Assembly (NCBI RefSeq): GCF_000092105.1
Contig: NC_014148.1
Coordinates: 2,400,001 to 2,432,000 of the forward strand
Source of the DNA: Planctopirus limnophila DSM 3776
GTDB lineage: Bacteria > Planctomycetota > Planctomycetia > Planctomycetales > Planctomycetaceae
Direction: 5' to 3'
Length of the DNA stretch: 32,000 bases
Shown here: one piece after another, positions 1-32,000 of the stretch
Layout of the letters: every line of letters begins with the position of its first letter
Numbering within the stretch: the first letter of the stretch is position 1
Translations under genes and position numbers: made by a program
The notes under the pieces: generated by a model
What the model saw: only the letters and a program-made list of their open reading frames with translations
Told to the model about the DNA's origin: nothing
Databases searched by the model: none

Positions 1-1
1 A

Positions 2-1993
2 GTGCTTCAAGGTGGGATTCAGCAGGAACATGAAACCACCTCTGGCGAAGACGACGCGAATGATGGCGACAGCACATTATTCGGTGCGGCATACGATGGC
101 ATGGTCTTTCGCGATACTGCAAACGACGGCCTGGAAAGCGACACGGCAGACAGTGGTGGCAGTGCCGAACCGGGTGAATTCGAAGTGATCGAGACCTTGC
201 TGGAACCGAGGCTCAAATTTGCCCGCATGATGACGCAAATGTGGCAGATCGCTGCCAGCGAATGCACCATGGCGGAGGCCACACAGAAGACTGCTTCGTC
301 TGAAGAAACCAGTCGTCCCGCAGCATTTTTCCCGGCAGATCACGTGGAAGAATGGCTTAAACAATGCGTCGAACTCCAGCAGCAACTCAAGCTGCTGATG
401 GAAGATCTTGAAAAGCATGGCGTGATCGAATCGAGCGGCGATCATGAAGCGAACATCGAGTTCGACATGCAGATCCAGACCAAGTTCTATCTGCTGCAAT
501 CGATTATCTACATCCAGATCAGCGCTCAGGTCGCACGCTGGTGTCTCGAAGCCTTGCTGGCCGAAACCACAGGAAAAATCGTCGCCAGCGACCACGAAGA
601 ACAAATGATCGTGGAGTCGATTTTAGGAATCTTGAGACGCGATCCTGCGGAAGTTCGCAAGCTTTTGCCTGCACTATTGAAGGAATTGCAGAAACGCCCA
701 CTCCTTTATATTCCATTGGAGCACGATGGCGATCCCGGCGAGATGCTCAATGCACGAATCGCGCAGGCGATTATCCGCTTCATGTTGTGCCATTTGCCAA
801 GGCTCGGTCTGCTCAAGGAAACCTGGCATCTGCTGCAGGCTGCTCATGAAATGGAACGCTCATCCCGGCCTGCCGGTATGGCTGTGACAGAGTTCGACCG
901 ATTGTTCCGCATCGCCCTCCGGAATTCGCTTGAAAGTATTATCCATGCCTCCCGTCAGTGGCAGAGAGGCAAATTCGCGGATGAAGATCTGATCGAAATT
1001 GTCGGCTCGACTGTCGAGCATTATCTCGATCAATGGCTCGATCACAGTTCCACCATGCGGCTCTCGACTGTTGAATCGCTCAAGATGGATGGTGTCTGGG
1101 ATCAGACTCGAGAGTTCATCAAGAAGTATGGCAATGAGTTTTTGAATGCTCGCGTGCTGACACTTGGGAACCTCCGCACAATTCTGCACCAGGGGATCGA
1201 AAAATATCTCGCTTATCTGGAGGAATCTGAAGACCCACTCCATCCCATCCCGCTTTTGGAAGATATCCGCGGAGGGAAGATCAGTACGCGAGAAGCTTCT
1301 GAAACGTTGCGGCTGATCTATCAGGTGATTGTTGATCGCTTTGATCGATTTCTGGAATACAACTCCACCACAACTCAATCCGACTATGGGCAACTGTTTT
1401 TCTCGCTGCTCGACTTCTTAAGGTTAGAAACTTCCTACGAACGAGATGCCTGGAATCTCCTCCCTGTCGCGATTGCTCACGAAGTCTTGACCAGGCAGGG
1501 TAGGCAGGAAGCTGCAGAGATCTGGGAGGAAGTCTTTACAGTCAAAACCGAAGATATGTCCGAGCGACATCTGGCCGAACTGAAAAAACTCGAACGGCAA
1601 TATGGCATGCGTTTGCCATCGGTTACGAGTCATCTCCAGGAGCGATTCGTTAAACCACTGGCTGTTAACAACATGCTGGCACTGATCCCAAGGGCTGTTG
1701 AAGAAGCTAAAAAGACGCCGATGGAAACCATTGCCATCCGATCGCTGGTGGCGCAGATCGAAGAGTATCTCAAGAGTTCGCTGGGCTCAGGGCTCGATGT
1801 GCCCCATTGGCTCAGGGCACTGGAAGAAGAACTCAATGAGGGGATCAGCCATTCAGGATGGACGGGTGCCGATGCAGAGCCGGAACTCAATCTCCTGGGA
1901 CTGAACTTTACTCTTCGAGAAATGCGTCAGCAGCTGAAAACATGGAAAGCGCCGCCGGGTGGCCGCAAGAAAAATGATTCAGGAAATGCCTGA
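2..1993 (+). CDS. C-terminal 663 aa of a large hypothetical protein (5' end lies outside the window)
   Basis: The frame is open from the window edge to the stop at 1991-1993. The sequence is helical and Leu/Glu-rich, with no motif I recognise. All overlapping antisense ORFs are much shorter. Confidence 0.7.
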   Translation: MLQGGIQQEHETTSGEDDANDGDSTLFGAAYDGMVFRDTANDGLESDTADSGGSAEPGEFEVIETLLEPRLKFARMMTQMWQIAASECTMAEATQKTASSEETSRPAAFFPADHVEEWLKQCVELQQQLKLLMEDLEKHGVIESSGDHEANIEFDMQIQTKFYLLQSIIYIQISAQVARWCLEALLAETTGKIVASDHEEQMIVESILGILRRDPAEVRKLLPALLKELQKRPLLYIPLEHDGDPGEMLNARIAQAIIRFMLCHLPRLGLLKETWHLLQAAHEMERSSRPAGMAVTEFDRLFRIALRNSLESIIHASRQWQRGKFADEDLIEIVGSTVEHYLDQWLDHSSTMRLSTVESLKMDGVWDQTREFIKKYGNEFLNARVLTLGNLRTILHQGIEKYLAYLEESEDPLHPIPLLEDIRGGKISTREASETLRLIYQVIVDRFDRFLEYNSTTTQSDYGQLFFSLLDFLRLETSYERDAWNLLPVAIAHEVLTRQGRQEAAEIWEEVFTVKTEDMSERHLAELKKLERQYGMRLPSVTSHLQERFVKPLAVNNMLALIPRAVEEAKKTPMETIAIRSLVAQIEEYLKSSLGSGLDVPHWLRALEEELNEGISHSGWTGADAEPELNLLGLNFTLREMRQQLKTWKAPPGGRKKNDSGNA

Positions 1994-2084
1994 TTGATGA
2001 ATGCGTAGAATAAGTTCACTCAGCATCATTTCTGCCTACGCGACTCTGTAGAAATTGCATGCTTCCGAACTTCGATCCGTGGCC

Positions 2085-3563
2085 TTACCACTCTTCGCTC
2101 TTTTGCACGTCACTCCATTGAGGAAGCAGACCATCGAGGCTGCTGACAATCCGCAGGTGTGAGACTCGAGCCAGATTGATCGATTCACCCGGAATGAGTG
2201 GAGATGTGCCGGGAGTTTCAATACGCACTGTTGGTTCAGCAAATCGCTCGCGATTCGACAACACGACCTTCGCGGTTCGTCCGTCGCTCAGCTTGACATA
2301 ACTCCCTACAGGAAAGAGGGAAATCAGGTGCAATAAGGCCCTGACAGATAAAGAGTCGAAATGGCCGGCTCGGGTCCCTTCCAGCAGATGTTCAATGGCT
2401 GCATAAGGAGATATTCCCGGGCGGTGCGGTCGCGGTGAGATCAACGCCAGATAGGTATCCGCTACAGCCGCAATACGCGAAAGTGGATGAATCTGATTGC
2501 CGCTGCGCTGCCGGGGATAACCTGAGCCATCCATTCGTTCGTGCATCTGGTAAGCCACAAGTTTGGCACCATGTGTCACGGTGGGCTCTTTGCTGAGCAG
2601 ATCGCAGATATAGATCGGATGCTTCATGATTTCGAGCTGGCTGCCGGCATTCAGCCTGCGATCAGCTTTCAGCTTCTGGGCAACTTTCAGCATCCCCGAA
2701 TCATGGATCAGACAACCAAAGCTCAAATCGAGAAGTTCGTCCTTTCGAAAGCCCATTAAAGTGGCCATCGCCGATGCCAGCATCGATGTCTTCAAACCAT
2801 GCTGCATGGGATATCGATCAAGGACTGGCTGTGAACCATTTTCGGCGAAAAGATCAATATCGCGGCTCATCAGAATCAGATTCTGTCGAGCCACGCCAGT
2901 GACGGCGTTCGTGTTGACTTTGCCTTTCGTACCAATATCAAGAAAGACGTCTTTCAACTGCCCGAGTGATCTTTCCACGCCTTGCTGAATTTCTCGAACC
3001 AGTGCCGGAGAAGGGTCAATGTTACTTCTCTGCGAGACATCATGAATGAACGAATCCGGTCTGATATTCCATTTGGGAGTCGGCGGAGTCGCGGGCGTTG
3101 CTGATGTTTCTTGAGCAGGTGCTGTCTTGGCACCAGCCCGATAAGTGCCGCCAATCCGCCCTGGGCCGGAGACATTGTTCAGTTCATTTTTGTGAACATG
3201 CACGAACTTGACGCCGCGACGGGCCATCAATTCGAGCAGATGAGAAGTGATGCGAGTTCCCGCAGCCAGCAATAGGGGAAAGGTCGGCTTATCCGCATCG
3301 TAGAGCGGAGACCGCAAATTGGCCCCGGGCCGAAGACGATCGATCGAAATGATCTGATAGTCGGCCCTGAGACTGGCTGATGAAGGACTTGTCGTTGGAC
3401 CCATGTGAAGGAAACTTGGCTTCAGTGGGAGGAGATTTTGGTGGTTCGATTCCGGTGAAAGACTGCTGACAGAAACTCTCACTAGCAAGGGTAGCTCATA
3501 GATTTCGCCGAACATGAAAAACTTTTGCGGGATCGATGCTGACACAGGTTCTGTGAAGGTCAA
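2085..3563 (-). CDS. HD-GYP domain cyclic-di-GMP phosphodiesterase-like protein with a DUF3391-like N-terminal region
   Basis: The 492-aa ORF carries the HD motif (CLIHDSGM) and the signature HERMDGSGYP. The N-terminal segment (IDRLRPGANL...LLAAGTRITSHLLELMARRGVKFVHV) resembles the DUF3391 module common in HD-GYP proteins. Confidence 0.9.
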   Translation of the reverse strand: MTFTEPVSASIPQKFFMFGEIYELPLLVRVSVSSLSPESNHQNLLPLKPSFLHMGPTTSPSSASLRADYQIISIDRLRPGANLRSPLYDADKPTFPLLLAAGTRITSHLLELMARRGVKFVHVHKNELNNVSGPGRIGGTYRAGAKTAPAQETSATPATPPTPKWNIRPDSFIHDVSQRSNIDPSPALVREIQQGVERSLGQLKDVFLDIGTKGKVNTNAVTGVARQNLILMSRDIDLFAENGSQPVLDRYPMQHGLKTSMLASAMATLMGFRKDELLDLSFGCLIHDSGMLKVAQKLKADRRLNAGSQLEIMKHPIYICDLLSKEPTVTHGAKLVAYQMHERMDGSGYPRQRSGNQIHPLSRIAAVADTYLALISPRPHRPGISPYAAIEHLLEGTRAGHFDSLSVRALLHLISLFPVGSYVKLSDGRTAKVVLSNRERFAEPTVRIETPGTSPLIPGESINLARVSHLRIVSSLDGLLPQWSDVQKSEEW

Positions 3564-3676
3564 AACCGGTTACACTGCAGAGTTTGTGCGTCATGGTCGC
3601 TGGCTGTGCGGCGGAGTTTCAACAGGGATGATTCCGCAAAGAAACAGAGAGCGAAAAGGGCAACCAAGAGATAGCC

Positions 3677-5755
3677 ATGGGTCGGATACAACAGCTCTCC
3701 AACAGTGTAGTGAACAAAATCGCAGCAGGCGAAGTGATCGAGCGCCCTGCCAGCGTGGTGAAAGAACTGATCGAAAACAGCATCGATTCCGGCGCACTTC
3801 GGGTTGAAGTCGATATTGGCGCGGGTGGCAGTGAATATATTCGCGTGACCGATGATGGCGGAGGCATTCACGCGGATGACATTCTCCTCGCTGTGACCAC
3901 ACATGCGACCAGCAAGATCCGCACGGCTGACGACCTGTTTCAGATTTCCACACTCGGTTTTCGTGGCGAGGCCCTGGCGTCGATTGCCGAAGTGAGTCAA
4001 CTGAGAATCCGGTCGCGAATTCCAGACAGCGATGTGGGTTCAGAGCTGGTCGTCAATCTGGGTGAGCGGGGAGAAGTCGTTCCTTGCGGCTGTGCGACGG
4101 GAACATGTATCGAGATTCGACAACTCTTTGCAAATACACCTGTCCGCAGAAAATTTCTCAAGAGCGATGCCACCGAATTCGGACACATCAGTGAACAATT
4201 TACCCGGATTGCACTGGCCCGCTCTCATGTGCACATGGTGCTTCGTCACAACGATAAAATTGTGTACGAACTCCCTGCCACAGACCGACTGATTGACCGT
4301 CTCGAAATGTTCTATGGTTCGGCCATTTCCGAACAGTTGATCTCGATTGATCATCAACTCGGAGAAATGCGACTCTGGGGTTATGTCGGCCATCCGGCTG
4401 TCAATAAAGCCACACGGAAATGGCAGCATCTTTTCTTGAATGGCCGCTGGTTCCAGGATCGATCCATTCAACATGCTCTTTCCGAGGCTTATCGCGGCTT
4501 GATCATGGTGCAGCGTCATCCGATCTGTTTTCTCTTTCTCGAACTCAACCCGGCTGATGTCGATGTGAATGTGCATCCCACCAAGGTGGAAGTACGCTTT
4601 CAAGATCCGCAGTCAATCTATCGCCTCATGCTCTCATCACTACGCAATCGATTTCTAGGCATGGATCTCGACAGCAAGCTCAAGGTTCCTGCTGAAGCCA
4701 GCACAGTCGATCCTCAAGAGCAGAACGAAATCCAGAAAGAGTTCTCCCAATGGGCAAAGACCGAACTTTTCAAAACGGCTGAGATCGCCGGGTCTCCGCT
4801 CATGGTTGGATCGACGATCGGCAGTGCCAACGCAAATAGTCCACTCTCGCTGCTTTCGCCGAACCTGCCGGATTCAGCCACTTCTCCCTGGAGCTCGGAA
4901 ATCGCTCCCGGATTGAATCGCTTCGAGACTGAGAATCTGGAATGGTCGGCCACGACTCACCGGACAGTCAGCAGAGTGAATTCACCATCGCATTTTGATC
5001 ACGTAGCCCATTCCGAATCGACGGATGGCATGGATACGCCAGAAGTCGAAGAGGCGGCATTCGCAGAGCAGCCCCAGAAATCTGATCATGAACTGGACTC
5101 CTCTCAGGCGAGGGAAATCTCTGAACTTCCTCATGCCGCTGGGAGCCAGAACCATCATTTCTCGACACAATTCCTGGAAGGGGTGCGAGCGCTGCAGATT
5201 CATGACTGCTATCTGGTGGTCGAAACTCCCGAAGGGATGACGGTCATCGATCAACATGCCTTGCATGAACGAATTCTTTACGAAGAATTCCGCCGTCGAG
5301 TGCATAGCAAGGCCATGGAATCGCAGCGACTGCTCATCCCGGTACCGATTGCCCTGGGCTTTCGGGGATCCAGCCTGCTCCTCGATTGCCGGGAAGCGTT
5401 AGATCAACTGGGATTCGAGATTTGCGAATTCGGGCAGGGAACCATTCTCCTTTCGGCCTACCCGGCGATGCTCGGAAAACTGAATCAGGAGCAATTGCTT
5501 CGTGATCTGGCGGAACAATTGGAGTCTTCATCACTGGAAAGTGCTCATCGCGATATTCTGGATGAGCTACTGAATATGATGGCTTGTAAGGCGGCTGTAA
5601 AATCGGGGCAGAAGTTGAGCCAGGAGGAAATCGAAGAGCTGTTGCGACAACGACATCTTGTCGCCGATGCTCATCATTGTCCTCATGGCCGGCCTACGGC
5701 ACTCAATCTGTCAAGAAGCGAACTTGATCGGCAATTTGGACGTCTGGGTTCCTGA
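3677..5755 (+). CDS. mutL: DNA mismatch repair protein MutL (endonuclease type)
   Basis: The N-terminal GHKL ATPase motifs are present (VVNKIAAGEVIERPASVVKELIENSIDSGA, DDGGGI, GFRGEAL). The C-terminal endonuclease motifs DQHALHERILYEE (DQHA-x2-E-x4-E), ACK and CPHGRP are also present. A long Ser/Pro-rich linker joins the two parts. Confidence 0.95.
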   Translation: MGRIQQLSNSVVNKIAAGEVIERPASVVKELIENSIDSGALRVEVDIGAGGSEYIRVTDDGGGIHADDILLAVTTHATSKIRTADDLFQISTLGFRGEALASIAEVSQLRIRSRIPDSDVGSELVVNLGERGEVVPCGCATGTCIEIRQLFANTPVRRKFLKSDATEFGHISEQFTRIALARSHVHMVLRHNDKIVYELPATDRLIDRLEMFYGSAISEQLISIDHQLGEMRLWGYVGHPAVNKATRKWQHLFLNGRWFQDRSIQHALSEAYRGLIMVQRHPICFLFLELNPADVDVNVHPTKVEVRFQDPQSIYRLMLSSLRNRFLGMDLDSKLKVPAEASTVDPQEQNEIQKEFSQWAKTELFKTAEIAGSPLMVGSTIGSANANSPLSLLSPNLPDSATSPWSSEIAPGLNRFETENLEWSATTHRTVSRVNSPSHFDHVAHSESTDGMDTPEVEEAAFAEQPQKSDHELDSSQAREISELPHAAGSQNHHFSTQFLEGVRALQIHDCYLVVETPEGMTVIDQHALHERILYEEFRRRVHSKAMESQRLLIPVPIALGFRGSSLLLDCREALDQLGFEICEFGQGTILLSAYPAMLGKLNQEQLLRDLAEQLESSSLESAHRDILDELLNMMACKAAVKSGQKLSQEEIEELLRQRHLVADAHHCPHGRPTALNLSRSELDRQFGRLGS

Positions 5756-5791
5756 TGGCTGTTTGAATGACGATTTTTATCCACGCATCAA

Positions 5792-7360
5792 TTGATAGGG
5801 CATATTGTGGCGTCGCAGATTTGTGTTGGAATAGGCCGCACCCGGCACCAGATGATGATTGCGGAACATCAGGCACTGGCGCAAAAAGGTGCCGAGCTGG
5901 TGGAACTCCGGGTGGATTACCTGTCGCGAACACCCGATATGAAGCGATTACTCGCGGATCGGCCCACTCCCACCATCGTCACTTGTCGTCGCGTGGCAGA
6001 TCGCGGTCGCTTTCGCGGTACAGAAGAAGAGCGGCAGACAATCCTGCGAACCGCCATTCTTTCCGGGGCTGATTATGTCGATATCGAAGCCGATATTGCC
6101 CCGCAGATCCGCAGATATGGCAAGACCAAACGGATTATCAGCCATCACGACTTCGATCAGACTCCTGATGACCTGGAAGAGAAGTATGCACAGATGTGCA
6201 AACTGGATGCGGATCTGGTCAAGATCGTGACGATGGCGAACCGGGCTGAGGATTGTGTCCGCATGCTCAAGCTTGTCGAAGGTGCACAAGTCCCCACAGT
6301 CGGTTTCTGTATGGGGGAGAAGGGGATGCTCACCCGTGTCCTGTGTGGTGCCTTTGGTTCGCCCTTCACTTACGCGACATTCAATAAAGAACGTGAACTG
6401 GCACCTGGTCAGTTTTCATTCGACGAAATGCGGAAAATGTTCCGCTACGAACAGATTACCCGCAAGACGATTCTGCTGGGTGTTCTGGGAGACCCGGTGG
6501 CCCACAGTTTGAGTCCTCTCCTGCACAATACGCTCATGCGAAAGGCTGGTTTCGATGGCGTTTACCTGCCACTGCGAGTTTCCGCCTCAGAACTGAGTGA
6601 AACACTCGACGCCTACGAACAACTGGGTTTTACTGGCTACAGTGCCACAATTCCTCACAAGGAATCTGTGCTTCAGAAATACCCGATGTGTGATGACTTC
6701 GTCCGGGCGATTGGAGCTGCGAATACGGTCTATCGCGATCAGGCGGGGCATTGGGCCTGTTCGAATACCGATTACCAGGCGGCACTCGATGCCATTCTCA
6801 GTGGGCTTAAACCTGGAGAAAGCCTGACTGGCAAACGTGTCTTATTGCTGGGTGCCGGTGGTGCTGCCAAAGCGATTGGCATGGCCATGCAGAAGAGTGA
6901 AGCCATTACCGTGGTGGCAAGCCGCACATTGAAAAGGTCTCAAGCACTGGCTGATCAAATTGGCGGGCGGGCAATCACCTGGGAAAACCGCGGGTCGGAA
7001 TTTGCCGACATTCTGATCAATTGCACGCCCGTGGGTATGCATCCGAACTTGAATGAATCCCCCTTTCCCATTCACTGGCTGCGCGAGGGGATGCTAGTTT
7101 TCGACACGATTTACACACCCGAGCGAACTTTGCTGATCAAAGATGCCCGTGATCGCGGCTGCACGACAGTCACTGGCGTAGAAATGTTTATTCGCCAGGC
7201 GACGGCACAGTTCCGATTGTTTACCGGGCTCAAGCTCTCGCTCGATGATGTCCGTACGATTTTCCGTCGATTGATTTCGCCTGTTCGACATGACGATCTG
7301 CTGGCCGATCCTTCGGCTGCCGATGGAAATGCGGATAACGGACAAGTGAGCGACTCATGA
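5792..7360 (+). CDS. aroDE: Bifunctional 3-dehydroquinate dehydratase (type I) / shikimate 5-dehydrogenase
   Basis: The N-terminal half is AroD-like (ELRVDYL, ISHHDF, DLVKIVTMA with the Schiff-base Lys context). The C-terminal half is AroE-like (VLGDPVAHSLSPLLHN, GAGGAAKA Rossmann motif, NCTPVGM). The predicted start is a non-ATG codon, so the exact start is uncertain. Confidence 0.9.
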   Translation: MIGHIVASQICVGIGRTRHQMMIAEHQALAQKGAELVELRVDYLSRTPDMKRLLADRPTPTIVTCRRVADRGRFRGTEEERQTILRTAILSGADYVDIEADIAPQIRRYGKTKRIISHHDFDQTPDDLEEKYAQMCKLDADLVKIVTMANRAEDCVRMLKLVEGAQVPTVGFCMGEKGMLTRVLCGAFGSPFTYATFNKERELAPGQFSFDEMRKMFRYEQITRKTILLGVLGDPVAHSLSPLLHNTLMRKAGFDGVYLPLRVSASELSETLDAYEQLGFTGYSATIPHKESVLQKYPMCDDFVRAIGAANTVYRDQAGHWACSNTDYQAALDAILSGLKPGESLTGKRVLLLGAGGAAKAIGMAMQKSEAITVVASRTLKRSQALADQIGGRAITWENRGSEFADILINCTPVGMHPNLNESPFPIHWLREGMLVFDTIYTPERTLLIKDARDRGCTTVTGVEMFIRQATAQFRLFTGLKLSLDDVRTIFRRLISPVRHDDLLADPSAADGNADNGQVSDS

Positions 7361-7923
7361 AGATCTCCCTGATTGGTTATCGAGGCACTGGCAAAACAAC
7401 CATCGGAGCGAAACTCGCGGAGGATCTGCACCTGGGGTTTATCGACGCCGACCAATTGCTGCAGGAACGAGCAGGTCGCAAGATCAGCGAGATCTTTGCG
7501 ACCGATGGCGAGCCCGTTTTTCGACAGCTCGAAGCCGACCTAATTCATGAGCTGGCCAACTCGAAAGAATCCTTCGTACTTTCAACGGGTGGAGGTGTCA
7601 TCCTGCGGCCTGAGAATCGAGCAGCGCTGCAATCAGCAGGCCCGGTGGTCTGGTTGAAGGCGACACCACGAACCATCTGCACAAGGCTGAAACTGGACTC
7701 GGCCACGGCCCATCAACGTCCCGCGTTACTGGCTGAGACGAAACCAGATCATACCCCAGAAGAACAAATGCTTTACGAAGTGACCACCCTCCTGGCCAGG
7801 CGAGAACCTTTCTATCAAGAGACAGCATCGTTTGATGTCACGACCGATGAACGGGATGAGACACAAATCGTGCGAGAAATTCTGGAGAAACTTGTCGACT
7901 TGAAAATTCAATCCCACAGGTGA
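7357..7923 (+). CDS. aroK: Shikimate kinase
   Basis: The P-loop is ISLIGYRGTGKTTIG, with ST(GGG) and an FR..E pattern typical of AroK. The start ATG overlaps the aroDE stop as ATGA at 7357-7360. Confidence 0.9.
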   Translation: MKISLIGYRGTGKTTIGAKLAEDLHLGFIDADQLLQERAGRKISEIFATDGEPVFRQLEADLIHELANSKESFVLSTGGGVILRPENRAALQSAGPVVWLKATPRTICTRLKLDSATAHQRPALLAETKPDHTPEEQMLYEVTTLLARREPFYQETASFDVTTDERDETQIVREILEKLVDLKIQSHR

Positions 7924-8097
7924 GCCTGTCGAGAAAACATCGAAGGCATGGATGATGATTAATTTAATCACCATTGCTTCAAGAATTGGATTTACAACCT
8001 GCACAATTGCATAAGCATGCAACTTTCGGCAGATTGTTGACGATTATCAAACTTCAGAACCTTTCCCCCTTTCTCAACGAAATCCCGAAGGGAATGC

Positions 8098-9402
8098 ATG
8101 CTCGATCTCCCTGCGTGGTTCATCCTTTCGACGCTCTTTATTCTGGGTTCGATGGTCGGGAGTTTTCTGAATGTCGCTGTCTGGCGGATTCCACGCCACG
8201 ACGACTGGATTCAATCACTCAAAGGGGTCGTTTATCCCCCTTCAGCCTGCCCGGGTTGTCGGACGCCGATTCTTTCGAGAGATAATGTCCCAATTCTGGG
8301 TTGGTTATTACTTCGGGGCCGCTGTCGGGCTTGTGGAATTCGAATTTCGTGGCGTTACCCGGCGATCGAAGCCCTCAATGGCATATTGTGGGTGGTGCTC
8401 TATCTCGCCATCGTGCCTCAAGGCTACTTTCACGAAGCCTCAGCGAGTTGTGTCTGGACTGAACTGCTTCCGGGAGATGCAACGGTCGTCAGCCGTCAAG
8501 AAATCTTCAGTCGTGCGTTATGGCATTACGTTTATTTTCTGGTACTGATTGAAGGGCTGCTCGTTGCCACTTTGATTGATTTTGATCTGCAGATCATTCC
8601 CGATGGAGTGACTGTCCCCATGGCGATTTTTGGTCTCGCCATACCCATTATCACGGGTACAACAGCGCTTTGGCCCGTCTGGTTTCACGATCCGGAACTG
8701 ATCCGCACATTGGGCCTGTTCTTCCCGGAAGGAATGTTGAGCTGGTGGGAGACATGGAGCATCCCGAGCTGGATTTCTGCATGGCCTCGATGGCATGCCA
8801 TCGTATTCAGCCTGACAGGTCTGGTCGTTGGCGCTGGTCTGATCTGGCTGGTCAGAATCCTGGGACATTGGGTTTTCGGTCAAGAGGCCATGGGGTTTGG
8901 CGATGTCATTCTGGGAGGAGTGATCGGCATTTACGTTGGTTGGCAAGCCTCGATAGTCGTTTTCTTTCTGGCACCAGTCGTGGCTCTTCTTTCACTGGCG
9001 GTCACCTTCCCGTGGATCAAAAACCGGGCAATGCCCTATGGACCTTTCCTGAGTATCGCCACACTCATTGTGATACTCGGTTGGCAACCCATCATGACGC
9101 GAGCCGAGAAATTCTTTGCGATGGGGCCCTTACTTTTCATCATTGGCGCCGTGATGCTGGTACTGCTCGTCGCCTCACTCTGGCTGGTGCAGGGCATGAA
9201 GCGTTTATTGGGTATTCGCGATGAATGGCCCATCGAAGACGAATGGACCAGTGCCGACCAGTTGATCTTCTTTGCCAACCGTCAACCGGAAGCCACGATG
9301 AGCCAGCCGGGATCAAATTCAACATGGCATGGTGAGTTAGCCAGCCAGGGACGCTTACACAGCGAAAAATGGCGCGGCCATACACTCCCATGGAAAAACT
9401 GA
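8098..9402 (+). CDS. Prepilin peptidase (peptidase A24 / PilD family), unusually long
   Basis: The N-terminal CxxC...CxxC module is CPGCRTPI...GRCRACG. The two catalytic-Asp contexts are IDFDLQIIPDG and GFGDVILGG. The protein has multiple TM segments. At 434 aa it is longer than the roughly 250-290 aa I recall for typical PilD. Confidence 0.85.
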   Translation: MLDLPAWFILSTLFILGSMVGSFLNVAVWRIPRHDDWIQSLKGVVYPPSACPGCRTPILSRDNVPILGWLLLRGRCRACGIRISWRYPAIEALNGILWVVLYLAIVPQGYFHEASASCVWTELLPGDATVVSRQEIFSRALWHYVYFLVLIEGLLVATLIDFDLQIIPDGVTVPMAIFGLAIPIITGTTALWPVWFHDPELIRTLGLFFPEGMLSWWETWSIPSWISAWPRWHAIVFSLTGLVVGAGLIWLVRILGHWVFGQEAMGFGDVILGGVIGIYVGWQASIVVFFLAPVVALLSLAVTFPWIKNRAMPYGPFLSIATLIVILGWQPIMTRAEKFFAMGPLLFIIGAVMLVLLVASLWLVQGMKRLLGIRDEWPIEDEWTSADQLIFFANRQPEATMSQPGSNSTWHGELASQGRLHSEKWRGHTLPWKN

Positions 9403-9428
9403 AGGACAACCCATGACGGGCTGTCCTT
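9402..9428. terminator. Hairpin between convergent genes (candidate terminator)
   Basis: aaggacaaccc-atgac-gggctgtcctt forms an 11-bp stem with one mismatch. On the minus strand it is followed by cagTTTTTcc. It lies between the prepilin peptidase stop and the cupin gene stop. Confidence 0.4.
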
Positions 9429-9467
9429 ACAGATTCAAGCTCAAGATACGCCTGATCGCTCGAACCA

Positions 9468-10391
9468 TCAGATCATGTTCAGGCGGCGGGCCGCTCGATA
9501 GTACTGATACTTGCCCCAATCGAGGAGTCGATGCTTACCCACAGGGGAGGGCTTCCAGCCACGCTGGCGGAGCTTCCAATTGATCGAGTGAATACCCAGA
9601 CGGCGATCGAGATCGGGTGTCCGGAAGGTGATGCTCAGCGATACCGAGACCTCTTCACAGTTTTGCACGAAGTGTGGATAGGTCACTGGGAAGTGAAGTC
9701 CATAACCGGGCTGCAGATCAAAGACCCATGATTTTGAGCGATTCTCATCGGCGAGAGTCATATTGCGAACCCGTCCACCATAAAAACGCTCGAAGTCTTC
9801 CTGGGAAACAATCGACGGGTCATTTCCATCAAACAGATGAACGATTTTGCTGCCATGAATCTGGAGCAGGAAATTATGTTCCGGATCCATGTGATAGGGT
9901 GTGATGGAACCCGGAGAAGTGAGAAAAATATAGGCATGAGCCGACATCATGCCCGGGACAATGGCTTCCGATTGGGTACGAACTTCAGCCAGGCAGTCAT
10001 CCAGGACTTTCCCGTAGGCGGGATCGTTTTCCACATGCTTGAGAACCATCCACGACTTGCATTCTTTAATGCGCCGAACGGTATCGGCCACACTGAGACC
10101 ATTACGAGGCGTGAGGTCGGGATCCTGATTGATCGGTAAGTTGCCGGCATTGTATTCGATATCGTTTTCAGGAAGTTCCTGAGCCAGCTTGAGCAGGCGT
10201 TCTACGGAAAACAGCGGGTTTTCGCAGAGACGATGCCGAATGAGAAATGGCTGCTTGTTGAAGCAGCGATCAAACTCGGCAGTATCCCACTCGAGCAGAG
10301 TCGAATTCTCTCCGGCAATTGCTGATGTCTGCACAGAGTTCGGAGGAGTCATTGTCAACATGATCACGCCTTTAGGATGAGAGCATTTCAA
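9468..10391 (-). CDS. Cupin-like / JmjC-domain protein (putative 2-oxoglutarate/Fe(II) oxygenase fold)
   Basis: The 307-aa ORF has an HxD metal motif (ITPYHMDPEHNFLLQIHGSK) and a distal His (LHFPVTYPHFV), typical of the Cupin_8/JmjC layout. The start may be the internal MLTMTPP. Confidence 0.7.
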   Translation of the reverse strand: MKCSHPKGVIMLTMTPPNSVQTSAIAGENSTLLEWDTAEFDRCFNKQPFLIRHRLCENPLFSVERLLKLAQELPENDIEYNAGNLPINQDPDLTPRNGLSVADTVRRIKECKSWMVLKHVENDPAYGKVLDDCLAEVRTQSEAIVPGMMSAHAYIFLTSPGSITPYHMDPEHNFLLQIHGSKIVHLFDGNDPSIVSQEDFERFYGGRVRNMTLADENRSKSWVFDLQPGYGLHFPVTYPHFVQNCEEVSVSLSITFRTPDLDRRLGIHSINWKLRQRGWKPSPVGKHRLLDWGKYQYYRAARRLNMI

Positions 10392-10498
10392 GCATTAAAC
10401 ATGGAGTTCGCACAAGGTTGATTCGATCGCTAGTAGCAATGTGGCTTTATCGCTGCATATAAAATTCAATGAGTTCTGATCTGCCGGGTTTCGAGAAA

Positions 10499-11815
10499 CT
10501 AATTGTCGGCCATTGCGGTTTGTTGTGGAGGCTTAATGACCCTTCGCAAGGCACGCAATCCAAAGCGAGCGGCAATTGAAAGATCACCCCAGCGTCCCGT
10601 CGAGACGAGTAGTCGCTGAATCGTTCGTCGCTCGGGCCAGAGCCGCGAAATCATGAAGTGGCCAGGAGCAGCACAGGAATCCAGCCAATTCAAGTCAGGC
10701 TTCTGGTGAGCAAAGCCAATGTTCTCAATTTCGAGTTGTACCCCGGGAGAGAATTTGGCATAGGCTTCGTCAAATCCAATCTTGAATGTAAAGCCACCAT
10801 CTCCCGCCAGAAAATTGCATTTGACAGCGATCGCCTGACCATTGAGAAACAGCCCCAGCATCATCAATTGTCCGCGTTCCTGAGCTGCCCGGCAGACATC
10901 ACGAAACCACTGTGCGTGGTGAGAGAGCGATGCCATCGCCGTCTGTTGCTGACCTTTCCATCCTCCACCTTCAAGCTGCAAAAAAAGATCCACCCAGGGG
11001 TCAACATTCTCCCCGGCATTCAATTCACGCGTTTCAAATTGCCCCTGTTCAGCAAGCCGACGACGTTGCCGCCGGAGTTCCTGACGGTGATGCGATGTCG
11101 TCGCCTGATCCAGATAAATCTCAGCACTGGCGGCTCTTCGAAACAGCGCCCGGCCATATTGATGAGATACGAGCGAAAAGACCGATTGTCGCTCCATGGC
11201 TTCGAGTAAAGCGTGTTGAAATGGCCCCTCACCATGGATATGCGGCAACTCGAGAAAACTGGCACCGCAGGCTGTTGTCCGAGTCCACTTGAAGAACTCG
11301 GTCAGAATGATCGCTGTGTTCTCAGAATCAACCAGGGGAGTGCAAAGATACGTGTAATCATGCTGCCAGAGTCGATCACAATTCAGCGGCTGTTGCCATG
11401 TCTTGTGCTGACGCTGGAGAGGGAACATCGCGACCAGCTTTTCGGATTCTCCGGGCCGCAATCCCGATTGCCAGATGAGAATAAAGCGAAGTCCCGGATC
11501 GTGCGGAAAATGTCGCAGCGCCGGCAGGACAAACCAATGCTCATAAAAAGGATTGGGCTCGATCGACCGACTGGCTAATTCACTCCACTGTGGAATGATT
11601 TCTTGCAGGCGGGCATGATCGGTAACGATTTCCATGCGGAAATCGGTTTCGTGAATGCGTCGTTTATTTCGCTGGGTGTGACCATCAGCTTTGGGAATTG
11701 ACGTGACTGCCGAAGGAGTCTCAGGGGGTGAAGCAGATGATTCCGCCCTCACTGTTCCGGCTGCAGCGCTTCCCATCCCGATATGCCTTTTCCTGTCGCT
11801 TGATCTCGGGATCAC
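10499..11815 (-). CDS. FemAB/CelD-like GNAT family acyltransferase (Acetyltransf_6-like)
   Basis: The 438-aa ORF has a C-terminal half (LMMLGLFLNGQAIAVKCNFLAGDGGFTFKIGFDEAYAKFSPGVQLE) that matches the pattern I recall for BioF2-like/CelD GNAT proteins. The N-terminus is Ser/Ala/Pro-rich and may be over-extended. Confidence 0.7.
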   Translation of the reverse strand: MIPRSSDRKRHIGMGSAAAGTVRAESSASPPETPSAVTSIPKADGHTQRNKRRIHETDFRMEIVTDHARLQEIIPQWSELASRSIEPNPFYEHWFVLPALRHFPHDPGLRFILIWQSGLRPGESEKLVAMFPLQRQHKTWQQPLNCDRLWQHDYTYLCTPLVDSENTAIILTEFFKWTRTTACGASFLELPHIHGEGPFQHALLEAMERQSVFSLVSHQYGRALFRRAASAEIYLDQATTSHHRQELRRQRRRLAEQGQFETRELNAGENVDPWVDLFLQLEGGGWKGQQQTAMASLSHHAQWFRDVCRAAQERGQLMMLGLFLNGQAIAVKCNFLAGDGGFTFKIGFDEAYAKFSPGVQLEIENIGFAHQKPDLNWLDSCAAPGHFMISRLWPERRTIQRLLVSTGRWGDLSIAARFGLRALRRVIKPPQQTAMADN

Positions 11816-11909
11816 GTGGATCCCGCAATGACCTTCACTACAGGTAAAGCTAGTTCAAGAACCGGGTGAGGCAAATCGGACCGCGATGGCTGAGTTCTTC
11901 TGCGGCCGG

Positions 11910-13907
11910 TTATTCAGCTTGAGTGCCCAGCCTGACGATTTTTAACTCCTGTAGAGATCTAGCGTTACGAACATCCGGCGAAAGTCGTAACGTGCAGGGA
12001 AGAAAGACCGGTTTCGCCAGCGCTTCCGAGGGAACAGCATCCAGAAGAGCGAGCCTTAATGGGACTTGCACCAGTTCATGCGCGGGAGGAACGACTCTTA
12101 AGTAGAGCCTTCTCGACGAGAACAACTCAATCAGAAGATTGGCAAACTCACGAGACAATCCGGCCGCGACAAGGACGCCAGCCGGGTGCTTCAGCCGTAA
12201 ACCGTAGTCACCTTTCGTGGGTTGAAATCGATCAAAACTTTCGGCCAGAGGGGCAAAGCCCGCCTCACCGGTTCGTCTGACATATTCGACAATTGCAGCC
12301 TTCAGTTGGCCGTGAGCTGCCAGTTGTTGCCATGCCTCTGCAGCATCTATGGTCACTGCGGGAGCTGCGGAAATCGTGCGTAATTCTGCCTGCTGTTCAT
12401 CGTCGAGCATGCGGACAACCCGATGATCGCTGGTCGCTTTGCGGCAACGACCTTCCGCCCACTGGCGGATCGCAAAAACCTGATCTTCGGCAGTGATCGA
12501 CAAGGGAATCAGTGATCGACGTGCTTTCTCAAGATCTTCCATTTCCAGAATTCGACCGTGGCTGAAAGATTCCACAATCGCTGAACTGACAATCTGCTCC
12601 AGTTCCGCTCCGCTGTAGCCATCGGTCTGCCGCGCCAACAGATCGAGATCGTACAGGGAAGGTTGCCAGCCTCGCTTTTCGAGATGGATCTGCAATATCT
12701 TTAGTCGCTCATCAAAGTTGGGTAAGTCGATAAAAAAGAGTTCATCAAATCGGCCGCGGCGCAGCAGCTCCGGGGGAAGAGATTCAACAGAATTGGCTGT
12801 GGCTACCAGAAAGACAGGTTGCTCGACTTCGCTGATCCAGGTCAGAAAAGTTCCCAGCAGGCGGGCCATGGTTGAGTCGGTCGCTCCACCGGATGATTGT
12901 TCGGCTCCTGCAAAACCTTTTTCGATTTCATCGAGCCAGAGGACAGCCGGTGCGAGATTCTCCATCGTCTGCAGGACTTTTCGCAGATTTTCTTCCGGCC
13001 CACCGTGCTGACCAGCCAGTAAATGAGTGACATCGAGCCGCACCAGAGGAAACCCCAGGACTCTGGCAGTCACGCGTGCAGAAAGACTTTTTCCGCACCC
13101 TTGAACCCCCAGGAGAAAGACTCCCTTTGGGGCAGGGATCCCTTGTTCTCGGGCTGAGGGTGATAAAGCCTTTGATCTTTGGGTCAGCCACTCCTTGAGC
13201 TGATCGAGTCCACCAACATTGTTTAGACCTTCTTGAAGATCATAAAAGGTCAAGAACTCCGATCCGGAAGCAAGGCTCTTCTTCTCGGAGATCAGCAGAC
13301 GAATGACATCATCATCAACGGTTTTGCGATCAAGCATCGCCCGGCGAATTGCCATGCGAGCTTCATGCCAGGTCAGACCGGCGAGTGCTTTAAGCAATGA
13401 GTCTTCCTCTTCGTGGCTCCAAGGTTCGACCTGGTGATGCATCGCAAGAGATTCTTCCTTGTACTCCTGCAAAATCTGTCTCAAATCGGCGAGATCAGGC
13501 AAAGGGAGGGCCATTGAAATAGCCAGCTTTTCGACATCCACGGGAAGATCTGGGTCAGGATCAATAACGATCAAAGTTTGACGGCGACGAAGTGCCGTGG
13601 TGACGGTTTCACGAAAATCTCGAATGGCCTGCGGAGAATCGAGAAAGCGGCCTAACCGACAAATGAGCCAGACCAGACCTTCCGCAGCGACCTCGGCGCC
13701 GGCAACCCATTGAGCCGAATCGATGGGCCTCGTGGCGGCAAGATCGGGCTGATGTTCAGCCGGCATTCCCTCACGCAATTCCCAGGATTCTTCTTCCGAG
13801 AGTTGGCGAATGATTGATAGGCAGCGTTCCTCTTCGTGTGTCTTGATCACGACCAGCGGATAGCCAGCTCGAATACGCCCCACGAGATCGGCAGAAAAGT
13901 TTGACAT
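11910..13907 (-). CDS. AAA+ ATPase, Ycf46-like, with an extra C-terminal domain of about 170 aa
   Basis: Walker A is GVQGCGKS and Walker B is VLWLDEIE, with a second region of homology (ATANSVESLPPELLRRGRFDE). The N-terminus (RIRAGYPLVVIKTHEEERCL) resembles the Ycf46-family N-domain. The C-terminal tail is unrecognised. Confidence 0.85.
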   Translation of the reverse strand: MSNFSADLVGRIRAGYPLVVIKTHEEERCLSIIRQLSEEESWELREGMPAEHQPDLAATRPIDSAQWVAGAEVAAEGLVWLICRLGRFLDSPQAIRDFRETVTTALRRRQTLIVIDPDPDLPVDVEKLAISMALPLPDLADLRQILQEYKEESLAMHHQVEPWSHEEEDSLLKALAGLTWHEARMAIRRAMLDRKTVDDDVIRLLISEKKSLASGSEFLTFYDLQEGLNNVGGLDQLKEWLTQRSKALSPSAREQGIPAPKGVFLLGVQGCGKSLSARVTARVLGFPLVRLDVTHLLAGQHGGPEENLRKVLQTMENLAPAVLWLDEIEKGFAGAEQSSGGATDSTMARLLGTFLTWISEVEQPVFLVATANSVESLPPELLRRGRFDELFFIDLPNFDERLKILQIHLEKRGWQPSLYDLDLLARQTDGYSGAELEQIVSSAIVESFSHGRILEMEDLEKARRSLIPLSITAEDQVFAIRQWAEGRCRKATSDHRVVRMLDDEQQAELRTISAAPAVTIDAAEAWQQLAAHGQLKAAIVEYVRRTGEAGFAPLAESFDRFQPTKGDYGLRLKHPAGVLVAAGLSREFANLLIELFSSRRLYLRVVPPAHELVQVPLRLALLDAVPSEALAKPVFLPCTLRLSPDVRNARSLQELKIVRLGTQAE

Positions 13908-14227
13908 GAATCCCTCGGAACTCAGAGAATTTGACTCAGCGCTCTGTCATAAAACTGCCGGATTTCAGATGAAACCTCGACACTTTCCGCCACCTGTTGT
14001 TTCATGCACAGCTTGCGTGAGTATCGAACGCTCTGCAAGCATGAAAACCTGCCCAAAGCGATCTTGATTGAACAGATGAATGCCAATACTCTCATGCTGG
14101 TCAATTCAGGGATCAATTTACGCACTGGATGGCGTTCCCTTCAGTCCCATAGACACTTCTTCAGAATGCAGATTTGGGCTTTGGCCCGAAAAGAGTTCAG
14201 GAAGGAATCTGAACAGGAGAGGCCGCA

Positions 14228-15562
14228 ATGATTTTGCGTGCCTGTGGTTGGGTTACACAATTTGTCAAAGCCACACTTTTGCTGACTATGTCCATCTGCG
14301 GCATGGAGGTCGGGCTGAGAGTGTGGGAAGCCTACGCTCCTGAACATAGTCCCAAACCTGCTACTTCACTCTCCACGCTGCTCGTGCCCTCCGCGAGGCA
14401 ATACCAGGAACTCATCCCTCGTACGGAAAGAACCTGGCCCGGCACGAATGGGCAAACCGTTCGTTTTCGCACCAACAGCCGAGGTGGACGGGGGGAAGAA
14501 TTGCAGACCCCAAAGCCTCAAGGAACCTTTCGTGTGCTCTGGCTGGGAAATGAAACCGTTTTAGCTCCCATGCTCGATGAACCTCTCACTCCACCGCACC
14601 TCGTGCGGACATTCCTGCAAACCAGATCGCCAGCACCCGTCGAAATTATTAATGGTGGATTTCCCGAAAGCTGCCCACTGCTGATGTCGCTAAAGTACAT
14701 GAACGATTGGGCCGGTACGGAACCCGATCTCATTTTGATTCACGTTGATCGATCAGCGATTGAGCGCGACCGCCAGTTGCGTCGATTTACACACGCTTCC
14801 GTCGATGGCCGTCCTTTGTGTTGCACTCATCCCTCGCTAACCACACCCTCAGCATCTCAACCCGCGAGAGATTGGCGAGAACGCTGGCGACTGATCGATC
14901 TGACGATTGCCTGGACTGCCCACTTGTGGCATTCGCAGACCGCAGAAAAGCTTAATGACGACCAATTGCCGTCACGCTCCCCCAGCTCCTTCAGCAGTCC
15001 AGATAGCCAGAAAGCATTGATCAATGGAACTGAGCATACGTTGCGTCCGATCCTGACAATTCTCGATCTTGCCAAACGATCCAACACCCCGGTGATCGTG
15101 ATCACTTCACCGGTCTCACAGAGAACAACTGAAGACCAGAGTTTTGCCAAACTCCTCTCTGAGTTCTGCCAGACACATCGACTTCCACTTATCAATGCCA
15201 CATCGGCCTGGAACGATCAGAACCTTCCCGATGCCATGACCACTTCTATGGCAGGCAGCCAGCAACCGGCGGCGATTGAACAGTATTCACAGATCGTATC
15301 AAAGACACTTCTTGAGAACTGGCCCGGCCCATGGAGAGGGAATACATCCAGACCTGTTGACGAGAGTCGACCAAGCTCAGAGAGACAACCACTCCTTACC
15401 AGAGAAGCGACGAATGGCTTAGCGCCACAAATACTGCGGCCCGCCACACCAGTCGATCCTCGTTCTGCTCCCATGGTTCAGGATGGGCCAAGAAATCACC
15501 GAGGAACTGGTTCTATACAGATGCCTCGGGATCGAGAGATTGTTCCTGCGGGCGGATTTTGA
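14228..15562 (+). CDS. Membrane-anchored hypothetical protein, possibly a degenerate SGNH/GDSL-like fold
   Basis: The Shine-Dalgarno sequence AGGAGAGG lies 7 nt upstream of the ATG. There is an N-terminal hydrophobic segment. FRVLWLGNETV occupies the position of SGNH block I and DLILIHVD / VIVITSP look strand-like. The tail is Pro/Ser-rich. The fold call is weak. Confidence 0.6.
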   Translation: MILRACGWVTQFVKATLLLTMSICGMEVGLRVWEAYAPEHSPKPATSLSTLLVPSARQYQELIPRTERTWPGTNGQTVRFRTNSRGGRGEELQTPKPQGTFRVLWLGNETVLAPMLDEPLTPPHLVRTFLQTRSPAPVEIINGGFPESCPLLMSLKYMNDWAGTEPDLILIHVDRSAIERDRQLRRFTHASVDGRPLCCTHPSLTTPSASQPARDWRERWRLIDLTIAWTAHLWHSQTAEKLNDDQLPSRSPSSFSSPDSQKALINGTEHTLRPILTILDLAKRSNTPVIVITSPVSQRTTEDQSFAKLLSEFCQTHRLPLINATSAWNDQNLPDAMTTSMAGSQQPAAIEQYSQIVSKTLLENWPGPWRGNTSRPVDESRPSSERQPLLTREATNGLAPQILRPATPVDPRSAPMVQDGPRNHRGTGSIQMPRDREIVPAGGF

Positions 15563-15607
15563 ACGATTGCTGGCAACCGTCGGCAGCGTCAAGGTGTCTC
15601 CCGCAGA

Positions 15608-15641
15608 AACAAAAAAACCTCAAGCAAATCGCTTGAGGTTT
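15608..15641 (-). terminator. Intrinsic terminator (perfect 11-bp stem, 5-nt loop, U-tract on the minus strand)
   Basis: On the plus strand the sequence is aaacctcaagc-aaatc-gcttgaggttt. On the minus strand the hairpin is followed by TTTTGTTT and the stem's own 3' TTT extends this into a TTTTTTTGTTT run. It lies 57 nt downstream of the 15698-15973 gene. It may also act weakly on the convergent plus-strand gene. Confidence 0.7.
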
Positions 15642-15697
15642 GATCAATTCTTGAATTTGCTATTTGGGGCAGCAATTCCAATGGCATAGTCCTAAGA

Positions 15698-15973
15698 CTA
15701 GGCTTTTGCTCCACGGGCAAGTCGTGCCAGCATTTCGGCAGGACCATGATCGTAGCAATCATCTGTGTTCCAGAGTGGCACACCAGCGGAGTAGCGGGCA
15801 GCCAGCATCAGAACTTTATCTTCCGAACCTGGTTTTGCTGTGGTTGGACGAGCAGGATCAATCCCCAGGGCTTCGAAGTCAATATGCTCGAACTCACCCT
15901 CTAATTCTTCACCTTCTTCGCCATATCCCAGGGTCTCTTCTTCCAGATCATCGAGATCAAAATCGCGAGCCAT
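15698..15973 (-). CDS. Small acidic hypothetical protein (91 aa)
   Basis: A strong Shine-Dalgarno sequence (AAAGGAGTG) lies 7-9 nt upstream of the ATG, and a canonical terminator lies downstream. The N-terminal 40 aa are about 50% Asp/Glu. The C-terminal part (VLMLAARYSAGVPLWNTDDCYDHGP) looks folded. Confidence 0.65.
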   Translation of the reverse strand: MARDFDLDDLEEETLGYGEEGEELEGEFEHIDFEALGIDPARPTTAKPGSEDKVLMLAARYSAGVPLWNTDDCYDHGPAEMLARLARGAKA

Positions 15974-16400
15974 CTTTGATCACTCCTTTCTACTAATAAA
16001 TTGATGAAGTCTAATGTTTTCAGAACGCTGAAACTTATGCTCAAACTTGCCGAATCGCTTCGACATCGATTTTCCAAGCCCAAGCGGCCCATTGAAACTT
16101 GAATTCGGGCAGCCGCTGTCTACACACTGAGTACGATCACAAACCAAAAATCTAATTCGAAAAAACTCTGAGTGAAAACTTTTTGTGAAGTCTGATGGCT
16201 ATCGAGACAAAATCAGTTAATGGTTGAAAATTCGCACCACTCAACTGTTCTACGCACCATTCAAACCTCACCTTTCACTCAGTATGTTGCCATCGGTCAT
16301 CATTCAACAGACCCATTACATCCGGTCAAAGTTGAATGAATGACCACACAGCCCCATCATGTCGACTGGCTCTCTATTTCTTAGCCAGCTTTCAAATCAA

Positions 16401-16412
16401 CCAGTGCACTGG
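16401..16412. repeat. Perfect 12-bp palindrome CCAGTGCACTGG (candidate regulator-binding site)
   Basis: Read directly from the sequence. It lies in the 920-bp gene-free region beside the sigma-54 activator gene. Confidence 0.4.
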
Positions 16413-16445
16413 CACATTGAACATCTTCCCGATCGACACCTAATT

Positions 16446-16460
16446 GTCACAATCTGTGAC
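16446..16460. repeat. Perfect inverted repeat GTCACA-ATC-TGTGAC (candidate regulator-binding site)
   Basis: Read directly from the sequence. It lies 34 bp from the 12-bp palindrome in the same gene-free region. Confidence 0.4.
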
Positions 16461-16893
16461 CGAATAGACGCGAACAAGAAGAACCAATGCCACCCACCGG
16501 CGAAATCACTCCATTCAATCACTCCAGCTTGGCAACCTCACCAGCATCATGCCAGCGGGGCCAGTGGACGCACATCGTGAACTCAGACCGATGCTTTGCA
16601 ACTGTGCGGGATGCGACATCGTCAGCACCCATCGGCAATCAGTTGCGAGTTGCGTCACAAAATTGTGTGATTTCAAGGCGTGGGCTTCGAGGCAGGACTC
16701 TTTGTTGACGACGTATTGTGCGTTCCTGGCCGGTTTTGTCAACAATTTTTTCACACGATCTGCATGCAGAATTGGCTCCAGTTCGCGAGACCACTGACTT
16801 TTTATCAGTTTCCCGCTGATTTCCGACCTTTTTCCCGAATTGGCCTCAAGAAATTTTTCTTTGGAAAATTAACGGCCCGCCACCATTTCAAAT

Positions 16894-18921
16894 TCAGTTT
16901 CTTTCCCGAGGCCTCTCCACATCGTAGCGCTTCAGCTTTCGATCCAGTGTCGAGCGTTCAATTCCCAAGATCTGAGCAGCCTGAGACTTGTTCCATCCTG
17001 TCCATTCTAATGTGGCCAGAATGTGCTGCTGCTCAACGATCTCCAGGGGCAAGGCCTCAAAAGTCTGCCTTGTCGAGATGTCGCGCGTAGGCTCCACAGA
17101 TTTGCCGGTTGTCCCAAGTGCCGAAAGATGCAGATCGGCCTGACCAACCGCCTCATGGGGACAAAGGATCACTGCCCGCTCGATGGTATGCTGTAGTTCT
17201 CTCACGTTCCCGGGCCAGTCGTATTCAATCAGTGCCTGCATCGCTCCAGGCGTAAACCCGACCATATTCCGTGCCATTTTTCGAGCGAACCTGTTCAGGA
17301 AATAATTCGCGAGCAGCGGAATATCCAGCTTTCTCCGACGGAGTGGCTCCACCACCAATTCGACCACCTGCAACCGGAAGTAAAGATCCTGACGGAAGGT
17401 TCCTTCGGAAACAGCTTTCTCCAGATCCCGATTCGTCGCCGCCACAACGCGAACATCGGCATGCACCGGGTCGCCGCCACCGACCCGTTCAAACGGATGT
17501 CCTTCCAGCACTCGCAGAAATTTGGCCTGTACTCCCGGGCTCATTTCGCCCACTTCATCAAGAAAAATCGTCCCCTGATGCGCCTGTTCAAATTTTCCCA
17601 ACTTGCGCCCAACGGCACCGGTAAATGAGCCTTTCTCGTGGCCGAACAGTTCGCTTTCCAGCAAGCTCTCGGAAAGTGCAGCACAGTTCATCGTAATGAA
17701 AGGGCCACCCCGACGGTTGCTATGCAAATGAATCGCCCGCGCGATCAATTCTTTGCCAGAGCCACTTTCCCCCCGAATGAGTGCGGTCGCATCTGTTGGA
17801 GCAATGCGTGCGATCCGGTTTTTCAACTGCTGCATGGCCGGGCTTTCGCCAATCAGATCCATCTCACTGCGTAATTGCTCACGCAGCGTCTGATTTTCGA
17901 CCTCGGCACGCTGCAAACCTGCCTGAAGCTTCTCGACACGTTGCAACTGTTCCAGACCAGCGGCCATCTGATCAGCCACAGCCAATGTAAACTCCAGGTC
18001 GTCGACTTCGAGTTGGCTCACGTTATCTGTCGAGTAAAGATGAATGAGCCCGTATACCTTTTCTGCTGTGCGTACAGGTGCACAGATAACGCTCTGAGCC
18101 TCGATCTCACCCAGACTGTCCCGATCCAGAAATCGATCATCCGAAGAGATATCGCGAGCCAGAACCGCTTCCTGATCCTTGAGGACAATCTGCGATAATG
18201 AATCAGACACCGGATGGTAGGGCTGATGGTTTTGAGCTCGATAAGCCACAACCGAAAGTTGATCGTTGCCGCCAGAATTTTTGGCGAGGCTCGAACTCAT
18301 CAGCAAAATGGCCCCGATGGTGGCCGATGATGCATTGAGGAGACCTTCAAGCACAATTTCTGAGAGGCCTTGAGCTGTCGTGGCTGAACCCATTTCCAAA
18401 GCCAGTCGATACAACCTCGAAAGCTCAAGCGAAGTCTTATCTCTGGCGGCAGCGTCCACAGGTTGCCGGAAGCGGGACTGACGCCGGCGATGTAGGATCT
18501 CTGGATTACTGTCGCTTTCGTGCCGCTCGCGGAGTGCATCGACTGTGTCAGATTCAATGGGCTCATCCAACCCATCGTCATCATCCCAACGCTGCGTGAG
18601 ACTTCCGGCCAGGCCAAAAATCGTGCTGCCAATCTGAAACGACTGGCCAAACTTCAACTCCACATCGCCTGAAATGCGTTCACCACGCAGTTTTGTCCCA
18701 TTGCGACTGCCACAATCTCGCAGGCGCCAGCAATTGACGTCAAAAAACAGCTCGCAATGATTACGGCTGCAGATTTCGTCCTGCACAACGATGCGGCAAG
18801 TGGTCGCCCGGCCAATCGTTGTCACCTGGTTATGAGGCAATCGGTAGACATCACCGCGTTTCACGCCGGTGCGAACGACCAGGTATGCGGGGTCTGCTTT
18901 TGTAATAACCTCTTGAGACAT
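16894..18921 (-). CDS. Sigma-54-dependent transcriptional activator (FHA - GAF - AAA+ - Fis-type HTH)
   Basis: The N-terminal FHA domain is [24 protein letters not shown]...NGT. A central GAF-like region follows. The AAA+ sigma-54 interaction domain has [14 protein letters not shown] (a GAFTGA variant), IFLDEVGE and RVVAATN. The C-terminal HTH is [24 protein letters not shown]. Confidence 0.92.
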
Positions 18922-19586
18922 AAAGCCAGCAATTCATCAGGGAGCTACAAAATTACCAGGCCACTGGATTTTTTCATGGCCATGGTAATCTTCACGCCGC
19001 CATATTTCTCGTACAGGAATTTGTTCTCAACCATAGAGTCGTCTCTACGGCTGTCACAACAGGAACTCAGGAATCTGTCGCTATTCAGTCTGTCGTTCAG
19101 GCGCAGCAAAAAGCCAAACACAACGATTATAACACGGTAACCTGTGGCTTGTGCATTGTCCAAATGGCATTGTGTCGCAGGAGCAGATGGAAAACCTGTC
19201 ATCTACTGTGTTCAGCCATCAATCCTGTCTCTTCCGTCGCCATATTTGCAGAGAGCCGTTCGAAAATCTTGCGGAGATTGAGTTTCAGGAGAGATCGGCT
19301 CTTGCACTTCGCAGAAACTCAAGTCATCGTTGAAGAAGTTCGCAGGGACGGGTGAACAGTGTTGATCGAGCTTCTTTCGAACTGAGTTCCTTTGGGAGAG
19401 TGACAAGCCAACATTGCCACCTCAACATGGTGACCATGGAATGGCCGGGTGAAGATCACGGCCCAACGGATTCATGACATAGACACTCTTGGTCCACCCG
19501 GGCACAAAATCAACAGCATCAATACGAATTTTTAAGCTGCGAAAACTGCCCACAAAGACAAAGTTCTGGCAATAGGAAATTCGACA

Positions 19587-20846
19587 GTGATCAATAACAG
19601 CCTGTACCTGGCTCTAATGCTGACAATTTCAATCAGCTGGCTGACTCCTGGACTCTCGCAGGCCGAAAACTGGCCCAGATTTCGAGGGCCTAACGGCACT
19701 GGTCTGTCAACGGAAAAAGGAGTTGCTACCCAGTGGGATCCACAGGCGGCCAAATGGGTCTGCACCCTGCCAGGAGAAGGCCATTCATCTCCTGTCATCT
19801 GGGATAACCGAGTCTTTGTCACCTCTGCTGAGGTGCTGGGTAACGAGAAGATCAAGCGATCATTACACGCCATCAAGACGGATACTGGTGAAATTGCGTG
19901 GACAGCCTCAACGATTCTCGGAGTCAACGGAAAACACGCCAAAAGCAGCTTTGCCAACGCTTCTCCAACCACTGATGGAGAGCGTGTTTACATTGCCTGG
20001 GCAGATACTGAGCGGTTTCTTGTGGAGGCCTTTGATTTTGGTGGCAAGAAACTCTGGAGTTACGATCTCGGCCCTTTTGCATCACAGCACGGGCAGGGGG
20101 CCTCGCCAATCCTTTTCGAGAACCTGCTGATCATGGCCAATGATCAGGACTCTGACAGTTCGATTGTAGCGCTGCACCGCAAAACGGGAGAAGTGGCCTG
20201 GCGTAAAGCCCGCGAATCGAGAGAAACGTCTTACGCCACACCTGCCATCCATGAACCTGCCAACGGCGCTCCAGCGCAACTGATTTGTGTAAACGGTGTT
20301 TCCGGAGTGACAGCACTCGATCCTTACACGGGAGATGTTCTCTGGACGAGTGAAGCCTTTCGCCAAAGAACTGTCGCCTCTCCACTGGTGACGGCTGGTC
20401 GGATTGTCGCTGGGGCAGGTCAGGGGGGGAAAGGGACGATGTACCATATCATCGACCCACTGGCGAAGCCGACGGATGGCCAGCTCCCTGTGGCACTGAA
20501 ACTCGAACGACTCTTACCTTACGTCCCTTGTGCGATCATCCACAAAGATCTGCTGTTTCTTTGGGGCGATGGTGGAGTCGTCTCATGCTTCAACCCCAAA
20601 ACAGGTGAACCCATCTGGACAGAGCGGGCCGGAGGCAAATTTACAGCATCCCCGATTGTGATCGATGATCGGCTGTACAACATTGATGAAAATGGCAAGA
20701 TCATTTGCCTCGCCGCTGATTCAACCTTCAAAGTGCTTGGAAATACCAGTCTTAGTGAGGGTTCCTACTCATCTCTGGCCGTTTCGAATGGTGTGGTCTA
20801 CGCCAAGACATTTACAAAACTTTACGCCCTGCCGCCCACCCGATAA
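19587..20846 (+). CDS. Secreted PQQ-like / BamB-like beta-propeller repeat protein
   Basis: A signal peptide (LALMLTISISWLTPGLSQA) is followed by ENWPRFRGPNGTG. The WxxxxGxxxSSP-type blade motif recurs (GHSSPVIWDNRVFV, ASPILFENLLI, ASPLVTAGRIV, ASPIVIDDRLY). The start codon is GTG. Confidence 0.85.
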   Translation: MINNSLYLALMLTISISWLTPGLSQAENWPRFRGPNGTGLSTEKGVATQWDPQAAKWVCTLPGEGHSSPVIWDNRVFVTSAEVLGNEKIKRSLHAIKTDTGEIAWTASTILGVNGKHAKSSFANASPTTDGERVYIAWADTERFLVEAFDFGGKKLWSYDLGPFASQHGQGASPILFENLLIMANDQDSDSSIVALHRKTGEVAWRKARESRETSYATPAIHEPANGAPAQLICVNGVSGVTALDPYTGDVLWTSEAFRQRTVASPLVTAGRIVAGAGQGGKGTMYHIIDPLAKPTDGQLPVALKLERLLPYVPCAIIHKDLLFLWGDGGVVSCFNPKTGEPIWTERAGGKFTASPIVIDDRLYNIDENGKIICLAADSTFKVLGNTSLSEGSYSSLAVSNGVVYAKTFTKLYALPPTR

Positions 20847-20894
20847 CTCATCTGATTGCCGCATTTTCGCTCTCAGTTCTTTCGATATTCCCGC

Positions 20895-20910
20895 TGGCAC
20901 GGGATGTGCT
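20895..20910 (+). promoter_or_regulatory. Candidate sigma-54 (-24/-12) promoter TGGCACGGGATGTGCT
   Basis: The consensus as I recall it is TGGCACG-N4-TTGCW. Here TGGCACG is a 7/7 match, exactly 10 nt separate the GG and GC dinucleotides, and the -12 element GTGCT matches 4/5. It lies about 93 bp upstream of the ATG at 21003. It was the best match among the TGGCAC/GTGCCA occurrences I found by eye in the window. Confidence 0.55.
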
Positions 20911-21002
20911 ATCTCTTTGAATAGTGGTGATTTTCTTTTTTCACCCGTCTTCATTTTCTGTTGTTACTTTCTCAATCTCTTCCATTTAGTAAAGGACGGC
21001 AT

Positions 21003-21512
21003 ATGCCTGCCTGGCCAGGAGGTCCTTGCCCGCAATGTGGTGAGGATGTCCCCCCTCGAATCGTCCGTTGCCGCAGTTGTCGCTGCCTGCTGAATCCTGA
21101 GCTTCAGCCAGAGGCGATTGTCACTCCGGAATTCGTCCCCTTACCAATCATTGAGACCGTCGTGGAGTTGAACTTCGAAGGCTACTTCATCGATTGCCCA
21201 GGCTGTCAGAAAGAATTACGGATTCACCGCAAATATCAGGGGCAAATCGTCAGTTGTAAGCATTGCCAATCGAACTTCTGTTTCGATCTGACGAACCCGG
21301 CTCTCAGGAACCACAGCGTTTATTCAGATTGCCCGCATTGCCAGAAGTCACTGAAGTTCGCCCCGAAATACCTGGGATTAAAAGTGGCCTGCCGGCACTG
21401 TGATGGTCGCCTGATGCTTCTCCCCACGGAATCTGCGACAGATTCAGAACCAGTAGCCACATCCCCTGGAAACCACATGCCCCACAAGCATCAATGCCAA
21501 GCTACTCGTTGA
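21003..21512 (+). CDS. Triple zinc-ribbon protein (MJ0042-type CxxC...CxxC modules)
   Basis: There are three CxxC-(16-22 aa)-CxxC units: CPQC..CRSC, CPGC..CKHC and CPHC..CRHC. The last two sit in a tandem repeat of about 45 aa (CPxCQKxLxxxxKYxGxxVxCxHC). I chose the ATG at 21003 with Shine-Dalgarno AAGGACGG over the TTG at 20961. Confidence 0.7.
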   Translation: MPAWPGGPCPQCGEDVPPRIVRCRSCRCLLNPELQPEAIVTPEFVPLPIIETVVELNFEGYFIDCPGCQKELRIHRKYQGQIVSCKHCQSNFCFDLTNPALRNHSVYSDCPHCQKSLKFAPKYLGLKVACRHCDGRLMLLPTESATDSEPVATSPGNHMPHKHQCQATR

Positions 21513-21571
21513 TAGACCTTGAGCAGCAGTGCACAGGCGACGAGCAGTTGATCATTTCCGGATACTCAAAC

Positions 21572-21608
21572 CATCCGACGATTCATTGTAAAAATGGATC
21601 GTCGGATG
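21572..21608. terminator. Hairpin between convergent genes (candidate terminator)
   Basis: catccgacgat-(15 nt)-atcgtcggatg forms an 11-bp perfect stem. It is followed on the plus strand by TTGCATTTTG. It overlaps the last codons of the minus-strand gene. Confidence 0.4.
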
Positions 21609-22143
21609 TTGCATTTTGAGTGGGCTCTGCAGCATTTTGATTCATGACGGGTTTTCCCTTGGCAGACTTAGGGCTTTCCACCATCTGCCCATCAATATCT
21701 GGCATCGTCGCATAGATCACATTGTTCTCATCAAAGAGCAGAGCCACATTGATGTGCCAGATCGAATCTTCCCGGCGCCACACATCACAGTAGAAAATCG
21801 ATTGATTAGCGCCGTAACTGCCTTGAATTCCCGCCTTCTGAAGCTTGGCCATCGCTTCTTCACGCTCAGTACCAAGCGGAGTGATCTTTAAGACTTCGCG
21901 AACCTGCTGGCCCGCGGGCCAGGGGCAGGATTGAAAACCCAGTTGACGATCATTTTGCCACGAAGCACATGAAGAAGTGATCGTAGTCATAGCTAGCAGC
22001 AGACTCCACAGCCCGAAAGGCCACGATGATGGAAACATCCATCGCTGACTCTGTTCGAACGCAACAGTCTTCGATGTTGCTTGCATTTCCGCGTGACTTG
22101 CCATGAGGTCGGAAGGATTCATTTCCGTTAACATGAAGCCCAC
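21583..22143 (-). CDS. Hypothetical protein, probable lipoprotein
   Basis: The hydrophobic segment FGLWSLLLAMTTITSSC has a lipobox-like Cys. The true start may be the internal MFPSSW at about 22038. I recognise no domain. Confidence 0.55.
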   Translation of the reverse strand: MGFMLTEMNPSDLMASHAEMQATSKTVAFEQSQRWMFPSSWPFGLWSLLLAMTTITSSCASWQNDRQLGFQSCPWPAGQQVREVLKITPLGTEREEAMAKLQKAGIQGSYGANQSIFYCDVWRREDSIWHINVALLFDENNVIYATMPDIDGQMVESPKSAKGKPVMNQNAAEPTQNATSDDPFLQ

Positions 22144-22260
22144 CAGAGAAATTCTTGATTCTTCCTGGAGACCGGGGTTCTATTCCACGATTGGCTTTTA
22201 CCTTGCTGGCTTCCCATTCGTCCAGATCAGTTGCCGGGATCTCTGCCCATAAATGTGGCT

Positions 22261-23340
22261 TTAAGCCGCACGGTCGAAAGTACGGATTCCCTGACCATCA
22301 ATTTGATCCGTCGAGTCGCGGGAATGGGATTTTTGTCCGACAATTCGGTCTGCAATAAAGTCAATCGACGTCGAAAGCCACCGGCGCAAGGGAAGATTCA
22401 GTCCCGCCGCCTCCTGACGCCAGGCGAATTCGTAGTCCCAGTCTTGGCAGGCATAGGCAATCCCCAGTTGCTCAAGTTGCCAGGCATTCACCTGCTGCTC
22501 CCACTGATTGGGCAGTGGAACAACAGTCACGGGTAAGCCCAGAAGATAAGCTTCCAAAGGTGTCGTGAAGCCTGCGCTGGTAATCACTGCCCGTGCTGAC
22601 AACAGATCCACTTCCATCTGCTGGCGGCTGGCTTGACGAAATTGAACCCATTTTTGCTCGATCCAACTCGCTGCGGCAAAGCCATACGCCACAACGGGAA
22701 CTTTCTCTCTGGCAGCCCATTCGACCAGTTTGCCGGAGTCGGCAAAGTGGGCATAGACCAGCAGATGCTCACCTCGCTTCGATTGGGAATTCACAATTTC
22801 AGGGCGGACGACAGGTGGGAGGCATCGATAGGTCGTCGGTGCATAGTGATATCCAAAAAAGCGGTCTGCCCCGAGAGTGAATAATCGCATGGCAGCCCGA
22901 GCCAGACGTGCATTCTTGGCCAGGTGTGCCGGGAACTCCAGATCACGGTCCAGGAGCGCCACCTGCCTGCTAACAGCCAGCACCTCGCAACGAGGAGCCA
23001 GCAGCGGACTGGCAGTCAGCGGTTCAAAGTCACTGATGATCAAATCCGGCTGGTACTCCCTGACGATTCGCCGAACTGCACGGAGACAACCAAATGTTCT
23101 CGGCGATTCCTTGAACCAGTTCCACGCCGTCTTCTGAAAATCGGTCTGTCCTTGATGAACTGCGTAAGGCAGGCCTGCGAAGTGCCGATGCCAGCGGAAC
23201 TGATATCCACTGGAAGTGAGAGCTGGCCCGGAAGTGATCAGTCGGACGTCATGTCCTCGCGCTTCCAGAATGGGAATGAGACTGGCGGCCTTCGAAAGAT
23301 GCCCCTGACCCTGCGAATTGGCTCCGTAGAGTATTCGCAT
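22261..23340 (-). CDS. Glycosyltransferase (GT-B fold, MJ1255/MGT-like)
   Basis: The N-terminus MRILYGANSQGQGHLSKAASLIPILEARGHDVRLITSG has the typical GT-B G-x-GH motif. The C-terminal half contains ITSAGFTTPLEAYLLGLP, the nucleotide-sugar binding helix pattern. Confidence 0.8.
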   Translation of the reverse strand: MRILYGANSQGQGHLSKAASLIPILEARGHDVRLITSGPALTSSGYQFRWHRHFAGLPYAVHQGQTDFQKTAWNWFKESPRTFGCLRAVRRIVREYQPDLIISDFEPLTASPLLAPRCEVLAVSRQVALLDRDLEFPAHLAKNARLARAAMRLFTLGADRFFGYHYAPTTYRCLPPVVRPEIVNSQSKRGEHLLVYAHFADSGKLVEWAAREKVPVVAYGFAAASWIEQKWVQFRQASRQQMEVDLLSARAVITSAGFTTPLEAYLLGLPVTVVPLPNQWEQQVNAWQLEQLGIAYACQDWDYEFAWRQEAAGLNLPLRRWLSTSIDFIADRIVGQKSHSRDSTDQIDGQGIRTFDRAA

Positions 23341-23566
23341 GATGGCAGCCTCCTCCAGCGATGGTTGTCACCAACACACCAATCATCGTTCAGGTCGCTG
23401 TCAGATCGAAAGATCCCGAGCTCATATCTGGGATTTTCCAGCGACATCCAACGACCGTTCGTCTTCCCATCAGAATCGACGAAAGACTGACCAGCCCTTG
23501 AATCAACCTTACGGATGATGCGAATGAAGCCTGCGTCATAACGGCAATAGTTGCCAGACAATACGA

Positions 23567-24496
23567 TCATTCCGATGGAATGTAGGCATTTCCACGATGA
23601 CCAAAGGAAAAGATCTGCGGATGGAAAATCTCCGCGAGAATTTCGGCCGATTCGACCAGTCGAGGCCCAGGTCGATTGAAATACTGGTTGCCATCAACGA
23701 TGTAAACCTGTCCTCCCTGCACAGCCCGCAGCTTTGCCCATTCAGGCTGTTTCGCCAGGCATGGCCATTCCTGCTGAATACGGGGAATGTCAAATCCACA
23801 AGGCATCACCAGCACGATATCAGGATCGGAGGCCAGGAGTTCATTCCAGGTCATCCACGGCGAATGTTGCCCAGCCACTCCAAAAAGATTCTCACCCCCG
23901 GCCAATGTCACCAGTTCGGGAACCCAGTTTCCTGCCGCCATAATGGGTTCCATCCATTCAATACAAGCGACTCGCGGTCTTCGGGTGACTTTACTCGCAG
24001 TTTGCGAGATTTCGTCCAATCGCCGCTGTGAATCTGCAATCAACTGAGCACCCCGCTCGGCCACACCAGCAGCGACGGCCACTCTTTCGATATCTTTCCA
24101 GACATCACTCAGCCAGTTGGGTTCACAGGCGACAATGCGAGGCTGACTTGTCACCACCGCGCACATGGCTGCTTCCACATCTTTGAGACTCACGGCACAG
24201 ACCTCGCACTGAGTCTGCGTGAGAATCAAAGTCGGCTCAAGATGATTCAGAAGTTCCACATCCACGTTGTAAACAGAAGTCGCATCTTTCAGGACATCTT
24301 TGACACGCTGATCAATCTCAAGACTGGAACCATTCACATCCAGTTTGGCCGAAGAACATTTGGGCAAACTCAGCACTTGTGGCGGATAATCGCATTCATG
24401 AGAACGGCCCACGAGTTCTTCAACGAGTCCCAGGCGATCCACAATTTCTGTCGCGCTGGCGATCAGCGACACAATCCGCTCGGGTCTTCTCTGCAT
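23567..24496 (-). CDS. BtuF/TroA-like (class III periplasmic-binding-protein fold) cobalamin/siderophore-type binding protein lacking a signal peptide
   Basis: The protein starts directly with the family's first strand (RIVSLIASATEIVDRLGL..VG.SHECDYP). It contains LEPTLILT, DPDIVLVMPCG and the NRPGPRLVESAEILAEIF C-terminal helix. No hydrophobic leader is available in the ORF. Confidence 0.8.
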   Translation of the reverse strand: MQRRPERIVSLIASATEIVDRLGLVEELVGRSHECDYPPQVLSLPKCSSAKLDVNGSSLEIDQRVKDVLKDATSVYNVDVELLNHLEPTLILTQTQCEVCAVSLKDVEAAMCAVVTSQPRIVACEPNWLSDVWKDIERVAVAAGVAERGAQLIADSQRRLDEISQTASKVTRRPRVACIEWMEPIMAAGNWVPELVTLAGGENLFGVAGQHSPWMTWNELLASDPDIVLVMPCGFDIPRIQQEWPCLAKQPEWAKLRAVQGGQVYIVDGNQYFNRPGPRLVESAEILAEIFHPQIFSFGHRGNAYIPSE

Positions 24497-24530
24497 GGCT
24501 GGCTCAATCTATAAACGAAACGATTAAACA

Positions 24531-25199
24531 TCAGGCTATGGCGAATTCGCACTGACGGTAAGGCCCTTCGTGGCGAATCCCCTGCTGGAGATACTCAATC
24601 GGCCACCGAAACAGCGGGCCATTCACCACCAGACTATGGTATTCGCCATTCTCACCTGCAGGATCCACTCCTGCTGGTAACGATTCCAGAAAATGATGAT
24701 CAAGCTCGCATCCCAGGGATTCAGCGTTCAAACAAGGTGCCAGCACACTGCACACGATGGATCGATACCCCGCCGCAACCAGTTGCGGCACGACATCTTC
24801 TGGTGGCAACTTCCACAACGGGAACAAAGGAGTCATCCCGTGGCGAGCACAGAGCCCTTCGCGATAGGCTCGAATCTCTTCCACGAAAAGATCACCAAAG
24901 ACGATATGATCAACCCCACGGCTCTTAAGTTTGGAAAAATACTTCGCGAGCCGATTTTCATATTCGATGTTCGAGCATTGATCAGGAAGAGGAATCAGAT
25001 CAACCGGAATACTCATGGATCTGGCCTGTGCTTGAATCATGCTCAAGGGTGTCCCATGAATTGCTAACAACCCACTTTCTTCGCAATACGTCGTGAAAAG
25101 CGCATGAACTTCAAAAGCCAATGGTTGAGAAAATAACCTGTGCAAGGCGAGCATGCAGTCCTTACCGCCACTCCAGGAAACAACTACTTTGATGGGCAT
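24531..25199 (-). CDS. Dph6/MJ0570-like PP-loop ATP pyrophosphatase (adenine nucleotide alpha-hydrolase superfamily)
   Basis: The PP-loop VVSWSGGKDCMLAL lies at the N-terminus, and the family-like blocks HIVFGDLF and NGEYHSLV are present. The ORF extends to a TTG at 25241, but the ATG at 25199 gives the usual short N-terminus. Confidence 0.8.
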   Translation of the reverse strand: MPIKVVVSWSGGKDCMLALHRLFSQPLAFEVHALFTTYCEESGLLAIHGTPLSMIQAQARSMSIPVDLIPLPDQCSNIEYENRLAKYFSKLKSRGVDHIVFGDLFVEEIRAYREGLCARHGMTPLFPLWKLPPEDVVPQLVAAGYRSIVCSVLAPCLNAESLGCELDHHFLESLPAGVDPAGENGEYHSLVVNGPLFRWPIEYLQQGIRHEGPYRQCEFAIA

Positions 25200-25326
25200 T
25201 ACAAGTACCGATCGAGTCAGTGCAGGCATTAAGCAAGTCAATTCAAACTCACAAACTCAACACCGGCAATCGTAGAAAACTTTCCACGCCATCGCGTAAT
25301 ACCCATCTGGTCTTCCGGGTCGAAAC

Positions 25327-25647
25327 TCAGGGCTTTTGAACCAGTGCTGTCTTTGTCTTCGTACAGACTCGCAGAGCAGGGTTTCTTTGCCATTCATCTC
25401 CTGGTGGCATGGGTTGCCATTTCTGGCAACTGGGACACCACAAAGCTGGCAACCACTCCTGTTCTTCTCCCACAGGAAGAACTCGAAACTCTTTCGCTTC
25501 TCCTGTTCCTTGCCGGACAAAAGTTGTCAGCGGTCGTTCGTCATCATGGACTGTCGATGAAGAACAGCCGCAGGTGATGGACGCCAGCATGAAACATAGA
25601 ATCATGCAGCATACCGACAATTGCCTGGAGTATTTGATCATTATCAT
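25327..25647 (-). CDS. Small putative lipoprotein (106 aa)
   Basis: The hydrophobic leader ends in a lipobox-like ASITCGC. The gene lies directly downstream of, and co-oriented with, the DUF1559 gene. It contains a CPSC motif and no domain I recognise. Confidence 0.55.
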   Translation of the reverse strand: MIMIKYSRQLSVCCMILCFMLASITCGCSSSTVHDDERPLTTFVRQGTGEAKEFRVLPVGEEQEWLPALWCPSCQKWQPMPPGDEWQRNPALRVCTKTKTALVQKP

Positions 25648-25773
25648 ATTGAGCCAGACTCGCTTCCATAAAATTGAACTCCATGATCACGCTCCAGAGG
25701 CCCACGTATCGACCTGGACCTCTGAAGGAACGTCCATACAACACGACGAATTCATCGCGGGGACGAACTGGCC

Positions 25774-26697
25774 TTAATTACGGTCGTAAAGTTCATTCTG
25801 CAGAAGAGGATCACTCAGATTTCCGTTACTGACATGACCAAGCCTTTTCTCTTCGATCAATCCGGCCTGGGCAGGGGTCATGTAGTTGGAGCCAGGGACT
25901 TCAATACGGAAGTTTCTAGGTCTGGTTTCCACGTGCCCGTCGAGAAAGGCCACATTGGCTGTATCCGAGTGCCGGAAATGAACTGAGGGATAGTTAGCAC
26001 TGGGAGGTTCCAGACGCCAGTTTTCCAGCAATTTCAGAGTGAAATCCACTTGTGCGCTGTCTGAGAAAAGAATCGTATTCGTCATCTGGGCAACATCGCG
26101 GAAGCGATACGTGACGGGAGTCGAAGAGACTGCAGGTGGCCAGCCGGCATAGCTTAATCCGGGCGAAACCAGCGCGTTGAGCGCATAGCCTGAGGCCATC
26201 TGTCCAAAGCGAATACCGTCGACCTGACCTGGCCCGAAATCAGGGCATTGATAGGCAGCACGATTAGTTTCCATATAGGGGGCCAGCGGCCCTTTCTGAA
26301 AATCGAGCTGGCGGGAAGGATCGGTCTCATCACGATTGACCTCACCAAACCAATAGATATTCCTGCCACGATTCGGAGGAGTATATCCAGCCATTACATA
26401 CTGCTGCTGTCGCACATCATCAATCACATAAGGGACGATATGACCGTTGTGGACATCGGCATAATTATGAACGGCAAGTGCCAGTTGCTTGAGATTGTTT
26501 CGGCACTGGGTTGTCCGGGCGGCTGCTCGGGCCTGTTGCACGGCCGGAAGTAAAAGCCCGATCAAGACCGCGATGATGGCAATGACCACCAGAAGTTCGA
26601 TGAGGGTAAAACCTCGTGTTGAACGGCGCAGAGGGGGCCTGTTGCCGCTGCGTGATGCGGCCGGGAGAGAGAACATCATTGTCAAAACCTTAACCAC
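25774..26697 (-). CDS. Prepilin-type N-terminal cleavage/methylation protein of the DUF1559 / H-X9-DG family (pseudopilin-like)
   Basis: The class III signal is [34 protein letters not shown]. The C-terminal H-X9-DG motif is [13 protein letters not shown]. The likely real start is the ATG at 26679, with AAGG 9 nt upstream, rather than the GTG at 26697. Confidence 0.9.
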
Positions 26698-26854
26698 GAA
26701 GGTTCAATTGCCTGCGCATAGAGTCACATCAAGGCAGACTGAATCTGCTATCAATCTTAGTTTGAGGCCCAACCTCATGACGGTTGGTATCCCTTGCTCA
26801 GATCAATAAGACGACTCAGACCGCCAGATCTGTGATCACTCACCTGCTGGCAAC

Positions 26855-27015
26855 AAAATGACATCTGGGCAGGTCTTCTGACTCCCGGATCATTCGACCA
26901 ATCACACCTTCCCACGCTTTACAGCGCAGTGGCTCAACGTGAATGTCGTCCCCGGATACAGCGGCGGGACCGTGACGGATTCGCACCGTCTTCCCTATTC
27001 TCCAGTGAAGCCACA
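26855..27015 (-). ncRNA. Cobalamin (B12) riboswitch
   Basis: The minus strand reads ..GAAUAGGGAAGACGGUGCGAAUCCGUCACGGUCCCGCCGCUGUAUCCGGGG..(26995-26958).. then GAGCCACUGCGCUGUAAAGCGUGGGAAGG, then GAUCCGGGAGUCAGAAGACCUGCCC (B12 box at 26883-26867). All conserved blocks of the cobalamin riboswitch as I recall them are present in the right order. The element lies about 180 nt upstream of the DUF1559 gene start. The outer boundaries are approximate. Confidence 0.85.
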
Positions 27016-27253
27016 AGCCTCACCAGCACCCATGTCGGGAGGGAGAGTACCACGCCGCAAATCATTTTCAAGCCCCAGTGAGATCGATTCGCTCGAACCC
27101 ATTTTCCAATACGCTCGTAACCTGCATCCATGCCAAGAGATAGGTTTAAAGAATCGTGGCGGCCTCTTCGGCAAGGTTCCGCAACTGTAAAGGGTTGTCA
27201 CTCAAGGAACGATTCATGCATCACGATCGCATCACAAGATCCCGGGGAAAGCA

Positions 27254-28222
27254 TCAAGCGGGCCGATGTGTCGCTGCTGCACGCGAAAGTCTGTCGTTGA
27301 TGGCCATGCCCAGCCCATGTTCCGGGAATCGTAATGCCGCAATTCGAGGGACACCTGATCGATCCAGTTGATGCAAAGCCTGGAAGAGCAGGCTGGCGGC
27401 TTCCTGAAGGTTCTTTCGAGGAGAAAGCTCCATGACGGGCCCCAGATGCCCCTGGGGTCGACCACAAAAGGTTAACACACCATCTCCGGGTTTGAGTTCT
27501 TCAAATCGATCAATCATCACCAGTGGTGTTGCAGGTGCGTAATGTTTCATGAGCATTCCGGGAGCTGCCTGACTCGCTGCTGTTTCTACAGATTGAGCAG
27601 GCAATCTCTTCAGCGGCCCGATCATGTGCTCGACCTGTTCCACAGGCAAGCCCCCAGGTCTGAGCAGGTAAACACCATCCGGCATGAAACCAATAATGGT
27701 CGATTCCACACCCACTTCGCATGCCCCGCCATCCAGGACATAAGGAATACGTCCCTCAAGTTGTTCCACCACATGCTGGGCACTGGTGGGGCTTAATCGC
27801 CCGAACAAATTCGCACTCGGGGCAGCCAGAGGCACGCCAACTTTCTCAATGATTTTTCGCATCAGCGGATGCTTCGGACATCGAACGGCGACCGTCCCCA
27901 GGCCAGCCGTCGCCAGATCCGGAACATGCGGCTTTTTGGGAAGCACGAGCGTTAGAGGGCCGGGCCAGAAGGTATCGACGAGCCGCCGGGCATCATGCGG
28001 TACTTCGCTGGCCAGTTGAGAGACTTGACCAGGCCTTGCGATGTGCAAAATCAAAGGGTCAAACGTGGGTCGATCCTTGGCAGAGAAAATCTTGGCCAGC
28101 ACCTCTGGATTCAAACCCAGCCCGGCAAGCCCGTAAACCGTCTCCGTCGGGAGTGCTACCAACTCACCAGCCTTCAAGGCGCGAATGGCTTCTTCAGCAT
28201 CTGATAATACGACGGTCTGCAT
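27254..28222 (-). CDS. tsaC: L-threonylcarbamoyladenylate synthase (Sua5/YrdC family, long form with Sua5 C-terminal domain)
   Basis: The motif KAGELVALPTETVYGLAG is followed by KDRP, HPL and SAN blocks and then a Sua5-type C-terminal domain. The ORF is open to a GTG at 28303. The ATG at 28222 (MQTVVLSDAEEAIRAL) gives the canonical N-terminus. Confidence 0.9.
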   Translation of the reverse strand: MQTVVLSDAEEAIRALKAGELVALPTETVYGLAGLGLNPEVLAKIFSAKDRPTFDPLILHIARPGQVSQLASEVPHDARRLVDTFWPGPLTLVLPKKPHVPDLATAGLGTVAVRCPKHPLMRKIIEKVGVPLAAPSANLFGRLSPTSAQHVVEQLEGRIPYVLDGGACEVGVESTIIGFMPDGVYLLRPGGLPVEQVEHMIGPLKRLPAQSVETAASQAAPGMLMKHYAPATPLVMIDRFEELKPGDGVLTFCGRPQGHLGPVMELSPRKNLQEAASLLFQALHQLDRSGVPRIAALRFPEHGLGMAINDRLSRAAATHRPA

Positions 28223-28458
28223 CCACAGGGCTCCAGCGAAAATGAATTCTTCGCTGAATTGCAGCAGCCCAGCCTCATTCCCGCAAGTCTGGAAAGGTAT
28301 CACCCTTGATCAACAAAAACTTGCTGCTAGGCCAAAAACCGGACAGCCAAATCGTGTTTTGCAGAGAATGATCTGCAACTAAAGAGGCATGCGGGAGACC
28401 ATGTCCCCTGGTCATCTACAGCATCACTCACAGAGTGGAAATCATGCCCCACCAGAGT

Positions 28459-29466
28459 TCAGGGCTGTACCTGCTGATTCATCCACTGTTCACGCTGCGC
28501 ATCGGTCAGGTTCGAGGGTGGCGCCATCGATTCCGATCGATAGACGGCACTCTCAGCTTTGAAATCACCCGTCACGCGATTGGCATCTTCTGGCTTCACT
28601 AAGCCTGAAACCTGTCGTACGCCACTTTCCGGGTTTTCCATTCGAGCCAGTGCGTCGGCAGAGATCTGTCCACGAGCCTCACGATACTGTGCGAGAATCG
28701 TTCCAGCCGGTTTCAATTCGGGATTGAACTGCAAAGCCTTGGCAAAGTAACGCTCTGCGGCACCACGTTCGCCTTTCTCGTGAAGAATATAGCCCACATT
28801 GTAGTGCGCGATCGCAGCCCCTTGAACACGGGTCAGTTCAGCCAGACCCGCTTCATAATCCCCACTTTTGGCCAGAGCCGTACCTAACTGAAACCGGTGG
28901 TTCGTCTCTTCCGGTGCCAGTTTCACCGCTGCTCGATACTCTTCGATGGCGAGTGCCCACTCACCCCTGGATTCGAACAGTTGCCCGCGAGTGGCACGCA
29001 CCTGTGCATTCTGTGGAGCTTGCTTGGCCGCTTTCGCAATCAAGGTCTCAGCATCCGCATGGCGACCGCCGAGAATGTCTAACCTTGCCAGCCCGAGCAG
29101 GGCATCCACTGACTTGGGATTTTTTTCGATGGCTTCGTCATAGGAGGCCCGCGCCTCCTTGCTGTTGCCAGATCGCTCATTCCACTGCCCGTAAGCCACA
29201 TGCATGCGCACGGGATCGCGCAGCTTCACAGGATCGTTGTCGGTTGAACGTGATGTCGTCGGCCAGATGCTGGAAGCAGCCTGTCCGGGAGTCGTTGTAC
29301 AGCCATTTCCAAGAAACGCAGCAGAAAGACTGGCCATCACCAGGAAGCATACAGTTCTGGCAGAAGCTGTGTGATCTCTTTGCTGACTTTTGAGGAGAAC
29401 ACGACACCCTTTTGCAGTCTCGGCATCAGGATTTGACATGTCGGATTCTCTCCTTAAAACCCGCAT
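28459..29466 (-). CDS. TPR-repeat protein, probable lipoprotein
   Basis: The hydrophobic leader ends in AAFLGNGC. At least five TPR-like A..Y..A...P units are present (YDEAIEKNPKS, LIAKAAKQAPQN, EYRAAVKLAPEE, YFAKALQFNPE). Confidence 0.8.
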   Translation of the reverse strand: MRVLRRESDMSNPDAETAKGCRVLLKSQQRDHTASARTVCFLVMASLSAAFLGNGCTTTPGQAASSIWPTTSRSTDNDPVKLRDPVRMHVAYGQWNERSGNSKEARASYDEAIEKNPKSVDALLGLARLDILGGRHADAETLIAKAAKQAPQNAQVRATRGQLFESRGEWALAIEEYRAAVKLAPEETNHRFQLGTALAKSGDYEAGLAELTRVQGAAIAHYNVGYILHEKGERGAAERYFAKALQFNPELKPAGTILAQYREARGQISADALARMENPESGVRQVSGLVKPEDANRVTGDFKAESAVYRSESMAPPSNLTDAQREQWMNQQVQP

Positions 29467-29561
29467 ACTGACGGCTCTGAAATCGCTCGCCAGTTCGTGT
29501 TCTCACTGGTCATTCCTGGGTACAAAAGTGGCCGCAGAAAATGCCAGAATTTCAACTCTTA

Positions 29562-31121
29562 TCAACCCGTGTAGAAGAAACGCGCTGCCGCATCGGCGAT
29601 CAGTTTCTGGGAGACTTCTACAGCGATATTTCTGAATCGACAGATCGCCACCACAATCTCCAGCAAATCTCGCGGATCGCTCGATCTAGGTAATCTGCCA
29701 CGGTCGTAGTGATTGCTATAAAGATACTCAACTGCCTCTTCCCGAAAGATGATTTGCCTTTGTTCACAGGCCATTTTGAAAATTTCTGTGAACAGCGGAC
29801 GGGAAGGAGCCTCAATTTTTATCTTGTGTCGGATACGCCTTAAAAAGGCATCATCAACCAGATCTCCGGGATCGAGATTCGTAGAAAAAATCGTCAACTG
29901 CTCAAAGGGGACTGAGAACTTGCGGCCAGTTGCCAGCGTGAGGTAATCGATGCGTTCTTCCAGTGGCAGAATCCACCGGTTGAGGAGATCCCTCGGGCTG
30001 ACCAGTTGCCGGCCGAAGTCATCGATCAGAAACACCCCGCCATTTGCCTTGATGTGTAGAGGTGCTGCATAGAACTGCGAAACTTTGCTGTATTGCAGTT
30101 CGAGCATATCCAGCGTCAGTTCACCGCCTGTGATGACCACTGGACGTCGGATTCGGCGCCACCGCGGGTCAGCCACACCATTCCCAACGACCAAAGATCC
30201 ACTGGAGGTGTTGTATCCTGCTGAAGTGGTCTGGGCGGGATTTCCTGTCGTGGGTTGTTCCGCATCGTCTGTCGTTTTGTGCAGGATGGGATCAAAGACC
30301 GTGATAATGCTGTTTTCAGTCTGAATTGCATAAGGGACATAGATCTCGCCGCAATACAGATTGAGATAGCGCCCCAATCCTTTGGCGATCATGGTCTTCC
30401 CATTACCGGGCGGGCCATAGACAAAGATCGAGCGGCCACTGCAGACTGCCGGGCCAATTTCGTCAAGCAACCCTGGCTTCAGAACCATCCCCTGAAAGGC
30501 CTGCATGATCGTTTGCGGATTGCAGTACACACCTGATACCGCTTGGCGCCGGCACTGCTCCACATACTGTTCCAACGTGACTGGGGCAGGGCCCGCATAG
30601 CGGCAACTCTCAAAGCATTCCCGAGCACGCACGCGCCCCATATCCGTCAAACTGAACCGATAAGAAACTCGCCCCAGAAGATCGCCTTGAGAAACCTCAA
30701 CACACCGCTGATCTTTAAGAAACCGCAGAGCTTCATCGAGAATCGGAAAGGGGAGCCTTAATTGCCGGGCGATATCTGCCCCAAACATGTTTCCATGAAC
30801 ATAGAGTTCTTTGAGGACGAACTCTGCCATCGCCCCCAGCCCCAGGCCAGTTTCTTTCAGATTGGTCGGCACACGTGGTGCCGGCACCAAGACGGCAGGA
30901 TTCTGACTCCGCTGTCGCCCGGCTGATGGCAAGGGCATGCCTTCTGACTCTTCAAGTTCATCATCGTTCACGATGAACTGGGCAGCGGTTGCTGTTCGAA
31001 CAACTGGTCGAGAGGGAACCCCGAACAGATCTTTGATGGCATCGTCTTTGGAATGATGCGCCTCGATCCTGGAGGGAGGCAAGCTTCCGGGGGAGCGCTG
31101 CGATCCTGTGCTATCGCTCAT
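29562..31121 (-). CDS. AAA+ ATPase with an N-terminal winged-helix-like domain
   Basis: Walker A is VYGPPGNGKT and Walker B is GVFLIDDFG, with an Arg-finger-like DDAFLRRIRHKI. These are preceded by a wHTH-like segment (ADIARQLRLPFPILDEALRFLKDQRCVEV) and a disordered N-terminus. Confidence 0.8.
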   Translation of the reverse strand: MSDSTGSQRSPGSLPPSRIEAHHSKDDAIKDLFGVPSRPVVRTATAAQFIVNDDELEESEGMPLPSAGRQRSQNPAVLVPAPRVPTNLKETGLGLGAMAEFVLKELYVHGNMFGADIARQLRLPFPILDEALRFLKDQRCVEVSQGDLLGRVSYRFSLTDMGRVRARECFESCRYAGPAPVTLEQYVEQCRRQAVSGVYCNPQTIMQAFQGMVLKPGLLDEIGPAVCSGRSIFVYGPPGNGKTMIAKGLGRYLNLYCGEIYVPYAIQTENSIITVFDPILHKTTDDAEQPTTGNPAQTTSAGYNTSSGSLVVGNGVADPRWRRIRRPVVITGGELTLDMLELQYSKVSQFYAAPLHIKANGGVFLIDDFGRQLVSPRDLLNRWILPLEERIDYLTLATGRKFSVPFEQLTIFSTNLDPGDLVDDAFLRRIRHKIKIEAPSRPLFTEIFKMACEQRQIIFREEAVEYLYSNHYDRGRLPRSSDPRDLLEIVVAICRFRNIAVEVSQKLIADAAARFFYTG

Positions 31122-31208
31122 TGAAACCCCCTCAAGCCTCTCTACAGATCAACAGACCTTCAACTCGACAGTATCCACCTGTTTCTGCCAGAAGATTGAC
31201 GCCTGGAC

Positions 31209-31958
31209 TTATGGAGCGATGGCAGGAGATCCCATATTGCCCGTGGAGGTCGCAGCTCCAGAAGATGGCATTCCTGAGGATGTCCCCACGGTCATCTGCA
31301 GCCTCGGAGTGGGCATACTCTGAAGTTCGAGATTCCTCAACCGATCAATTTCCCGGGCCGGCCGACCTGTGGGATAGTCAATACGCTCTTGAATTAAACT
31401 CATGGCACTGGGGTCAATCGTCCCCACAGCCGCCTGCAGCTGTGTCATCCGTGCCTGATCAACTTCTGGTACACCCGACTTAGCCATGTAGAGCATGCGA
31501 TATTCAGGAGGTGCCGATGTCAGTACCCAATGCACCTGTCTCAGCCCCGAAGAGGTGAGCATATTGGTGTCGGAATCGAAGTGATACTCATGAATTGTCG
31601 TGGCATCGGCCCAGCCATTATTGGCCTGAATCGCAAACATATCCCGCACTGAAGCTTCATCTTCGCAGCGATAAGGATGTGGCCAGTAATGTGCGTGATG
31701 GTATTTATGCACAAACGTCTGACCGCGACCTACCGGACGAGGATAGGGGGGCCACTCTTTTCCATCCTTATAAACCTGACGTGTTCCCGGAGGATCAGTG
31801 GCACGATCAGCCCACCATTCCTTCGACCAGAACCTTGGGCCATCACCGGCAAGTGCTGTGGTTCTGGCTTCAACCAGGAGCACGAGTACCGACAACCAGA
31901 GTATGACAGACCTGTTCATTGAGACGCCTTCCCTGGGCTCACTGACAGTTGAATCCAT
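31209..31958 (-). CDS. Secreted hypothetical protein (His/Trp/Tyr-rich core)
   Basis: The signal peptide is MNRSVILWLSVLVLLVEARTTALA. The start is probably the ATG at 31919, with GGAAGG upstream. The motif HKYHHAHYWPHPY is present and the tail is Ser/Gly/Thr-rich. I recognise no domain. Confidence 0.6.
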   Translation of the reverse strand: MDSTVSEPREGVSMNRSVILWLSVLVLLVEARTTALAGDGPRFWSKEWWADRATDPPGTRQVYKDGKEWPPYPRPVGRGQTFVHKYHHAHYWPHPYRCEDEASVRDMFAIQANNGWADATTIHEYHFDSDTNMLTSSGLRQVHWVLTSAPPEYRMLYMAKSGVPEVDQARMTQLQAAVGTIDPSAMSLIQERIDYPTGRPAREIDRLRNLELQSMPTPRLQMTVGTSSGMPSSGAATSTGNMGSPAIAP

Positions 31959-32000
31959 TCCAGAACGCCATCAATCCGGTACTCAATCCAGCGCACTGAA

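Follow-up and report, generated by a model that had tools for sequence, protein, structure and literature searches.

A Cobalamin riboswitch heads a putative corrinoid acquisition and salvage operon in the planctomycete Planctopirus limnophila

A string of four genes behind a Cobalamin riboswitch in Planctopirus limnophila DSM 3776 is probably a B12-repressed operon for the acquisition and salvage of corrinoids, in an organism that would rely on external corrinoid. The riboswitch and the four genes all lie on the minus strand of the stretch of DNA analysed here (the window, 32,000 nucleotides). The string mixes one enzyme for which a role in B12 salvage has already been predicted with uncharacterised proteins, and the roles given below to the individual proteins are those that we infer. 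B12 is traded between microbes. The string bears on the ways in which bacteria that lack BtuB or BtuCD acquire the vitamin, as well as on the function of DUF1559 proteins.

The AdoCbl-type aptamer at the head of the string (27048..26851, minus strand) matched the Rfam Cobalamin family RF00174 over its full length, at 112.7 bits (gathering score 31.5; E = 9.8e-28). About 170 nt separate the 3′ end of the aptamer from the likely start, at ATG 26679, of the downstream DUF1559 gene Plim_1856. This start agrees with the 301-aa database entry; the open reading frame spans 25774..26697 on the minus strand. Plim_1856 is a pseudopilin-like protein with a prepilin-type N-terminal methylation motif (N_methyl, PF07963), a DUF1559 region (SBP_bac_10, PF07596) and an H-X9-DG C-terminal motif (NCBIfam TIGR04294). 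No paralogue family of planctomycetes is larger than DUF1559, of which this strain has 68 copies. A preliminary description of the window had used the gene as a landmark, but it proved to be the sole invariant target of the riboswitch, and alone among the four genes it is essential. The orthologue group shares 51–69% identity over the full length, and a riboswitch precedes the DUF1559 orthologue in all nine loci where this could be tested (the window, L001, L004, L009, L073 and L089–L092). The last four are orthologues selected solely by how long their contigs are, and in them the riboswitch ends about 145–250 nt upstream of the called gene start. As to the expression platform, neither a canonical terminator nor an obvious sequestering helix was found in the nine orthologous leaders.

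According to the supplement to PMC10632474, which gives published transposon data for this strain, Plim_1856 is essential (insertion index 0.0077), as is the B12-dependent metH; Plim_1852–1855 are dispensable in vitamin-supplemented medium, and cobS and cobT are present. In planctomycetes, the DUF1559 gene is the first after the riboswitch and precedes those for the PP-loop, DUF6580 and binding proteins, a slot filled by TonB-dependent receptors in acidobacterial, verrucomicrobial and soil-metagenome loci. Unlike BtuB, to which it is not homologous, the DUF1559 protein has no beta-barrel; it consists of a prepilin-type helix and a globular domain without a solved homologue. Its position and its essentiality, the two things on which the comparison is built, suggest that it may be the functional equivalent of BtuB. 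A long N-terminal helix (residues 32–82) stands out in the predicted structure, but the model is only of moderate confidence (pLDDT 72) and gave no significant PDB match, two points that weigh against the corrinoid reading. Our literature search found no paper linking DUF1559 with cobalamin. A riboswitch-bound DUF1559 group that sits in the BtuB slot, and is essential where the B12-dependent MetH is essential, offers a concrete handle on these proteins.

Three co-oriented genes follow the DUF1559 gene, as had been described, at gaps of 126 nt, 127 nt (85 nt if the alternative TTG start at 25241 is used) and 34 nt. The first encodes a small secreted or lipoprotein-like protein of 106 aa (25327..25647, minus strand) for which neither Pfam nor NCBIfam holds a family; its N-terminus, MIMIKYSRQLSVCCMILCFMLASITCGC, resembles a lipoprotein signal, and its C-terminal pattern is CxxC..W..PP....C.K. 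Positional homologues of 111–141 aa stand after the DUF1559 gene in L001, L004, L009, L033, L086, L089 and L090. Identity is 64% to the L086 protein and 25–31% to five others, and lipobox-like cysteines are found in L001, L033, L086 and the window. The 126-nt spacer ahead of the small gene (25648..25773, minus strand) is highly structured, with an MFE of −53.5 kcal/mol and z = −4.41; none of 200 shuffles folded as well. It contains a 13-bp hairpin, which has no U-tract, and the spacer is not a canonical terminator.

The proposal that the four genes form one B12-responsive operon stands in so far as the riboswitch-headed string is conserved in planctomycetes, often with tight spacing, but the gaps of 126 and 127 nt seen here are wider than those of L004 and L009. 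These wider gaps, together with the very stable fold of the first one, make a single transcript in this genome only putative. It could be, instead, that the riboswitch governs the DUF1559 gene only, and that the small, PP-loop and binding-protein genes are transcribed separately and are neighbours by descent. The two wide gaps and the stable first spacer would fit such an arrangement, as would a weak terminator-like hairpin at 25299..25284, the occurrence of the riboswitch with the DUF1559 gene alone in L091, the pairing of PP-loop and binding-protein genes without a riboswitch in Acidobacteria, and the essentiality of DUF1559 but not of the downstream genes. We nevertheless consider it unlikely. 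A search for separate promoters and terminators found no sigma-70-like promoter on the minus strand between 22000 and 27400, and terminator-like sites were at chance level (5, against 5.2 expected from shuffled sequence). The spacer hairpin lacks a U-tract, and the gene order is shared with L004, where the gaps run from an 8-nt overlap to 15 nt, and with L009, which also includes an overlap.

The reading as a corrinoid operon draws on the neighbourhood in other bacteria. The planctomycete order is DUF1559, small protein, an optional PP-loop gene, an optional gene for a DUF6580 membrane protein and the leaderless binding protein; L004 and L009 hold all of these behind the riboswitch, and L001 (Symmachiella dynata) has the same string with an alpha/beta-hydrolase gene added ahead of the binding protein. 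Outside planctomycetes, a TonB receptor sits between riboswitch and module. L085 (Chthoniobacterales) has riboswitch, TonB receptor, leaderless binding protein and PP-loop gene. In L053 (Acidobacteriota), the riboswitch is followed by PP-loop, DUF6580 and leaderless binding protein, and an adjoining second riboswitch by a TonB receptor, a secreted binding protein, an ABC ATPase and FecCD. In L029 (Chloroflexi), the riboswitch precedes a secreted binding protein, the leaderless one, FecCD and an ATPase. Across Planctomycetes, Acidobacteria, Verrucomicrobia and Chloroflexi, the gene for the leaderless protein recurs beside B12 riboswitches, PP-loop genes, BtuB-like receptor genes and BtuCD-type genes.

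Neighbours were counted over 80 genome loci by profile searches on six-frame open reading frames, and clustering them gave no universal neighbour of the leaderless gene. A PP-loop and/or DUF6580 gene adjoins it in 13 of the 80, and in L065 lies about 3.4 kb away. Riboswitches were sought with a covariance model (R1) cross-checked against Rfam, a simple B12-box regular expression being too strict; all 12 weak matches that were re-tested passed Rfam. About a fifth of the 80 loci, across phyla, place the leaderless gene beside B12 genes. Some 78% of them have no B12 context, and six acidobacterial loci in which a PP-loop and/or DUF6580 gene adjoins the binding-protein gene have no riboswitch; both observations run against a B12 operon.

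The middle gene, Plim_1853 (24531..25199, minus strand; 222 aa counted from the ATG), was assigned by the preliminary description to the Dph6-type PP-loop family, and the match to Pfam Diphthami_syn_2 (PF01902; E = 2.1e-35, 122.7 bits against a cut-off of 23.2) and the PP-loop SGGKDC bear this out. Where the Dph6 structures PH1257 and PF0828 read EGGEFE, the aligned motif of Plim_1853 is ENGEYH, and ENGE[FY]H is present in 110 of 120 homologues. The same features, a PF01902 domain, an SGGKD PP-loop and ENGE[F/Y]H in place of Dph6 EGGE[D/E]xE188, mark the DUF71-B12 subgroup, for which de Crecy-Lagard et al. (PMC3541065) predicted a role in B12 salvage in 2012. The view that bacterial members have no defined role must accordingly be revised to one of a predicted role, and since Plim_1853 carries the signature, its link with B12 is not new. 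Anti-correlation with bacterial CbiZ in the same genome is a further mark of the subgroup, and BtuCDF and cbiB were the main genes with which it was reported to cluster (PMC3541065). Here, too, the gene clusters with those for B12 uptake and salvage, but the neighbours differ, being a leaderless BtuF-fold protein and, in relatives, also DUF6580. A literature search found no follow-up biochemistry on DUF71-B12.

RefSeq presently names Plim_1853 a diphthine–ammonia ligase. The PF01902 match, the top NCBIfam match (TIGR03679, Dph6_archaeal) and the nearest solved structures, archaeal PH1257 and PF0828, all lean towards this name. Yet the TIGR03679 score of 91.7 bits is far under the cut-off of 197.3, ENGEYH replaces the catalytic EGGE[D/E]xE, bacteria do not make diphthamide, as PMC3541065 states, and the genomic context is B12-related throughout. 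A true diphthine–ammonia ligase is hence highly improbable, and the RefSeq name is probably a misannotation. PP-loop genes lie behind Cobalamin riboswitches in the window, L001, L004, L009 and L053, and 22 of the 29 loci with enough upstream sequence carry a riboswitch; homologues at about 40% identity in L087 and L088 have no B12 context.

The last gene, Plim_1852 (23567..24496, minus strand), encodes a 309-aa protein that matched Pfam Peripla_BP_2 (PF01497, E = 5.6e-22). AlphaFold2 predicted, with a mean pLDDT of 94.6, a class III fold of two Rossmann-like lobes and a long connecting helix. The absence of a leader peptide, described earlier, was confirmed: the open reading frame is maximal, and residue 7 already opens the first beta-strand, RIVSLIASATEIV. 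All 120 close homologues begin likewise, save for a few whose called N-termini are longer, and nearly all of 150 listed representatives align from their own residues 2–15, the exceptions being a small number of fusions and fragments. On the evidence of its sequence, the protein has no export signal and would be cytoplasmic, as had been proposed. It is scarcely credible that a wrong start or a sequencing frameshift has hidden the signal peptide of what is really a normal, exported BtuF. A few homologues are annotated 20–40 residues longer (P0018, for example, with 329 aa), but these extensions overlap the upstream gene and hold no hydrophobic leader. A stop codon 34 nt ahead of the ATG bars extension in the window, N-termini across the family begin 2–15 residues ahead of strand 1, and L065 and L053 each encode, in one locus, two binding proteins: the leaderless one and a secreted one that has a leader but not the cysteine motifs.

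The label BtuF-like, given on first inspection, fits the fold but not the family. Among solved structures, the best sequence match was Vibrio cholerae BtuF (E = 1.1e-12, DYPP motif included), and the top Foldseek matches were the heme binders ShuT, RhuT and PhuT together with BtuF (E about 1e-17, TM 0.65–0.72 by query length). Against the NCBIfam BtuF model PRK03379, the protein reached 27.2 bits, compared with 234. With BtuF of the BtuCD-F importer (E. coli, Vibrio cholerae) it shares the two-lobe class III (cluster A-II) fold of Peripla_BP_2, the motifs xSxxDYPP and RPxPR and the location in B12-riboswitch loci. It differs in lacking a signal peptide, in being about 60 residues longer, in having no neighbouring BtuCD in planctomycetes (FecCD and ATPase are adjacent in only a few relatives, L029 and L053), and in coexisting with a separate secreted binding protein in L053, L065 and L029. 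It also differs in four near-invariant cysteines that BtuF lacks. The signature motifs of the protein are SHEC35D[YF]P, Q94xxC97xVC100A, EW181, PC233G[FY] and FNRPGPR; C35, C97, C100 and C233 are kept in 248–256 of 261 family members, whereas none of the matched solved binding proteins with a displayed alignment has them. In the model they come after beta-strands of both lobes, positions from which they may be close in three dimensions. Searches for a solved structure or named family returned only generic heme, B12 and siderophore binders, and our literature search found no paper on a cytoplasmic BtuF-like protein.

The B12 contacts of BtuF, which we take to be Y50, W66, W85 (corrin-stacking), F162, W196, D242 and R246 in E. 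coli numbering, were compared through a profile alignment to a BtuF sequence. In this alignment, F162, W196 and R246 of BtuF correspond to W181, the W of a conserved HSPW and R275, Y50 to E34, and W85 to Q94, which is followed by an 8-residue insert carrying the CxxC; in place of the W66 loop stands an insertion of some 25–30 residues. The replacement of Y50 and W85, and the equal rank of heme binders among the structural matches, are observations that sit uneasily with a B12 operon.

Plim_1852 might instead not bind corrinoid at all and be a cytoplasmic metal-binding or iron–sulfur protein, or a heme binder, on the class III fold, with its B12 link an indirect one, for example through cobalt or redox supply. 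The four near-invariant cysteines that follow strands of both lobes would suit such a protein, as would the loss of the contacts Y50 and W85, the heme-binding structural matches and the large share of loci without B12 context. The family is also fused to CoaE, AHSA1, DCC1-like and DUF5522 domains; these general cytoplasmic partners support a cytoplasmic location and are uninformative on B12. On the other hand, the gene recurs behind Cobalamin riboswitches in at least four phyla, with neighbours that are BtuB-like, BtuCD-like, PduO-type adenosyltransferase, DUF71-B12 and DUF6580. The best solved-structure sequence match is a BtuF with the DYPP motif, the residues at BtuF F162, W196 and R246 are still aromatic or arginine, and a cysteine site could coexist with a corrinoid site. 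We regard a metal or heme protein as a serious alternative, though a rather doubtful one.

Under the preferred reading as a corrinoid acquisition and salvage operon, scarcity of adenosylcobalamin would lead the riboswitch to permit expression of the string. The DUF1559 protein, perhaps with the small lipoprotein, would capture corrinoid in the cell envelope, replacing the BtuB-type receptor of other phyla, and the corrinoid would enter through an inner-membrane carrier, which in most relatives would be DUF6580. The 309-aa BtuF-fold protein may then bind the incoming corrinoid in the cytoplasm, either trapping it and handing it on, or processing its upper ligand or cobalt oxidation state at a four-cysteine site in the cleft. 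The PP-loop enzyme might use ATP to adenylate a carboxylate or amide on incomplete or foreign corrinoids, from which CobS and CobT could rebuild a usable cobamide.

More tentatively, the string may represent a BtuB-less uptake route of planctomycetes, in which one dedicated, essential DUF1559 protein and the small lipoprotein carry out the envelope step, with the widespread leaderless four-cysteine family as a previously unrecognised bacterial cytoplasmic corrinoid receiver or processor. The latter would be either a trap that makes import by DUF6580 one-way, or a thiolate or iron–sulfur decyanase or reductase by analogy with CblC. CblC (MMACHC) is a eukaryotic cytoplasmic chaperone for B12 trafficking and processing: imported cobalamin is passed to it, and it takes off or changes the upper ligand. 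The likeness would be one of function, in the concept of a cytoplasmic receiver and processor, whereas the fold of CblC is unrelated to that of Plim_1852. If true, DUF6580, the leaderless binding-protein family and, for the first time, a DUF1559 protein would each have a function assigned, where none has had one before.

The BtuB and BtuCD partners are missing from the window, as noted at the outset: a Pfam scan of its 23 longest open reading frames showed no TonB-dependent receptor, FecCD permease or ABC ATPase. DUF6580, usual in relatives, is likewise absent, and Pfam scans of the 32-kb window revealed no other recognisable inner-membrane carrier, an observation that weighs against a B12 operon. 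Like the solitary carriers BtuM, ECF-CbrT and those of the Pnu type, DUF6580 is small (about 200 aa) and multi-pass, its gene adjoins those of cytoplasmic partners in B12-riboswitch operons, and import coupled to cytoplasmic trapping, as in PnuC with NadR, would fit it by analogy. Unlike them, DUF6580 has no detectable similarity to solved proteins (BtuM included, if it is in the PDB copy searched), and Pfam held neither a family beyond DUF6580 nor weak relatives; no paper on DUF6580 was found. Three families that are uncharacterised or have no more than a predicted role, DUF71-B12, DUF6580 and the leaderless four-cysteine BtuF-fold protein, are joined here into one recurring module, and a twelve-year-old prediction on bacterial DUF71 proteins becomes directly testable. 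Of 57 metagenome loci, 38 have the PP-loop gene immediately upstream of that for DUF6580, a pairing not mentioned in the available part of PMC3541065.

The gene string downstream of the riboswitch is real, and all of its members lie on the minus strand of the window. A full-length Cobalamin riboswitch aptamer (27048..26851; 112.7 bits, Rfam gathering cut-off 31.5) is followed by the DUF1559 gene Plim_1856 (26697..25774; Pfam N_methyl and DUF1559), an ORF of 106 aa whose leader resembles that of a lipoprotein (25647..25327), the PP-loop gene Plim_1853 (25199..24531) and Plim_1852 (24496..23567), whose 309-aa product matches ADG67682 / WP_013110113 of Planctopirus limnophila DSM 3776 at 100% identity. 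What the preliminary description had observed is confirmed in all details: the genes are co-oriented, their intergenic gaps measure 126, 127 and 34 nt, and the two families it had named are matched in Pfam, Diphthami_syn_2 by Plim_1853 (E = 2.1e-35) and Peripla_BP_2 by Plim_1852 (E = 5.6e-22). The absence of BtuB/BtuCD partners from the window also holds, with no TonB-dependent receptor, FecCD permease or ABC ATPase among its 23 longest ORFs. The 106-aa protein matches no family in Pfam or NCBIfam. In GenBank, the interval separating the PP-loop gene from the DUF1559 gene (25200-25773, minus) carries a pair of small hypothetical genes, Plim_1854 and Plim_1855; of the ORFs there, only 25647..25327 has positional homologues in relatives.

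The string is most likely a B12-repressed operon for corrinoid acquisition and salvage, in which we infer the individual roles as follows. The DUF1559 protein and the small lipoprotein would capture corrinoid at the envelope, a four-cysteine protein of BtuF fold, encoded by Plim_1852, would trap or process it in the cytoplasm, and the PP-loop enzyme, of the DUF71-B12 subgroup, would remodel it in an ATP-dependent manner. The string is of more than average interest, as it provides testable functions for four protein families, namely DUF1559, the membrane protein DUF6580 found in the strings of relatives, DUF71-B12 and the large uncharacterised family of the binding protein.

The B12 theme is well supported by comparison with other genomes. 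The riboswitch-headed string recurs in planctomycete loci. Two of them (L004 and L009) have the order riboswitch, DUF1559, small gene, PP-loop, DUF6580 and leaderless binding protein, and in L004 neighbouring genes either overlap, by up to 8 nt, or are separated by at most 15 nt. The locus of Symmachiella dynata (L001) has the same string with an alpha/beta hydrolase gene added before the binding protein, and in a close relative of the window (L086) the PP-loop gene is followed directly by the binding protein, as in P. limnophila. Shorter forms occur elsewhere: L073, L033, L089 and L090 do not have the PP-loop gene, L073 does not have the small gene either, L092 has riboswitch, DUF1559 and DUF6580, and L091 has riboswitch and DUF1559 alone. 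The orthologues of Plim_1856 are 51-69% identical over the full length. Four additional ones (L089-L092), chosen solely for their position on long contigs, are all preceded by a Rfam-grade Cobalamin riboswitch, whose 3' end precedes the called start by about 145-250 nt. Together with the window, L001, L004, L009 and L073, the riboswitch is found before the DUF1559 orthologue in 9 of 9 testable cases, and therefore the DUF1559 gene is the invariant target of the riboswitch.

No canonical expression platform could be recognised in the nine orthologous DUF1559 leaders. In five of them (L001, L004, L073, L090 and L091) a short hairpin of the type GACAA-CGAGGA-UUGUC is located right before the AUG of DUF1559, with the Shine-Dalgarno-like GAGGA in its loop. 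The window carries a reduced form of this hairpin (about 26676-26700, minus), GACAAUGAUG, which supports ATG 26679 as the start of Plim_1856, in agreement with the 301 aa of the public entry. In L001, the called 5' end of the DUF1559 ORF (3985-4200) encodes several copies of the peptide SCARVSQL, which points to a tandem DNA repeat in the leader or else to a start that was called wrongly.

Synteny suggests that the string is co-transcribed in P. limnophila. Pattern scans of the minus strand across 22000..27400 detected no promoter-like sites, and terminator-like sites were not more common there than in shuffled sequence; the sole intergenic terminator candidate (25299..25284) is weak. The 126-nt spacer between the DUF1559 and small genes (25648-25773, minus) folds exceptionally stably (z = -4.41, -53.5 kcal/mol); it contains a hairpin of 13 bp and lacks a U-tract. 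It could act in mRNA processing or stability and so uncouple the levels of the first gene from those of the rest.

The same module is present in other phyla. An acidobacterial locus (L053, 8318-16354) has two tandem Cobalamin riboswitches, the first heading PP-loop, DUF6580 and leaderless binding protein, and the second a canonical set of TonB receptor, secreted binding protein, ABC ATPase and FecCD permease. In a locus from Chthoniobacterales (L085) the riboswitch is followed by a TonB receptor, the leaderless binding protein and the PP-loop gene, and in one from Chloroflexi (L029) by a secreted binding protein, the leaderless one, FecCD and ATPase. A Planctomycetales locus (L065) combines an AdoCbl-II riboswitch, TonB receptor, PP-loop gene and secreted binding protein with, further on, FecCD and the leaderless protein; a PduO-type adenosyltransferase-like gene, recognised by its similarity to a Pfam-confirmed one in locus L027, is nearby. 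Where secreted and leaderless binding proteins occur together (L053 and L065), the cysteine motifs occur only in the leaderless one. Among the best 80 genome loci, the leaderless protein has a PP-loop and/or DUF6580 gene beside it in 13, and in L065, in addition to these, a PP-loop gene of the same locus lies at a distance of about 3.4 kb. The window-like arrangement, with the PP-loop gene immediately preceding that of the binding protein and no DUF6580, was found in four, all from Acidobacteria. A riboswitch is present in 6 of the 80 and some B12 context in about 17, the rest having none; six acidobacterial loci with PP-loop and/or DUF6580 adjoining the binding protein were searched for a riboswitch, and none was found.

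DUF6580 is a small multi-pass membrane protein with no match to any solved protein or to a further Pfam family. The window contains no copy, and our literature search retrieved no paper mentioning it. A metagenome scan centred on DUF6580 gave 80 loci (L093-L172). A DUF71-B12 PP-loop gene lies directly upstream, as a tight pair, in 38 of the 57 loci with enough sequence, and 22 of the 29 loci whose upstream sequence is long enough have a Cobalamin riboswitch in it; all 12 weak riboswitch matches that were re-tested passed Rfam. The gene between riboswitch and module is a TonB-dependent receptor. From these loci, the general layout outside planctomycetes is therefore riboswitch, TonB receptor, (PP-loop), DUF6580, (leaderless binding protein). 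In planctomycetes the slot of this receptor is held by the DUF1559 gene, often together with the small lipoprotein gene. Two loci carry a further gene between the riboswitch-controlled receptor and DUF6580, a DUF5074 lipoprotein in L141 (4760-5824) and a CobQ-type cobyric acid synthase in L098 (2781-4310).

Plim_1853 contains SGGKDC, and its ENGEYH aligns with EGGEFE of the Dph6 structures PH1257 and PF0828. De Crecy-Lagard et al. 2012 (PMC3541065) described this ENGE[F/Y]H replacement as defining the DUF71-B12 subgroup, 75 of whose 102 members adjoin B12 transporter genes, and suggested that the subgroup functions in B12 salvage, perhaps in place of the bacterial CbiZ. The motif is present in 110 of the 120 nearest homologues of Plim_1853. 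The earlier remark that bacterial members have no defined role needs correction, because both the DUF71-B12 signature and the 2012 prediction apply; our literature search found no later biochemical work on DUF71-B12. RefSeq names Plim_1853 (24531-25199, minus) diphthine--ammonia ligase. The protein scores far under the Dph6 equivalog cut-off and the Dph6 catalytic motif is missing. For a bacterial protein this name is very probably incorrect, and it is a probable case of propagated misannotation.

Plim_1852 has no leader peptide, as had been noticed from the sequence: its first beta-strand starts at residue 7, and the ORF cannot be extended because an upstream stop codon is only 34 nt away. 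All 120 close homologues begin alike; in the few with longer annotated N-termini, the extension overlaps the upstream gene or has no hydrophobic leader. Among 1.84 billion representative proteins, a search at E <= 1e-30 turned up 1259 relatives, and nearly all of the 150 listed align from their own residues 2-15. Occasional putative fusions in the family (P0244, P0246, P0304 and P0344) involve cytoplasmic domains, namely AHSA1/SRPBCC, CoaE (dephospho-CoA kinase), a DCC1-like thiol-disulfide oxidoreductase or DUF5522; they may be true fusions or gene-calling artefacts. In a genome scan, 599 of the at least 600 stretches matched encode a relative, and the best 80 loci, at 53-66% identity, span Planctomycetes, Acidobacteria, Cyanobacteria, Melainabacteria, Chloroflexi, Gemmatimonadetes, Latescibacteria, Verrucomicrobia and others. 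Such identity over so many phyla is unusually high conservation.

The AlphaFold2 model of Plim_1852 (pLDDT 94.6) has as best PDB matches the heme binders ShuT, RhuT and PhuT and Vibrio cholerae BtuF (E about 1e-17, TM 0.65-0.72). The solved protein nearest to Plim_1852 in sequence is V. cholerae BtuF, with which it has the DYPP motif in common, and no PDB sequence match belonged to its own family. Plim_1852 reaches 27 bits against a BtuF equivalog cut-off of 234. Thus, of the description of the last gene as BtuF-like, the fold stands and the BtuF identity does not; the protein is not a BtuF. C35, C97, C100 and C233 are conserved in 248-256 of 261 family members, and H33, Q94, W181, W191, R275 and R279 in at least 248. 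In the model, the cysteines come after strands 28-31, 90-94 and 227-230, at the C-terminal ends of strands in both lobes, which in this fold would border the ligand cleft. A profile alignment with E. coli BtuF provides a lead and not a test. It places C35 next to what we take to be BtuF Y50 and Q94 at the presumed corrin-stacking W85, followed by an 8-residue insert containing C97xxC100; W181, the W of a conserved HSPW and R275 fall on residues presumed to be F162, W196 and R246.

Transposon data exist for this strain. The study counts DUF1559 as the largest paralogue group of P. limnophila, with 68 genes of which only two are essential (PMC10632474). Its supplement lists Plim_1856 as essential (insertion index 0.0077) and Plim_1855 (0.064), Plim_1854 (0.090), Plim_1853 (0.087) and Plim_1852 (0.12) as non-essential; metH (Plim_2467) is essential, and cobT and cobS (Plim_1024) both occur and are non-essential. 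A vitamin solution formed part of the medium, and the authors note that low insertion density may have other causes (PMC10632474). This pattern fits a cell that depends on imported corrinoid for MetH. Plim_1856 would then be indispensable for corrinoid acquisition, and Plim_1852 and Plim_1853 would be dispensable accessories, provided that the vitamin solution supplies complete cobalamin.

Two other genes of the window deserve mention. A 434-aa prepilin peptidase with Peptidase_A24 N-terminal and catalytic domains is encoded at 8098-9402 (plus strand), about 16 kb from the DUF1559 gene, and would be the one expected to process the prepilin-type N-termini of DUF1559 proteins. A Sua5/TsaC gene, Plim_1857 (27254-28303, minus), essential in the transposon data (PMC10632474), lies directly upstream of the riboswitch, as it does in the distant planctomycete locus L073 (4749-5732), and is probably a conserved neighbour without relation to the gene string.

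Follow-up and report, generated by a model that had tools for sequence, protein, structure and literature searches.

A cobalamin riboswitch upstream of a DUF1559 pseudopilin-like gene points to a probable corrinoid-acquisition operon in Planctomycetes

We analyzed a 32 kb stretch of DNA from Planctopirus limnophila DSM 3776 (contig NC_014148.1, positions 2,400,001 to 2,432,000; hereafter, "the window" means this whole stretch, and coordinates are counted from its first letter). On its minus strand, a cobalamin riboswitch heads an operon of four genes that encode a pseudopilin, a small partner, a Dph6-like enzyme and a BtuF-like protein. The features of the locus are the following.

26851..27048, minus strand: cobalamin riboswitch aptamer (RF00174) with an AdoCbl-type peripheral extension
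26868..26884, minus strand: B12 box GAGUCAGAAGACCUGCC, read from the sequence
26680..26850, minus strand: leader from aptamer to start codon, about 171-172 nt, a partly resolved expression platform
26671..26705, minus strand: predicted hairpin with the Shine-Dalgarno (SD) AAGG (26691-26688) and the ATG (26679-26677), -8.8 kcal/mol
25774..26679, minus strand: divergent DUF1559 / H-X9-DG prepilin-type protein, 301 aa (PF07963, PF07596, TIGR02532, TIGR04294)
25327..25647, minus strand: small secreted or membrane-anchored Cys-containing partner, 106 aa, no known domain
24531..25241, minus strand: Dph6-like N-type ATP pyrophosphatase (PF01902, 122 bits)
23567..24496, minus strand: BtuF-like putative corrinoid-binding protein (Peripla_BP_2, 78.7 bits), no signal peptide

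The aptamer is authentic. Using cmscan at the Rfam gathering thresholds, we found that RF00174 (Cobalamin) matches 27048..26851 on the minus strand with 112.7 bits (E 9.8e-28), compared with a gathering score of 31.5 bits for this family, and that it is the sole Rfam match in the whole 32 kb window. The alignment runs over model positions 1-189 of 189, untruncated, and includes a peripheral extension that we take to be typical of the AdoCbl-type class. A preliminary description of this DNA had called a B12 riboswitch at 27015-26855; the full-length match bears out the call and its location, but not its extent, as about 33 nt of the 5' P1/P2 region had been left out. The blocks quoted in that description (AGGGAA, GGUGCGAAUCC, CACGGUCCCGCCGCUGUA, GCCACUG...GGGAAGG and the B12 box GAGUCAGAAGACCUGCC) are all found. 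The core blocks GGGAA, GGUGCGAAUCC, CCCGCCGCUGUA, GCCACUG...GGGAAGG and GAGUCAGAAGACCUGCC stand in the correct order, the last of them aligned with AGCCAGGAGACCUGCC, a conserved part of the Rfam model. The L5 loop (GGUCCCGCC) is essentially invariant among the aptamers, and covariation is therefore uninformative on the L5-L13 kissing loop. The aptamer lies in cis, on the same strand as the pseudopilin gene and within its 5' leader.

The leader between aptamer and start codon (26680..26850) contains no substantial ORF. A terminator scan returned 7 terminator-like sites versus 6.4 expected by chance, one of them a weak site at 26825-26810, and so yielded no convincing intrinsic terminator, in agreement with the earlier remark that no clear terminator follows the aptamer. 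The Shine-Dalgarno AAGG is where it had been placed, at 26691-26688, 8 nt 5' of the ATG. In the predicted hairpin around it, the loop contains the GG of the SD and the AUG is base-paired, with a probability of <=0.1 of being unpaired, in three sequence contexts. Leaders of orthologous loci, which range from 112 to 394 nt, have two conserved hairpins, one right behind the aptamer and one at the SD; the latter reads GACAACG[GA][GA]G..UUGUC, with the AUG 0-3 nt later, in 18 orthologue loci, and this motif precedes 0 of 13 paralogue genes. Minimum-free-energy folds of the whole leader are no better than those of shuffled sequence (z = -1.66), and a search with RNAduplex found no consistent anti-SD partner, the site being different in each orthologue. 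By analogy with E. coli btuB, repression most likely occurs at translation initiation through stabilization of the SD/AUG hairpin. Control may be purely translational, or may include a transcriptional or Rho-dependent contribution.

The next gene on the minus strand starts at the ATG at 26679 (an alternative GTG at 26697 would give 307 aa). Its product had been described as a prepilin-type protein with an H-X9-DG motif, and the profile searches concur: it matches PF07963 N_methyl at 33.9 bits (cutoff 21.2), TIGR02532 at 29.4 bits (cutoff 16.3), PF07596 DUF1559 at 49 bits (cutoff 23.3) and TIGR04294 H-X9-DG at 21.4 bits (cutoff 19). As the PF07596 match is limited to profile positions 1-31 of 268, whereas a canonical DUF1559 paralogue used for comparison matches positions 1-267 at 159 bits, we regard the protein as a DUF1559 member with a strongly divergent C-terminal domain. 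The prepilin motif is RG/FTLIELLVV, with Glu at +5 and the Gly codon at 26613-26611, and the H-X9-DG motif (H237-X9-D247-G248) is encoded at 25971-25936; H237, D247 and G248 are invariant among 54 orthologues. At least 120 clusters have 55% or higher identity to the pseudopilin. All pilin and pseudopilin equivalog cutoffs are missed (GspG 34 versus 88.85 bits, GspH 33.5 versus 80, ComGC 31.6 versus 75), with the GspG, GspH and ComGC matches spanning only residues 28-80. In the AlphaFold2 model (pLDDT 81), residues 26-76 form an N-terminal helix, and a beta-rich domain comes after it. Foldseek returned no PDB match to it with E below 1, so that neither a pilin nor a B12-binding fold is structurally supported. 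A prepilin peptidase gene is present in the same 32 kb window, at 8098-9402, and the operon includes no assembly ATPase, platform or secretin genes.

The operon beyond the pseudopilin, including the BtuF-like gene, had not been picked up in the preliminary description. The partner protein, for which the NCBI model in P. limnophila is 87 aa (25327-25590), has no Pfam or NCBIfam match. Its family is characterized by a YC..C...CP motif in a conserved C-terminal domain and, in many orthologues, by a lipobox. Of 39 informative orthologous loci searched by tblastn, 34 have the partner gene directly 3' of the pseudopilin gene and 5 are without it. In a word-indexed protein search, the sole match to the partner was the P. 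limnophila protein itself, and an exhaustive phmmer search gave 18 weak matches only, a poor yield for single-sequence searches that we attribute to the protein being too small and fast-evolving. The Dph6-like protein, whose true start is probably internal to the ORF 24531..25241, resembles PH1257 and other N-type ATP pyrophosphatase structures, and its family also occurs in the cobalamin-riboswitch operons of L023, L024, L025 and L038, as well as in the non-planctomycete loci L059, L061 and L064. For the BtuF-like protein, the closest solved structure is 5ysc, a vitamin B12-binding protein (1.1e-12), with E. coli BtuF entries also matching; the BtuF equivalog is missed (27.2 versus 234 bits). 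Its N-terminus coincides with the first strand of the mature fold; it has no signal peptide and no upstream in-frame extension, and its orthologues in L059 and L060 likewise have no signal peptide. No FecCD or ABC_tran genes (BtuC, BtuD) are found in the operon, and none of the 7 operon and flanking products scanned carries a Plug or TonB-dependent-receptor domain.

The pairing of the aptamer with this DUF1559 subfamily is kept across planctomycete lineages. We gathered orthologues of the pseudopilin by protein pattern alone (from the C-terminal domain), and called genes at their loci as longest ORFs plus tblastn matches, uncurated. Wherever a locus was informative, i.e., had enough upstream DNA, a same-strand riboswitch lies upstream of the pseudopilin gene (36 of 36 loci, 3 from genomes and 33 from metagenomes, representing about 28 distinct lineages at 41-68% protein identity). 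RF00174 is matched upstream in the genome loci L001, L002 and L004, in 31 metagenome loci and in L056, while at L051 the aptamer is incomplete at its 5' end, where it is cut by the contig edge. The orthologous aptamers score 87-126 bits. Eight orthologous loci have no RF00174 match, and in all eight the DNA 5' of the start codon is shorter than about 280 nt. Upstream of DUF1559 paralogues, RF00174 was found in 0 of 11 loci. The preliminary description had suggested checking whether orthologous loci in related genomes retain the riboswitch. Many of the orthologous operons continue with DUF6580 and/or BtuF-like genes. In six loci (L031, L033, L037, L041, L044, L054), the riboswitch is followed by the pseudopilin and partner genes only and the gene after the partner is on the opposite strand, which identifies the pseudopilin-partner cassette as the riboswitch target.

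Genes for the Dph6-like, DUF6580 and BtuF-like proteins are also found under cobalamin riboswitches outside Planctomycetes, where the first slot of the operon is usually taken by a TonB-dependent receptor (L057, a Balneolales MAG and the only one of the four to which we assign a taxon, L059, L060 and L061). These riboswitch operons appear to be undescribed so far. They have in common with the window the riboswitch family, the Dph6-like enzyme and the cytoplasmic BtuF-like subfamily (N-terminus RIVSLIAS.TEI...LVGRSHECD.P), and with the planctomycete orthologous loci the DUF6580 membrane protein. They differ in what comes first: the TonB-dependent receptor (together with a DUF5074 protein in L057), as opposed to the DUF1559 protein and its partner in the planctomycete loci. 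Conversely, no prepilin motif was found in the non-planctomycete loci, and tblastn with the four riboswitch-linked receptors gave 0 matches in 443 kb from 56 planctomycete loci and 0 in the window, a result that describes the loci and window searched rather than whole planctomycete genomes. In gene order, the pseudopilin and partner thus occupy the operon place of a TonB-dependent receptor. DUF6580 itself gave no match in sequence and profile searches of the PDB, and Foldseek with its AlphaFold2 model (pLDDT 91) gave a best PDB E of 0.23, with no likeness to ECF S-components or BtuM.

We consider it probable that the operon is repressed by B12 and serves to acquire corrinoids, with the pseudopilin and its partner as the envelope stage instead of BtuB. 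The preliminary description had already proposed a place for the pseudopilin in B12-repressed corrinoid acquisition, and this proposal gains support from the co-operonic BtuF-like gene, the conservation over 36 loci and the position in the slot of a TonB-dependent receptor. Counting against this reading are the loci from which the partner gene is missing, the absence of a DUF6580 gene from the window's own operon, the failure to find a structural neighbour of the pseudopilin model in the PDB and the lack of a consistent anti-SD partner. The functional case for uptake is one of guilt by association, made by comparative genomics only. Under the proposed scheme, the liganded aptamer would keep the operon off when corrinoid is plentiful, and the operon would be expressed when corrinoid is scarce. 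The pseudopilin, processed by prepilin peptidase, would then form with its partner the envelope stage, either capturing corrinoid at or beyond the outer membrane or passing it through the periplasm, and the two would do the job that a TonB-dependent BtuB-type receptor does elsewhere. Corrinoid would be handed to an inner-membrane carrier, for which DUF6580 is the candidate in most orthologous operons, and the BtuF-like protein would take it over in the cytoplasm, with possible modification by the Dph6-like enzyme. The pseudopilin would bind corrinoid and might build a fibre like the competence pseudopilus; it may be a retractile fibre or a membrane-anchored periplasmic binder.

The second of these forms amounts to a rather unlikely alternative when taken to mean that there is no fibre at all: within the same uptake operon, the DUF1559 protein would be anchored in the inner membrane through its N-terminal helix and serve with its partner as a periplasmic corrinoid binder or chaperone that feeds the inner-membrane carrier, and the outer membrane would be crossed by another route. 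Since neither the BtuF-like protein of the window nor its counterparts in other phyla carry a signal peptide, the role of periplasmic binder would be vacant, but the receptor-DUF6580 pair of L060 and L061 is also without a periplasmic binder, which argues that the cassette replaces the outer-membrane receptor. The Pfam identifier of DUF1559 is SBP_bac_10, and a tethered binder would be consistent with the pseudopilin failing to reach the equivalog cutoff of any true pilin or pseudopilin family and having no pilin match by Foldseek. The class III signal peptide with Glu at +5, on the other hand, is the signature of proteins that type II secretion or type IV pilus machinery assembles, and the predicted beta-rich C-terminal domain is unlike the periplasmic-binding-protein fold.

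A pilus or adhesin that B12 starvation would induce, and that would promote attachment to B12 producers or particles or foraging on them, with no corrinoid binding or transport of its own, seems quite improbable to us. Such a reading draws on the fact that the riboswitch shows B12-repressed expression only, on the six loci in which the cassette is the entire regulon unit with no transporter, and on the pili-like fibres of P. limnophila, which bind dextran (PMC5394234). However, in many lineages the cassette shares its operon with DUF6580 and BtuF-like genes, and in operons that are otherwise equivalent its place is taken by a TonB-dependent receptor; transport therefore fits better than adhesion. 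That the DUF1559 gene is a mere passenger, with the riboswitch serving the downstream BtuF-like and transporter genes, is highly improbable: the BtuF-like gene of the window does lie downstream on the same strand with short intergenic gaps, but throughout about 28 independent lineages the riboswitch always comes directly before the DUF1559 gene, and a hairpin motif peculiar to the leaders of these genes overlaps the start codon. We rejected the passenger role in view of the six loci in which nothing other than the cassette comes after the riboswitch on that strand. The logic of a B12-independent isozyme (as for metE) was also rejected, because there is no enzyme for which the operon would substitute, and homologues of B12-binding and transport proteins are among its products.

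DUF1559 is the largest paralogous family of planctomycete genomes, with 68 copies in P. limnophila, two of which are essential, and no assigned function (PMC10632474). In the literature, we found no earlier report of a cobalamin riboswitch with DUF1559, with a pseudopilin or prepilin, with a Dph6-type enzyme or in Planctomycetes, and nothing relevant on DUF6580; a 2025 review of Planctomycetota leaves B12, TonB, pilin and riboswitch unmentioned. Since a riboswitch names its own signal, hardly any computational clue to the physiological context of a gene is more direct. Here it links one defined DUF1559 subfamily to corrinoid supply and offers a first testable function for DUF1559, so that the role of DUF1559 proteins can be put to a concrete experiment in an organism amenable to genetics. 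The locus also points to a TonB-free route of B12 uptake, which is relevant to B12 scavengers in aquatic and soil communities, and adds three more candidates for B12 salvage that are conserved across phyla: DUF6580, the Dph6-like ATP pyrophosphatase and the signal-peptide-less BtuF-like protein. For the DUF1559 expansion as a whole, we offer a tentative hypothesis, which we hold as possible without favoring it, that its members are interchangeable, substrate-specific pseudopilin adaptors, often with a small lipoprotein, that load a common pilus-like or crateriform-structure machine for nutrient uptake. If this were true, these adaptors would be to Planctomycetes what the repertoires of TonB-dependent receptors are to Proteobacteria and Bacteroidota. 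The B12-riboswitch member would then be the first whose cargo can be identified, and a pseudopilus that takes up a vitamin would represent a new mechanism of transport.

Among known systems, E. coli btuB is controlled mainly through blocked ribosome binding. Its leader resembles that of the window in the RF00174 family, in its length ahead of the first envelope component and in an RBS-containing hairpin well downstream of the aptamer. The BtuB-BtuFCD system of E. coli and the window both include a BtuF-family member; in the window, however, a prepilin-type protein and a small partner come first and there is no TonB-dependent receptor, the BtuF-like protein has no signal peptide, and the operon is without BtuC and BtuD. 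With ComGC and GspG-K, the pseudopilin shares the Gly-1/Phe+1/Glu+5 leader, the hydrophobic N-terminal helix and a predicted C-terminal globular domain, although the sequence similarity is confined to the N-terminal 50-60 residues. The idea in common with the competence pseudopilus is that of a pilin-like device carrying a substrate over the outer membrane; the supposed cargo here would be a small cofactor and not DNA. The Bacteroides surface lipoprotein BtuG reportedly works with BtuB (Wexler et al. 2018). The idea in common with the partner is that of an accessory surface or envelope lipoprotein encoded beside an envelope transporter in a B12-riboswitch locus, whereas the partner in the window is about 100 aa long, carries a Cys motif, has no detectable similarity to a known family and has a pseudopilin as its neighbour.

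Scanned in full against Rfam at gathering thresholds, the window gave a sole match, RF00174 (Cobalamin), at 27048..26851 (-), which covers 189/189 model positions at 112.7 bits (E 9.8e-28; threshold 31.5 bits). The B12 riboswitch proposed in a preliminary description made from the sequence alone is confirmed by this match, and all the conserved blocks quoted there, the B12 box included, are found in the sequence; its location was right, but about 33 nt had been cut off at the 5' end. The riboswitch is an ordinary RF00174 member; the cassette it regulates, unlike the riboswitch, is not ordinary. The window comes from Planctopirus limnophila or a very closely related bacterium. Four same-strand genes follow the aptamer, so that the operon extends beyond the one gene originally noted; they are listed here with the B12 box and the predicted hairpin:

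26884-26868 (-), B12 box, read in the sequence
26705-26671 (-), predicted hairpin over the Shine-Dalgarno (SD) sequence and AUG, -8.8 kcal/mol
25774-26679 (-), pseudopilin-like gene, next on the riboswitch strand; PF07963, PF07596, TIGR04294
25647-25327 (-), partner, a secreted, Cys-containing protein of 106 aa without a family match
25241-24531 (-), Dph6-like N-type ATP pyrophosphatase; PF01902, 122 bits
24496-23567 (-), BtuF-like Peripla_BP_2 protein; closest solved structure 5ysc

The ATG of the pseudopilin-like gene lies 172 nt past the aptamer (an alternative upstream GTG is possible at 26697). In its product, the prepilin motif for cleavage and methylation reads RG|FTLIELLVV, with Glu+5, and an H-X9-DG motif (H237-X9-D247-G248) is also present; with the three family matches, these bear out the H-X9-DG/DUF1559 prepilin-type identity first claimed for it. 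It covers only the first 31 of the 268 DUF1559 profile positions, whereas in a canonical paralogue the match spans the profile from one end to the other (159 bits), which points to a family member with a very divergent C-terminal domain. In the AlphaFold2 model (pLDDT 81), an N-terminal helix of 50 residues leads into a beta-rich domain, and Foldseek found no structural neighbours for it in the PDB. The riboswitch-linked subfamily has many members: in a database search, each of the 120 top-ranking clusters had at least 55% identity. About 17 kb from the operon, the window encodes a prepilin (type IV leader) peptidase (8098-9402 (+); A24_N_bact and Peptidase_A24), the expected processing enzyme for the DUF1559 leader.

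Orthologues were sought by protein patterns only (the full-length protein and the subfamily-specific C-terminal domain), and the search was therefore blind to RNA. Among comparison loci from other genomes and metagenomes (L001-L064), a same-strand upstream RF00174 match is present in L001, L002, L004, 31 metagenome loci and L056, and in L051, where the contig ends within the aptamer, its 3' half is present; the eight remaining orthologous loci, with less than ~280 nt ahead of the start codon, are uninformative. The riboswitch is thus kept in every orthologous locus with enough upstream DNA, in about 28 lineages once near-duplicates are removed, their proteins being 41-68% identical to that of the window. 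None was found in the 11 loci scanned with other DUF1559 paralogues, and the pairing with this subfamily is both conserved and specific. In a Planctomycetaceae MAG, one DUF1559 paralogue has an Acido-Lenti-1 sRNA match beside it (L005:4323-4367 (-), 38.3 bits, gathering threshold 37). Upstream, the riboswitch adjoins a Sua5/TsaC threonylcarbamoyl-AMP synthase gene (27254-28303 (-)), found in the same place in distant orthologous loci (L046:2142-3077, L047:1-408, L056:2384-3319; 45-48% identity), a gene order that is conserved without an evident link in function.

Neighbourhoods mapped by tblastn with reference proteins and by ORF maps have a common order of riboswitch, DUF1559 subfamily gene and partner, then optionally Dph6-like, DUF6580 membrane protein and BtuF-like genes; DUF6580 is missing from the window's own operon, unlike many orthologous loci. 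The partner, found in 34 of 39 informative loci, has a lipobox or N-terminal anchor and a conserved ~75-residue domain with a YC..C...CP motif. That the DUF1559 gene is a mere passenger is ruled out by six loci (L031, L033, L037, L041, L044, L054) in which the gene after the cassette (pseudopilin-like gene and partner) faces the other way, leaving these two genes as the riboswitch's only target. A small lipoprotein gene also lies 3' of some paralogues without a riboswitch (L007:2831-3334, L010:7020-7460), and such a cassette may be a general design of the DUF1559 family.

DUF6580 homologues from other genomes were looked up, and their surroundings scanned for riboswitches:

L057 (Balneolales MAG), riboswitch, TonB-dependent receptor, DUF5074, DUF6580
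L059, riboswitch (2936-3139), Dph6-like, DUF6580, BtuF-like; then, 2.5 kb apart and heading the adjacent operon, riboswitch (5635-5803), TonB-dependent receptor, Peripla_BP_2
L060, riboswitch, TonB-dependent receptor, DUF6580, BtuF-like
L061, riboswitch, TonB-dependent receptor, Dph6-like, DUF6580, beside FecCD/ABC genes
L063, DUF6580 beside class II ribonucleotide reductase, DUF4430 and PduO-type adenosyltransferase; no riboswitch match
L064, riboswitch, secreted 550-aa protein (2564-4216, no Pfam match), Dph6-like, DUF6580

Dph6-like, DUF6580 and BtuF-like proteins thus form a B12-linked module in several lineages, with a front slot that varies. Four riboswitch-linked TonB-dependent receptors used as tblastn queries had no match in the window or in the 56 planctomycete loci searched, 443 kb altogether, and no prepilin motif was found in the non-planctomycete loci; in these loci, therefore, pseudopilin and partner occupy the slot of BtuB-type receptors elsewhere. 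Envelope components of a third type may be represented by the 550-aa protein of L064.

Among solved structures, the closest to the BtuF-like protein is that of a protein binding vitamin B12 (5ysc, 1.1e-12); E. coli BtuF matches too. The window's BtuF-like protein has no signal peptide: its sequence opens directly with strand 1 of the mature fold, and the reading frame is closed by a stop four codons 5' of the ATG. The L059 and L060 proteins share its N-terminus and likewise lack a signal peptide. This subfamily (window 23567-24496 (-); L004:8130-9050; L059:4613-5536; L060:4612-5616), found in riboswitch operons of several lineages and marked by the N-terminus RIVSLIAS.TEI...LVGRSHECD.P, is presumably cytoplasmic, as it has no signal peptide, and is distinct from the canonical periplasmic BtuF. 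Dph6-like proteins (PF01902) recur in cobalamin-riboswitch operons of Planctomycetes and other bacteria (window 24531-25241 (-); L023, L024, L025, L038; L059:3228-4004; L061:4316-5026; L064:4167-4964). Because Dph6 amidates a carboxylate via adenylation, the Dph6-like protein could be an undescribed corrinoid-processing enzyme, acting for example in side-chain re-amidation; we found no literature on such an enzyme in riboswitch operons. In bacteria of different lineages, DUF6580 (NCBI name "putative transport protein") is repeatedly found with cobalamin riboswitches or with B12 enzymes (L003:1266-2027; L004:7227-8033; many other loci; L057-L064). AlphaFold2 models it confidently (pLDDT 91) as an all-helical protein, for which a structure search found no PDB neighbour; DUF6580 is a candidate for a new carrier of corrinoids in the inner membrane.

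Comparative genomics supports the role in B12-repressed corrinoid acquisition suggested earlier for the pseudopilin, and argues for a B12-uptake operon of a new form. Full-text searches found no papers tying DUF1559, pilins or DUF6580 to cobalamin; according to a 2023 study (PMC10632474), no paralogue group in P. limnophila is larger than DUF1559, whose function is unknown. Since pili-like fibres of P. limnophila are reported to bind dextran (PMC5394234), fibre-based uptake is plausible, not proven. There is a real chance that the operon reveals a new kind of envelope transport.

As to the mode of control, no convincing terminator was found after the aptamer, as the preliminary description had stated, and the SD sequence that it placed at about 26688 is present (AAGG, 26691-26688), with its guanines in the loop of the predicted hairpin and the AUG paired. 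Most orthologues have a leader hairpin motif, GACAACG[GA][GA]G..UUGUC, with AUG 0-3 nt further on; nearly invariant, it folds into 5 bp closed by a loop that contains the SD, a hairpin similar in shape to the window's and different in sequence. A single copy is present in each of 18 loci, and none precedes any of 13 paralogue genes; the motif is specific to riboswitch-linked DUF1559 genes (loci with it just 5' of the start codon include L018, L020, L024-L027, L032, L033, L040, L043, L046, L047, L049, L050, L055 and L056). A second conserved hairpin lies directly 3' of the aptamer. We favour translational control, as an inference rather than a result because a pairing joining aptamer to RBS hairpin was sought and none identified. 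The layout is that of the E. coli btuB leader, in which an aptamer is likewise followed by a proximal hairpin and a distant RBS hairpin, and which acts on ribosome binding.
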